Shown: positions 1 to 64,000 of the stretch, piece by piece
How positions within the stretch are numbered: the first letter of the stretch is position 1
Layout of the letters: every line of letters starts with the position of its first letter
From: Tetramitus jugosus
Lineage: Eukaryota; Protista; Heterolobosea
Assembly: GCA_937625935.1 (NCBI GenBank)
Contig: OW569386.1
Span: 1 to 64,000 of the forward strand
DNA length: 64,000 nucleotides
Reading direction: 5' to 3'
Position numbers and translations under genes: made by a program
Notes under the pieces: model-generated
What the model was told of the DNA's origin: nothing
The model's input: the letters and a program-made list of their open reading frames with translations, nothing else
Databases searched by the model: none

Positions 1-716
1 CCAAACCAAACCCAAACAAACCCAAACCCAAACCCTAACCCAAACCCAAACCCAAACCCAAACCCAAACCCAAACCCAAACCCAAACCCAAACCCAAACC
101 CAAACCCAAACCCAAACCCAAACCCAAACCCAAACCCAAACCCAAACCCAAACCCAAACCCAAACCCAAACCCAAACCCAAACCCAAACCCAAACCCAAA
201 CCCAAACCCAAACCCAAACCCAAACCCAAACCCAAACCCAAACCCAAACCCAAACCCAAACCCAAACCCAAACCCAAACCCAAACCCAAACCCAAACCCA
301 AACCCAAACCCAAACCCAAACCCAAACCCAAACCCAAACCCAAACCCAAACCCAAACCCAAACCCAAACCCAAACCCAAACCCAAACCCAAACCCAAACC
401 CAAACCCAAACCCAAACCCAAACCCAAACCCAAACCCAAACCCAAACCCAAACCCAAACCCAAACCCAAACCCAAACCCAAACCCAAACCCAAACCCAAA
501 CCCAAACCCAAACCCAAACCCAAACCCAAACCCAAACCCAAACCCAAACCCAAACCCAAACCCAAACCCAAACCCAAACCCAAACCCAAACCCAAACCCA
601 AACCCAAACCCAAACCCAAACCCAAACCCAAACCCAAACCCAAACCCAAACCCAAACCCAAACCCAAACCCAAACCCAAACCCAAACCCAAACCCAAACC
701 CAAACCCAAACCCAAA
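1..716 (+). repeat. Telomere, (CCCAAA)n = TTTGGG on G-strand, ~119 units
   Basis: Uninterrupted CCCAAA array at the window start; a few variant units (CCAAA, CCCTAA) in the first ~40 nt. Confidence 0.97.
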
Positions 717-1704
717 TTCACTTCCTTCTCAAAAATTAAAATTTGCATCCAAATTCAAAACAAAATCGATCTGTCATCTAAAATTTGATCAAACAATATC
801 TGTCTGAATTAAAATCACTCAATTCATTTCCATTTTCATCTCTTGATCCTCATTGCTTAGTCTTTATGGAAACCAGAAATCTTCTCATCAAGTGCTCAAC
901 ATTTGAAAGGATTAGAGGCAATAAAGTGTGTTAATACACGTATTGTGAGTAACAATTTCTATTCTACTTGAGTTATGACGGGTTGGGTTTGGGCATTCAA
1001 CTCTGCACTCAACAAAACACAAAATAGGACTTCTCATTCTATTAGAGTTAATATCTCTCAGAAGAAGAATTCTTTCCAAGATTTTCAGTCTAGTACATTC
1101 ATAAAACTGAATTGTCACTCACAAACGCTATAATACTCTGCATTTTTGACGGGTTGAGTCAGACATTCCAACTATAAACTTGATTCAAATTTGAAACTTC
1201 ACTATTCCACTGTCTTACAGAATTTTAAAACGAAAGGTCTCAATAATAGTTAAAAATATATGATTCTACAGTGATTATTTGATAAAAATGTCGATTCTAT
1301 CCAGAAAAACACTAAATCAAGTCAATCAAAATTTCCGAAAAACCAGGTACTCAGAAACTGAGGCAAAATATAATTGGAAGATAATCATGTTAAAAATGAT
1401 CAAATACTATCTCAATACCCTGATCCAAAACAAAGAAACCATGTTTCACTCGAATGTCTTACCTCCAGTACAGGATCAAAATCTACTGAAATCTGTTGCA
1501 GTTTTAACACTGTTGCCGTTAAAAATCTGTTACATACAGCAGATATGTCTCCTCTACGAGCTGATAAAGCTCAAATTGAGTTGAAAATCACGCCAAACTC
1601 TTCAACTCAATCAGTTGAAGCTTTTAGAGCAATAAAAAATCTCAAAAAACAACCTGCCTAAAAAGGAAACGTCTAAAAAAGCAGGTTATTTAAATACTGC
1701 GTAC

Positions 1705-1721
1705 CCCAAACCCAAACCCAA
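1705..1721 (+). repeat. Interstitial telomeric tract (~3 units)
   Basis: CCCAAACCCAAACCCAA, same orientation as the terminal telomere. Confidence 0.85.
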
Positions 1722-2106
1722 CCACAACTTCCTCTCACTCAATCATTCGCTCCATGCACCTCTGCCCTCGCTGTCAAAACTCTCATTGTAATTCTAACAA
1801 CACTCCTTCATCCATGTTGAACCTTCATCAAAGGAGTTTAAGCTCTTTCATCATTCTTTGTTACAAAATATTTCCTGCCGTGTCCTTCGTCTTTTCCTTT
1901 CCCCCACGTTTCGGTTACTGGACAATGCCATTCCCAGTCGAGAATGCATTCATCAGGCTATTGTATTCACCGACTGAGCATTACAAACAATTTATGAAGG
2001 ACTTCAATCTTGCACTTCAACCGTCTCGGTCACAATGTATCTTCCTTCAGATGTTCGAACCTTCCTGATCTTAGTTCCAAGTTCCTCTGTAGAAATCTTT
2101 TTATGC

Positions 2107-2396
2107 GGAACTATCTGGTTCCTCTTAGACATGTGTGAATTTAGGCGGAACCAGCTGGTTCCACTGAAAAAGTCGTATTACAGGCGGAACCAGATAGTTC
2201 CACTGACAAAGTCAAGTTTTAGGCGGAACCAGCTGGTTCCTCTGTAAAGTCGAAAATTTAGGCGGAACCAGATAGTTCCTCTGAAAAAAAGTTCTTTTAG
2301 GCGGAACCAGCTGGTTCCGCTTGTGAGTTCAACTTTTAGGCGGAACCAGATAGTTCCTCTGTAAAAACGCTTTTCTCGGCCGAAATGGCTGGTTCC
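2107..2396. repeat. Palindromic 39-bp unit array A (8 units)
   Basis: GGAAC-N6-GTTCC cores start at 2107, 2147, 2186, 2225, 2264, 2303, 2342 and (degenerate) 2381. Consensus TTTAGGC-GGAAC-(CAGCTG|CAGATA)-GTTCC-(T/A/G)CT-N~12. Confidence 0.95.
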
Positions 2397-2626
2397 ACCT
2401 ATTTTTTCTCGACTCATCAGTCAATAGCTCACAGAGATTTGGGTTTTCTGAGCTCAAAACCCAACTCCATATCACAGTTTGGGGGATAGTTCGGAATCTA
2501 TAGTGAGTTTTTTCACACAAAGCTTAAGTTGAACATTCCAGACCATAAAGAATACAAAAACAACCTTTACAACGTACAGTTGACTGTATTCAGCCAGTCT
2601 TGGCTAGCCGATATGTGACAACCCAA
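2182..2626 (+). repeat. Long direct repeat, copy 1 (distal array units plus ~230-bp non-array segment)
   Basis: Near-identical to ~7674-8079 apart from one extra unit. Identity stops at ...GATATGTGACAACCCAA, where this copy runs into telomeric repeats. Confidence 0.93.
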
Positions 2627-2639
2627 ACCCAAACCCAAA
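2622..2639 (+). repeat. Interstitial telomeric tract (CCCAAA)x3
   Basis: Sits exactly at the end of direct-repeat copy 1. Confidence 0.9.
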
Positions 2640-2644
2640 AAGCA

Positions 2645-2772
2645 TGGTTCCGCCTATTGAACCCAATGATTTTTAGGCGGAACCAGCTGGTTCCTCTGAA
2701 AAAAAGGCAAAACAAGCGGAACCAGATAGTTCCTCTTACAAATCCATTTTCTAAGCGGAACTAGATGGTGTC
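2645..2772. repeat. Palindromic 39-bp unit array B (half unit plus 3 units), directly 3' of the YR stop codon
   Basis: Half site TGGTTCCGCCTA at 2645; cores at 2679 (CAGCTG), 2718 (CAGATA) and 2757 (degenerate). Confidence 0.9.
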
Positions 2773-2787
2773 TCTCTGAAGAACAGT

Positions 2788-4932
2788 TTATTCGAATCTG
2801 CCATAGTCAAAGGCGAGTAGTTCTTCAATATTGAGTGTGTCTTGTTGTCCTTTCTCGTTCGTATCTTCAGTCATCATCATCTCATCTGATACGCATGGTG
2901 TACTCTCTCTGACAACATCTGGTTGAGTTACAAGTCCTTCAAATTCAGGGAGGTGTATCATGTTGAAGTTGGTTTCTGTTGTGTCCTCCTCACTGCTGTC
3001 ATCGGTAAAGGTGAGTCTTCGTTTCACACCTCTAGGATTAAATCTCTCCTCAATCGTCATTCTGTCACCAGTGGATGTGGCCGTTGTTTTGGCTTGATAA
3101 TCCTCATGGAATACTCTGTTAATGTATTCATCTGTTTGATTTCCCACTGCCAATTTCAGGAACACTTGTTTCCCAATGTTCAACAAAATGGACAATCTGA
3201 TCTCCTTACTAGCAGTTTGATATTGACTGTTGTTGTTTAGTGCTTCTCTGCATTCCTCAGCATGTTCACACCATTTTCTGATGTATTTCTGATGATACAC
3301 CATCCAAATTGTTTGATGCTTCTTTCCCTCTGATTTCTGATCCTCTTCGTCACATGCTCTTTTTAAGTTAGGTCTCAGCTGAAGAATTCTTGATTTTATG
3401 CGTCTAAAGGACACATACTTTGTTACCGAAGAGGGAGATTTCTTAGGTCTCTTCGATGATCGTCTCACTTCTCTCATCGTTGTTCTCACAGGTTGAGGCG
3501 ATGAGCTCGAAGTGCTTGTTGTGTTAAAAAAGCTTCTCACAACATTCTGTGCTTCAGTGTTTTGTTGTAGATCTTGAAGACTTGCAACATTCTGGGAACA
3601 GAAGATCGACATCCTTTCGTAAGCATCTATAGAATCATCATTATTCCATCCCACATGTCTCTTGATTGCTTGCCGAATGTTATCCTTGATGATGCCATAC
3701 CGTAAAATACTGGTCATCAGTGCTTGACAGATGTGACCACTTCTGAGTGATCTCATCGTGTAACGACAGCGAAGTTCAGTGTCAGAGCTTTGCTTCATGA
3801 GATTAGACATGTCTTTGGAAGACATTGGTGCTTCACTTGTTGATTGCGTGAATAAAAACTCTTCACTCGAACCATCTCTGTACTCAAAAGGTCCTTCAGT
3901 AATAAGGTTAAGGAGTGTGGGAGCTTTAAACACTTTTCTAATGTGGAACAGGTACCATAATAGAGCATACACTGGACATTCGTTAAAATCAGTGCTACCA
4001 TACACAGTATTGCGAAGTTCATCTCTTCCAATTCCTTTGTTCTTGTAACCAACGTTTTGAACGACAAGTATTGGTTGATCATCAACCTTGACGGAACTGA
4101 AGGTGACATCCTTCAATTTCATATATGAGAGAGTATCACCTCTCCAACCAATATGCCTTCCATACATAATGATAGCCCTGAGCTTGATCTGAGGCTCTCT
4201 GTTGTCCCTCTTTGCCAGGATTCTTTGCCATCTCTTTAAGTCATTGTTCAGCAAAGGACAGACTTTGAATTTTGAATTGCCGTACTTCCTGATTAATGAT
4301 CTGAATAACTTTCTGATGAAGTCACCCATTTCAAGTTTCAGGTCAATGTTTCTTTCTTCCTTGAGAAGAGAACACAGTTGGTTCCAAAAACAGTTAACAA
4401 CAGTACTGTGACTGTATTTGTACACTACTCTCATTTGTAGTAAGTACAGTCCCAAAACAAACTTCCCAGGTAGATAACAATCAACAGTCTCCAATTCTTT
4501 GTGTTTCTTCTTTTGTTCTTCCAGCCACCCTTTCCAGCTTCTCCAAGAATATTGTTGGATCCTTCTTGTACCAGGAGCCTGACTCAACTGCATCAAATTT
4601 ATCAGCTGTGCCATTAGGTCTGAGAGAGTCTTATCATCATTGGTGTCAACGCAGATCTCTCGGCACAAGTCTTCATCACTACCAGTCTTCTCCATTCTGA
4701 CAATTGGTTGTACTGTCAGTTCATCAGTTATTTTCTGATTCTTCAAGGTGGATGCTCTCTCTGTACCAAAGTAACAGCTGAGTTCTTTGTCCACATCTTC
4801 AAGAGTAAGGCCATCAATCTTGTCCCCTTCAACGTCTTCCAAAGAGATAAGACCACTCTGAACGAAAGGATGTGCAGGTGAAGCATCAAGTTTCTCAACT
4901 TGTTTCAAGTATTCTCTTTCAATAGATTGCAT
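2788..4932 (-). CDS. Tyrosine recombinase (Crypton/DIRS-like YR), ~714 aa; likely start MQSIERE at 4932
   Basis: Motifs in order: GWRGDTL (R), YKNKG (K), ECPV, YTMRSLRSG (x-x-R), HVGW, SIDAY (Tyr nucleophile), with a helical core-binding region upstream. The ORF-track N-terminus (5073-4987) is MULE TIR sequence. Confidence 0.88.
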   Translation of the reverse strand: MQSIEREYLKQVEKLDASPAHPFVQSGLISLEDVEGDKIDGLTLEDVDKELSCYFGTERASTLKNQKITDELTVQPIVRMEKTGSDEDLCREICVDTNDDKTLSDLMAQLINLMQLSQAPGTRRIQQYSWRSWKGWLEEQKKKHKELETVDCYLPGKFVLGLYLLQMRVVYKYSHSTVVNCFWNQLCSLLKEERNIDLKLEMGDFIRKLFRSLIRKYGNSKFKVCPLLNNDLKRWQRILAKRDNREPQIKLRAIIMYGRHIGWRGDTLSYMKLKDVTFSSVKVDDQPILVVQNVGYKNKGIGRDELRNTVYGSTDFNECPVYALLWYLFHIRKVFKAPTLLNLITEGPFEYRDGSSEEFLFTQSTSEAPMSSKDMSNLMKQSSDTELRCRYTMRSLRSGHICQALMTSILRYGIIKDNIRQAIKRHVGWNNDDSIDAYERMSIFCSQNVASLQDLQQNTEAQNVVRSFFNTTSTSSSSPQPVRTTMREVRRSSKRPKKSPSSVTKYVSFRRIKSRILQLRPNLKRACDEEDQKSEGKKHQTIWMVYHQKYIRKWCEHAEECREALNNNSQYQTASKEIRLSILLNIGKQVFLKLAVGNQTDEYINRVFHEDYQAKTTATSTGDRMTIEERFNPRGVKRRLTFTDDSSEEDTTETNFNMIHLPEFEGLVTQPDVVRESTPCVSDEMMMTEDTNEKGQQDTLNIEELLAFDYGRFE

Positions 4933-4986
4933 TGGTGTGATTGCTTTGTTTGTTTGATGTGTTTCTCTCATTTGACCGTTAAACAT

Positions 4987-5078
4987 GGGACTTGCGAAAT
5001 GTGGGAGCGGGAATCCCAGTTTTGACTGGGACTCGAAGTTCTGGGAGTCCTGAAGGGTCCTACTGAGTCCCATATTTC
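4987..5078. repeat. MULE left TIR
   Basis: Inverted match to 7360-7471; multiple CTGGGA/TCCCAG subrepeats. Confidence 0.9.
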
Positions 5079-5124
5079 AACATATGTGTATAGTAGCATA
5101 ATTGTATTGTAGTGTATATGTATT

Positions 5125-7261
5125 TTATTTACGTCCCTTTCTGGCCTGTCTCTTTGAAGTATGTACAATCATGTTGAATTGACGTGATAGACTAATCTTT
5201 GCTGAAGATGAAGGTAGAGACGTCTTCTGTCTCTTCTGAGGTACTTCATCATCGCTAGATTCACTATCTGTAATATTTCTCTTCCTCTTAGGTGATCTGG
5301 ATGACTGTGATCTTGGTGCTTGACTATCGGATGAACTACTTGCAGATGCCTTCATATCTTCAGCATTATCAACATCATTTTCATTATCAGAGGATGTATC
5401 AAGAAATTCTACTTCACTATCGCTGTGACCATCATCAACTTTCTCCATAATTTCGACATTTGATGTGCGATTACCATGATATGTCTTATCAGATCTGTCA
5501 GCTCTCTTCCTTAGATTCTTCTTCTTCTTTCCCTTCCTTGTGTTAGGGACCTTAGCTGCTTCAATGAGTTTCTCCATTGGTAAACTGAAAGGAGATTCAG
5601 CCCATTTATCAATTTGTATCTGCCATAGATTGTGTAGCTCTAGTACAGCCCAAATATGTCTGCACGTACAATACTTTTTCTTCTCATCACAATTGCACAC
5701 TACTTGTCTTTTCTCCTTTTTTACCATTATTTGAACTAGTGCAACGTGATCATCTTCCTCGTTATCCATTACACTATAGCTAGAACCACTAGCAGTAACA
5801 GGTCCATCTACAATAGATTTCTTGCTATTCAAAATCTCCAGTGTATCCTTCTTCATCTTATGTACAATGTTCGCATTCAACGTCGAGTATTCCAGAGGAT
5901 CAATGGATAAGTCCCTAAGTTCTTCATCATCTTCTTCTGCATTGCTGCAATCTCCCTCTGACATATCTGTCGTTTCCTTGAAGCGGTCAAGAAGTTCCTT
6001 TCTTATGCTTGAAATTTTATAATCCAATGCATTCTGCATTGTGACGCGAAGATGCATATATTCGTCAATCAGAACATTTGAACCAAATCCAGCTCTACTC
6101 AATATATCTCCACGTTCAGTTGAAAATAGATAGTCCATGAACTCATCTATAAACTCAGAGATAGTCTCACACTTGTCTATCATCCGTTTCACCTTCCGGT
6201 TTCCAGACTCAGACCAATTGTCGTAAAAAGGGAACGGTACAAAGGGATGTTCTCTTCGCGACAATTTGTAATTATCGATCAGTAGATTCATCTTAAAAGA
6301 GACATCTTGATGCTTCTCCCAATACTTCTTCCATTCCTCATATTTCTTCTTCGACAATAATGATTGCCAAATTCTCATTGTAGCTTCTTTCTGATCATCA
6401 TAATTTGAACTGGTGGACATCAATAAACCACCAAGATTACCTCGCTTACCATTACCCTTGATCGAAGTAATAATACTCTCTCTATCGTTCTCTTTCACTC
6501 CCAGAGCACGAAGTTTCTGACCCCAATCATCTTCTTTGTGGAACAAGCATTCAAATGTTCGAGCTTTTGGGGCAACTGTTTGAATAGCAGCTGCAAGACC
6601 TTTTCCTCCATCTCTACCAATACCAAAAGCAGTAGATAATACCTTTTGGCAGTTCATATCAATTGCCTGTAAAGCAAGAGTGAATGTAGCAGCGTCTTCA
6701 TGATCATGAATAATGAGTGCTCCAGGTCTAATTGGTGACTCTTTAAACCAATATGCACAGTACCAAATTATTGTTACAAGACAATCACACAACTCAAATG
6801 TTGATTCCATAGTGAACATGTTGCCATCAGGACATCTCTTGTTGTTGGAAAGGAGTTTGAATCACCAATCTCATTGATGGAAACATCTCACATTGAAGAG
6901 CTTGATCTCGTCCAAGAGTCATCATCTTCGTCATTAGGTCATTGTAGTCTCTCTTTTTTTTTGCATCTTTCAAACCTCGTTGTCCATCCAATTGCACTAA
7001 TCTTGATGGAGTACCTCCCTTATCCCACTTGCCACAGCGATCATATCTAATATCCCTGGTAGAATGGGAACGTCCATCCTTATTCTTCGTCGACACAAAG
7101 AAAACACTACTTTTGAACTCATCTAGATAGTTCAATGGAAGAGTACTCTTCGTGGTTGTACTCCATTTATTAATAAGTAGGTGCAAAGCATCAACATAGG
7201 ATAATGATGAAGTCTTGTCACTGAATTCAGGTAATACGTGTACTGTTGGTGAGTCTGCCAT
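5125..7261 (-). pseudogene. MULE transposase with SWIM zinc finger, split by a +1 frameshift at ~6829
   Basis: FTMESTF (first catalytic D position is E), GRDGGKGLAAAIQTVAPKARTFECLFH (second D plus CxxH), DNWSESGNRKVK (E), SWIM CNC..CTCRHIWAV. ORF 7261-6827 ends ATG TCC TGA; the +1 frame continues GAT GGC AAC ATG into ORF 6819-5125. Confidence 0.85.
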
Positions 7262-7359
7262 GTTGTTTCTTTTGATTGATTGTTGAAGTGATGGAAAATA
7301 TAAAAAAACACTTCTAACGGTTTCTTTCTGGCGCGAAACGGATCCTTCTCCTAATAGGA

Positions 7360-7471
7360 GAAATATGGGACTTCACAGGACCAGTCGGGATCCCCAGTTC
7401 CAGTATTCCCAGGAGTCCCAAAACAAAACTGGGAGAAACCAGGATTCCTGCTCCCACATTTCGGTTGACCC
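7360..7471. repeat. MULE right TIR
   Basis: Inverted match to 4987-5078 with two small insertions. Confidence 0.9.
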
Positions 7472-7485
7472 GTTAAACATTTTCC

Positions 7486-7492
7486 TTTTATA
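7486..7492 (-). promoter_or_regulatory. Candidate TATA box of the YR gene, displaced by the MULE
   Basis: TATAAAA on the minus strand. With the MULE removed it lies ~59 nt upstream of ATG 4932, ahead of a CA-rich leader like that of RPL30. Confidence 0.45.
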
Positions 7493-7560
7493 TGGTGTGT
7501 TTATAACGGTAACTTCAATAATCGTCTTGAACCGAATAGTTCTTCCTTCATATTGTTGGT

Positions 7561-7849
7561 GGAACCAGCTGGTTCCTCTAACAAATCCTACATTTAGGCG
7601 GAACCAGATAGTTCCTCTGAAAAAATGATATTTTAGGCGGAACCAGCTGGTTCCGCTTGTGAATCCAACTTTTAGGCGGAACCAGATAGTTCTACTGACA
7701 AAGTCAAGTTTTAGGCGGAACCAGTTGGTTCCTCTGTAAAGTCGAAAATTTAGGCGGAACCAGCTGGTTCCGCTTGTGAGTCCAACTTTTAGGCGGAACC
7801 AGATAGTTCCTCTGTAAAAAAGCTTTTCTGGGCCGAAATGGCTGGTTCC
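7561..7849. repeat. Palindromic 39-bp unit array C (8 units)
   Basis: Cores at 7561, 7600, 7639, 7678, 7717, 7756, 7795 and (degenerate) 7834; exact 39-bp spacing. Confidence 0.95.
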
Positions 7850-8079
7850 GCCTATTTTTTCGAGACTCATCAGTCAATAGCTCATAGAGATTTGGGTTTT
7901 CTGAGTTCAAAACCCAACTCCATATCACATTTTGGGGGATAGTTCAGAATCTATAGTGAGTTTTTCCACACAAAGCTTAAGTTGAACATTTCACACCATA
8001 AAGAATACAAAAACAACCTTTACAACGTACAGTTGACTGTATTCAGTCAGTCTTGGCTAGCCGATATGTGACAACCCAA
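7674..8079 (+). repeat. Long direct repeat, copy 2
   Basis: Matches 2182-2626 and lacks one 39-bp unit. Confidence 0.93.
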
Positions 8080-9176
8080 CTGTGACAGTTGTCTGGCTGT
8101 TGTCAATATCTGGGGAAGGAACACAGAATACACAAGTGGAGAAGAGATTTGTAGAACCATTGGCACAGCTATTGAAGAACAGGAAAAAATGATTTATGTG
8201 CGATCTGCAGGATCTGCCTCCTTCAATCGAGTTTGACATGCATCGTTGTATCTGTACCACATCCTACTACTCTTCGCATACGATAAACTTCACTTCGGTA
8301 TAAAATGATCTATACTCGTAATCTGGACTCCAATCAACTGCGTGATCGCTGTGGTGTCTAGTGTGTCATTCATTTCTTAGATCGGGTAAATACTCTGTGA
8401 AGGAGTAATAATAACTCTAAACTGGGAAGTTGCACCACCATTTTTAGCAAATCCTGGTTGCAATCTGATATTCAGAAGATTGTTTGTTGCAATACACCAT
8501 TCCTGTACCCTCCAGTTCTCATACACTCTTTGTAACACTGGAGAAGGTACTATATTAATATCGAATTCCTCCTCTGCATCCTTCATCTCATTCATATCAC
8601 CATCCTCCATTTCATGTACTTCTTTATTGTTGTCATCCGTGCACATATTATATATCTTGTTGAGGCTGCTCAAAAATTGAATGATTCAACCTTGTATGAA
8701 ACACAGCTCTTTTAGGCAAGAAAATACAACGAAGTTTTTCAATTTTATGAGAAGGAGTGTATCATAATCCTCGCAAATCCTCGCGCTTTTTTTGAAATGT
8801 AACAAATGAAGAAGAAACAACACAAGCTTGGAGAATAAAACATGGTTGACTCTATTCAGTATTATTATCGATCTCTGAAGAGAAAGAGGCCCAACTGCTT
8901 CGACTGCTGCAAAACATCAATGATGAGGTTGAAAGATACAAAGAAATGGTTCTGGAGGATGTTTTATAGATACCGACAAGGATACGTAAATGTACAGAGG
9001 AAGTATTGAATGTTCATCAAAATAAAATTCTATCCAGTTTGGTTCTGTAGATCTGCTCTTGATTCGGGATTCCGCCAAGAACTAGTCCGCAAAAAGCCCT
9101 CTGCGCACTGATGTTCATTCAAGTTGGGTTCGTTTGACATGATGCAACAAAGAGTAACACAAGGAAACGAACATCA

Positions 9177-9641
9177 ATGAGGACAGTCCAATCATTCCAC
9201 GAAATTACTCAAGATGAGATCTCTAACAACATTCCCGTCCTCATAGTGAACAAGGGTTATGGAGAACTTCAATTGGAAAACTATCACTACTCACAAGCGA
9301 TCAGAATTGGGAATCGTGTGGAAATATCTGGACAAGGCGGATATGACTATGAGTTCAACTATCCCGAAAATGCAACATTGAAGGAAGAGATTGTTCAATC
9401 TCTGAAAAATGTACAAAATGTGTTGGAAGCAGCTGGAGCCACATGGAACGATGTATTCAGTTTAACAACCTACCATGTCAACTTGAACGAAAGAGATGCC
9501 ATCTTCTTGGGTGAACAAATCAGGAGTAGAATTACTTCTCACGCCCCCTTATGGACATGTATCGGTGTTGCAAAACTGGCGGATTCAAGGATGAGAGTCG
9601 AGATTGTTGTCAGCGCCATTGCGTCTTCAAACAACAAGTAA
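9177..9641 (+). CDS. Rid (YjgF/YER057c/UK114) family protein, non-RidA subfamily
   Basis: YSQAIRIGNRVEISGQ, NVQNVLEAAGAT, PLWTCIGV..L....RVEI. Confidence 0.88.
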   Translation: MRTVQSFHEITQDEISNNIPVLIVNKGYGELQLENYHYSQAIRIGNRVEISGQGGYDYEFNYPENATLKEEIVQSLKNVQNVLEAAGATWNDVFSLTTYHVNLNERDAIFLGEQIRSRITSHAPLWTCIGVAKLADSRMRVEIVVSAIASSNNK

Positions 9642-9761
9642 AATGCGATACCACCTAGTCTTCAAACACTTCTTCACTGATTTATGTATTCAATTAGATC
9701 GGACAGAAAGTCGGGGCCAACACCCGAAAAATCGTTAGGAGTGATATGAACCGTCATGCAT

Positions 9762-11720
9762 TTATTGTTGTTGCTGTTGAAAACGTCTGAACACATCATG
9801 AACCAGCATTCTTTTCACCACATGCTCCAAGTCGTCAAACAAATCAACTTGACCAATACCCTTCATGATTCTCTTTGATTGATTTTCAACGACTTCTTTT
9901 GACAAGTTCAACTCCCAAATGGCTCCTTGCTTCAAAAACTTATTGTAAATTGAGTCCTTCATATCATTTCGCTCATTAATCTTCGAAAGTGATTTGAACT
10001 TCAACACCTCTTTCAAAAATTCCAAATTCTCAGCACAGAGACAATTATCACAATACTCCTTGAATTGGGCATAGGTTTCCGGTTGTTGCATCATTGAATC
10101 AAAGCTCATTATCATTTGTAGATCATGCAACTTCTCCTTTTCCTTGTCTAGACTCTGTATCAAAGCTTGACGGTCACTCAAATCTCGGAGCACAACAATC
10201 TTTGCGTTGATAGATTCACCTTGTGATCCCGACAAGATGCATTCACTTACACTGACGCTTACAAGTCTCTGAACGCCAGTTTTTGAAATGATCGTAGTTT
10301 CTTTACCGTTCCACCGAGCGTACACTGGAAGATTATCTTCTGTGAACTTTGTAGAATCAAGAAAAGAAGCTGGAAAGATGTCCCTTATCGTAATATTCTC
10401 CAATTCCGATTCAAAAAATTGAAACATTTTCCAAAAGGCTGAATTAACTTGCAATATTTTCCCCATTTGGTTGATTGTTAATACAGCATCCTGCATTCCA
10501 TTCATGATAGTGTGGGTCTTCTGTTCCTCTTGTGCCACTCTATCTAACAGAGATTGCAATTTACTTTTCGAATTTTCCAGTAGTTTATATTCGACATTCT
10601 GTTTCGATCGTTCATTCTCATACTGCAATCTTTTTATCAAAAGCAGTATAATGATGAATGCTATAAGTGCACCACATATAGGCATGAACAAGCCGAACCA
10701 CTTGGATGTTTTCTTATTCTTAGAGATGAACGTCGGCGTTGCAAGGTAGTAGATTCTGTACATCCTGTCTGCAACACCAATATCTTCGAACTTTGTATAC
10801 CGAGCATTGTGAATCTTGTTCATGGATTTTGATAAAATCATAGAATCAATGCTCCCTTTGAACATTGAATCATAAATCAATCTCTCATGGGTATCAGTAC
10901 TGTTCATATCAAGAACAACTACATTTACATGCATGTTTACGTTTGCCATAGCAGCTGTCATGATCTTTCCTAATTGAAACAGACCTAGCGTTGCTCCTAG
11001 AAAGTTGCCTTCACTTGTACTATTGTTGGTCGTATTGAATACAGGAGCTAAGACCATAAAAGCTGGAATTTTGATGTTATTGTTCAACGACTCAATTAAA
11101 ACCACCTTGGCACTTGCAGCTACTCTACCTTTCATGCATCTCATGATAGTGTCTCTTCTCATTGGCTCAAAACCCAGGTCAAGACCCAACACCCCAATAC
11201 TTGCTTCAAGTGGTGAGTTGAAATAGATGGGATAATACTCACTCCTTTCTGCAACCTTCACGAGATCTCCATTGTTGTTGAATTCTCTGATTTGAAAAGA
11301 GGAAAACTCTGGTGCAGCCATCCGCGCCATACTCTCGAACGAAGACAATTCATCCAGAGGAACTCGAGGGATCCACTGAAGAGACATCAAGATATCATTC
11401 TTGAGCGAATCGGACTCTTCAGTGAAACCTACAAATTCCTGAAAGGATAAATTGGGAAACACTGACATGAGGCCTTTCAGAAGCATGACCTCCCGAATCA
11501 CACCGCCCATAATTCTATTCATATTCTGTGCAAACACATTGCCCGTTGTCTTTAGCTCTCTGACTGTTGAAATCACCTCAGCTGAATGAAGACTGACGAA
11601 GAGACCAACACCCAATGCAATTGAACCCAGGAACAGCAGTGTACCAATAAAAATAATGGGCAGGTCATAGCGCCAGTTAGCGTAACTGCAACGAGGACGA
11701 ATGCTCTTTGAATGCTCCAT
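9762..11720 (-). CDS. Membrane sensor: TM-CHASE-TM-coiled coil-PAS-RGS
   Basis: CHASE (LQWIPRV, RSEYYPIYF, VLGLDL..EPMRR), PAS (AVLTINQMGKILQVNSAF), RGS (CAENLEFL..IYNKFL....ELNL..LFD..DVFRRF). Confidence 0.85.
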   Translation of the reverse strand: MEHSKSIRPRCSYANWRYDLPIIFIGTLLFLGSIALGVGLFVSLHSAEVISTVRELKTTGNVFAQNMNRIMGGVIREVMLLKGLMSVFPNLSFQEFVGFTEESDSLKNDILMSLQWIPRVPLDELSSFESMARMAAPEFSSFQIREFNNNGDLVKVAERSEYYPIYFNSPLEASIGVLGLDLGFEPMRRDTIMRCMKGRVAASAKVVLIESLNNNIKIPAFMVLAPVFNTTNNSTSEGNFLGATLGLFQLGKIMTAAMANVNMHVNVVVLDMNSTDTHERLIYDSMFKGSIDSMILSKSMNKIHNARYTKFEDIGVADRMYRIYYLATPTFISKNKKTSKWFGLFMPICGALIAFIIILLLIKRLQYENERSKQNVEYKLLENSKSKLQSLLDRVAQEEQKTHTIMNGMQDAVLTINQMGKILQVNSAFWKMFQFFESELENITIRDIFPASFLDSTKFTEDNLPVYARWNGKETTIISKTGVQRLVSVSVSECILSGSQGESINAKIVVLRDLSDRQALIQSLDKEKEKLHDLQMIMSFDSMMQQPETYAQFKEYCDNCLCAENLEFLKEVLKFKSLSKINERNDMKDSIYNKFLKQGAIWELNLSKEVVENQSKRIMKGIGQVDLFDDLEHVVKRMLVHDVFRRFQQQQQ

Positions 11721-12093
11721 CCTTAGATACACCTATTCCTATTGTTTATTTCGTATTTGTTTGCATGAACGATAGCACACTGCTGGAGAGTGTAATTGAT
11801 GAAAGTTGTGGAGTGTAGATTGAAAGATGACATTGGGATATTTGGACATTGGCCCAAAAAGGAGCGGTTCACTTTGCGGGTCCCCCAAGAGAACTTTTGC
11901 CGAAGGGAAACCGTGATATTGTGGAAAATCCCGACCATCGGATCCTGTCATTGAGTTGATTGGAATGGGACAAAATCGTGCCATTTCCTCAACAGGAGGA
12001 GATTGTAATCCCTCATAATCCTTATTGGTAGAACAGAAGCACTTCCGAGGTTTGTCTCTTGCAGAGTTCCGACATGGTTACAGGAACTTGTCA

Positions 12094-15000
12094 TCAACGA
12101 GCCCATCGACTCACGACATCGAAAATATCTTGTTTGAGGTACGGTTTGGTTATGTATGACTGCATACCACTCAAGATTGCTTCTTCTCTGAATTGTTGTC
12201 GCGCATTTGCAGACACTCCAATGATCGGGACTGGGGTAGACTTGTCTTTCTGTTCTTTTCTTCTGATTGCCTTTGTGCCTTCGAGCCCACTCATGATAGG
12301 CATTTCAATGTCCATCAATACTAGATCATAGTTTGTCTTGGCGACCATTGTTATCGCTTCCATTCCATTCGTTGCAACATCACACCGATGATCAGCCAAG
12401 TGAAGAATTTTCATTAACAACTTTGCGTTAATAGGATTGTCTTCAGCAATCAGAATTAGTTTTCCAGGCACGACAGGAGGGACTTGAATCAGTTGAGTCA
12501 ATTGTTCGAGTTGCTCATTCTCTTTAAAAGTATTAACCTCGGGGTGATCATGACTCTCGTAATATTCCCTTATCTCTTCTCGAGATGGGATCTGGAGTGT
12601 GATATAAAAGTAGAATTTAGACCCTTTGTCCTTTGATGATTCTACACCGATGGACCCTCCAAATGCCTGTACTAAGTCCTTACAAATCTTGAGGCCCAGA
12701 CCTATCCATGAACAAAGATATTAGCGAGACAAGAAAGAATGATACAATGAGTTACAATGATAATTACCTGCTCCTCCAAACTGTTTGAATGTGCCTCGTG
12801 TGGCTTGTGAAAACGGTTTGAACAATCTTTGTTGTTCCTTTTCTGTCATCCCGATACCAGAGTCTTGCACAGATGTGATGAGCGTAGTCGTATTCGGATT
12901 CTGTCCAGGTGTGCAAGAACAAGATACTATGATTGCTCCTTCATCCGAAAATTTGATGGCATTGCTGAGCAAGTTAATCAAAATTTCCTTATATCGATAT
13001 GGATCACCAGAAACAACCTTGCTCTGTAATGTGCTGGATATTTCACTAATCAGTTCAATTGATTTACCTTGAAGTTGTCCCTTAAACATTTGGGCAACTT
13101 GATCAATAACTTCAGCTGGCTCAAACAGAATACTTTGAAGTTTGATACTCTGATGTTCTATCATTGATAAGTTCAACACAGAATCCACAATATCCTTTAG
13201 ATGGTAAGCCGAAAGAGTAATTGCATTTACTCCATCTTGGAAGCTAGCATCAGTAGACTGGTTCTCCATCAATATTTCAGTGTTTCCTAGAATTGCATTG
13301 ACTGGATTGCGCAACTCATGACACAACACATCGATATATCTGATCAAATACAAGAGTGAGTAAAACATGTTCTCAAAATTCAACATTCGATGTGATCAAT
13401 ACATACTCTTCAAGCCTCTTCTTGATTCCTGCCAATTCCGAAGATAATACCCGATACTTTCTTTCACTTTCCAACAACTGAGAGAATTTGACGTTTTCCA
13501 AAAGAATTGATATTTGAGCTGCCAAGATAGATGTGATTTTGGCCTGCTGAGCACTAAATGCATTCCCCAATAGTTTTTGTTCCAAGTAGATAACTCCCTT
13601 GAAGTCATTGTGTTTAATGATGGGAGCACATAATATGGATTTAACACCATTAAAAACAACATATGGATCCTTTGCAAACAAAACGGAGGGAGACTTATCT
13701 CCCATAATTATAGTTTCTTTCGTTCTTGCAACATAGTTGATAATCGATAATGGATAGTTTGTACAAGAAGAGAGGGGCAACGCACGAAGTGAATCAATAT
13801 AAACACTCTCCACATTGCCATCTGCAACTACAAGCAGATCACCATTCGAATCAGCCAACATAAACACTCCTCGTTGCGCGCCTGAACTTTCGATCACCAA
13901 TCTCATCATATTATCTAAAAATTGATCCAAGGATAAGTCCATTGAAATATTTTTTGCTGCTTTCATTACAGTTAGAAGATCTCTGGAGTTGGTCGAATAG
14001 TCATCTCTATCATCAACTAATCCGTCTTCAAAAATATCTTTAGAACCACTGAGCAGCATGTAATCGTCAGTAGCTAAAGAATCTTTCTTAAGAATCTCAG
14101 AATAATTCCGTCTGAGTTGCTTAACCTTCATCACACTACCCCATTCACGATACAAATCAAATGCATCCTGAATATGTTTTTGTGCATAACTCATCATACC
14201 TTTCCTGAACCAAAGTTTACCCATCAATTCGTTCGCCAGAGCTTCATACTGTAGGAACTTATCTCGAAAAGCAGCAACTCTGGCTTTCTCGTAGTACATT
14301 ACAGCATCCATCTCATTCTTATTCATTAGACTGTATTCTGCTTTCAATAACAAGAGCTTATGCTCATTATTTGCAGGACACAAGACAGAAAATTTGTCAA
14401 ATAGCCGGATTGCAAAGTCAATACGATCAAGATACTTTCGCGCACTCTCAAAAGGAATTCCACTCATAAACGCGTCCATGTATCCCATAGCTGATAGAAA
14501 AATAACCTCGAATCGAGTGTAGTATCCAACCATCGAGTCAGGATAATCATCAAAAAAGCGATCAGAATAATACACTAGCTTCTCTATCGAATTATTCTCC
14601 CAATAACTGGATTGAACTTTTCCTGAATAGTATCCACCAACATTGATGTAATCATTCCGATTGTACGCAAGATATTCCTCTTCTAGAATTGGTTCAGGTA
14701 TTAAGCAATGACACCGAACTGGCATTGTCACTCCAATAGCGTAGTGGTAGATAAAGTCATTAATTTTGTGAATATAGGGCATATTTCTTTCGTATAGCCT
14801 TTGAATCTCGTCCAACTTGACTCCTCTGAAGTATCGATAGTTAATCATATGATGTGCGGCATAACTAGAATATGAGAAATCTCCATATTGTATTGCGAGA
14901 TCCATGCAAGAATCTAGATATGGAATTGCTTGTTCAAGGTGCTGAGTGTAATGAGAGCTTGTGCCAAAGGTAAAATATGCCCTACATTTCTGTGATTCAT

Positions 15001-18000
15001 TCGGATAAATGTCTAAACATTTCAAGCCTAGTAACCCAAAGTCAACAGACTGCTTTTCTCTTCCGGGAATATCAGCACACACCAAAAAATTGATATAGGC
15101 AATGACAGAATGCGAACAATTTCCATGCTTTAACGTGAAATTGCACGCTCTGGCACATGTCAAACATAAGAGCTCTCCATTTTGGAATCCAAGACAATAA
15201 ACAGGAGTGTATAACCAAACTAAGAGACGAAATATTAACAGATGATTTGGATCTTTCATCTCTGGTGCATCGATAAAGTCGGCAATACTTCTATTGCTGA
15301 TATTCCTATCCACTTCTTCTAACTCATCTAGCAATGCTTGATGAACGCCTTCAACTGTATCGGGAAAGTAAATCCCAAAGTAAGACAAGCAATCGGTGAG
15401 AACCCTATATGCATCTGCGTATCTCTGTTGAACTTCGTATTGGTTGACTTTAATGATGTTTACGCCAATCTTATCGTTCACACTCACACATTTCTCTATA
15501 ATTGCATCATATAATTTCTCGGCTTCTTCGAAATTTCTTCGTAAGTATTCACTTTCAACGAGTTGTTCGTTCAGCTTCAACATTAATTGGTAATAGGATG
15601 TCCAAGCATCTTCTGGCAACAGCTTCATTCCGCAACTGGCAAAATCAAAAGCAGGATCATAAGCAGAACACTCCTTTGCTCTTTGACTCGCTCTCAGGAA
15701 CAACTCAGCAATCTTAGCTCTCTCGTCCATATCAACCAATAAATCTATTGCAATCTTGAAGTGGTTCAATATGTCAAAAAGTGCCTCTTCTTGTTGATGT
15801 TGTGTTAGTTTCTCTAATAGAAGTCTTCCAATAAATAAGTGAACATTATTTCTTTCAGACTCACGAACAAGTTCGTATGCTGCTTGTTGTACTCGATCAT
15901 GAAGAAAAGAGAACTGAATATTCTGATTTGCATCTAGATCAGCCAATAAAGCAGCCGGCGAGGTCTCATCTCCAAATTGTAGAACTAAACCATCTTTAAC
16001 AGCAGGCCACAGTTCAAGTGCCGTACTTGAAAAAGATTTTTGAAAAGCAACTGAGAGAATATCAAGATCAAATTTGCTTCCAATACTGGCAGCCAATGAG
16101 AGGATTCTTTGAGTACCTGGTTCTAATTTTTGAATTCTTTGTCGCATCATCTCAACAACATTGTCTGTCAAGTTTCTCTGATACAGCTCATTCATGTTCC
16201 ATTTCCACTGACCATCAACATTATCGAACTTAATTAATCCATCGTGTGAAAGATTCGTCAAGAACATGACAACAAAGAATGGATTCCCAGAAGTCTTGTG
16301 TAACACTAACTGAGCCAGCTCCCGGCAATGTTCAACACTCTTGTTGAATGTGTCAGCGATTAACTGATTGACATGACACAATGTTAATGGCTGAAGTGCT
16401 ATTTTCTTCGCATTCTTTTTCTTCTCTAACCGTTTCATGGATAAGGCGAGTGGGTGAGTGTTTCCAACTTCATTGTCTCTGTATGCACAAATGATTAAAA
16501 GATATTGAGTATCTCCAGCAAGAATATCCTCCAATAGATCTAGTGTGGAGATGTCTGCCCACTGCAAATCATCTAGAAATATCGAGAGTGGATGAGCTTT
16601 GCTCGAGAACACACCTATAAAATCACTCATGATTCTCTTGAACCGATTTTCATTTTCACTTGGACCTAGCTCAGCCACTGGAGGTTGAGGCCCAATAATC
16701 AACTCAACATCCGGTATCACGTCTGTGATCACCTTGCCGCTCAACGACAACATTTTCTGCAGACTGGAGCGCCAATATTGAATCTGTTCATCTGATTCTG
16801 TCAGAATGATGGCAATTAATTGCTTGAACGCCTGAATAAGAGAAAAATAGGGAATGTTTCGCTTGAACTGATCAAACTTGCCAGAGATAAAGTAACCCTT
16901 GTCTCGCATCAGTGGTTTTTGTACCTCGTTGATTAGACTAGTTTTGCCTAGACCTGAAAACCCCGAAACGTATAGAATATTGCTTTGCACTGCCCCAGTT
17001 GTAACTTCTTCAAATGTTTCTAACAAGACCGAAATATCCTTCTCCCGTCCATAGAGTTTCTGCGATATCCGAAATGTGCTATACACGTCATGCTCACAAA
17101 TCTCAAACTCGTCCACCTTGTCATGAGTCCGCAAAGAATCAAGACATCTCTGTAGATCCATCTTAATACCAAAGCAGGATTGATACCGATTCTCTGCACT
17201 CTTTGCGAGCATTTTCATAATAATTTGAGAAATTACAAGTGGTATCGATGAATCCACCTCATGTGGTAACATGGGAGTTTTTGCTATGTGACTATAAATT
17301 AATTTGGAGTGATCGTTGTTCTCAAATGGCAATTTGCCAGTGATCATCTGATAGAACACGACACCCAAGCTGTAAAAATCAGTGCGGTAGTCCAAATCTC
17401 TGTGAAGACCTGTTTGCTCTGGTGAGATGTATTCCAGGCAATCCGTAAAGTTCTTGATATTGATCACTGGTTGATACTGCTTGTTCAGCATGGAGGACAA
17501 CCCAAAATCCGTAAACTTTATCTCTCCTGTTATATCATTGTAGAGCAAGTGCTTTGGTGTGATGTTTTGATGTATCACTCCGGATCGATGAATGGTCGCC
17601 AGTCCCTCGATAATGGAGATGGCAATGGTTAAAAACTCATCCAATCCATATTTCTGAACAAAAAGGAAAGAAAAGTTAATCACACATTAGTAAACGAACA
17701 AATGATTCAACCAACAAAAGAAAGTAAGCAAAAAGCTCTTCACGTACTGTTTTGTCAGTGCGCAAGGGTGTGCCATGCGAGTCTTCTAAGATTAACGCTT
17801 GTCGTTTGCCACTGCCATACCGTCTCAACTCAAAGCATTGAACAACATTGCTGTTCCCCATCAAATGTTGGGCCACTTCGAATTCCCTTCGAATCTTGTG
17901 TTTCATTTTTGAGCTGAGTGAATCTGATCTGAACAGTTTGATGATCACAGTGCACTCTCTTGCACAACTGTATGCCCTATACACGATGGATCGTTTCGTC

Positions 18001-18089
18001 GTTGTCACATGTTCCACCTGTAGATACCCCTCAAAAAGATCGCAGTGACAACTGCCATTTGCACTATTGTCTCCTGATTTGCTGACCAT
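12094..18089 (-). CDS. Hybrid histidine kinase STK-AAA/STAND ATPase-GAF-HisKA-HATPase-REC, ~1922 aa, 4 exons
   Basis: Introns 17654-17747, 13340-13406 and 12702-12767 (GT-AG) join four ORFs in frame. Motifs: DFG/YISPEQTG, GFSGLGKT, LDDLQWAD, SILCAPI..GVIYLE, CHELRNP, NLLSNAIKF, DSGIG, GGAGLGL, AEDNPIN..LMDIEMP..KP. Confidence 0.92.
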
Positions 18090-18557
18090 GGTGATAATGC
18101 TTGATGAATTGAATAGGTTGTTGTTGTAGGCCTCAATATGTGAGTGAGAGATACTATGGCTTGCTAATGATTTTTTGACAGACAGGTACTCACTTTTTGG
18201 TTGGAGGCCTCGAGGTGATGTTGCGGTTGATTTAGTGTTATTTGTGGGTCAAAATATTCCTCATCTGGTTCGGAAGAAGACATTGCACCTTAATGAGATC
18301 TCTCCGAAAGGTCCATGCCTTGAATCAGGAACTATTTTTTGGTAGTTACTACGAAAACCAATGCCTGAATCTAACAAACAACAAGCAAGAAATCAGGCAC
18401 TTGTGAGATACCCGAGCTGCTATCTTCCGGATCTCTAACAGGACTGTGAATCACTCAAACTCCTCCTTTCTAAAGCTCCACAAGCTCCAAAGACACGAAT
18501 GGCAATCTGGGAAAGGGTCAACCCTCGGAACTTTATTGCACTCGATGCAAGGAAAAA

Positions 18558-19262
18558 TTAAGCGCCAATAATTAAACGAACAGAACGACCAGATGGATTG
18601 ATGTGGCCAGTGTTCGAAATAGCAACGTCCTCTTCCACCTTCAATCCAGCTCTCTCAAAACTGGCAAAGAACTCACTGGCGTATGTGACTTGGCCAAAGT
18701 CAATCGTCGTCAAAAACCTTAGTAGAGGCTTCATTAACTCTAGCAATTGATTCTTCTTTTCTTCAAATGTCTGAGTCACATAAATCTTTCCTTGTTGTTT
18801 GATCATCTTTCGTACATGTTGTAATGCCCTTGTCGGATCGGGCATAATCATCAGACTGCCGGAGAAATAAATAGCATCAAAAAGATGATCGTTTTGATCA
18901 TTGCCCTTTGAAGGTTGATAATCATAAATGGACTCATGAATCACTTGAACGTATTTGCTCAATCCTCTCTTCTCAATATTTTGTTGACACAGTTTCACAT
19001 AATCCAAATCATAGTCCACACCAATGACAGTAATGTTTTTTTCACGCAAAAGCTTTTCATTGGCAAACAAAGCGGATCCAGTGCCTATGCCAACATCGAG
19101 AATGTGAGCATCTTGAGGCAATCGTTCGAGAACGACTCTGTACCACTCTTTTGTCATTTTTACAATGAGAAAATCATAGATGAATGGTCTATATTTCTGT
19201 AATAGGACGTAAAACAGTGCAGACAGCACAACAAACACAGTAGCAAGTGTGGAGAATGACAT
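18558..19262 (-). CDS. Class I SAM-dependent methyltransferase with N-terminal TM (phospholipid N-methyltransferase-like)
   Basis: ILDVGIGTG, GVDYD, FDAIYFSGSLM. Confidence 0.85.
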   Translation of the reverse strand: MSFSTLATVFVVLSALFYVLLQKYRPFIYDFLIVKMTKEWYRVVLERLPQDAHILDVGIGTGSALFANEKLLREKNITVIGVDYDLDYVKLCQQNIEKRGLSKYVQVIHESIYDYQPSKGNDQNDHLFDAIYFSGSLMIMPDPTRALQHVRKMIKQQGKIYVTQTFEEKKNQLLELMKPLLRFLTTIDFGQVTYASEFFASFERAGLKVEEDVAISNTGHINPSGRSVRLIIGA

Positions 19263-19396
19263 TTTGAAGAAGATTGTTGTCAAAAGTGAAGTTTGTGTAT
19301 TTCACTGTTTTTCACACCAAACTTTCTCCGCGGCCACGAGTAAAACGCCGCTAAAAAGGATGTCGTTATTTTTATTTGAAGGGGCAGCACGATGTC

Positions 19397-19846
19397 CTAA
19401 CTTCTTGCCTTCTTCAACATTTCGTTATACTCGTCCTCTGTTTTCAACAACAAACTAATCCCGTGCATCTCCTTAATATCCTCCTTCAGCACCTCATGCA
19501 CAGCTCTGTGTCTCTTGACTGGGGTTTGTCCCTTGAATCCATCACTCACGATCAGCACATTGAACATGCTACCACAACCACCACTCACATCCTGAACATT
19601 CAACAAAATTGGTGCAAACTTGTCTGTCAACACATTTTTGATCAGCTGTTCCTTGGTTAATTTCTCCGAAGGTGCGGAATAATGTCGCACGCTCACAAAT
19701 GTCGTTTGCTTCTTGTTGCTTGCTCTTGTGATTGTTGGAGTGATGACAGAAATGTGGTTTGTGGTGGGCATTCGTGATGTCATGGCAAATAATGTTTGAT
19801 GGCGATTGCATGCACCACTCTTGATCAAATGAAGGGCTCTTCTCAT
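19397..19846 (-). CDS. BOLA3: Mitochondrial BolA protein (BolA3-like)
   Basis: DVSGGCGSMF..VSDGFKG...KRHRAV..L...MHG; Arg/Ser-rich presequence. Confidence 0.85.
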   Translation of the reverse strand: MRRALHLIKSGACNRHQTLFAMTSRMPTTNHISVITPTITRASNKKQTTFVSVRHYSAPSEKLTKEQLIKNVLTDKFAPILLNVQDVSGGCGSMFNVLIVSDGFKGQTPVKRHRAVHEVLKEDIKEMHGISLLLKTEDEYNEMLKKARS

Positions 19847-19910
19847 TTTGTTGGTGTTGTTTTTTGAATAATTTATTATTTTTTGGGTTCAAAAGCATGT
19901 GACCAGAAAA

Positions 19911-21983
19911 CTAGTGGCTCTTGGCTTGTTCTTCCATGTACTTGATCTGGCTCACCGCACTCATAAAGTTGGAGATTTGAGCATCTTTGGCCCATGAGCA
20001 ACAACCTTTCAAATCACTTTCAGATAATCCTGATAGATACTCAACTGATGTAATCTGTTGTTCTGTGAGGGAATCAACAAACTTCTGCTTCATGTCCGTG
20101 GAGAGACTGCACTTGCAATACTGGGTTTTTATCCAATCTTGAATCGTCATTGCTCTAATGGTATCCCATTTGCTCTCCTGTGTTAAATCAGGACGGACTA
20201 GGATATCTGTCCTGTTGAGAGCCTCTTGAGCATTCAATCGATGATCAAACAGGTAATCTTGCACCTGAAATACACTCAAGTGATGGTCACTCACCTTTTC
20301 AGAAAATTCTGTGGCCATAGATTCGATAGTACCTTGTCCATTATCATCTGCGAATGTGTCCAAGAAGAGCTTCTTTGATAGAGGAGCAGTTACATCTTCA
20401 AATCCCTCTTTGGATTCCTTGGTCCCATTCAACATGGAGACCACTCTTTCAGTTAAGGTTGTGGGTTGAATTTCCAAGGTATGTATCTCTTTACCTACTT
20501 GAGCAAGGTCAGCAATCGTAAACAATTTATGCTCGATAAATTTGTTTAGAAACTTTCCCAGACCTAGTCTAACGACCCAATTAGATAAATTATCACCAAT
20601 TCTAGATACTGTGTTTTTAAGAGTTGTTTGTTCTTCAGAGATAGACACAAGCTCATCGAGAGCATATGATTTCTGAGACTCAAAAATCTCCTTGTAATTT
20701 TCTACGCCACCAACACAGTCATCCTTGTATTTCACAAAGTGTCCTTGCAATACAGCCATAGAGCTACTGAACTCTGGAATTTTTTCCAATAACTTGGAGA
20801 GCAATTGTTTTCTTTCGACTTCGGGAACTGAGGCTTCATAAAACTTCTCAAAAAGCCCAGCAATCTGTGATTTATCAGCTCTTTCGAAATTGCATTTCAC
20901 ATCACTTCGTCCAGGTCGTAGGAGTGCACTATCAATCCTGTCGATATGGTTCGTGGTCATGAAAAGGATTCTACCATTCTCTGAAGCAACACCATCAATG
21001 ACGTTCAATAGGCCTGAAAAGGTGATGGATGACTTTTTTGAGTCAATTGTGTTTCTTAAATTGAAAACAGCATCTAGATCCTCGATTAACAATATTGTTC
21101 TCATCGGTACCTTTGAGACAAGTGAGTGTAAAGCAGCATCTCTTCCATAGAAGTTTGACAATGAAAGATAGTAGATATTGAGGTTCAACTGAGTCGCAAT
21201 TGCAGATACTGTACTACTTTTTCCACATCCCGCAGGTCCATAGAGCATGTATCCTCTGCGATATGGAACTCCCACGTCGCGATAGTATTTGCCGCTTCGA
21301 AGAAACTTTGAGACATCATCCAACAACCTTTGAGCCAAATCATTTTGTAGAAACACAGAGTCAAAGGATCTAAGATTTGCCTTTTTAGTCAAGGACCAAA
21401 ATCCCATATCACTCGGAGCATAAATCTTTAGAAAATTAGACTCACTCTTTAGACGCTTGGATCCGGACACTTCCGTAAGCAACTCCTTGAAAATATCAGC
21501 ATTGGTGCCATAGGTGGAGATGTGAATCGTTTCATGAACAAACATCTCGGATCTCCGACCAACAGCCAATGGATCAGCACTCACAACTCTTCTGCACCAC
21601 ATAAAATGACCCTTGTACCAAAAGACGACACCACCATTCGCCCCAGGAAACAGATCCAGTTTCTTGTTGTCTTCTTGAGACTCATCCCACTGGTTCTTCT
21701 TTCCATCTTCGAACGCCTTCATCTGATAATCGGATGAAGACAATGAACTGCTGTTCTTGGCAAGCCACAACAAAAATGATCTGTACAAATCTTGTTCCAC
21801 ATAATTAGAAAATGACACGCTGGATACTGAATATTGACTTAGAGTTCGATAAATCCATTTGATGAAACGGTACAGACTGGTACCCACAGATCCAATTAGA
21901 AACAAGGTAAATGAAGCGATAAACACTTCATTGTAGAAAAACGATTCAAACGCCTGATTATAGTCTATTCGTGAGAGAGGCAT
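19911..21983 (-). CDS. BCS1-like AAA ATPase with C-terminal SAM-like extension
   Basis: N-terminal TM, GVPYRRGYMLYGPAGCGKSS, LIEDLD, TFSGLLNVIDGVAS, MTTNH..DSALLRPGR. Confidence 0.9.
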   Translation of the reverse strand: MPLSRIDYNQAFESFFYNEVFIASFTLFLIGSVGTSLYRFIKWIYRTLSQYSVSSVSFSNYVEQDLYRSFLLWLAKNSSSLSSSDYQMKAFEDGKKNQWDESQEDNKKLDLFPGANGGVVFWYKGHFMWCRRVVSADPLAVGRRSEMFVHETIHISTYGTNADIFKELLTEVSGSKRLKSESNFLKIYAPSDMGFWSLTKKANLRSFDSVFLQNDLAQRLLDDVSKFLRSGKYYRDVGVPYRRGYMLYGPAGCGKSSTVSAIATQLNLNIYYLSLSNFYGRDAALHSLVSKVPMRTILLIEDLDAVFNLRNTIDSKKSSITFSGLLNVIDGVASENGRILFMTTNHIDRIDSALLRPGRSDVKCNFERADKSQIAGLFEKFYEASVPEVERKQLLSKLLEKIPEFSSSMAVLQGHFVKYKDDCVGGVENYKEIFESQKSYALDELVSISEEQTTLKNTVSRIGDNLSNWVVRLGLGKFLNKFIEHKLFTIADLAQVGKEIHTLEIQPTTLTERVVSMLNGTKESKEGFEDVTAPLSKKLFLDTFADDNGQGTIESMATEFSEKVSDHHLSVFQVQDYLFDHRLNAQEALNRTDILVRPDLTQESKWDTIRAMTIQDWIKTQYCKCSLSTDMKQKFVDSLTEQQITSVEYLSGLSESDLKGCCSWAKDAQISNFMSAVSQIKYMEEQAKSH

Positions 21984-22153
21984 GGTTATGTTTGTTTGGT
22001 TCTTTTTAGGATCGACCCAACAAGAATCTGCAGAAAAACTTTTTGAAGCGAAAGGTTCAAGTTTGAAGTTGGAGTAGCTCAGAACTTGTTTTTTGTTTTG
22101 TTTTCTGCGCAGAATTTTTCTCCGAATCGTCGCAGTTTTGCAATTTGGCGCTC

Positions 22154-24487
22154 ATGGAGTCTACGAACCTGATCAAATTTTGGAAGAGTAGAACAATGAA
22201 CTATGTCAGAAAATGGAATGATGGTCTTGAATCTCTTGAGGAGAGTTCTAATTATGATTCAACCCCACAAAGGGTTCCCTTCTCACAAAATTCCTACAAG
22301 AGTCAAGACGAGATCAGGTATGTACAGAGTAAACGACTGTTCCGGTTCTGTTAATCGCTAAGTCATGCAATATGGAATAGACTTCGTACTCCATCCGCAA
22401 TAAGTGATCGACCGAGTGAACACATAGACCTTAAGTTTCCTGTCTTATCATCGAAGCAGGGATTAAGTCTCTCTGAGAATCATTGGTTCGATACTCCATC
22501 ATCTAGCAGCAGTAGCCACCAGAGAGCACTACTATCAATCCATTCGAATCCATCTACATCGAAACACATTTTTTCAAATTCATTAAGAGACGATTCCGTG
22601 GAATTCAGTTTCTTGTCAACGGTCAGTAATGAATTGTTAAAAGAATCTGGCGTTAGTTCACTTACTATGAGACAAAATTCAAAGACAAGGAACATTCTCG
22701 ATACCTGGGAGGACTCCTTTTCTGGAGTTAAAGATAGAGACAAAAGAGATCATTCTTTGAGAGATAGGGAAGGATGGAATTCTGATTCGATCTTATCTGG
22801 GGCTCTAGTCCAAACAAAAGAAAGATCTAAACGGGAGGTTTCGGCAGACTCCATCTTAGAGCACAAGAAGAAAGAATTGGATAAATTAATGAAGAGAACT
22901 AATAATCCTGAAGAAGATAGATCATTTTTAAGGTCTAAACCTGCTCATGCACTTCTATTGGACGATCATGGCTCTGGTCATCAAGCACGCTATTATCGGA
23001 GTACTGTGTCAAATTACTCAAAAGGAGTGAAGAATAGAACGGGGGCAGCTGAAAAGTATCGGCAGAAAAAGGGTATCAATCAAGAAATAGAGAGAAAATT
23101 AAACGAATATCGAACAAATGTGCACAAGATGGCCGAGTTGGAGAAAAGGGTGGAGAGTTATAAACGTGAGAGGAAACCTGATACTCCCAAAGATTCTGTG
23201 AATCGGATAGTAAAGAATGTCAAGGAGCTATCATCATATCATCCTCAAAACCAACTTAAAACCATTGAGAAAAGAGGAGAACTTCTAAACCAACGATTGA
23301 ACGAAGTTAAACAAAAGAGAATGATTTTAGAACACACCGCGAAAGAAGAAACCGAAATCAAAATCGAACTACGTTTAGAAAAAAGAACTATCAGAGATCT
23401 TCAACAAATAGTTAGTGCTTTCAACGATGCATGGACTACTATCATCACTAGTGTAAAAATGTTCAATTTGTTTTCAGACCTTTTCCGGGAGCTTCAAATC
23501 AAGAAAGAGGAAGAAGCCAAAAGAAGAAAACAAGAAGAAGCTGAGAGAGAAGAGAAATTGAGAATCGAAGAGGAGGAAAGGAAACGAATGGAATTGATCA
23601 ATAGTCAATTCAAAACTAGATTCCGAAAGCAACTCCGAATTATCAGTCATGTATTAGTACCAGCTGTTATGCGATGGAGAACAAAGAGGCAGAAAGAGAA
23701 GATTCACATCATTCGAGCTTTTCTAGTTGACCTGAACGAAACCTTCAAAATTCCGTTGGCAATGACGAGATACAAAAACGCTGTTACCAGAATACAAACT
23801 TTTTACAGACAGTACCGCGCGATGAACAATGCTCGGATATTGTTAATCAAACTTCAAATTGATGAAGTGATAAATCGAAAAATGGGTCAAATAGAGAAAC
23901 TAATAGAAGTTGAGAAAAAGAAATCAGGGAATTCACAGGGTGGCTTTTCTAGTTCAAAAATCTCTTTAAAATCCCCAGGAAAATCCTTGACTCCCAAGTT
24001 GAGTCTTCGGTACTTGATGAATCAGAGGGGAACTTCAGAAAAATTGTATGAATTAATGGCAAAGAAAGAAGAACTTAAGAAAATTGATATTCAAGTTCGA
24101 GTCAAGTTTATTAAACAAAATATGGTAGAGAGGAGGAGAAGATATATGGAAGATATGGACAGATATGAAAGATATGTTTCCTTTGCCAAAAACAAGTCCA
24201 GTTTAGGAGCCAAGGATGTGAACGTTCTACCAAAACCACATTTCAAACTTTTGTTAGAGAATGAATCTATCACGAAGCTCGTCGAACAGATGCGATCTCA
24301 TACCAGGGAGCTGATCATCCAACAACGAAATGAAAACAAAACTCTTACCGCAAAGAGAGGACACCTAAAACAGGACTTCACTGACTTCTTCCAAGCGAAC
24401 AATGATGAATTCAGAAAAACGACCTACATTAAGAGGAAAAACTTTGACTTCACCAACGAAAGTGAGGTGATTAATAGTGCAGTCTAA
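22154..24487 (+). CDS. Coiled-coil protein with IQ-like motif, 2 exons
   Basis: Intron 22318-22380 joins ORFs in frame; AVTRIQTFYRQYR. Confidence 0.7.
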
Positions 24488-24516
24488 AGTGTAATTGTTT
24501 ATTCTTTGGATTGATT

Positions 24517-26100
24517 CTATCTCGGGTGATTCCTCCTCATGGAAAATAATTTATGACCTATCACCAGAAACGTGAACAACATGGCAGATAGAAACATACA
24601 AGCACCAAATGCTTGAAATTGTTTCAATGCATTGAGATTCATAACATTTTTTCCAATAATTAATTGAATGACAACTTGAACTACGTTTTGAAGTGTTGAG
24701 TTGATTGAGAAGACAGCAGCAAACTTTGTCTCCTTCATGCTCTTTGCTATTTGAGCCATAGAAATGACTAACAGAAACTCAAACATACAATGGTACAAAA
24801 TGAATAGGACATATGCTACAACGAGAGGAATGGATTTGTACCCTAGGAAAAACAAGCAAACTCCACATAATGAACTGAGTATGATGCATATATACTCCCC
24901 GAATCTGTCTACTATCGATTCTATCCTAGCTGGTACTAGAGACAGAAACCCTGCGAACAAATAGGCAACTTTGTGATGTCAGTTATCAAGTCAGACACTA
25001 AAAACTTATTATTATTAAGATCGGACAGACTTACCAGCCATTAAGAATCCATTGAATGAATGACCATAATCTAAAGCTTTGAATAATGTTTGATAATATG
25101 TCAGAGACAAGGAATGAACTGAAACAGCCACAAGTCCAAATACACTCCAAAAACTGACTTGGAAACTTGACAGGTAGCAGCTCAGCGTCTGATAGGGTAA
25201 TTGTTTTAAACGTTGCCATACAGAAATTTTCTCTTCTGCTGCCACGGCAATAGCACCTCGTATCAACGTTGGTTTCTGATCAATCGAAACAACATATTTG
25301 CTCGGACTAGGGAACGCAACAACTGAAATGATGAGGCACGGCAAAGTGCACAAAATGGATGCATAATACAACGTATACATCTCAAAATGCATCATATACA
25401 TAAACTGCCCAATCAATGCACCTGCCACATTACCCAATAACATCAATGCCCTCGTCAACCCCGTAATAAAATGATAATCTGACTTCTGAGTCATGTGATA
25501 CCTTAAAGCGAAAAAACTCTGATAACATGAGAAACTCCAAGCAACAGCAACTTCTGTCCCCTGTAGCAACCACACTTGATCTCTCCGAGCAAACAATGTC
25601 ACATACAACTCGATTACATGAAGAATGATGCCACTCGCAATGATCCACTTGTGTCCAAATAGGCGCAACTCACTCATTACACCCACAAACAACTGCACAA
25701 GGAGCATTGAATAGGTCCATACGGGGAAAATGGTTCGCAAAATCGTTTCAAGAGACAAACCTTTCTGCTTCATGAGAAATTCAACCAGAAATGGCTGTGC
25801 AGGATTCGAGATGTAAAAGAAGGCAAATAAGCTGAGCCACAGCACATAACTCCTCCGAGAGAGAAACTGTGAGAAGCGACCAGTAAATCTTCCCACTGCC
25901 CTGTGATCTCCATCATCAGTCATCATCATGGGAGTGCTGTGATCATTACGACCAGCACCAACACCACCATTATCCTCATTGTCGTCGTTCAAGCTCTTGT
26001 TGACAGTCTTACTGCCATAATGATTCATCCGCACAGGAGAGTCAGCATCAGTCAGATCACTTGTTTCCTCATCATGACGGTTATCCGTGTTCTGTTTCAT
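24517..26100 (-). CDS. SLC19 (reduced folate/thiamine carrier) family transporter, 2 exons
   Basis: PFLVEFL..IFPVWTYS motif; multiple TMs; intron 24969-25034. Confidence 0.85.
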
Positions 26101-26200
26101 TGTGCTGTTCTTGATTTGTGAAAATACCAAAATTAATTCTCCGAGCTCGTAAGTAACTGGTTGTATATGGTTGTATCGAAAGGATTGATCATGTGCAAGT

Positions 26201-27382
26201 TTATTGGAGTTCTGTATAGAAGTAATAGTTTTGAATCGATACTGTGTACTCCAAAATATTGGCAATCAATGTTCCAATCAGCGGTATCTTATTCAGCACA
26301 CGACACACCCATTCAATCAACGGTTTCATGAGCAAGTCAAACATTGGACTCTTGAATAAGTAGTTTTGATAGGAGAACCGACGTTGAGTCTCTGCTTCCA
26401 CGCACTTTGACCTATCTCTGTCATCCATTGTGCGCAACAAGTATTGACCACACAAGTCAATCAACAGAGAAACGGCCCATGGTTGCCAAGACTTTGAACC
26501 AAACTTGATGAGTGCCAACACGTAGAGAACAGGTCTCACAGCATTCAACAACTCTCCCATGATGACTCTCCATTGAGAAGAATGACCATCATAAGGCTTT
26601 AACATGGTAGATTGTGCCATCTTCTTTGCTAGCATGGTCTGAGAGAGATTTGGTACTCTTCGTTTCGTCCTTGATCCCACCACACCTCCTCTGGTGCCAT
26701 GTTGTTCCTTGTTGATTGCATCAGCTTCTTCATTTCTATCATCATCCTTATTGTAAAGTGGCATGGCGGGAGCCGTGTCGGTCAATTCCATTCTTAATAA
26801 CTCCGCTCTTTCCATATGAAGATCACCGTCTGTAGGCATCAATGTATGGTGGACATGGATGGGTGTTTGAGTGTGTCTTCTGATCCGGAACACTGCAAAC
26901 ATCTTCAAAATGGCCTTGGTCACTTCAATGATCAGAATAATGGGCCATTTGAGATGAGAGTGAGCAGAGCTTCTCGTCACATACATCTCAATGATCATAC
27001 TCAGGTGTTGAATGAGTTTTAAGAGCTGATTGATGCGATAGAGTGGTCCAAATCGATTGTCTCTCTGAATTTCAATGTTCATTTGTTGATGTTTTGTAAG
27101 CAAATGTTCATTGTAAAGGTCAAAAACATTGACAATCGTGTTGCATAGCTCAATAAAGAATTCACTGTCTTCTCTCATGCTAAATGTGATTCCGACATTG
27201 GCAACGCCCTTCACTCCTTGAATCAACGTTTGATTATTCACAAAAAACAATTCATATTGATGAATGAGGTTACTAATGGCATCCTTTGTTGATCGATTGT
27301 TGTTTTTGTTGTTGTGAGGACGAGCGATTGTGTTGGGATCGGACGCTTGATTAATATTGTTGTTCTTGCTGTTGTTGTACAT
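26201..27382 (-). CDS. PEX16: Peroxisomal membrane protein PEX16
   Basis: GELLNAVRPVLY..SWQPW..SLLID, E..RR...YLFKSPMFD, IPLIG..Q.YYFYT. Confidence 0.88.
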   Translation of the reverse strand: MYNNSKNNNINQASDPNTIARPHNNKNNNRSTKDAISNLIHQYELFFVNNQTLIQGVKGVANVGITFSMREDSEFFIELCNTIVNVFDLYNEHLLTKHQQMNIEIQRDNRFGPLYRINQLLKLIQHLSMIIEMYVTRSSAHSHLKWPIILIIEVTKAILKMFAVFRIRRHTQTPIHVHHTLMPTDGDLHMERAELLRMELTDTAPAMPLYNKDDDRNEEADAINKEQHGTRGGVVGSRTKRRVPNLSQTMLAKKMAQSTMLKPYDGHSSQWRVIMGELLNAVRPVLYVLALIKFGSKSWQPWAVSLLIDLCGQYLLRTMDDRDRSKCVEAETQRRFSYQNYLFKSPMFDLLMKPLIEWVCRVLNKIPLIGTLIANILEYTVSIQNYYFYTELQ

Positions 27383-27752
27383 GATTTTGTGACGTTTTTT
27401 GTTCAAGTCTGGAGAACGGAAAATTGATCATACGGGAAAAAGGATTTCGGAGTTTTACAAGCGTTTGTAAATGGATTATGGAAAGAGTTTTTCTCAAACT
27501 CTGTTGGATGTGCGTGTGAGAAGCAATTCTTCAATTGTTCATCATCACTCTTTGATTGTTGTTGTTCTTGCCATGAAATAGTTAATGGTCCCGCGCGGAT
27601 ACTTCTCACAGTCTGTGCTTTCTCTCTTTGCTCTTCAGTGTCGCAAATTTGCGAAGAAACAAGAAGAACAAAGCAAGAGTCAGAGAGACTGAGCTTTGTT
27701 ACATTCGTCGTGTGAACGTAACGCATGGTATCTCCCAAAGCATCTTCCCTTC

Positions 27753-28844
27753 TTACAAGTTCAAAGGCCTCAATGCCCTACCACTTGGATTTGGAGAAGA
27801 AACATTACTCTTTTGACGTGGTCTTCCAATGGACTTGTTCTCCTTGTCCAACCCTGGTGAATTAAAGTCGTCGTCAGACTCCGAATCGCTATCATTTAGA
27901 TTCTTAAACTTCTTTTGAATGGCAGCAAATAATTCATTTTGAAGATTTCCACTGGCACCCATTGATTTCGTCCTTGGGTCTCTGCACGGTGTTCCACCTG
28001 GACTTCTCTTTTGTGCAGTACTCTTCAGTAGATTATCCTTCTTTACATTCTTGATCATATCAACCAAACTCATGGATCTCTCCATCTTTGGTCTATTGTT
28101 ATTGTTCGAAGGTGGATTTCTTGGTGTGGAAGTAGGTGTAGGAGTTGTCATTGACGAAAATGAATCTGCATTGTTATTCGTATTACTATTGTTGTTGTTG
28201 TTGTTATTATTCGTATTGTTGTTGAGGCTGAGGAGTAGAGGTGGTGCATTGGATTGAGGAATTCGTGTGCCTCCAGTGGTCATCATACCACCATTCATTG
28301 GAGGTGGAGGTGGTGGAGGAGCAAAGAATTGTGGTGGTGGTGGAGGTGGAGGTGGTGCAACTGAACTCTGATTCGTTCGTTGTTGTTGTGAAACAGAAGT
28401 AGTAGCTCCACTGTTCGTCATCATTGCCATTTCCTTTTTCAACATGAGCAATTGAGTCTCAAGGTCCTCTAGTTTGCCACTACCACCCATGTCATCATCC
28501 AACAAGAGTAAATTGTCGACTGCTGCTTCCAAATTCAATCGATCATCTTCATCACTCAAAATTCTACTGCTGTTGAGTGAAGAGAGTGTAGATGATGATT
28601 TACCCTTTTTTGGTGGGGTGTAAAGACCCATTTGACGTCTCACTCTTCTAAAGTAAGCCTTTGTCTGTTTACTCTTTTTTGATGACCGTGATTTTGATGC
28701 ACCAAATAATCCACTCTTCACAAGTGCTCTGTGTGTGTTTGGTGCAACAATCAACAGAACATCTGATGAGTATTCTACCATAAAGTCTCTCGTGTTGGAC
28801 AAGACTGCCCACACGAGAAGAAATAATCGTTCGCCTATCGCCAT
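27753..28844 (-). CDS. Proline-rich MTFR1/PRR11-like protein with WH2-like motif
   Basis: Short coiled coil, poly-Pro, SLVDMIKNV..LKST, RSPGGTP, AIQKKF. Confidence 0.6.
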   Translation of the reverse strand: MAIGERLFLLVWAVLSNTRDFMVEYSSDVLLIVAPNTHRALVKSGLFGASKSRSSKKSKQTKAYFRRVRRQMGLYTPPKKGKSSSTLSSLNSSRILSDEDDRLNLEAAVDNLLLLDDDMGGSGKLEDLETQLLMLKKEMAMMTNSGATTSVSQQQRTNQSSVAPPPPPPPPQFFAPPPPPPPMNGGMMTTGGTRIPQSNAPPLLLSLNNNTNNNNNNNNSNTNNNADSFSSMTTPTPTSTPRNPPSNNNNRPKMERSMSLVDMIKNVKKDNLLKSTAQKRSPGGTPCRDPRTKSMGASGNLQNELFAAIQKKFKNLNDSDSESDDDFNSPGLDKENKSIGRPRQKSNVSSPNPSGRALRPLNL

Positions 28845-29738
28845 AATGATTTGTTGTTTTTTTTATCGCTTTTTGTTGTTGTTGTTCTTGTTGAAAAATA
28901 AAAGATAATTGTTGTTGTATGCTTCACGATGTGAAAATGCGCTCTTTGATTTTTTTTTTCAGGAGGATGTTTGTTGTTGCGAATCGAATGGAACAAGAGC
29001 AGAATCAATTTTTGGTGTGATTTTGAGTTGACAAAAAATAGGTATTTTTTTTCTGCTTTTGGGAGATTGAAGTGTTGTTTGTTGTTGTTGTGTGACGAGT
29101 ACTCGAATGATTCTCCAAGCGTGTTCACAACTCTGACAATAATGTTGTTCTTCTTCAAGTCAAGTGGTGTTGTGTTTTGAGGAAATTGCAATTCTGTTGC
29201 TAGGTGTAACAGTGTGTAAATTTTTGCCGACTAACGGGAAGATTTTGTAATGTCGGAATTGCGTCACTTGGCGCCAAACAAGGTTTTGGGTGTTCCAAAT
29301 GAGTATGGACCATAACAACAGTTCGAACAATATGAATAACACCAATATCAGTGGCAGTGAAAAGGATCCATGTCGCAGGATGATCCTGCTGAATAAAACA
29401 TTGAGTTTTTTGAAGGGATTTATGTCATTGTTCATGAACAACTAAGCCAGGATCACTATGGCAAACTGAACAACAAAGACAGCAGCCAGTTTGATCCGCT
29501 CGATATCCGTAGTGCTGATTTTTGTTGGCGCACGTGAGTAAAACCTGCTAATTCTGGAGTTCGAGCCGATTCCCTCGTCATGCCATTGACATCACGGATT
29601 GTAAAGTTGACATTCGGATGGGGACTAGGGGGATATTTCGTCACAGCTCGGTTTCCAAACCTTTAAAAGCCGCCAGTATACAGGCCAACAACTTCTATTT
29701 CAACATCCACAAACCAAATAACTACACATACTTTAACC

Positions 29739-30089
29739 ATGAGAATTATTTCCGTTCTTTTGCTCATTGCTCTTTTGGCTACCGTTGTTCTGTGCGCAAG
29801 ACCAACCGACTTGAAGTTGACTAGACCAGTCATCAAGAAGTGGGTTCAACGTCCATTGACCAGACCAGCTCACCCAAGACTCCCAATCTCTGACAGAAAG
29901 ATCAGAAATCTCAAGAAGGCTGTTGCTGCTCAAGAAGAAGCTTTGGCTGACTTGAAGTTCGACCTCTCCTGCACCTACCTCTGCAACACCTGGTACTTGT
30001 GCCATGCTAAGGGAAGCTGGGGCGGTAACACCGCTGGATGTGCCAAGCCATCCGGATGTGTCTGCGACAAATTCTTCTGGGAAAAGTAA
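29739..30089 (+). CDS. Small secreted protein with a 6-Cys C-terminal domain
   Basis: Signal peptide MRIISVLLLIALLATVVLCA, basic pro-region, C-terminal 6 Cys; codon bias like RPL30. Confidence 0.8.
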   Translation: MRIISVLLLIALLATVVLCARPTDLKLTRPVIKKWVQRPLTRPAHPRLPISDRKIRNLKKAVAAQEEALADLKFDLSCTYLCNTWYLCHAKGSWGGNTAGCAKPSGCVCDKFFWEK

Positions 30090-30322
30090 ATTTGGGCGTC
30101 ATTAAAAACACCAAATTAACCAACCAACTCATTCATTATTCTTCTTATTATCATTTGTCGTTGTTGTTTCTCCCTGTTTGTTTTCACACACTGTTGCATT
30201 TCAATTTGAGGATAATTAATTGGGGAGTTGAGCGGCCAACTACGGTTTAGAACATGATCTTCGTACATTTCATGATAAGTGGGAGCTATGTTTATTAGTT
30301 TCTCTCTATGTGAACCACACCA

Positions 30323-31573
30323 TCAATCAGAATATTGAGTTGTAATAATGTCAACGTCGGTCAATACTCTTTTGGTGGTGTAATCGAACAGTCGAGGAAA
30401 TGCCCTGGGCATGGTGGCAACACTACTAACGCCACTGGCCGTATAAAAGGCTACGCGATAGCTGGCGCACGAGCTTCTCGTTGATTGCATCATATCTCTT
30501 CCAAAATGCGTAAATCCCTTCTCAAACAATGTGTTTGATATCCTACTGAGCTCAGATGTCATAAAACCAATTTCATAGTGATCGGGATGATAAAAAATGG
30601 ATTCATTGCTGAATACACCATTGTTTGTGTGCACGATCGCTCTTGACTCTGATGATGAAACGTGAGTCACAAAAGTCATGGGTAATCGAGCAATCATATC
30701 AAGTTCAATGAGGAACGGAACATTGTTGTACAGATTACCGGGAATATCACGTCCACATAACAATACTTTTTGACTCTGAGTGACAAAGATGGAGTGATTG
30801 ACAGCGCAGTGTGCAATCACAACTTTTTCCTGGATAGTGCTCAATGGAACCAGATCTCTCACTTTTTCATCAATACCGAGCTTGTTATAATCGGATTGTT
30901 CACCACAGACGTACACTTGTCCATCCTCATCCAGCATATTGGCATGAAAGTGAGCTCCACTCATACTAACAATCCTCTTGTTCGAATTATAGCTCAGTAG
31001 TGCATAATAATCTGACACACCATCGATGAACCAACTTGTTTGACCCATGACGAACACTCGATTCTTGCTGGTGTAAATCAGAGAGCTGCTGAAGCAAATG
31101 GTCGCCAACACTGGATACTCATCTTCATCCAGAAACGTAGCAATACGTGTCAGCGAAGTCATTAATCCCGGTGAGGTCTGACCTGTCAGTGCATAATTGT
31201 TCGCTCCAATGGCAAACAGTTCATTATTTGTGGAGAACAAGTATAGAATATCACTTCCAGACACAATATCCGTGAAGAACTTGTCTTCGAACTCACCAGA
31301 GTCAAACGGGAGGAAGGTTGATTCTGTCTGGGAGAATGTTGAAAAGTGAGTCAGCTCCACTGCTCCGAGGAAGCCTGAGCCATACACTCGACCACTCCAG
31401 CTCAGAATAAAAATGCCTCCATCTGTCGTACAGACTTTTTTGATTCCACCGAGAATGGTGTGACGAGTACAGGTTGGTTTTTCTTCAAAAGTGAAAACTT
31501 GGTCAGATTGATTCGCAAATGGATTCCTTGTTGGATGATAGGGAGAAAGTTGTGACATTTGTGACAAAGTCAT
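30323..31573 (-). CDS. RCC1-like beta-propeller protein
   Basis: Repeats GRVYGSG, ELFAIGAN, RVFVMG, GQVYVCG..LG, KVLLCG. Confidence 0.7.
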   Translation of the reverse strand: MTLSQMSQLSPYHPTRNPFANQSDQVFTFEEKPTCTRHTILGGIKKVCTTDGGIFILSWSGRVYGSGFLGAVELTHFSTFSQTESTFLPFDSGEFEDKFFTDIVSGSDILYLFSTNNELFAIGANNYALTGQTSPGLMTSLTRIATFLDEDEYPVLATICFSSSLIYTSKNRVFVMGQTSWFIDGVSDYYALLSYNSNKRIVSMSGAHFHANMLDEDGQVYVCGEQSDYNKLGIDEKVRDLVPLSTIQEKVVIAHCAVNHSIFVTQSQKVLLCGRDIPGNLYNNVPFLIELDMIARLPMTFVTHVSSSESRAIVHTNNGVFSNESIFYHPDHYEIGFMTSELSRISNTLFEKGFTHFGRDMMQSTRSSCASYRVAFYTASGVSSVATMPRAFPRLFDYTTKRVLTDVDIITTQYSD

Positions 31574-31619
31574 TGATAGGTGTTTGTTTTTTGTTCAAAT
31601 TCAGAAGAACACAAAAAAC

Positions 31620-32627
31620 ATGATTGGCAGACTCAGCCGGGATGAACTCGCACAGGTTTTGCTTTTTCTGCCATTGTCTCATGTGTGCCAAAATGCTCAA
31701 GTCAATACCACTGCTTACGACTACATCATATCCAATCAACACTTGTGGAGGGAGCTTCTCTGGCGAGACTTCTCTGACATTATCGGACCATTGCAGCAAG
31801 GATCGAGTGGAGAGGTATTCTCATCGTCTGGTTCCGAGATGGGTCAAAATTGCTGTGAGGAAATGAAGAGTTACATGTGCTGCTACAACAGATATTATCT
31901 ATTTCCTTTCGATCGAGTTAGCTCCAGGTTCAAGTATGTCCAAGAGTCAAAACACGCATTCTCAAAGATCTTGTTCGGTGTGGCTAACAGCACACTGAAT
32001 CTACCCGTGATGGAGATTTTCAGGAAGAAACAACTCGTTATACAAGATGACGTACCGTACGACGAGTCGGCAATCAATTTGTATCTGGTTGCACAGACAC
32101 ACGCCAAGGTGCGTCCGTACTTGACACTTCAACTGCGAATGATGACCCAAGGACCAGATCGACTTCGAAGCGATATTATGGGTTTCTATTATGAAGCTCA
32201 ATGCTTGGTGATCACAGTCGACACGAGGCACGCATGGAATGATGGTTATTCCCCTAATCATCGATGTGGTAATTACTCTAATTCTTTGTCGAGAGCCGTG
32301 GATGCACTATGGGAGAGTAAATCATACTTGAAACTTGAACCACCCAAGGCCTGCAAAGGTGTATTGATTGTTGGTGTTGGTGTTTGGTTAGAAGCTGCAC
32401 CTATTTCAAAACAGAGATTCCTCAATGATTGTGCTCTAGCGTTCGATGCTTTGCCTTTGGAATATTTTGAGGTGACCTGTGATAACGCAGCAGTTATGAA
32501 ATATATTTTGTTGAGACGCTTTTACACATGTCATCGACAGGCTACTCTTGAGGACGATACATTAGTAAAGAATCAACCAAAGAGGCTGCCAGAAGAGGTT
32601 CCAAAAACAAGATGCATCTTGAGTTGA
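31620..32627 (+). CDS. F-box plus degenerate Ras-superfamily GTPase domain plus CaaX
   Basis: LSRDELAQVLLFLP..LWRELLWRDF; LQLRMMTQGPDRLRS...YYEAQCLVITVD resembles the G3/switch II region; ends CILS. Confidence 0.65.
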   Translation: MIGRLSRDELAQVLLFLPLSHVCQNAQVNTTAYDYIISNQHLWRELLWRDFSDIIGPLQQGSSGEVFSSSGSEMGQNCCEEMKSYMCCYNRYYLFPFDRVSSRFKYVQESKHAFSKILFGVANSTLNLPVMEIFRKKQLVIQDDVPYDESAINLYLVAQTHAKVRPYLTLQLRMMTQGPDRLRSDIMGFYYEAQCLVITVDTRHAWNDGYSPNHRCGNYSNSLSRAVDALWESKSYLKLEPPKACKGVLIVGVGVWLEAAPISKQRFLNDCALAFDALPLEYFEVTCDNAAVMKYILLRRFYTCHRQATLEDDTLVKNQPKRLPEEVPKTRCILS

Positions 32628-32956
32628 GTTGTGGCCACTTCTCGGACTACTACATAGCTAAATGAGGGCATTTTAGGGAATACACGCAGATTATGCAGTT
32701 GTTGAGTACGATCGAGATAGCCAACTCTGCTTGGCGCAGATGTGAGGATGATCAACGAAATTGTTTCCCAAGATCACAAAGAGTTGCCATAAGGTCTCCA
32801 GGAGAAAGCGAATAAATTTCTCCAGTGTTGAAACTAAAATTCTCCTTGTATAATTATGAATCTGGTTGTTTGAATCGACGTCGATATACAATCTGGAAAT
32901 GGATCCAACAAACTGACCAGCAACTCACGAAAAAAAAGCGAAGACAACACACATAC

Positions 32957-35410
32957 ATGATGGCAAAGAACAAGAGTTCTGTAGTGGAGAAGAACAGTCA
33001 TAAATCAAACAAAAAACAAAAAGCGACAGATCAAGATCAAGCAGGCCAAAACAACCAGAGTAAGCATCACAAGAAGAAGAATGAAGCCAAGAAACACAAG
33101 TCCAACTCAAGCACTTCTGGGAATGCATCGTCGAGTGGTTTGATGGTTCGTGTCAACCACAGAGGCATCACTTCAAGGGAATTTTCAGATACTCTGGAAA
33201 CCAAACTTGCGCACCATAGACAGTCAATCAGACATTTGTTGAGATACAATAACAGCACTGCACCAGCAGCTGACGGTGGTAGTTATCGAAAGACACATGT
33301 TGTGATTCATGCGCAGAACAATCATTTGACTGATGACGTGTTCCCTGCTCTGGCCAAGGGAATTCAAGCCTATGTTGACTTGGTGTCCTCACTGCTGCAG
33401 CATACGCGATCGACCAAGCAGAGGATGACTCAGTTTGAATTGAACTTTTCTGGTAATGAATTAAGTGGTGTGAATATTCAGGATTTGTTGGAAGTTGCGC
33501 TCTCCGTGGCTCAAATATCACTCGTCAACTTTACGAGTTTCAATCTGAGTTGGAATCCTATTGCCGATGAAACAGTGATGAAAAAACTGGGACGATTCGT
33601 TTCTGAAATGAACTTTCACAATTATGAGGATAAGGCAGAGAAGAGACGACAGAAACATAGCGATCATCGAAAGTCAGAACAGACGATAGACAATTCCAAG
33701 CATTCGCCCAGGAAGTTTCAAGAGAATTGTATAAAGTTGTTCAGTTTGGCGAGGACTGGTCTCGATTCAACAACGCTAGCAACATTTTGCAACGCAAGTC
33801 AAGCCTTTAGATGCATTACTACTCTTCTGTTGTATCAGAATAAGATAACATCTCCCGGTACCTCGATAATCACCTCTGAGCCAAGTGATGGCCTGATTGC
33901 TCTCCAACGCATGCTAGTGGACCCAAGATGTACGTTGACGGAGCTTAATTTGGCAGAGAACTCGATTGGAGACATGGGCGCCTATAGTATTGCATCTGCG
34001 CTTAGAAATAATAAGAGTCTTAAGATATTGAACTTGAGACAGAATGAAATCGAGTTAGTTGGTATTAGACACATTTGTCACGCATTGTTGGAAAATAACA
34101 CTTTGGAGTCAATTGATTTATCATCGAATAATTATGTCGTAGGAAATGACTCACAAGAGGAATCGATTTGGAGCAAGCACGATGAAGGTTTGATCGCATT
34201 GAGTCATGTTCTATCCAAAAATCACAGCCTAAAATCTCTGTCAATCTCACAACAATCTCTGACAGAGATAGATATTATTCAGTTCGAACAATTTAACTTT
34301 GATTGTAAAAACTGGGGCTACTATTTCCTGTTTGAGAGTTTAAAGGCCAACAGAACGCTCACTCACTTGGACCTTCGAGGAAATGAAAGATTAACGGATC
34401 AATCCATGTACCAGTTGTATTCTATTCTATGTAGGTACAATACAACTCTTAAGAGTATATATCTTTCGAATTTGCAAGATACCGTTCAACAGACAGTCGG
34501 TATGATCAAGGCTGAGTTGAATCACAGGGGTTGTAATGAATTCGTGGATAATAACGAAAATCGTTCCGAAGTACAAGAGTTCAAGCAGGTGAAGCTAACA
34601 GAGAAATCAAAGTTGTCTGAGAAGGACATGATGAATCTCATTGCTGGACAGTCAATTGTGCCAATTACTAGACCTCGAAGTGCTAGCCAATCATCAATTG
34701 GAGCTCTAGATTTGTTGCCTATCGAATTACTGCTTGAGCTATGTTCTTATTTATCTATTCGAGATATCTTAACGATCGAGTTTGTCAATCAAGGTTTTAA
34801 TCGCTTACTGAGAAAATCGGACTTTATATGGAGGAAACAACTCAGTTATTATCCTAATCTATCTTCATATTGCAACGCTATCGAGCAACCATTCCGAAAG
34901 AAGGTGCAATATGCCCTAACAGTCGCCAGAGGCTCTGTTCTCTCGAAAATTTCGACATCCAAAAGTAATGCAATACCTTCAGACCATTCGTTTAAATATT
35001 TGATGAAATCACATCCTAATATCGAATCCAGGTTCAGAGTCAACGATCTTCGAATTTTGTCCTTGCCTAGAGCTACACATCACACGAAACTGTCTACAGC
35101 TCTTTATTCCCACCAATATGGAGTACTTGCTGTTCTTGAACAGTCACATACCCTAAGCTCCCTTCGAATGCACAATGATATTCCTTATCGGGGTACAAGT
35201 GTCATATTTGATTCCTGTTCACAACAGTCGAACAAATCTCATTCTGTCAGCCTGATCACAGAAGGAGAGAATATCATCGTGACGGTGACAAGTCAAGAAC
35301 ATGACCAATATCAATTCCTCATTTCACAGCACTTGTGGGAAAGAGAATGGATTCGTCGAATAGGGTTATCCCGATTCCATGCGAGCAGGAGCGGTTCTTG
35401 GTACCCGTAA
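32957..35410 (+). CDS. RNI-like LRR protein with F-box
   Basis: LTELNLAENSIGDMGA, LKILNLRQNEI repeats; LDLLPIELLLELCSYL. Confidence 0.8.
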   Translation: MMAKNKSSVVEKNSHKSNKKQKATDQDQAGQNNQSKHHKKKNEAKKHKSNSSTSGNASSSGLMVRVNHRGITSREFSDTLETKLAHHRQSIRHLLRYNNSTAPAADGGSYRKTHVVIHAQNNHLTDDVFPALAKGIQAYVDLVSSLLQHTRSTKQRMTQFELNFSGNELSGVNIQDLLEVALSVAQISLVNFTSFNLSWNPIADETVMKKLGRFVSEMNFHNYEDKAEKRRQKHSDHRKSEQTIDNSKHSPRKFQENCIKLFSLARTGLDSTTLATFCNASQAFRCITTLLLYQNKITSPGTSIITSEPSDGLIALQRMLVDPRCTLTELNLAENSIGDMGAYSIASALRNNKSLKILNLRQNEIELVGIRHICHALLENNTLESIDLSSNNYVVGNDSQEESIWSKHDEGLIALSHVLSKNHSLKSLSISQQSLTEIDIIQFEQFNFDCKNWGYYFLFESLKANRTLTHLDLRGNERLTDQSMYQLYSILCRYNTTLKSIYLSNLQDTVQQTVGMIKAELNHRGCNEFVDNNENRSEVQEFKQVKLTEKSKLSEKDMMNLIAGQSIVPITRPRSASQSSIGALDLLPIELLLELCSYLSIRDILTIEFVNQGFNRLLRKSDFIWRKQLSYYPNLSSYCNAIEQPFRKKVQYALTVARGSVLSKISTSKSNAIPSDHSFKYLMKSHPNIESRFRVNDLRILSLPRATHHTKLSTALYSHQYGVLAVLEQSHTLSSLRMHNDIPYRGTSVIFDSCSQQSNKSHSVSLITEGENIIVTVTSQEHDQYQFLISQHLWEREWIRRIGLSRFHASRSGSWYP

Positions 35411-35543
35411 GTGTCGTTGTAAGATATAGTCAAGGAGAAACTATTGTCTGTAATGAATAAAAGAATATCAGACCGCGACAGAGTTATTGCGCCTGATAAC
35501 TACGGCAAACAGAAAACGAACAACAAGCAAGAAATACAAAAAA

Positions 35544-37088
35544 ATGAAACTGGACATACCAAAGGAAAACATTAAAGTTTTCATCAACCTGCTCACTTGT
35601 CTCTCCAAAATCAGTGAACAAGTTGATTGTATCATTCGACCCAGACCCACAAAAACAAAAGTTGATGAAGAAGACATCACAAGCATCAACGCAATCAACA
35701 ACACTACAGCTCCAATCATTCTCAAGCTCTATAGTGTCAATTCAGTACAATCAGCTTTTATAGAATTCAATCTAACCTCTGATTTCTTTGTGCTCGTAGA
35801 TGACAATGATGATGAAATTGATACACTCAATCATTTTCATATGGTTTTACCTTTGAAGGTTCTATTGCACATGATAAAATCAAGCACACCTGGTTCTTCT
35901 TCCCATTTCTTTGCTGATGAACTGCATCTTCAAGTGATATCCAACCAAAACAATACGAACGTATCGTCATCGAACGACATGTGCAGTGTCATTGTTCATT
36001 GGCGCAACGAAAAGTATCAATTTAGTAAAACAGTGAAGCTAAGAGCTCATGTAATGGAGAGGCAAATTGCTACTTTTGATCAAAGTGTGTATTCCATGGT
36101 TCTCAAAGATGCTAAACAAATTTGGTACAACAGTTTGAATCAGTTCCTCTCGTCGTCGTCTTCCAAGGATGACAATAGTGAAGTATCCTGTTGCATCGAC
36201 GAGCTAGAACAAGATAGCTCTAGTGGAGTGAAGTTCTATAACCTTCGTTTGCAGTCATACTCAAGTGTTGATCAATCTTCGAAGGGGAAGAAGAAGAAGA
36301 ACCAAATTGTAACTAGAATGAGTGTAGGACTAGAGAATTTTAATGAGTGTCTGTTGAGAGAACGAACAAAAGAACCCGATTTCGATATGGCCACGATTTC
36401 AGATGATGGTGCAACAATTGTGGCACCATCTACTGGCGCCAATAGTGGAACAAAGCCCATATTGGAAATGACATTCAACTTGAAGGATTGCAAGTCGTTT
36501 GTTCAGTTTTGTCAATCTTCCGCTCAACCATTGTACATTCACTTGGCTGAGCAAGGACATCCTATATTGTTCAAATCCAATGCAGAGCAGAATAGATGTG
36601 ACATTCAAGCTGTTTGTCTATTGGCCACGTTGGATATGGGTCAAAGGAACCACTCTACACCTACAATGACTCCATCGATTCCTTCTTCGCTAGAGAACCA
36701 AGGATCCTTAAGTTCACATACTCAAGCCAAGCGGTCATTTAGAGTTATCTCACAAAGAACACCTGAACCAGAAGAGAATGCAGCAATGGACTCTACTCGT
36801 GTATCCATTCGTAATCCATTTCGTAGAAGTCTCTCTGAACGTAGCCATAGATTGTACTTGAGTCCTTCCTCTCCATCACCCGTAGAAGAAGAAGAAGAAC
36901 CAGTTTACAATCATCGATTGGTTGTATCCGTTAGCCGTTCCTCACAATTAGATTTGTTCCAATCACCAACACCACCTAGAGAAACTCCCGTTAGCCGTTG
37001 TGCAGATGACGATAGTGCCACCGCACCAGTATCTCAAAACGATGCATACCCAGCACAAGTTCCCACCAAGAGACCCAGATACTCTTGA
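35544..37088 (+). CDS. RAD9: RAD9 checkpoint clamp subunit (9-1-1)
   Basis: IKVF...LTCLSKISE, VNSVQSAF..F...FF, TFNLKD.KSFVQF, GHPILF, LLATL; disordered tail. Confidence 0.82.
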   Translation: MKLDIPKENIKVFINLLTCLSKISEQVDCIIRPRPTKTKVDEEDITSINAINNTTAPIILKLYSVNSVQSAFIEFNLTSDFFVLVDDNDDEIDTLNHFHMVLPLKVLLHMIKSSTPGSSSHFFADELHLQVISNQNNTNVSSSNDMCSVIVHWRNEKYQFSKTVKLRAHVMERQIATFDQSVYSMVLKDAKQIWYNSLNQFLSSSSSKDDNSEVSCCIDELEQDSSSGVKFYNLRLQSYSSVDQSSKGKKKKNQIVTRMSVGLENFNECLLRERTKEPDFDMATISDDGATIVAPSTGANSGTKPILEMTFNLKDCKSFVQFCQSSAQPLYIHLAEQGHPILFKSNAEQNRCDIQAVCLLATLDMGQRNHSTPTMTPSIPSSLENQGSLSSHTQAKRSFRVISQRTPEPEENAAMDSTRVSIRNPFRRSLSERSHRLYLSPSSPSPVEEEEEPVYNHRLVVSVSRSSQLDLFQSPTPPRETPVSRCADDDSATAPVSQNDAYPAQVPTKRPRYS

Positions 37089-37287
37089 CCAACCAATCAT
37101 TTTCCCGTTCAAGAATGAACTCTTATCAAAGTTCCAATCGCAACGGAAGTTGGCCGGATTTTTTTCTCTTGTCCGATACAAAAGAAGCGCGATTTGCCCA
37201 AGGGAAAATTCTCGAAAACACAAACCAACAAAGAAGAAAGAAAACACATCAATCGCAATTCTGTCATCCTATCACCAACTACACAAC

Positions 37288-38179
37288 ATGCAAACATTAT
37301 TTTCATTGCTAGGTATCGTCTTGGTAGTCTCACTCATCCTATCATTCCTTCTCAGAGGAAAGCAAGTGCAACAATCTGTACGAGAGCTATTGAACATCTC
37401 AAAACAGCGTGTAAAGAAGCTTTTGAGTGAATTTAGAAGAAAAACTTTCCATCTTGTTGGATTGCTCGTACCAGGAATCTACTATTTTGGCCTAAAGTTC
37501 AATTTCTTGTCCAAGTTTAACGCTTGTGGCATTGTTGGTGTCTTGGGATTCAGTTCTCTGTTTGTTGATGTATGTTGTGATTGTTGTTTTTTTTTGTCAT
37601 TCGTGTAAAGCAGAGAGAGAAAGCTTTCTCACACCTTGTGTGTGATTTTTTTTTGTTTGATCAACAATGTGGATGATGATGCACTATCACTTTGCATCCC
37701 ATTAGATTTTGAGATTGAACTCGAAAAAGTTTAATGAAATTTTCTTGACTTATATGGGTCATATCATGAGAAAGAAGGAGAGTGATCGTGTCAATGGAAG
37801 TACCTACTATCTCTTGGGCTGTTTCTTCACCATGGTTCTCTTCAATCCAACCATTGCGATTGTCGCGTTGCTCTTTTTGGATTTGGGTGATTTGGCTGCT
37901 GCAATGGTCGGTATCTCATTTGGAAGAACAAAGATTTATCACGGAAAGAGCTTGGAAGGATGTATTGCGTGCTTTGTTGTGTGCGTTGTGATTGGATTAT
38001 CTGTTTTCTCGCACAATATTCGCCTCTACGAGTACATTACAGTGTTTGGTGCATTGGCAGCGACTTTGACTGAATTGTTCTTGGATCAAATCAATGATAA
38101 CCTAACGATCCCTCTCATTTCAGGTCTTGTGATGACATTGGCACAATGGAGATTGAACGTCGAGATTCCATTGCCTTAA
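37288..38179 (+). CDS. CTP-dependent diacylglycerol/phytol/dolichol kinase family (DGK1-like), 2 exons
   Basis: EFRRKTFH, GDLAAAMVG..FG, KSLEG, DNLTIP; intron 37570-37705. Confidence 0.85.
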
Positions 38180-38265
38180 TCGACGACAAACGCAAAATTT
38201 TGTAAATTATAAAAGAATAGTTAAAGGAACAGCGTGCTGCAACTCTTGTAGTTGTGTTTTTGATT

Positions 38266-41200
38266 TTATGGATGATCTTCGAATTCAATGAGAACATGCG
38301 AAACAGAGTAAAACTTGTCCGATCCATTCTCGACACTGTAGCAGCTCACATGACAATCGATGGCAGGAGGACCCGCGCTTATATTCTCTATTCCTAGCTC
38401 GCTCTCTTCAAAACTGGATGCTGTTGTTTGTTGTGCGGGGTTGGATGACTGAACAGGCCACAGCTTGGCTCTTCCCGCAAAAAACTTTGACTTGCCAGCT
38501 AGAACTTGTTCCAGTTCGGGTTGGCTATAAGAGGAAGACATGATTTGCCCAAAGTGTAACAAATTGGAATATGATCCTTCCATGTCATTATTCACATCGA
38601 CATTGTAAATCTGAGACATGTCCTCCAAGTTTGCCGTTTTGGAATATTGTTGTGATCGCTGCACATTGAAACAGTTTAAGAAACTGTCAGAGGCAGAGTA
38701 CAGCAGTCCATCCATTCTCCACACAGCAATGCACAGAACACTCTTTGTTCGTTGTGACTTGTTTCCAAGCGTAATGCTTGATCCTCCACCTATTTCTCCT
38801 CCAGGAGCACTCTGTTGAGCAGAGTCAAACGATGACATTGCCATGTCGTTCGCCTCATAATCGTTACTACCACTGCCAGTCACATGATCACTCGTCTGAC
38901 TCGCAACCAGTGACAAGGATCTCTCGCGCGACAATCTTTGCTCTGTTTCCTCTGGACTCTCCTCTTCGAACACCTTTGTGAAATAATCGTCAATAAAGTT
39001 GAATTGGAAGTCAGATAGTTCAACATTGGGCGCCAGACGAACAACTTCTTCCTCGTCATCGTCATCACCATTAACAACACTGTTGCTTTGTTGGTTGTTC
39101 GTAAACGAGGTAGAGGGTGATCCTGAGGTCGATGCAGTTGCTGGTGACCGAGTACTGATCCAATCAACAGGATCAGGCGATGGAGAAAAAGCATGTGCCG
39201 GCGATTGAACAAACAAACTTTGACTCCTACCACCACTACTACCACTGTTCATCACATTCGTTGATGATAACGATGATGATGACAATGCGTGGTGATGATG
39301 AGCATGAAAATGCTGATTAAACTTTTTATCATCATTGCTCTCTTCATCGTCATACATGGACTCTTGATTCATCATTTCATTATCCATCGATGATCTCATC
39401 ATTGCAGAAGCAACAGCGGAATCATTCGATGAATGATGAGAGGAAGTTGACGACGATGATGGTTGATGAATCAGAGAAGTGGTCATGTTGGTTGTTGGTG
39501 CAGCATGCTGATGATGATGATGCTGTTGATGATGATGTGAAAGATGAGAATGTTGATGACTATTGGGCATCATGTGGAAATAGGATGGAAGAGTCGATGG
39601 TAACGAACTAGATAAATAATTAGTATTGCTATTGTTATTATTGTTATTATTGTTGTTGTTGTTGCGCAGTGACGACAACGGTAAATTAATCAAGTGTTGT
39701 TGTTGACTCGTGTTCTGTACTAGTTGTTGATGTTGTGGTTGCAGTGGTTTGAACATGTTGGAAGGAGAAACTGAAGTGGAGACAGAAGGAGAAACATTAG
39801 ATGATGGTGGCATGGATGACATGGATGCAGTTGTATGAGTAGTTGCAGTAGTAGACAACTCTCCAACACTATGACTCGATAGCGAATATGGTGGTGGTTG
39901 TTGTTGTTGTTGTTGTGAGATTCCACCAAACAATGATCGCTGTTGTTGTTGTTGTTGTTGTAAGAGGGGTGATGGTTGTAGTTGCTGTGATTGGTGATTA
40001 AGAGGAGGAGGCATCATGAGTGATGGTGAAGTCCGATAGAGATTGGGTGTAGGAGTAGGAGGAAGCGGAGGAATAGAGTGGTGGTGGGTGTGATGAGGGT
40101 GATGATGTGATTGAGAAGCAGTTTGTTGTAATTGTTGAACAACGTTGAGCAGTGTTTGATGCTGTGCAGCCAATGTGTTCAACAATGGGATATAGTGTTG
40201 AGCAAGAAGTATTTGTTGTTGTTGTGGATCACTTGATATCATATTAGTATTATTGGTATGATTAGTAGCAGTAGTCGTGCTATTCGGTATACTGCTACTA
40301 CGCGTACGATTTACATCATTGAGAGAGACACCAGTGATTGATGTTGCACTTGGTGTTGTCGTCGTTGTAAAATAGGAAGAGTTTGGATTGTTGTTAGCTG
40401 TTGTTGCTGTGGTTACTACTCCAGTGTTCAACTGTGACCGACTCGATGGATGCGTAATCAAAAAACTATTACTGCTATTACTATTACCACTACCACTACT
40501 ATTATTATTACTGCTGTTGCTATTCGTATGATTGTTACTCGTTGTTCCACTACTTCCTCCCACTGCTACTCCACTCGCTGCTGTTGATAATGACAGTGAT
40601 GATGATGATGATGAGGATGATGAGGATGGTGGAGGTGGTGATGCTTGTTGTGGCATATTCTTTTTTGCATTTTTTCTCGCAACATCAACACAAGTGGACT
40701 CTAATCCGTGTTGAACACATCGTTTGCATGGTCTTTCGTTTCCACATGCAGCATGAGCGACTCTGCAATTGACACATGCCTTCTTCACTTGTCTTCTCTT
40801 CTTTTTCGGTTGTGTCAATGAATCTGATTCCTCTACATTATTATTATTATTACTAGTATTACTATTGTTCTTATCATCATCATCATCATCATTCTCATTC
40901 TCATAGCTCATTGCATTTTCTTCTCTGTGTCTCACGTTTTTTCGAGCAGCAACAACAACAACATTTGCAGTACTTTTTGAAAAGTTGGTATTGCTCGTAT
41001 TGGATGGTTGTTGTTGTTGCTGTTGTTGCTGTTGTTGAATCGTCGGAGCAAAATAGAGATTTGAAAATTGTTGATTCAGGAATGGTGATGAGGAGAGTGG
41101 TGATGGTGATGATAAAAATGGTTGTTGTTGTTGTTGTTGTTGTGGTTGTTGAAATGATTCGAAATGAGAGCGAAATGGACTGGTTTGATCCATATTGCTG

Positions 41201-41283
41201 TTGCTGTTGGTGCTGTTTGATGATACGGCATTGCTTTTGTGTTGGTCAGGTGGTAGTGTTGGGCTCGCATTGTTGGTTGACAT
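38266..41283 (-). CDS. Zn(II)2Cys6 transcription factor (ERT1/AcuK-like) with low-complexity tracts
   Basis: KKACVNCRVAHAACGNERPCKRCVQHGLESTCVD; poly-Q/N/H/S; PAS-like C-terminus. Confidence 0.85.
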   Translation of the reverse strand: MSTNNASPTLPPDQHKSNAVSSNSTNSNSNMDQTSPFRSHFESFQQPQQQQQQQPFLSSPSPLSSSPFLNQQFSNLYFAPTIQQQQQQQQQQPSNTSNTNFSKSTANVVVVAARKNVRHREENAMSYENENDDDDDDKNNSNTSNNNNNVEESDSLTQPKKKRRQVKKACVNCRVAHAACGNERPCKRCVQHGLESTCVDVARKNAKKNMPQQASPPPPSSSSSSSSSSLSLSTAASGVAVGGSSGTTSNNHTNSNSSNNNSSGSGNSNSSNSFLITHPSSRSQLNTGVVTTATTANNNPNSSYFTTTTTPSATSITGVSLNDVNRTRSSSIPNSTTTATNHTNNTNMISSDPQQQQILLAQHYIPLLNTLAAQHQTLLNVVQQLQQTASQSHHHPHHTHHHSIPPLPPTPTPNLYRTSPSLMMPPPLNHQSQQLQPSPLLQQQQQQQRSLFGGISQQQQQQPPPYSLSSHSVGELSTTATTHTTASMSSMPPSSNVSPSVSTSVSPSNMFKPLQPQHQQLVQNTSQQQHLINLPLSSLRNNNNNNNNNNNSNTNYLSSSLPSTLPSYFHMMPNSHQHSHLSHHHQQHHHHQHAAPTTNMTTSLIHQPSSSSTSSHHSSNDSAVASAMMRSSMDNEMMNQESMYDDEESNDDKKFNQHFHAHHHHALSSSSLSSTNVMNSGSSGGRSQSLFVQSPAHAFSPSPDPVDWISTRSPATASTSGSPSTSFTNNQQSNSVVNGDDDDEEEVVRLAPNVELSDFQFNFIDDYFTKVFEEESPEETEQRLSRERSLSLVASQTSDHVTGSGSNDYEANDMAMSSFDSAQQSAPGGEIGGGSSITLGNKSQRTKSVLCIAVWRMDGLLYSASDSFLNCFNVQRSQQYSKTANLEDMSQIYNVDVNNDMEGSYSNLLHFGQIMSSSYSQPELEQVLAGKSKFFAGRAKLWPVQSSNPAQQTTASSFEESELGIENISAGPPAIDCHVSCYSVENGSDKFYSVSHVLIEFEDHP

Positions 41284-41950
41284 TGTCAAAGAATCACATG
41301 CACTTTCAAATGTTCTTCAAGCTTGAAACAAATGAGAAACGTTTGAGTGTGAGGAGGGGGTGTTGTTGTTGTTGTTTGTTGTAGTTTGTTGTTGGTGTTG
41401 ACCTCTTTGAAATCCTGATGTTTTATGTTGCTTGTTTGTTTTTTCTTCTGTCGCCGATTGCAAAAAATGCTCTTGCAAAATGTAAAGTTCGTTGGTGGTT
41501 GGTGATGTGTGTAGTTGGCTGTGTGTCAGAGAACTGGAGAGCTTTTTCCACACAAACGTTGAATAGATTGGGAGATAAATCAATTTGCCCTTGCGAGAAA
41601 TGTGTCGTTTTTTTGCTGTTGTCTTTGAGTTCAGAATGGAAAACTGCTTTTCCCCTCTATCCTTTGACGATGCCCTCCTTTACGTATTGGAAAATAGAAG
41701 ACAGTTTTTTCCGCATCCGATTTGGAACATGAGCGGAGAAACAGTTAAACGGAGTGAAGTTCAATCAGAAAGTTGACCGCATTACAAAGTCGACTGGAGC
41801 GAAAATTGTTCGAGAAGAGACACGAACGAAAATCGCAACGCCGCAAGCAAAAAACTTTATTCAACTAAGAATTTGATTTTTTCGTGTGAATTTTGATCGA
41901 TTCTCATCTCCTGTGACGACTTTTCAACCACCCAATCAATATTTGAAACA

Positions 41951-43774
41951 ATGTCCCAAACTGAACCCGGTAGTCCAACTTCTAGCAAGAAGAGACAGAA
42001 GAACTTTCATATGATTGAGCTTGATTGGGCTCATCAATTCATTTCTGCAGAGTAAGTTCATTGACTTCTTCACAAATCGTTCTGGCAACCAAAATATTTG
42101 TCTTTTCAACCACGCGCTGCAAAGTTGACAGAGGAGGAGAACTCTGCACAGTATTGTTTCGGGAGACACATTGTGTGGAGCTCAACAATTTTTGGACCGA
42201 GTTGTGTGTGGTAGAAGAGCGTTGATCAATTGGAGGCGTTTCCTGACTTTAGTCTCACTCACTCATTACTTGTTTTATTTTCCGTTTTTAGCTCAATATC
42301 AAATGATTTGGCAAAGAAGGACGCCGATGTGAAAATTATGGTTACTTCTCGTCGTATTAAGAATCAGGAAAATTCTCCATCTGATATTTTGTTCAGAACG
42401 CATCATTATGAGGTATGTGTCGCCATCCATCGACAGACATTATGAGGTCTAAGTCCACTTTCCATGGAATATTTGCAAAATGCTCATAATTTTTTTTCTG
42501 CTGTATTTTAGTTTACAATGGAGCCAAATGAAGCCTTCTTCAAGTCATGTGGTGGAAGGAATCAAAGATTTATCGTAGAGCTTAGACTCATTAAGAACAT
42601 GGTGCATCTGAAACGAAAGCATCCAGAGGAAGCCGTCTCTCAGTCCATGTCCCAGGATGCGCCTGGAAGCAGTCCACCAACTGAACCGTTTACTCCCACA
42701 CCTACATCCGGTGGACCTGGTACTGCCATATTCTCCAATGGTGACGAAGAGGATCAAGACTCACCTCCACTGAAGCGAGCTAGAGTAGCTCCCAAAATTG
42801 TACCAAAGTCCGTGAAGCACTACATGGAACAACAAAAGAGTCAACACCAACAATTTGCTTCGCCATCATCTCCCAACCGAACTGCGTCATCCTCCTCCTT
42901 GCCAATGACTCCACCAGGCACACCTCTATCCCAATCTCAAGCTCAGTCGTCACAAAGCTCTGACGATAAGCTCGTAGTGAGCAACAACTCATCTACATCT
43001 ACACCACCGTTGACTCCGTCCGTCCCGGTGTCCTCTCCAACACCCAAATTAGAGTTTGAAGATTTATTGCACAGTGAGAATGATCGGTATTTTGTGTTGC
43101 GAACAACAGATAATGACGAATTTAGAGAGTTTGTAGAGAATGATGTTCCCGTTATTACCTATACGTTTACTGAGGATTTGGTAACGGGCAAGTGGCTACT
43201 TAATCTCATTTGGCCAACAGAAAAGAGACCACTGAGCTGGAGAGGAAAGTTCTGTTTCCATCTCAGCATCTTCCGACGTGATGGCTTCCATGTGTATAAT
43301 CATATAATGAGCAAGATGTCTAGCCAATTCAGTATCTTCTCTAAACCAGATGTCTACCTGAAGAAAATTAGAAATTCAAGCTCCAAGTCGCCCAATGTAT
43401 CGCCCTCTCCAGTTAAATCTGCACGGCAATCTACGTCTGTCGCTTCCAAGCGCAATCGGTCACAGTCCGAGGTACTCTCAAGCGGACATATTGAAAATAC
43501 TTTGTTCCTACCGGGAGCTGACTTGAAGTCACTCCAGGCAGCTCTGGCTATGCCAATGTCATTCCCCATGTTGCCACCATTCAATATGTCGATATTAGGA
43601 GGATCGACACCATTGAACCTGATGCCACCGCTAAACTCACAAGAGATGAATCGTGTATCACCATCCTCACAACAATCACAGTCTGAATCCTCCACATCTT
43701 CTGCACCGGAAGGAGGTTCTGAAAACACCTCCAACTCTCAGCAACAAACTCAATGGAAGCCCAAGGAAGAATAG
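41951..43774 (+). CDS. Hypothetical protein, 3 exons, Pro/Ser-rich with NLS-like motifs
   Basis: Introns 42052-42291 and 42413-42511 (GT-AG) give one continuous frame from MSQTEP. Confidence 0.65.
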
Positions 43775-43867
43775 CTCTGGCATCATAAAAATGGCCTTGA
43801 TTCGTCTTTTGTATAAAAAACAATACAAAAAATCTTGGACAGCGTCATTTATAGAAACAGACAAAGA

Positions 43868-44245
43868 ATGATAGTTCCAATAAAAAAGAGCACACTGAGT
43901 CTTGTCATCAATGATCGCCTCAAGGCAAGAATACAAAGAAATGACAAGAACAAAGAACGGTGCGAAAAGTGGTGCAACCTGACAGGATCTCAGGCATATC
44001 TGTGCAAGAAATGTGGATATGGCAAAAAACGGACTGATTTGTGTCCAGTGTGCGACAAACCAACTGGAGTTATTCAATTTCGAGCTCAATTATGCATGGA
44101 TCATGGATATGGTGATATGAATTTGAATTGTTGTCGGTGTGGAAGGTACTGTGGTTCAGCAAAAATTGTGGCTCACTTGTGCGCTGCCTGTGGCAACGGA
44201 CACAAAGAAGATTTTTGTTGCAAGATGGAACCGAAACAACAATGA
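43868..44245 (+). CDS. PHF5/Rds3-like Cys-rich zinc protein
   Basis: Three A.LCxx(C/H)G(Y/N)G...C repeats resembling the PHF5 CxxC.YG pattern. Confidence 0.6.
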   Translation: MIVPIKKSTLSLVINDRLKARIQRNDKNKERCEKWCNLTGSQAYLCKKCGYGKKRTDLCPVCDKPTGVIQFRAQLCMDHGYGDMNLNCCRCGRYCGSAKIVAHLCAACGNGHKEDFCCKMEPKQQ

Positions 44246-44462
44246 GAAGCAACAGCAATGACCCATCGTTTCCAAGACCTCCACGATTGGTTCAATCATG
44301 CATTCTTTTCCATTCATTGCGCGCCTGAAATGCTGAGCGGTGTTTCATTGGTTGTAATGTTCCTCCGACTCGCTTCAGTCAACTTGCATATTAGCAAAAA
44401 GTTGCAAAATTCATAAAAAACAAACAAACACACCCAAAGTCAAAACTATAAACAATATCACA

Positions 44463-44798
44463 ATGGCAGGAAAGAGACAAAAGAAGACCTCTGAAAACAT
44501 CAACGCTCGTTTGGCCCTCGTCAACAGAAGTGGCAAGTACGATCTTGGTTACAAGGTTACCTTGAAGAACATCAGACAAGCTAAGGCAAAGTTGGTCCTC
44601 ATTTCCAACAACTGCCCACCTCTCAGAAAGTCCGAGATTGAATACTACGCTATGTTGTCCCACACATTGGTCCACCACTACAACGGTAACAACGTCGAGT
44701 TGGGAACTGCTTGCGGTAAATACTATGGTGTCAGCGTCCTCTCCATCACTGATGCTGGTGACTCCGATATCTTGAGAGCCATCAAGATGTCCGCTTAA
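44463..44798 (+). CDS. RPL30: 60S ribosomal protein L30 (eL30)
   Basis: [50 protein letters not shown]. Confidence 0.98.
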
Positions 44799-45117
44799 AT
44801 GATATAAAAATGTCCTTTTTGTCAGATGATTTTTTTACTTTTCAATTTGTGGCCCTTGGTCTCAGTTTTCTTTCTTCAGAAAGAGGATGACGTTGAGTCG
44901 AGTCTATTATTTTTTGCATCTCACTGGACCATTAATTCTTTGTCAACTGGCTGACATTTGAGAACTGTCGTCTCCTAACAATACCGCCGCAAATCCACAG
45001 AAGCACTGACAGTCCTTTGTTTCGGAAAGAACAACATCAATAACAACTATCGCTCAACAATAACAACACTACACGCCACAACACTTACACATTAATACGG
45101 TATTATTGCACACCACT

Positions 45118-48100
45118 ATGAAAGGATTTGGTAGAGCATTGTTCAAAAAGGACAAAAAAGACAAGAAACAAAAGAAGAGATCGAGCAGTGACTACAATCT
45201 CGATGATATTCCATCTGCTTCTCTCTCTGCACTCATGAATACTGCCACTTCAGGCACGATTGCGGCAGCTGTTCAATCAAAAGGAAATGACACCACCACG
45301 ACGAACACAAATACTGCTACTACATTGGGTAGTACTGCTTCTGCTTTCGATCCCAACTACAATAGAAACATGAACTATACACCTTCTGTCGGTGGTCCCA
45401 GTGATAATCTATCCACATCGACATCTGTGACCACAGTGAATGTTGTTCGCAGAGCTTCTGTCAGGCTACAACAACATCAACAACAACAACTACAACAACA
45501 GCAGCAACAACAACAACATCATGAGAGAACAATGTTGAATAGAGATCATGTGACCAATGAGTCAAAGTTGAGAGTTCAGAGAGATCAAATTCAAATGGAC
45601 AAAATGTTGGATTTGAAGCGTCGATTGAAGTTTATGAAACACAACACAGATGAAGATGACAATGAAATGTTGAGTGCGAGAAGTAAAAGAACTTCCATTG
45701 GACAGTTGACTCAACCTACGACAGATGATGCTCGCATTTCCGATGTGAAGCAGAGCCCGCCAAAAAAAGCAAAGTCTAGTCTTACGGAGGAAGTTGAAAA
45801 GTGGAGCTCATTCGATCAACAGGGTAGTAATGAGGATTATGGTGTCTGGTTCTCAAAGCTTTGTCTCTCTCAGCTCTACTCTGATGAAATGTTTGAATCA
45901 TTTTATGAGTTGAAGCTTTTGAGCAGACAATTGAACGTTCAATTACCGGTACCAGAGTTTGTTGTCATTGGAAAGAGAGGCCATGGTAAATCGGCCTTGA
46001 TTGAATCCTTGATTGGTTATTCTGTAAATTATGTGAACAGTGAGAATGTGTCATTGATTGAAGAGTCAAACACTTTGGCACCGACTACCATCAGACCAGT
46101 GATCATTCAGTTGGTCTATAATGACAGATATAGAGCTGAACCAAGATGCACAGTGTATTATTATGAGCAGCAGCTTGTGGGAGGTAATGGAAGGATGAAT
46201 ACGGATGATTTGGACTCATTGGCCCAACAGGAGGGAATGGAGGGGGGTGCTGAGGAAGAAACAGATAGCACTTTCCAATACGATAGACAGCGCATTAGAC
46301 AAATCAAGGTTTCTTCCGGTGATCTAACTGTGTCTGAGGTTAGCTCAGAGATTGAAGCACTGTGTAAAAGATTGAATTCTAGCAAGGAACTAACGAATCA
46401 GAACAGGGATCCCATTTATCTGCAAATGGAATATGCATACTTCTTTGATATGACTATTGTCGATACACCTGGTATTGTCAAGGAATACCAGACGTCCTCT
46501 TCGAATAGTGATCGCCATGATGCAGAGTCGGAGGTAGATGGTGAATCATCTGTTCGATCATGGAACGATATTGTAAATGAATATGTGGCACCATCCCATA
46601 GGCATATCATCGCAGTCGAGGAGGCGAGTGAATGGGCAGACATTGATATCATTAATTTTGTGAAGAAGTTTGATCCAGCATTGACAAGATCAACCTTTGT
46701 TTTCACAAAGTTCCATTCTCTGATCAAGGCCTTGTCAAATGATGAACTGCAGAGATTCCTGCAATTGACACCAAAAATGAATCAATTCTTCTTTGTTTCC
46801 TTGTTTGGTGCAAGGCTGAGAAATGCTGTGCATAAGGAGCGAGATCAATACGATCGTACAGTTCTTCATGCCTATATCAGAGATCGTAGGATGTTGAATC
46901 AGTTGAGATATGACACAATTTACTCGGAGAGTATGGGCATCTTCAAATTCAGGGCTCACATATTCCACAAGGCTTACTTGAATTATCATGCCAATATTCC
47001 TGAGGTATTGAGCTGTATTCGTTCATCAATTCGTGCTCGCGAGCAACAATTGAACATATTAAATCAAGCAGCATTGGCACAAAGGAAGATTAGGGATGAC
47101 CAAACTACAATTGCACTGAGAAGGATTGCTACAGAGTATACAACTAGCTTCTTGAGAATTTTGCGAGATTTGCTAAACGGTACCAGTTTTGGTCATCCAA
47201 ATGAAACAGGTCAGAGTTTGATGGATGAGATTGAACATGGTGTTGGTCCATGGTTAGACTCTAACTATAATCAAATCGATATACCTCGTGGTGATGACTT
47301 GCAATTCACAGAAGAGAATTTATATGGAGGACAACAGATGAGACGACTGTTGCATGAATATGAAAAGATTTGTGACGCATTGAAGCTCGGAGACTTAACT
47401 TATGATGATATTGGATCTGCTGCTGGTTTATCATCGGGGTCAAACACTGCTGGTTTATACTGGGCTTCTTCTGAGGTTGTTCACAACAGACTCATCCCTG
47501 AAATGAAGTCATTCTTGCAACAGTTGATACATAGAGCATCTTTTATTGTTAAAAGATTACCTGCTCTTGTTGACCGCATTATGAACGAAATAGCGAGACA
47601 ACCATTACTAAGGGGATCTGCACGTGGTGCAGCGCTCGATATGGAAAGATATGTGTACTTTAAATCTTATATTAGTGAACTGTTTGAGGAGTTTGTTGAT
47701 ATAGTTGCGAAGGTTGCTCATAATAAGTGTCTGAGTGAGTTCTATGAGACAAAGACAATCTATTGGAGTGCCCAACTAGAATTGAGAGGAATTCAAGTTG
47801 ACTTTTCAAATATTGAGCAATCCTTGATGGATATTTCAAGTCGATTGTTCACATTAACAAAGGATAGGATGGTCAAAGCAATTGTGATGAAAACATATAG
47901 CTTTTTCGTGAATCCTATCCAAAGTGATTTATGGGGATTCATTCATAGCAGATTAAGTGGCTTGTCCGATGTTCAACTCGAACAAATCTTTGAGTTGGAA
48001 GCAGTTAAGAACTCACTAGCAAGTGATCGTGCAAAGTTAAAGCTAGATTTGGAGAATCAGTACGTTCAGGAGAGTTCATTCGTGAAGTTTTCTACAATTT

Positions 48101-48945
48101 TCACAAAGGCCTTCCAAGTTGTTAACCAAGATCGATTATCTATCAGCCTTAAGCAAGCCCCAAATTCAAACAAGTATCGTTATGATTTACGTGGTTTGGA
48201 GACGGATCGATGGACGGATGAGAAGTTGAATTTCGAGGAGCAACAAAAGCAACTGCAGGCTTCCCTCGAACTCAACAAGATGAGTCTTCAAAGAAGACAG
48301 TCGACTCGTAGAGCAACTATACTTGCTAGAAGCCCTGCACGTGCAGAAGATGCAAAGATGACAATATCGACCGAGCCTGTTCGTGACACCCTCGAGTCCG
48401 AGCGAGTATCCACATTCGATACGGAAGATGATATCGACTCTGACTCAGACTCTGACGCAGAGGACTTGTGTGATGAAAACTTGGATTTGATCATTGATCG
48501 GTTGGATAAGGCTGATCCAAGTTTTACAAAGCTGGATTTGAGGTCTGTGACACAAAAACTGAAGATGGTATCCATTTATCAAATACAGGACTTTGCAGCC
48601 GCTCTTGGAGAGAATCAATATTTGAAGGTAGTTGACCTCTCTGACTCGGGGGTCAGTAACTCTGTATTGAATATGATAGCATTGTTATTGAAGGACAATT
48701 CTGTTGTTGAGTCATTGGATTTAAGCAAGAATGAGATTGATGATGGTGCTGTTCAAAGTTTGTGTAAACTTATTGAGACAAGTAACAGCCTGACAAGTTT
48801 GAATCTTGACAAGACCTATATCCAGTCAGCTGGTTTTGAAACACTGTATCACGCCATTAGCAAGAACAATAAGAGACATTTGAAGATTTCTTTGAATCAG
48901 TTTGCTTCTGAGCAGACTCGTGAAAAGTTTGGACGCTTGCGATAA
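45118..48945 (+). CDS. Dynamin-related protein (DRP5A/DlpA-C-like) with C-terminal LRR
   Basis: VPEFVVIGKRGHGKSALIESLIG, VDTPG, FVFTKF, LYGGQQMRRLL; C-terminal LKVVDLS..VESLDLSKNEI LRRs. Confidence 0.85.
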   Translation: MKGFGRALFKKDKKDKKQKKRSSSDYNLDDIPSASLSALMNTATSGTIAAAVQSKGNDTTTTNTNTATTLGSTASAFDPNYNRNMNYTPSVGGPSDNLSTSTSVTTVNVVRRASVRLQQHQQQQLQQQQQQQQHHERTMLNRDHVTNESKLRVQRDQIQMDKMLDLKRRLKFMKHNTDEDDNEMLSARSKRTSIGQLTQPTTDDARISDVKQSPPKKAKSSLTEEVEKWSSFDQQGSNEDYGVWFSKLCLSQLYSDEMFESFYELKLLSRQLNVQLPVPEFVVIGKRGHGKSALIESLIGYSVNYVNSENVSLIEESNTLAPTTIRPVIIQLVYNDRYRAEPRCTVYYYEQQLVGGNGRMNTDDLDSLAQQEGMEGGAEEETDSTFQYDRQRIRQIKVSSGDLTVSEVSSEIEALCKRLNSSKELTNQNRDPIYLQMEYAYFFDMTIVDTPGIVKEYQTSSSNSDRHDAESEVDGESSVRSWNDIVNEYVAPSHRHIIAVEEASEWADIDIINFVKKFDPALTRSTFVFTKFHSLIKALSNDELQRFLQLTPKMNQFFFVSLFGARLRNAVHKERDQYDRTVLHAYIRDRRMLNQLRYDTIYSESMGIFKFRAHIFHKAYLNYHANIPEVLSCIRSSIRAREQQLNILNQAALAQRKIRDDQTTIALRRIATEYTTSFLRILRDLLNGTSFGHPNETGQSLMDEIEHGVGPWLDSNYNQIDIPRGDDLQFTEENLYGGQQMRRLLHEYEKICDALKLGDLTYDDIGSAAGLSSGSNTAGLYWASSEVVHNRLIPEMKSFLQQLIHRASFIVKRLPALVDRIMNEIARQPLLRGSARGAALDMERYVYFKSYISELFEEFVDIVAKVAHNKCLSEFYETKTIYWSAQLELRGIQVDFSNIEQSLMDISSRLFTLTKDRMVKAIVMKTYSFFVNPIQSDLWGFIHSRLSGLSDVQLEQIFELEAVKNSLASDRAKLKLDLENQYVQESSFVKFSTIFTKAFQVVNQDRLSISLKQAPNSNKYRYDLRGLETDRWTDEKLNFEEQQKQLQASLELNKMSLQRRQSTRRATILARSPARAEDAKMTISTEPVRDTLESERVSTFDTEDDIDSDSDSDAEDLCDENLDLIIDRLDKADPSFTKLDLRSVTQKLKMVSIYQIQDFAAALGENQYLKVVDLSDSGVSNSVLNMIALLLKDNSVVESLDLSKNEIDDGAVQSLCKLIETSNSLTSLNLDKTYIQSAGFETLYHAISKNNKRHLKISLNQFASEQTREKFGRLR

Positions 48946-48963
48946 GAATAATAAATAATAGTT

Positions 48964-50655
48964 TTACGTAACACCCGATTGGTGTTGAGAAGCTAATTTT
49001 CTGTAGGCATGCAGAAAGTTCTCAAATTTGCAGAGTTGGGATTGGAGTTCAAACTTTGGGAGCATATGCTTCAGAATCTTGAATTGGACACAAACAAACA
49101 TTGTAAGAGTCCCCACAATTGCTCCTCCATGCTTTTCCATTCTGTCTGGCGTGAATCTCCAATCATCTAGATATTTTTGAAGTTCGTGCACTGTTTGTTT
49201 GTTTCTCGCGTTTGCTGGGGGTTGACTGAAACGAATTAACTTCAGCCTGATGTTCTGCAGCATTATTTTTTGTAAATACAACAAACTTTTCTTGTCGTGT
49301 TTGTTGTTCACAAGAAGTATTCCAAGTGCAAAGAGGAGATTTTGCGTGGTCACAGGGATTTCCTTCTCTGATCTCAAACTTTCTAATTGCTTTCTTTGTT
49401 CGTCAGTCTTCATCATCTTCAGTCGTTCTTGGAGTTGATGTATATCTGACAGAGGAATGCTCGATCCAATGGGAATTGACTTGTATCTTGTCAATAAACG
49501 TTCATATTTTTGTTCCCAACTATGTAAATCTCCATCATAGATGTTATCTTTTAACAACTGTTGCATTTTGGGATAGTAGTCAGAGAAGCGTTCTGTGATA
49601 CCATAGACAACAGATGGTGACCTGTCTGACATTTTCGAACTGGGACGAGAAGTTACTCTTTGGTTATCTGATACAAGTTCAGATCGAATTTGAGAGTGTT
49701 CAAAGAATGGCTTCATACTTGAGAGATAATGAGCTCCTGGAGAACATGGAGAACCTAGGTCGATTGGAGAACTGGGATTTGAGTCAAAAAATAACGAAAG
49801 AGCACCTTTAGGTGGAGAGACTATATGCTGTGAATCTCCGTCCGATTCAGAAGAGTATTCCATCCAAGAGGTTGACTTTAGGAAAGATGATATCGAGGAG
49901 TATCTAGATTTTGGTGTACTGATACTCTTCCTTGATGGTGCTCTACCTGCCCCAACTATCGCTCTTTCTTCATCTGTAGGAGAGGAATAATGCAATCCTT
50001 GATACCCGAGATTTGAGGGGGGGCTATCATCTGACTCTTCATCAGAATAAATGGGAAATATCGATTTCATTCTTGCGGAGGAGAGAGAGTTTCCACTCAA
50101 GCTCTGAGATCTCTGGAGTCTGGTAGATCTCGGGGTTAATGATGAGTCTTCACTCCATTTTGACTTGGGAGTCATGAACAAGGGAGATAGAGAAGTTGAG
50201 GAATGGTTGTAGACAATTCGTTGTCCATTAACAGACTGAGCTCTTCTGAATGGGAAAGGAGGAGTTTGCTGCTCCGGGTTTTCCTTCTTCTTCTCTCTTC
50301 GAGTGTTCATAGGAGGGGAAACCGAGTGTCTTGGAGAAAGTGAAGTATTGACACCAGTTACTGACAACACCACTCTTGAATAGCTTTCCCTAGAATTTTG
50401 TTTGATTGTTACACTTTTTGATCTTTCTATTCCAGAAACTAGATGCTTGCTCAGGGATACTGAAGCATTTACAGGTCGAGAAATATTAGATTTCTTGTGC
50501 AAAAGGATTGGACTTCCATTTCGAGCTTTGGTTGGAGAGGTACTTCTATCTTTAAAGTCCTCAAAGAGGTTTGGAGACACAGTGGAGACAGTGAGTGGCG
50601 AACCAACGGGTGAGGGAGTTTTGGAAACATTATGACTAATGTTGCGGGTATTCAT
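48964..50655 (-). CDS. Hypothetical Ser/Pro-rich protein
   Basis: 563-aa ORF, many SP sites, helical C-terminal domain; family not recognised. Confidence 0.7.
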   Translation of the reverse strand: MNTRNISHNVSKTPSPVGSPLTVSTVSPNLFEDFKDRSTSPTKARNGSPILLHKKSNISRPVNASVSLSKHLVSGIERSKSVTIKQNSRESYSRVVLSVTGVNTSLSPRHSVSPPMNTRREKKKENPEQQTPPFPFRRAQSVNGQRIVYNHSSTSLSPLFMTPKSKWSEDSSLTPRSTRLQRSQSLSGNSLSSARMKSIFPIYSDEESDDSPPSNLGYQGLHYSSPTDEERAIVGAGRAPSRKSISTPKSRYSSISSFLKSTSWMEYSSESDGDSQHIVSPPKGALSLFFDSNPSSPIDLGSPCSPGAHYLSSMKPFFEHSQIRSELVSDNQRVTSRPSSKMSDRSPSVVYGITERFSDYYPKMQQLLKDNIYDGDLHSWEQKYERLLTRYKSIPIGSSIPLSDIHQLQERLKMMKTDEQRKQLESLRSEKEIPVTTQNLLFALGILLVNNKHDKKSLLYLQKIMLQNIRLKLIRFSQPPANARNKQTVHELQKYLDDWRFTPDRMEKHGGAIVGTLTMFVCVQFKILKHMLPKFELQSQLCKFENFLHAYRKLASQHQSGVT

Positions 50656-51005
50656 ATCAACAACATACTATTGTTTTTTCACAAAAAGTTATTCACACAC
50701 AATTCTGTGCATCCATACTTTTTCCTGTAATGGACTCAACAAGGGAAACAACGCGGATCCTGTTCCTCGTTTTTTGCCGTCTCTTCATAATCCAGGTAAT
50801 TCAACGCTTACTACAACAAGAGATTATGGAACAAAAATACCAAGTAATATTCAAGCGAGTATCTGGAGGTGTTGGTAGCTGAGTTTGTCTTCGATAGTGT
50901 AGCTCGCTTTTGAGCAACATCCCGCAAGGCCAGTTGTCGTAATTGGCCGCCTTCCAAAAAGAATTCCCGCGCAAAAAGACCATCAACAACAATCAAGTGA
51001 GAAAC

Positions 51006-53576
51006 ATGAGCTCTGTTCGACGCAACAATGTGATCAAAGGTCTCCTGCTCAAGCAGTACCTCAGCTGCAAGAGAGACAAAAAATTTTTGTTGCTCACAGT
51101 GTTGTTTCCCATGATGTACACTGTGCTCATCACAGTTACACTTGTCATACAAAACAGCATTAGCTCCAATAGCAACAATGACATTAAAACAGTGTTTGAT
51201 TTGACTAGCACAGATAAATACTTGTTTCCATTGAGTTACATTGATCGTCAATATTCCACATCTGGCATGTCGTCTTCCTCAACGACTCCATCGTTGAATT
51301 TTGACAGAAATGTGTTGTTGAATCAGATTGTGTTCACAATGAATGAGAGAGGCGAGGATCAAAGCACAAAGTTTAATCAGAGTCTACTTTTTGTGAGAGA
51401 ATCCTTGTCAAAGGTACAAAAAGAGTACATTTCCTATAATATGAAGGAACCAATGATGTTTGAATCGTTGGATGGCATGAACCGATATTTGATGAGGTTG
51501 GACGTGAATACTGTGTTGATTGGTGTTGCGTTCAATAAGGTTGAACTCGACACGAAAACATTTGACTTTACGTTGCTTTATAATGGGACGAATGATCGAA
51601 CGTTGCCCCAGTTTCATCACGTGCTGACACTGGCAATGACTCAGTTGGCATACGAACAAGATAGCAGTGGAAGTGTTGCGAGAGTGGATTTCGAGATACC
51701 ATTGTTGTACACGCAACAAGTGTCGATTGCGACGATACAGGATACGAATTATTTGGACACTGTGATTTATTCGTTGATGTTTGGAATGGTGTTTTTAATA
51801 CCCATGTATACTCAGAATGTCGTTGCCGAAGTAGAAAAGGGATTGAAACATCAATTGTTACTCTCTGGAGTGTCGCCCGTCATGTATTGGTTATCCAAGT
51901 ATTGCTTTGATTATTTGATTTATGTGGTTGTGGCAGTGTTGCAATATATTTGTATTGGATTGATTGGAAAAGCGCCAGCGTTTACTCAAAATTCTCAGAT
52001 TGTACTTATCTATTTCTATGTGATTTATGGACTGAACATTGCATCCTTTTCCTACTTGTTTAGTTTTATTTTTAAGAAGGCTGAGGATGCGGCAAAGTGG
52101 GCAGGCGGATTCGTTAGTTTGTCTATTACTGTGATATTTATTTTGGTGAAGTTTGTATTCCACTTCGATACTCCAGTACTGGCCAACATATTTCTCAGCT
52201 TGTTGCCATCATACTCCTTCTTTTATGGATTGGCAGTGTTCGGATTTGCTGCAATGAAGGATGAGCCAATCACAATTCGCTCTTTATTCTCAGTTGGAAC
52301 TTATGGGGGCACAATGGCTGTTATTTTATTGATCATTACTCTTCAGGCTCTCATTTTCACAGCTATCATCATTATGCTCGAATGGTTAAAGCATGTAAGC
52401 AAGCGACCAAATGGATTATTCAACAATTCAGATAAACTGATGAAGCAGATTGAGAGCCGAGAGTCCAATGAATCAGAAGCTCAAGAGGAGGAAGAAGATG
52501 AAGATGTTGCGAGGGAGAGAGAACGTGTTTCTTCCACTGAAGAGGACAATGATATATTGAGAATTGTAAATGTGCACAAAGTGTACAAACAAAAGAAGAT
52601 ATTGAAGCACGCAGTCGATGGAGTTCATATTGGTGTACAGAAGGGTGTTTGTTTTGGCTTGTTAGGACCGAACGGTGCTGGAAAGGTTTGTACTTGTTTA
52701 AATGTCTTTTTTGGTCATTCTCTTCACATATGTACTGACTCTGATATCCATACACACAATGAAAACAAAAAGACTTCTTTGATTGATGTGTTGAGTGGTA
52801 TTCATGGAGCTAATCGTGGTAATGTTTATATCAACCACCACAACATTTTCTCGCAGCCAAATCAAGCTTATGCAAGTTTGGGTGTATGTGCACAAACAGA
52901 TAGACTGTGGGACAAGCTAACGGTTAGAGATCACATTAGGATATTCTGTATGCTTCGAGGTGTGTATACTCAAGAGAACATTCAGCACGTGATCGATGAA
53001 TTTCAAATGAATGAAGTTGCTGATCAAGAAACAGTAACATTGAGTGGTGGACAAAAGCGGAAGTTGAGTGTAGCTCTTGCATTTATTGGAGAACCGTCTG
53101 TAGTTATGTTGGATGAACCTAGCTCAGGCATGGATGTTGCCACGCGTCGACTCCTCTGGAATAAGATTTTAACATTGAAAGAAGAGCGTGCTATTGTGTT
53201 GACTTCTCATTCGATGGAAGAAGTTGATGCTCTGTGTTCTCAAGTCGGTATCATGGTGAATGGAAGGTTGCGATGTTTGGGATCATCCCAGCACCTAAAA
53301 TCAAAATTTGGTTCGGGCTATCGTTTGTCAATTTCTTCGGCGTTTCCGCTGCGAACTCAAGAATGGGTATTGGACGTGTTTCGTGACTCCAAGCTCACAA
53401 ATGAGGTTGCTCACATGCAACACTATGAGATTCCAAAGTCAGACACAGTCACTTTGAGTTACATGTTTGAACAGGTTGAGTCGATGAAGGAAGAGTTGAA
53501 GATACCAGATTATTCTATATCCGAGGCAACACTAGAAGACATATTTATTTCTTTTGCGAAGAAGCAATCTGACTAA
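51006..53576 (+). CDS. ABCA-family half transporter; intron 52686-52772
   Basis: GLKHQLLLSGV...YWLS, EDEDVARER, GLLGPNGAGK|TS, LSGGQKRKL, LDEPSSGMD, TSHSMEE, HLKSKFG, TLEDIF. Confidence 0.93.
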   Translation: MSSVRRNNVIKGLLLKQYLSCKRDKKFLLLTVLFPMMYTVLITVTLVIQNSISSNSNNDIKTVFDLTSTDKYLFPLSYIDRQYSTSGMSSSSTTPSLNFDRNVLLNQIVFTMNERGEDQSTKFNQSLLFVRESLSKVQKEYISYNMKEPMMFESLDGMNRYLMRLDVNTVLIGVAFNKVELDTKTFDFTLLYNGTNDRTLPQFHHVLTLAMTQLAYEQDSSGSVARVDFEIPLLYTQQVSIATIQDTNYLDTVIYSLMFGMVFLIPMYTQNVVAEVEKGLKHQLLLSGVSPVMYWLSKYCFDYLIYVVVAVLQYICIGLIGKAPAFTQNSQIVLIYFYVIYGLNIASFSYLFSFIFKKAEDAAKWAGGFVSLSITVIFILVKFVFHFDTPVLANIFLSLLPSYSFFYGLAVFGFAAMKDEPITIRSLFSVGTYGGTMAVILLIITLQALIFTAIIIMLEWLKHVSKRPNGLFNNSDKLMKQIESRESNESEAQEEEEDEDVARERERVSSTEEDNDILRIVNVHKVYKQKKILKHAVDGVHIGVQKGVCFGLLGPNGAGKVCTCLNVFFGHSLHICTDSDIHTHNENKKTSLIDVLSGIHGANRGNVYINHHNIFSQPNQAYASLGVCAQTDRLWDKLTVRDHIRIFCMLRGVYTQENIQHVIDEFQMNEVADQETVTLSGGQKRKLSVALAFIGEPSVVMLDEPSSGMDVATRRLLWNKILTLKEERAIVLTSHSMEEVDALCSQVGIMVNGRLRCLGSSQHLKSKFGSGYRLSISSAFPLRTQEWVLDVFRDSKLTNEVAHMQHYEIPKSDTVTLSYMFEQVESMKEELKIPDYSISEATLEDIFISFAKKQSD

Positions 53577-53592
53577 TGTGTTATGTAAATAA

Positions 53593-56037
53593 TTATGATT
53601 GAATTCCTAATTTTTCCATCAATTGACGAAGTATATTGTCCAATTCCTCCTGCTCGTCAAACAGTGCTTGAGACGACAACCTTTTGATCTGAAGATATTT
53701 AGGAACATGATGTTGAGCTCGCTTTAACAAATTCTGCATCTCCTCTTCTTCGATCAACACGTGCTGATTCAAATACGTTGTAAGCTGAGGCATTACCTTT
53801 CCGGGCGCGTGAACCAGCAGGTTCGCTTTGGTCAAAAAGATATATGTACAAATTCCAAGCAGCTGTTTTGCTGGACCGATCAACCTTGGAAGGACCATAT
53901 TCTTCAGTTCTTGTTTTCTGTTATTAAGGAATTCTTTCTCCTTCTTTTTATCCAGTTTCCTGAGGAATATGTTGAAGTGATCCGTCGTTTCGCTTAGTCT
54001 TTCCAGGAAACCATCCACATTACCCATAAGGGAGGAGTGGAGTGCACTGATGATTCGCTCGTTCTCCTCCGGAAGTTGTTGAGCAATCGATTTTATGATA
54101 CTGATCATCTCATGTGACAATTTGTCTTCATCTACATCAGCTTCTGATGAAATTTGTGTTAATACAGTTTCATCGAAAGTTATTTGTTGATGCAGAGCTT
54201 GGTTCTCTGCAATGACATAGGCAAGTTGAACGCACTTTGTTTTCATAAGATATTTTTCGAGCTGATGTTTGAGAGAGTTTTCGTCCACTTTCCGTTGTTC
54301 ACTTCTCTCTGCAATGAGTGCGTTAATAGCCTTAAAATGAAGCAATACTTCAAAGTAGAGATCTTGAGCCTTCTTCTCGAAATCTACATGTTTTTTTCTT
54401 CTGTCTGATGTGGCGTCCATGAACACACTGTCTCTGCATTTAATATACATGCTCTGCAACAGAGGCGTGATGTAATTGATAAGAGCATCAAATATTTCGT
54501 CAACTTCGTCATCGTACTGTGAAGGACCGTCGTCCTTGAGCACTTTTTGTACATGATCTATAATCTCCTTCTTATTTGGGACCAGCGATAAGAGTGCCTT
54601 ATCCTGATGCTTTGTGAACTTGGATTGGTCTTCTTCATCGTCCCCTGCAGTCTTTTTGCTTGTCTTTCCCACTCGCTTATTGCCCTTCTTCTTTGGTGCT
54701 GACTTGGATTTTTTGTTCTTGGATGATTTTGTGGCTTCTTCGTCAGAGCTATAGTAATCATCATCATTTGCATTGGTTGTCAACAATTTTTTCGTCTGGG
54801 ATGCCATGAATATCTTCACATCATTGTTAGCTCTTTCTGCAAAGGATGAAACAATGTCCTCAATGTTTTGTACAGTGATCAAATAAGAGCCGTTCAACAA
54901 AATAAATGGATCTCGTTTCATGTGTTGTCTGTGCTTCTCTATGCTTGGACAAAGGACGAGAAGCTGACGAATGTCTTCTTTCTCGAGTTGCGACGGCACA
55001 ACAGTCATGAGATCGAGTGGAGTATTGTTAGATATTGCTTCGTCAATCGATGCATCAAGTGTGTCACATAGAGAAGGACTAACGACACCCGTACTGACGA
55101 ATATTGCATCCGGAAGCTTCTCTTTGATATAGTTCTTTGTTGCGTTGGCACCACTCTTGAAATAGGTCATACTTTCGACACGCTGATATCCAATATATCC
55201 ATTCTGTAAAAAGAATGCAAGAACCGCTCGCTCCATTGCAGCCTCATACGCCTTTGGAACAAATATGCCTCGATGAACGGTGCCAAACACTCGTCTCTCC
55301 TTGACTAGTTCCTTGGTGATGGTGTCGAACAATGAGTCTTGAATTCCCTCAGATTTGACTTGAATGAGTGGTGTTGGACGAGTTAGCGCCAATAGAGCAC
55401 CTCTCACCTTGGCCTTCAATCTTCTCACATAATTCTGAGTGTAAAGTGTATCATCACCCAATCGCCCTTCAATCTTTCCATTAGTAATCTGCTTGGACAC
55501 CACACTCACAATAAACTCACTCGGCAGCACCAATTGTTTTGTTAAATCACTCAAAAACAGCACACCACTCTCCTGCAACGTCTCATTCACCTCTTGACAC
55601 ACTGCATTCAAATATTGACCCGTTAACAACTCACCCTGCACCAAATAGAGTCTTCTATTTTCACTCGTATCATCATTATTGCATGTTTCAACTTCATCAT
55701 CAGCACAACCACTGTTCATTCTCAACAATAATCGTCTGCATGATTGTTCAATGTGACCAAAATCAATGTTCAACAGCTCTGGCAAGTCAGTCTGATGAAT
55801 TCGACCTCCATGCACTAAAATTTGATCCATTACTTCACGATCCAACTGCTTCTCAGTCACATATTCACGTCCATCCATTGTAAACACGACATTTTCAAGT
55901 CTTTTTGATCGAATCAAGTAATTGACGAGTTCAATGACATTCAATTCGGATAATCGATGTTGGGTCGATTGTTCCTGAGCTTGAGTAAACTGCTTCTGAA
56001 GCTCCTCCAATGAAAAATCATCAATGTCAATCTCCAT
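53593..56037 (-). CDS. UFL1: E3 UFM1-protein ligase 1
   Basis: RLSELNVIELV, VFTMDGREYVT..QL..E....GGRI...L...LNID, F.QNGYI.Y, LDKKKEK. Confidence 0.92.
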   Translation of the reverse strand: MEIDIDDFSLEELQKQFTQAQEQSTQHRLSELNVIELVNYLIRSKRLENVVFTMDGREYVTEKQLDREVMDQILVHGGRIHQTDLPELLNIDFGHIEQSCRRLLLRMNSGCADDEVETCNNDDTSENRRLYLVQGELLTGQYLNAVCQEVNETLQESGVLFLSDLTKQLVLPSEFIVSVVSKQITNGKIEGRLGDDTLYTQNYVRRLKAKVRGALLALTRPTPLIQVKSEGIQDSLFDTITKELVKERRVFGTVHRGIFVPKAYEAAMERAVLAFFLQNGYIGYQRVESMTYFKSGANATKNYIKEKLPDAIFVSTGVVSPSLCDTLDASIDEAISNNTPLDLMTVVPSQLEKEDIRQLLVLCPSIEKHRQHMKRDPFILLNGSYLITVQNIEDIVSSFAERANNDVKIFMASQTKKLLTTNANDDDYYSSDEEATKSSKNKKSKSAPKKKGNKRVGKTSKKTAGDDEEDQSKFTKHQDKALLSLVPNKKEIIDHVQKVLKDDGPSQYDDEVDEIFDALINYITPLLQSMYIKCRDSVFMDATSDRRKKHVDFEKKAQDLYFEVLLHFKAINALIAERSEQRKVDENSLKHQLEKYLMKTKCVQLAYVIAENQALHQQITFDETVLTQISSEADVDEDKLSHEMISIIKSIAQQLPEENERIISALHSSLMGNVDGFLERLSETTDHFNIFLRKLDKKKEKEFLNNRKQELKNMVLPRLIGPAKQLLGICTYIFLTKANLLVHAPGKVMPQLTTYLNQHVLIEEEEMQNLLKRAQHHVPKYLQIKRLSSQALFDEQEELDNILRQLMEKLGIQS

Positions 56038-56225
56038 CTTGTTGTTTCTTTTTTTTCAGTGTCGGATCAATTTTACTATTTGATGGATAAGGAGAAATAC
56101 ACAAGTTTCAAGCTTCAATTTCAGTGTTTTGCGGAGTCGTGAAAAAGCCGGGTAGTAGAACTCCGCAGGGATAATGCTTGAATAGCAAGAGCGAAAAAGC
56201 AAAGCAAGCCAGCTCCAAAAAACAA

Positions 56226-58103
56226 ATGATGAGTTTGTGTGTTCTCAGTCATCACCATCAGCGTCGAGTGGTGTGGATCGCATTTGTGGTTGTGATTCTG
56301 CTGCTCGTTGTTTCTGCTTCTCCCACCACACAACAACAGCAACTAAATGTGCTATTGTACAGCAACCACTGGTACAATTCAACGTGTGAGTTGGGAGTGG
56401 CAGAACAGTGCAATGGAGGCCAATTTATTTGCATGCCTGTTGCGAATGATACCCTATCTGAAGTATCCAATGAGGAAAAGATGAAGTCTTTTTCTGCTAA
56501 TTGGTGGTTGAGCTATGTAAGAGCTTGGATCGCTCTGAAAGACGAAAGGAAGGATAAGAAGAAGAGGGAAATGGGTCGTTGTTTGAGCTGTGTGTCATCG
56601 TATCAGTGTGATGATTATCCACTGAACATTTGTAAGCCGATGACTTTGCACTGGAACGGGAGTGTGCATGCTGAGGAATCATCATCGTGGATATCTAGTA
56701 GTGAATATTCATCACAACTCGTGGGCAATGATACTCGCAAGATTGTGGTGCACGGATGTTCGAGAAGAAGTCTGATGCCATGGACAAAGCTCTCTTGGAG
56801 AGATTTAGGTGCTTCTGTTGCTTGTTTTGTCGGTGGAGCTCTTGCCGCTAGCTCTGGAATTGGAGGCGGAGGACTGTATGTTCCTCTATTGTTAATTATA
56901 GCGGGATATACTCCTCAGTTTGCTGCTGCCTTATCAACCTTAATGAGCATGGGCTTAAGTGTCTCTGGTTTCATTCTGATCATGTTTCGGAAACATCCTA
57001 AGGCCAATCGTCCGATTATTGATTACAAGACGGCTCTCATGTTGGAGCCTATTGTGCTTTGTGGTAGTACCCTGGGTGTGTTATTGAATGCTGTTCTACC
57101 CTACTGGTCACTGGTCGTTATCACTATGCTCACTCTATTGTTCATTGCTGGGCGCACCGTGCATAAAGGAATTGCAGTTCGAAAGTCTGAAACACGAAAG
57201 ACTGATGCCCTAATGACAAATGATCCAGACATGGACTTCTTCACGAGAGAGGACTATGAACAGCAAAAAGCACTTATTTACCAGGCTGAAGAAGGTGAGT
57301 CTGATCGATTAGTGAGCACTAACAATGAACAGCCAGAAGAGGATGACGAAGTGAGTTTATTAACAAGATCTGACAAAAGAATTCTCAGAGCTTTGCATCG
57401 GTTGGAATCTACTCGATTTCCAGTGCTCATATGGATCTTTCTTGCTATCGCATGGATCGCAGGCTTGTTGCCAGCGGTTCTTAGAGGGGATGGACATGAA
57501 CCAAGTGAAATGGGAGTGAAAGAGTGTAGTGGACTTTATTGGGGTCTAACAAGCATGCCATTTCCATTGCTAGCTGCTATATCCATTGGAACAGCCATCT
57601 TCTCGCACATACAACATCGAGAAAAAGTACGATTAGGATTCGAATTTCAACAAGGAGATGTGCGCTGGACGTTAAAGAATGCCGTGCTGTTCCCTCTCAT
57701 TTTCGTCTGTGCTGGTTTAAGTGCTGGACTACTAGGTGTTGGTGCAGGTGTGATTACTGGCCCATTGCTTTTAGAGCTTGGAATGTTGCCTCCAGTTGCT
57801 GTGGCAACTTCCTCTTTCCAAATTTTCTTTACCTCGAGCAATACTGCGGCTCAATATGCCTTCATGAAGCAACTGCCATGGGACTTTAGTCTGTGGTATG
57901 GAAGTATTTCTCTTGTATCAGGACTGATTGGTCAATATGGAATTGGAAGTTTGGTAAGAAAATACAACCGTTTCTCCGTAGCCATATTCTTGTGCTCAGG
58001 CATTATTGCCTTCTGTGCCCTGAGTATGGGTGGAGTGGGAATCTGGCGATCTGTCCAAGATGCAAAGGCAGGAAGACCTATGGGATTCAGACCTCTGTGT
58101 TGA
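56226..58103 (+). CDS. TauE/SafE (TSUP) family transporter with Cys-rich extracellular N-terminus
   Basis: SGIGGGGLYVP, HPKANRPIIDY, GLLGVGAG.ITGPLLLELG..P.VA.ATS. Confidence 0.88.
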   Translation: MMSLCVLSHHHQRRVVWIAFVVVILLLVVSASPTTQQQQLNVLLYSNHWYNSTCELGVAEQCNGGQFICMPVANDTLSEVSNEEKMKSFSANWWLSYVRAWIALKDERKDKKKREMGRCLSCVSSYQCDDYPLNICKPMTLHWNGSVHAEESSSWISSSEYSSQLVGNDTRKIVVHGCSRRSLMPWTKLSWRDLGASVACFVGGALAASSGIGGGGLYVPLLLIIAGYTPQFAAALSTLMSMGLSVSGFILIMFRKHPKANRPIIDYKTALMLEPIVLCGSTLGVLLNAVLPYWSLVVITMLTLLFIAGRTVHKGIAVRKSETRKTDALMTNDPDMDFFTREDYEQQKALIYQAEEGESDRLVSTNNEQPEEDDEVSLLTRSDKRILRALHRLESTRFPVLIWIFLAIAWIAGLLPAVLRGDGHEPSEMGVKECSGLYWGLTSMPFPLLAAISIGTAIFSHIQHREKVRLGFEFQQGDVRWTLKNAVLFPLIFVCAGLSAGLLGVGAGVITGPLLLELGMLPPVAVATSSFQIFFTSSNTAAQYAFMKQLPWDFSLWYGSISLVSGLIGQYGIGSLVRKYNRFSVAIFLCSGIIAFCALSMGGVGIWRSVQDAKAGRPMGFRPLC

Positions 58104-58144
58104 GTAGTTTATGTTCATATCTATGTAAAGTAATAATAAATAAG

Positions 58145-61100
58145 TTAATTTATCGTTTGTGTGTCTCCTGCGCTAGTGTCTTCAATTGACACAGTGGCAG
58201 CAGCCGGACTTGGGTGAGTCAACAATCTACTCTCATCATTCAGGGCGTCCAGTAGTTGAATTGATCGTTTTAACAGGAAGTCATGCGTTTCTTTGGTTGG
58301 ATTTGACTCAGTCTCATATGTTACTCGCCTATGCCTGTTCAACAAGAGGGCAAGTTCAGTAAAATCTCGATCTCCAAACACTTGATGCCAGTTGTTCCAC
58401 CCATGTTTGGAGATGGCTCGCAGGAGAATGATGTCATGAATACGATTCCACCCTTCCAATGTTGCATCGGTCCATTTATCAGATAGAATTCTAAACGTGT
58501 TCGTTAACATTCTTCTTTGATCAACATCAATCTTGTTGTGTGACAGGTTTCGGAATGGAAGCAACTTGTTCTGAATGCAAAAGAGATCTAATATTCTCGT
58601 CAAAATTTGCATTCTCATTCGATGTACTCCTTCTGTAGGCACCTTATCTGAGAATTGCTTTGCACTATTACTAGTGACTTCGTACAAATGTTTGATGAAC
58701 AGTACAGTGTAGTCTAGAATGTCCTGTTCTGATTTCTTTTTAAAGAGCGCATGAGACCCAATGTTTTTGGTCAAGTACTTTCCGAAATGGTGTTTAGATG
58801 TTCCTCCATTTGTCATACCATATCTCAATATTCCCTTTTTCAAAAATACCTTCCTCTGAGCTCGTGTAAACCCAAGAACTTCCACTTGGATACCTCTGCC
58901 AGTAAGTCTTGGTTGTGTATAGGCATGATCCAACTGGACAATATTCTTCAATTCAGAAATAAATGATTGAGAATGTGTTAAACTTAATTCATGCACAGAG
59001 CTTGGATCGATTGGTTGCTCGTACTTTGATGTTACTTCAGCCCAATAGTGAGCATCCTCGTTCAATACACACGTCTCAACAGAATTACTGGAGTTAGCAG
59101 CAATTACTGGCGGGAAAGGATACACATCTACAACAACATTCCGCGAAGAATCATTATTCTCCACACTGAACAAAGAGTCTACTCCATGACGCAAACATTT
59201 TTGTAGAATTCTCACATTCTTCAATGTAAGGAATAACGGTATATGTTGTGTATGAGATTGGTTCACGAAGGCTTCCTCAATGGTGTCCTTCATTACTAAT
59301 CTGAAAAACTTGACTTGCACAGGATTAGTGAATGAGAGCAACGGATGTACAACTCCATCTAAAATATATACATCGATACCGATTTTGATCGGTGTTTCGA
59401 CATAAATAAGTGGCGAATCAGTAACCAGAATGAATGCGTCTTCATCCTCAAAAAATTTGGTGAGTAATTCGACTCTTTCTTCTTCGCTCATAGTCTTCCG
59501 AAGAATCATAAATTGAGCGTCATGGTACTCCCTACAGTATGCCATCGCAATCTTAAAGTTATTTTGACTATAAAGTACAATACGCTTTTCGTTGTCGGGA
59601 TTGTCAAGCATTCGGTGTAAAGTATCCAATTTGCTCGAAAATTGAACAAGATTATTTTGTGTTCGGTGGTACATCAAGGAACTTGTTTGATTGCAAACAT
59701 TCTGCAATTGATCGACCACACTTAGCAACCTTTCAACAAAATCAATGGCATTGCTCTCGATTCGGTTTGTCAGTGTTTTCTTACTATCTATCAGCACTCC
59801 TTTATAGATATCTTTCTGTTGCGCTGATAGGGGAATAGATACAATCTGCTCCTGTTTTAAAAGATTACTTGGATTGAATCTTCGAAGTACGTACGAAGTT
59901 AGAGCAGCACCATAATTTGGCGTATCGGTATTGGAATTTTCAATGAGAGCGCGCTCGAAAGAGAAATAATTTTCAAATTGATTAGGAAGCACGACATTCA
60001 ACATGTGCCAAATGTCGACCAAGTTGGTAAAATTCATCGCGGTTACTGCAACAAAATATGTTTTGGCGACAATGCTCTGCAAATCACTGAGAGTCATTCT
60101 ATCAATCTTGTCAATAGCATCTGCTATGAACACAGCCGAGGGCATCTGCCTGATAAAGCTATCATCCTTGTCGAGTAGCTCATAGGTTGTAATGATTACA
60201 TTTGCGCGCATGCGCTCTGTATCTTTCAGAATCGCACATCTTAATCTCTCTCGTATCGTCTCATCCATCGAGCAATATAGAAGGGAATATAAACCTAAAC
60301 CCCATTCCTCAAATATAGTTTGCCACATTTCGGCATCGCGTCTCGTTTTCGTCGTAATGATAAAAGGTCCATGAATATTGTGCGTATGAAACAATGATGC
60401 AAGAAACATTGCTACTTGAACCTTCTTCCCCAATCCACAATCATCGGCTAACACTGCATTCTCGCTCTTCAAAAACTTGTGCAGTAGCCAATGGAAACCG
60501 AAAAGTTGATTTTGATCTAACGATTTACCACTGGCGTCAATAAACTTTGGTTGTTCTGTAGGCTCTGACTGCTTTGTTGTTTCACTATCGACAACTCTTC
60601 TGCTAGTATCCAAAGTATGATAAGAAGGCATTTGATTGTACTCGCTCACTAACAAATTCAATTCGGCTTTACAATCGCTGCACTTGGCGTCAATATCGAA
60701 CATGGTCTCCCATGTACACTCATCGATCGATAATCCCTTCCACTTTACCAAGTAACACAAATCACCATCTTCATCCACCTTGTCTGCTAACAATTTTTCA
60801 ATGCGCAACCATTCATCATTCACAATATTTATACGCGCGTACTGACTCGTTGAGTACAGCTTATCAAACTTACTTAATATTTCAGGACAAAGCATGTCGG
60901 TCAACTTCTCAGGTATCCACAAATTGTGCCAATGCGAATGATTCTGAAACTTGACTAATACATCGTATGGTGGTACCTCAATCTTGACACGCTTCGTATC
61001 ATCCTTGTTTCTATTTGCTTTCGAGTAGAAAATACCCGATACTGGCCTTCGACCAATAATCGATTCGATTTTATCAGGGAACGACTCAATCAAATTCTGC

Positions 61101-63211
61101 ATTTCATTACCAGTGAACATTGCTCTCTTCTCTTTGATAGCAAGGTCGATCAATCGCTTTTTGACCTTGGTCCCTCCTTTTGGTCCCTTTGTTGCAGTCT
61201 CCTTCGCGCCAGTGCGCTTCGAGGGTGTCGTCTCCTTCAAGGTTTCATCCGAACTTTGTTCAGTTCTATTAATTGTTTGTGAAGTGGGGGATGACGCCAA
61301 TCTGCGCGGCATGTAAGTAACTTTTGGGGGCGAATATGGAATATCTTCTTCTTCGTCGCTGCTACTGCTCACAGGTTTTTCTACAACCCTCTTCTTTCTT
61401 CCACGTTTCTTCGGTGTTTTCTCCAACGTTTTGGCTTCATTCTGTTTCGATGTTGGTGGCGCAGCATCAACAGGAGCAGAAGCAGTAGTAGCAGCGTTTC
61501 GAGTGAGCCTCTTCAGCTGAGAATTCGGCTTCACACGAGGGGACTTGTTCTTACTATCGTCAGTTTCTTCATCTGATAAGAACGTGAGGAGTGTGGGTGA
61601 TGAACTCTTCTGTCTCTTCTGACCTGATTTCGAAAAGACAATCGATGGTCTGTCAGCTACCACTTGATTCGATGGCGTACGACTCACTTGTGAAATAGAA
61701 GATGATGGTGGTTCATGATTCCATGAATTACCACCCTCAACATGATCATCATCCATATAATCACCATTATCACCTCCAAAGTTAAAATCTAAATCCTCGA
61801 CATAACGTTTATCATCATCACTAGTGCTACTACTCTCAATTTTCCTTCTTTCTCTCTTCTTCTTCTCGCCCTTACTCTTCTTCTTTGCACGCTTCGAATG
61901 ATGTTTCTTCCGCTTGGTGTGATGACGATGACGATGACGATCACTCTCACTATCACTACCGCTACTCGTATCACTAATCACGACAATTTCTGGCTTGACC
62001 ACAATGTTCTTCAACCACAGTACATTACGACGACGATCATACAAATACTTGTCATTAGATTTGGGTTTTTTCTCTTCTTCACTATCACTACTGCTACCTC
62101 TGTACTCATCATCACTATCACTATCATAGCTACTACTACTGCTGCTACTTGTACTATCACTACTGCTATAGTGACGATGATGACGTCGATGATGACGACT
62201 GCTGCTGCTGCTGCTGCTCCTGCGATGACGACGACTACGACGTGAATGTGGCGATGACGATGATGATGACGATGAACTGGACGAACAAGACAATGATTCT
62301 CTCTTACTCAATTGTCGAAGCACTCGAGATGACAATCGTATCATTGTCGATGGTTGTTGTTGTTGTTGAAGCACTAACTGAGAAGATGACGACGGTGGTG
62401 TCATTGCATTCATTGTTGTTGTTGTTCTCGCTGTTGATGTCGTTAATGATGATGATGATGGTGATGCAGAAGGTGGTGGAGTATTGGGTGTTTTGGGTGT
62501 TCGTGGTGGATAGGGCTGTCTCGGTCCAGAACGACCCATTTTTGGTGTGGATCGAATCACAGTGGATGGTGGAGTCAGTTTAGGTGGTCTTCCTCTTCTC
62601 TTTTTTGGTGGTGGAGTCGTAGCATTGATCAATGCACCATGAGTAGCGGCAGTAGTAGTCAAATTGAGTGCAGTAGTATTGATGGCAGCCAACAGTGGAG
62701 GTGCTCCTCCAATCATGCGACTCGTGGTTGATGCATCAACTGCAATAGGTGATGAGGGAGATGGTGCGAGTGAAGCTGCCACAGAAGCCACCAATGATTG
62801 ATAATGTTGATAGAAATCAGGTGCAAAAATATTGCCGATTGCAGTTGTTGTTGATGATGATGATGATGATGAGTTTGGTGGTGTCAATGGTGATGGTGAT
62901 GATGATGACGATGGGAAAATAAGGGGAGGTGTCATCGGTGTAGTAGTAGTAGTTGTAGTCGCTGTCGTAGTTGTTGTGAGAGGAATTTGAGGTGGTACTG
63001 CAGTGCGTGAAGATAACAATGATGATAATGATGATGATGATGATGGAGGTGTAGATGGTAGTGGTGGTGTAGATGGAGGAGTAGTGGGAAGAGTTGATGA
63101 TGGTGATGATTGGCTCTGAAGATGTTTTTGTTGTTGATTCTCATCATCAGAGTCAACATTGATCACATCTGTCAAGAAGACAGAGTAACTCATCACTTTT
63201 TCCTGAGACAT
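58145..63211 (-). CDS. CHD3/4/5 (Mi-2/PICKLE)-like chromodomain protein with degenerate SNF2 ATPase
   Basis: AT-hook KRRGRPPK; two chromodomains (LVKF...SHWHNLW, YLVKWKGLSIDECTWE); LADDCGLGK; VEVLGFTRAQRKVF..RYG; W.R.HD..LL.AI.KHGW. Confidence 0.85.
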   Translation of the reverse strand: MSQEKVMSYSVFLTDVINVDSDDENQQQKHLQSQSSPSSTLPTTPPSTPPLPSTPPSSSSSLSSLLSSRTAVPPQIPLTTTTTATTTTTTTPMTPPLIFPSSSSSPSPLTPPNSSSSSSSTTTAIGNIFAPDFYQHYQSLVASVAASLAPSPSSPIAVDASTTSRMIGGAPPLLAAINTTALNLTTTAATHGALINATTPPPKKRRGRPPKLTPPSTVIRSTPKMGRSGPRQPYPPRTPKTPNTPPPSASPSSSSLTTSTARTTTTMNAMTPPSSSSQLVLQQQQQPSTMIRLSSRVLRQLSKRESLSCSSSSSSSSSSSPHSRRSRRHRRSSSSSSSRHHRRHHRHYSSSDSTSSSSSSSYDSDSDDEYRGSSSDSEEEKKPKSNDKYLYDRRRNVLWLKNIVVKPEIVVISDTSSGSDSESDRHRHRHHTKRKKHHSKRAKKKSKGEKKKRERRKIESSSTSDDDKRYVEDLDFNFGGDNGDYMDDDHVEGGNSWNHEPPSSSISQVSRTPSNQVVADRPSIVFSKSGQKRQKSSSPTLLTFLSDEETDDSKNKSPRVKPNSQLKRLTRNAATTASAPVDAAPPTSKQNEAKTLEKTPKKRGRKKRVVEKPVSSSSDEEEDIPYSPPKVTYMPRRLASSPTSQTINRTEQSSDETLKETTPSKRTGAKETATKGPKGGTKVKKRLIDLAIKEKRAMFTGNEMQNLIESFPDKIESIIGRRPVSGIFYSKANRNKDDTKRVKIEVPPYDVLVKFQNHSHWHNLWIPEKLTDMLCPEILSKFDKLYSTSQYARINIVNDEWLRIEKLLADKVDEDGDLCYLVKWKGLSIDECTWETMFDIDAKCSDCKAELNLLVSEYNQMPSYHTLDTSRRVVDSETTKQSEPTEQPKFIDASGKSLDQNQLFGFHWLLHKFLKSENAVLADDCGLGKKVQVAMFLASLFHTHNIHGPFIITTKTRRDAEMWQTIFEEWGLGLYSLLYCSMDETIRERLRCAILKDTERMRANVIITTYELLDKDDSFIRQMPSAVFIADAIDKIDRMTLSDLQSIVAKTYFVAVTAMNFTNLVDIWHMLNVVLPNQFENYFSFERALIENSNTDTPNYGAALTSYVLRRFNPSNLLKQEQIVSIPLSAQQKDIYKGVLIDSKKTLTNRIESNAIDFVERLLSVVDQLQNVCNQTSSLMYHRTQNNLVQFSSKLDTLHRMLDNPDNEKRIVLYSQNNFKIAMAYCREYHDAQFMILRKTMSEEERVELLTKFFEDEDAFILVTDSPLIYVETPIKIGIDVYILDGVVHPLLSFTNPVQVKFFRLVMKDTIEEAFVNQSHTQHIPLFLTLKNVRILQKCLRHGVDSLFSVENNDSSRNVVVDVYPFPPVIAANSSNSVETCVLNEDAHYWAEVTSKYEQPIDPSSVHELSLTHSQSFISELKNIVQLDHAYTQPRLTGRGIQVEVLGFTRAQRKVFLKKGILRYGMTNGGTSKHHFGKYLTKNIGSHALFKKKSEQDILDYTVLFIKHLYEVTSNSAKQFSDKVPTEGVHRMRMQILTRILDLFCIQNKLLPFRNLSHNKIDVDQRRMLTNTFRILSDKWTDATLEGWNRIHDIILLRAISKHGWNNWHQVFGDRDFTELALLLNRHRRVTYETESNPTKETHDFLLKRSIQLLDALNDESRLLTHPSPAAATVSIEDTSAGDTQTIN

Positions 63212-63244
63212 TGAATTTTTGTTTTTTTGCTTGTTGTTGTTGGA

Positions 63245-64000
63245 TTAGCATGTGAGTTTATTGCTCGAGTGTTGTAGTGCGTAGAATCCAATCATTTGCT
63301 GGACAATCTCGCATGATTCTCTGCTCTTGGGTCCCTGCGAACAACATTCATAGTATGGAATGCGGTTCGACTGGCAGAACTTTAGAGCTGTTTTACCCAT
63401 GGTGTGTTCCACCTGAAGATCCTTCTTCAATCCAATCATCAGAACAGATATGTCATCTGATTGAAATTTCTGTACATAGCTGTGAAACCTTCCAGAATCA
63501 CTTGTAAACTGATTCAAGGATTCTTCATTAGTCAAGTCAAACATGAGAACGACGAGAGATGCTTCATTCAAGTAGGATCGAATAATGAACTCGAACCGAC
63601 TCTTTCCTGAACAATCCCACATTACAATCTCGCTATTGTTATTGTAATCGTACCTAAAATGTTGAACTCCAATTGTGCTCGAAATGGAATGATTCGGTGG
63701 ATAGTCATCTCTAAACTGGAGACGCTGCACAAACGAAGTCTTGCCAATAGAACTTTCTCCAATCAGTACCACCTGATACTTGTCGATTCTATAGGTTTTG
63801 CGCATTTGGTTCGATACATGTCCTCCTCGTTTCATCCAAGGTCCTTCATTGTGAATCCACATGTACAGCATCTTCCTCTCCCACTCGACGAGGCGATATC
63901 TTCGTTTCCAGCAAGTCAATTCCTTGATGTGGTACTCAAGCTGAGGGGAATGATGATATCTATGAGCATCGTCCATTAACAATTTCACGATTCGACAACT
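63245..64000 (-). CDS. Rab-like small GTPase domain protein, probably 5'-truncated by the window end
   Basis: GESSIGKTS, STIGV, WDCSGKSRF, GLKKDL, C-terminal Cys; N-terminal extension runs toward the window edge. Confidence 0.8.
   Translation of the reverse strand, partial: SCRIVKLLMDDAHRYHHSPQLEYHIKELTCWKRRYRLVEWERKMLYMWIHNEGPWMKRGGHVSNQMRKTYRIDKYQVVLIGESSIGKTSFVQRLQFRDDYPPNHSISSTIGVQHFRYDYNNNSEIVMWDCSGKSRFEFIIRSYLNEASLVVLMFDLTNEESLNQFTSDSGRFHSYVQKFQSDDISVLMIGLKKDLQVEHTMGKTALKFCQSNRIPYYECCSQGPKSRESCEIVQQMIGFYALQHSSNKLTC

Follow-up and report, generated by a model that had tools for sequence, protein, structure and literature searches.

A candidate telomere-inserting, Crypton-like tyrosine recombinase element with arrays of 39-bp palindromes at a chromosome end of Tetramitus jugosus

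At one chromosome end of Tetramitus jugosus, about 2 kb from the (TTTGGG)n telomere at the tip, a tyrosine recombinase (YR) gene lies between tandem arrays of short palindromes. The locus raises the question of whether the arrays are cut by the enzyme, bound by it or unrelated to it, and of how such a unit spreads among chromosome ends. It was analysed within positions 1-64,000 of contig OW569386.1 (the window, i.e. the whole stretch of 64,000 nucleotides), the region of interest being 2107-8079. Copy number and co-occurrence were evaluated on contigs of four public runs (X1 and X3-X5). The features are collected in Table 1. In the reading that we prefer, and to which we give an even chance, the segment 2639-8079 (2,947 bp without an inserted MULE), here called element A, is an autonomous Crypton-like transposon predicted to insert into telomere repeats, accompanied by non-autonomous partners, its arrays being recombinase-loading sites.

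Table 1. Features of the chromosome end, by position in the window
Feature	Position	Strand	Remarks
Telomere, (TTTGGG)n, ~120 units	1..716	-	
Block C, high-copy subtelomeric module without array or tail	717..1703		No similarity to other blocks (blastn among blocks)
Interstitial telomere tract	1704..1723	-	Boundary of modules C and B
Module B-specific sequence	1724..2106		YR remnant absent (tblastn)
Module B array, 8 units, 39-bp period	2107..2396		First unit core inverted, last degenerate
Module B tail	2397..2620		95.6% identity to element A tail; sharp stop at GTGACA
Interstitial telomere tract, 3 x ACCCAA, 18 bp	2621..2638	-	5' junction of B = 3' junction of A
Element A 3' array, half-site + 3 diverged units	2642..2783		Adjoins YR stop codon
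YR ORF, 732 aa from ATG in duplication	2788..4986	-	
MULE DNA transposon	4987..7471	-	Lies between YR start and YR upstream region
MULE 9-bp target duplication, second copy	7472..7480		First copy at 4978-4986
Element A 5' array, 8 units	7561..7849		~80 bp upstream of MULE insertion point
Element A tail	7850..8073		5' terminus
Single telomere hexamer, TTGGGT	8074..8079	-	Joins element A to single-copy chromosome DNA

The MULE was set apart as a separate insertion, because it has TIRs of its own (28-bp inner TIRs at 89%), a 9-bp duplication and an empty site, the MULE-free joint having been found in three of the four public runs examined. Its placement 5' of the YR gene in the initial annotation was confirmed. 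Its ORF is split in two (5125-6819 and 6827-7261), and the Pfam match to a MULE reaches only E 0.063. The MULE, lying at the 5' end, has likely disabled this copy of the YR element.

The YR ORF itself was confirmed as single and uninterrupted, and its open frame runs on to 5073, into the MULE end. Since the start methionines of homologues align near M19 (4932 in the window), this residue is the likely start, as judged from sequence. The 5' array was also considered as an N-terminal extension of the YR, the frame being open for 131 codons upstream when the MULE is skipped; this candidate was rejected, because that frame has one stop in each of the other arrays and the homologue starts align at M19. 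The protein is made up of an acidic N-terminus, a YR core at about 126-490, a conserved helical domain at about 525-630 and an acidic tail.

Identification as a YR is based on fold and catalytic residues, and both the fold and the catalytic R-(K)-H-R-(H/W)-Y set of the tyrosine recombinase superfamily were found. For a model of the YR domain, Cre is the best fold match (Foldseek E 4.8e-5, with a TM of only ~0.28 and a model pLDDT of 56), 17 PDB structures match at E<=0.001, and matches to integrase N-terminal and topoisomerase IB/Cre folds have Z between 4.3 and 5.5; the full-length model has a pLDDT of 44.7 and a best Foldseek E of 0.019. The candidate catalytic residues R282, K315, R412, R415, W447 and Y456, assigned by motif, are invariant in all six full-length members, R412 occupying the position of the catalytic His. 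In the Atlas, similarity to YR clusters is 0.94-0.95, and the neighbours include an NDC10_II cluster, DUF3504 clusters and unnamed clusters of diatoms and oomycetes. Sequence searches of Pfam, PHROGs and PDB with the YR returned nothing meaningful; in Pfam neither the YR nor, at E<=10, any of six members had a match, GCR1_C of CryptonF included. The viral fold library gave no match at E<=0.001, though integrases were among many of its top entries. The C-terminal helical domain has no Atlas hit and matches only RNase III-like bundles, weakly (Z<=5.5).

Five full-length homologues (59-64%) and 15 shorter proteins were detected, all on contigs of 0.7-10.4 kb. Two of the five full-length homologues continue into in-frame telomere repeats, translated as GWVWVW. 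By its predicted residues the YR is catalytically complete, and it belongs to a multi-copy, decaying and telomere-associated family. A host role for it at chromosome ends, either in a protelomerase-like resolution of fused ends or as an Ndc10-like scaffold on the arrays, would fit the symmetric 16-bp palindromes, the strongly conserved YR core (69-78%) and the presence of Ndc10 and QRICH1 among its weak fold neighbours. We regard such a domesticated telomere enzyme as very improbable, on several grounds. In run X1, just one full-length copy was detected at >=85% identity, apparently the one that bears the MULE, the others being deleted or inverted, and many homologues are frameshifted fragments. 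In addition, domesticated Crypton YRs lack the catalytic site (PMC3212892), which is kept here. The chromosome finally ends in ordinary telomerase-type repeats; a protelomerase system, with hairpin ends made at a palindromic site, was rejected, since the end carries about 120 telomerase-type hexamers.

The arrays had been described as about 19 units of 39 bp in three groups, and 19 were found, with core starts at 2107-2381 (8 units), 2679-2757 (3) and 7561-7834 (8), spaced by 39 bp throughout except for one step of 40. Sixteen sites lie within one mismatch of two core variants, against none in each of 20 shuffles. Arms in inverted orientation around a 6-bp core, as initially proposed, were recognized, with nine of 12 arm positions paired in the consensus unit. 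Unit by unit, pairing in at least 84% is confined to positions 4-8 and 10, counted from the centre, while positions 13-16 pair in 47-68% and positions 9, 11 and 12 in at most 32%. Over 15 units at fixed period, the inner arms have 11 invariant columns of 14, the outer arm and linker two of 19, as expected for a protein-binding array. The cores include seven CAGCTG, which is fully symmetric, seven CAGATA and five others, neighbouring units having unlike cores; one asymmetric core common to partner sites, a trait of lox and dif, was not found in the 19 units. On this sequence evidence, the arrays are likely recombinase-binding (loading) sites rather than cut sites.

The initial annotation saw the arrays as the recombinase's own substrates. 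Worked out as a model, each unit would be a lox/dif-like site cut by the YR; a circle would integrate into resident arrays or be excised from them, or chromosome ends would be swapped between arrays, and aborted core cuts would break the end, to be healed by telomerase. Besides the unit geometry, this model would account for the order tail-array-YR-array-tract-tail-array, also expected from circle integration into a resident array, and for the telomere joints of contigs at 2266 and 7799 and the window's own at 2640, none of them more than about 3 nt away from the left edge of a core (a further loose end at 2681 has the same depth as that at 2266, so the two were taken as one contig). These joints are only three, and healing could be biased by GGTT at the core edge, which has microhomology to the telomere repeat. 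The differing cores of neighbouring units and the lack of direction in symmetric ones count against cutting; moreover, arrays of active sites in direct repeat should tend to collapse, and both big ones still have eight units. The reliably paired arms, of about 6 bp, are short of the canonical 11-13 (PMC3212892). We consider the model distinctly unlikely, also in view of the position of the mobile boundary.

Self-comparison revealed a direct repeat of 521 bp (88%) to which both big arrays belong, together with a tail of about 225 bp (217 of 227 positions identical between A and B by blastn). Arrays do lie on both sides of the ORF, as first described, but the left big array is part of module B, a different module behind an 18-bp telomere tract. 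An LTR-like or split-direct-repeat reading was therefore rejected, as was an ITR+ICR structure: there is one 521-bp direct repeat only, and its second copy forms a module of its own, present in high copy. The 3' array of element A is diverged and single-copy (depth at 2716-2830 in run X1), and so is not merely the array of the neighbouring module.

The tail stops sharply in a telomere hexamer. Among the loose ends listed (16 of 37), all seven classed as 'behind', to the left of the 3' array, fall at 2626-2641, each after at least one ACCCAA unit, with differing flanks. It is thus the telomere tract, about 225 bp away from the nearest unit, that forms the mobile boundary, and a crossover inside units cannot create it, nor the diversity of flanks at the tail end. 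A role of the arrays as main substrates driving spread found no support. The unitig at the tail end has a depth of 897, compared with 47-58 in single-copy unitigs. By summed-contig depth, which is a rough measure of copy number only, the tail+array module is present at ~17 times single-copy depth against ~3-4 YR copies, the latter mostly rearranged, with deleted and inverted copies within the same runs. Most arrays are thus without an adjacent YR gene, and the independence of arrays from YR genes, named by the initial annotation as evidence against its own proposal, was found in part. The 5' terminus is common to the YR-bearing module A and to YR-less modules. Beyond 8079 the depth is single-copy, and the identical junction is present in run X4. 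The same run has a coverage hole at 2639-3192, to which we give no weight.

These data can also be read in terms of a passive subtelomere. The tail+array would be an ordinary block spread by breakage, healing, recombination or copying primed at telomere tracts, or by a reverse transcriptase (RT) encoded elsewhere, as in MoTeR; a host factor would occupy the arrays, inside one of which the YR, an unrelated Crypton, would have landed. In yeast Y', recombination or copying is primed at short telomere tracts. The array cores hold E-box-like and GATA-like words, and arrays far outnumber YR genes. Block C, whose proximal end likewise lies inside a telomere tract, has the identical junction type with the array absent. 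Its tract-bounded junctions are of higher depth (1230-2520 in bins of run X1 against ~50 for single copy, with joints at 1723) and it has no sequence in common with tail or arrays; this speaks against the Crypton-like reading too, and a YR-independent route of adding modules may exist. MoTeR, which involves no YR, gives a sharp proximal end together with a distal end that is truncated and capped (10.1101/845669). On the other side, the single hexamer at 8074-8079 offers little for homologous recombination to use, a separate, diverged array adjoins the YR stop codon, the unit geometry is that of YR sites, and two of five homologues also enter telomere tracts; a rough motif search revealed no RT motifs inside a long ORF at 700-9000. 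A passive origin is, on balance, somewhat unlikely.

The Crypton-like reading is suggested by the single YR ORF, with an array on either side of it, and by a telomere hexamer at each end, the YR being the only transposition enzyme of element A, as RT and DDE are absent apart from the inserted MULE. Cryptons have terminal direct repeats of 4-6 bp (PMC3212892), CryptonF recombines CACCG with CAYCG targets (PMC9977147), and nimavirus YRs integrate into (TAACC)n (PMC10871703). In the mechanism that we propose, the YR would excise the element as a circle through crossover at a 5-6-bp telomere motif, and the circle would enter another telomere at a distance of 1-4 repeats from its base. The enzyme would also mobilise, in trans, tail+array modules that lack a YR, such as B; breakage of distal parts at a later stage, followed by healing through telomerase, would leave the stacks of truncated modules. 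With a period of 39 bp, recombinase dimers could be packed end to end, and the array would serve either as a scaffold, accessory or synaptic, or, lying just upstream of the gene, as an autoregulatory operator. The hexamer at 8074-8079 is a candidate terminal direct repeat and crossover core. TTGGGT occurs at both ends of element A, at the 5' end over several flanks and at the 3' end in one copy, where it may be a healed break. Because of this single copy, and of a distal end of module B which is longer in runs X4 and X5 (loose ends before 1724), terminal direct repeats are not established as a feature of the element. No inverted arms were seen, by eye, across the predicted circle junction.

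A broader scheme, which we hold to be unlikely, combines these activities. The YR would coat lox-like arrays, integrate circles into telomeres and also cut cores; the breaks, healed by telomerase, would provide fresh landing sites, and one 3-kb family would drive the turnover of most chromosome ends in the lineage. It would then represent a new class of minimal YR transposons resident at telomeres.

Searches for related loci gave pattern matches in viral contigs (75), JGI metagenomes (299) and prokaryote genomes (123), none of which was confirmed; a two-unit DNA pattern had no match in metagenome and viral contigs, nor did the YR in phages by tblastn. At the locus, four Rfam matches were all far below gathering score, and a sigma-70 promoter scan, a model unsuited to a eukaryote, gave chance-level results. 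Literature searches on YR, Crypton and telomere, subscription journals and Repbase excepted, listed no description of a compact YR element with such arrays.

The telomere-targeting elements compared here are the retrotransposon MoTeR and the giant nimaviruses; if the Crypton-like reading is true, a 3-kb, single-gene DNA element would be the simplest such system. With it, the excision-integration model of Cryptons could be tested directly, the target being defined, and there would be a candidate for a sequence-specific integrase acting on a repeated, harmless locus. The module-stack architecture of these chromosome ends would be accounted for, and the arrays would be an explicit candidate for recombinase-binding sites inside an element. 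If the passive reading is true instead, there remain a divergent YR family, not described before, and a minisatellite of the subtelomere.

Among known systems, Cre/loxP and Xer/dif likewise have inverted arms around a 6-bp core, and Cre is the best fold match; here, the sites form 8-unit tandem arrays with alternating cores, symmetric in 7 of 19 units, and shorter paired arms. DIRS, Ngaro and VIPER also encode a YR, and long direct repeats at first sight flank the ORF in element A; in contrast to them, no RT/RNase H ORF lies between its ends, in agreement with the initial annotation, and the second 'repeat' belongs to the module behind the telomere tract. MoTeR1 and MoTeR2 of Magnaporthe insert 1-5 repeats from the telomere base, with sharp proximal and truncated distal ends, and likewise comprise two related elements and form stacks with telomere tracts between the elements; they are retrotransposons, whereas the sole enzyme of element A is a YR (10.1101/845669). 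Endogenous nimaviruses (Majanivirus, Pemonivirus) share a YR with specific insertion into telomere repeats, and possibly episomes or concatemers, but have genomes of 278-401 kb and a distinct, arm-binding YR family, while element A has 3 kb, one gene and no viral genes (PMC10871703). Cryptons (CryptonF, CryptonS, CryptonA; Kojima & Jurka 2011, PMC3212892) likewise carry a YR as sole gene, with no RT and no TIRs, and a short terminal direct repeat matching the target, for which the telomere hexamer is the candidate in element A. The Crypton texts consulted mention neither telomere-targeting or array-bearing Cryptons nor internal recombinase-binding sites. Element A resembles Cryptons in its Atlas neighbours but differs from them in its YR, with Arg for the catalytic His, no Pfam match to Crypton-associated domains and a helical C-terminal domain without assigned fold, and in its long subterminal arrays of 39-bp palindromes.

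The window opens with about 120 CCCAAA telomere units; TTTGGG is described as the candidate telomere repeat of another heterolobosean, Naegleria gruberi (PMC3622300). Proceeding outwards, single-copy DNA is followed by one telomere hexamer, element A, which carries the tyrosine recombinase (YR) gene, three hexamers, module B, which lacks it, a second tract, the subtelomeric block C and the telomere. A and B share 39-bp palindromic units with a 6-bp core, arranged in arrays and flanked by a tail of about 225 bp ending at a telomere hexamer. This modular layout was overlooked in the initial annotation, as was a 521-bp direct repeat (array and tail, 88% identity), whose tails are identical at 217 of 227 positions.

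Features of the chromosome end and adjoining interior, in window coordinates
Feature	Position	Strand	Composition or remark
Block C	717-1703		about 1 kb, non-coding-looking, telomere repeats on both ends
Module B	1724-2620		interior to outwards: tail, 8 units, 380 bp other sequence
Direct repeat	2107-2626; 7561-8079		array and tail
Element A	2639-8079		interior to outwards: tail, 8 units, (MULE), YR, 3 units and half-site; 2,947 bp without MULE
YR ORF	2788-4986	-	one ORF
MULE	4987-7471		9-bp duplication
Inverted 9-mers	2436-2467; 7889-7920		telomere-like, 8-bp spacer, inside tail
GGAA(G/C)	717-730; 1724-1740; 2642-2656	-	few bases before distal telomere tract
TGTGACA pair	8066-8092		on either side of single-hexamer junction
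RidA/L-PSP gene	9177-9641		PF01042, E 1.7e-21
Signalling gene pair	9762-17686		CHASE-PAS-RGS; kinase-AAA-GAF-histidine kinase-receiver

By appearance, the inverted 9-mers may form a second recombination-site-like or telomere-protein-binding palindrome. The GGAA(G/C) motif, found in all three modules, resembles the array arm; it was spotted post hoc and is possibly due to chance. The flank beyond element A opens with a 15-bp palindrome which, together with the TGTGACA pair, possibly reflects a target preference or the remnant of an earlier copy.

The YR ORF gave nothing of note in Pfam, PHROG or PDB sequence searches, and a helicase domain is absent. The protein has the fold and residues of the family: the model of residues 125-490 matches Cre (E 4.8e-5), Atlas neighbours belong to NDC10_II, DUF3504 and phage-integrase clusters, and R282, K315, R412, R415, W447 and Y456 are invariant in all six full-length members. 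Five full-length homologues are 59-64% identical overall; identity reaches 69-78% across the YR core and is 22-36% across the protein tail. Two of the five end in GWVWVW, i.e. translated TTTGGG repeats. Two shorter proteins and 13 fragments were also detected, all homologues lying on contigs of 0.7-10.4 kb. A conserved helical domain is confidently predicted by modelling at about 525-630; it gave no Atlas hit and, in the fold comparison, weak RNase III-like bundle matches (Z<=5.5). Domestication of the YR is regarded as very improbable.

The MULE, a DNA transposon, lies about 50 bp upstream of the likely YR start codon, and the empty site is present in three of the four runs compared. Its transposase ORF is broken near 6820-6830; public run X4 contains near-identical copies with indels. 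Just interior to the subtelomere lies the RidA/L-PSP family gene; the adjoining pair, whose large second member is assigned by our own reading, constitutes a bacterial-style signalling cluster. Another gene in the window looks, from its motif, like a member of the C6-finger family, which is said to predominate in Naegleria (PMC3537659); together with the telomere repeat it makes a heterolobosean host probable.

In public run X1, unitig depth, summed as a rough copy measure only, is 897 at the tail end versus 47-58 for single-copy DNA, about 17-fold. The YR ORF itself has single-copy depth, and three rearranged forms of it (one inversion and two deletions) have depths of 34-39. Most arrays are therefore without a YR gene.

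Junctions were read from assembled contigs. Among the 16 of 37 entries listed, all seven 'behind' loose ends on the left side of the 3' array lie between 2626 and 2641, past at least one telomere unit, and their flanks differ from one another. One tail-end flank is the window's own 8080 flank, found in the independent run X4, and another matches block C at 1314-1331. In other contigs a telomere tract is joined to truncated block C, module B, the YR ORF (at 4135) or array units. Chromosome ends are thus built of stacked modules, sharply bounded on the proximal side and ragged on the distal side; element A shows its 3' end in a single copy. This type of junction recurs in block C, which is present at 25-50 times single-copy bin depth and has no sequence in common with tail or arrays; here lies the main evidence against a requirement for the YR. 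It favours YR-independent routes, either passive subtelomeric shuffling or a MoTeR-like process (10.1101/845669), which we consider possible but rather unlikely. Possibly block C is itself a non-autonomous family that inserts into telomeres, the second one here. A 1,355-bp contig of run X4, matching only the terminal 50 bp or so of the tail (2557-2604) with unrelated sequence beyond, possibly represents another, retaining the terminus alone.

The three arrays annotated initially were confirmed, with 19 units (8, 3 and 8) at a 39-bp period; when one mismatch to the core variants is allowed, 16 sites occur in the window versus none in 20 shuffles. The proposed inverted repeat with arms of about 12 bp stood in part. 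In the 15 canonical units, four degenerate terminal ones being excluded, variation is absent from 11 of 14 inner-arm columns versus 2 of 19 outer or linker columns, a pattern rather than a p-value since units share ancestry. Counting from the centre, pairing in at least 84% of units is limited to positions 4-8 and 10. Three telomere-to-array junctions lying within about 3 nt of the core edge are the best evidence for crossover inside the units, although a GGTT microhomology occupies the same position. The cores are unlike and in part symmetric (seven CAGCTG, symmetric; seven CAGATA; five others), 8-unit arrays survive, and it is the telomere tract, about 225 bp from the nearest unit, that forms the mobile boundary. 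These argue against the units as efficient, lox/dif-like crossover sites, and crossover within them is judged improbable.

The boundary at a single hexamer (8074-8079) fits a Crypton-type crossover, with the telomere repeat as target; PMC3212892, PMC9977147 and PMC13465315 describe crossover of a short terminal motif with a matching target. Three features suggest binding of the recombinase to the arrays: the YR has a diverged 3' array of its own, conservation is centred on the arms, and the period is fixed. The element would be excised and integrate at a telomere repeat, with mobilisation in trans. We give about even chances to such a crossover with the arrays as binding sites.

Neither a compact telomere-targeting YR element nor an array-bearing Crypton was found in the literature covered, which left Repbase and most subscription journals outside its scope. 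The element would be like Cryptons in working mode, similar to nimaviruses, for which YR-associated telomere insertion is described (PMC10871703), in target preference, and similar to MoTeRs in footprint.
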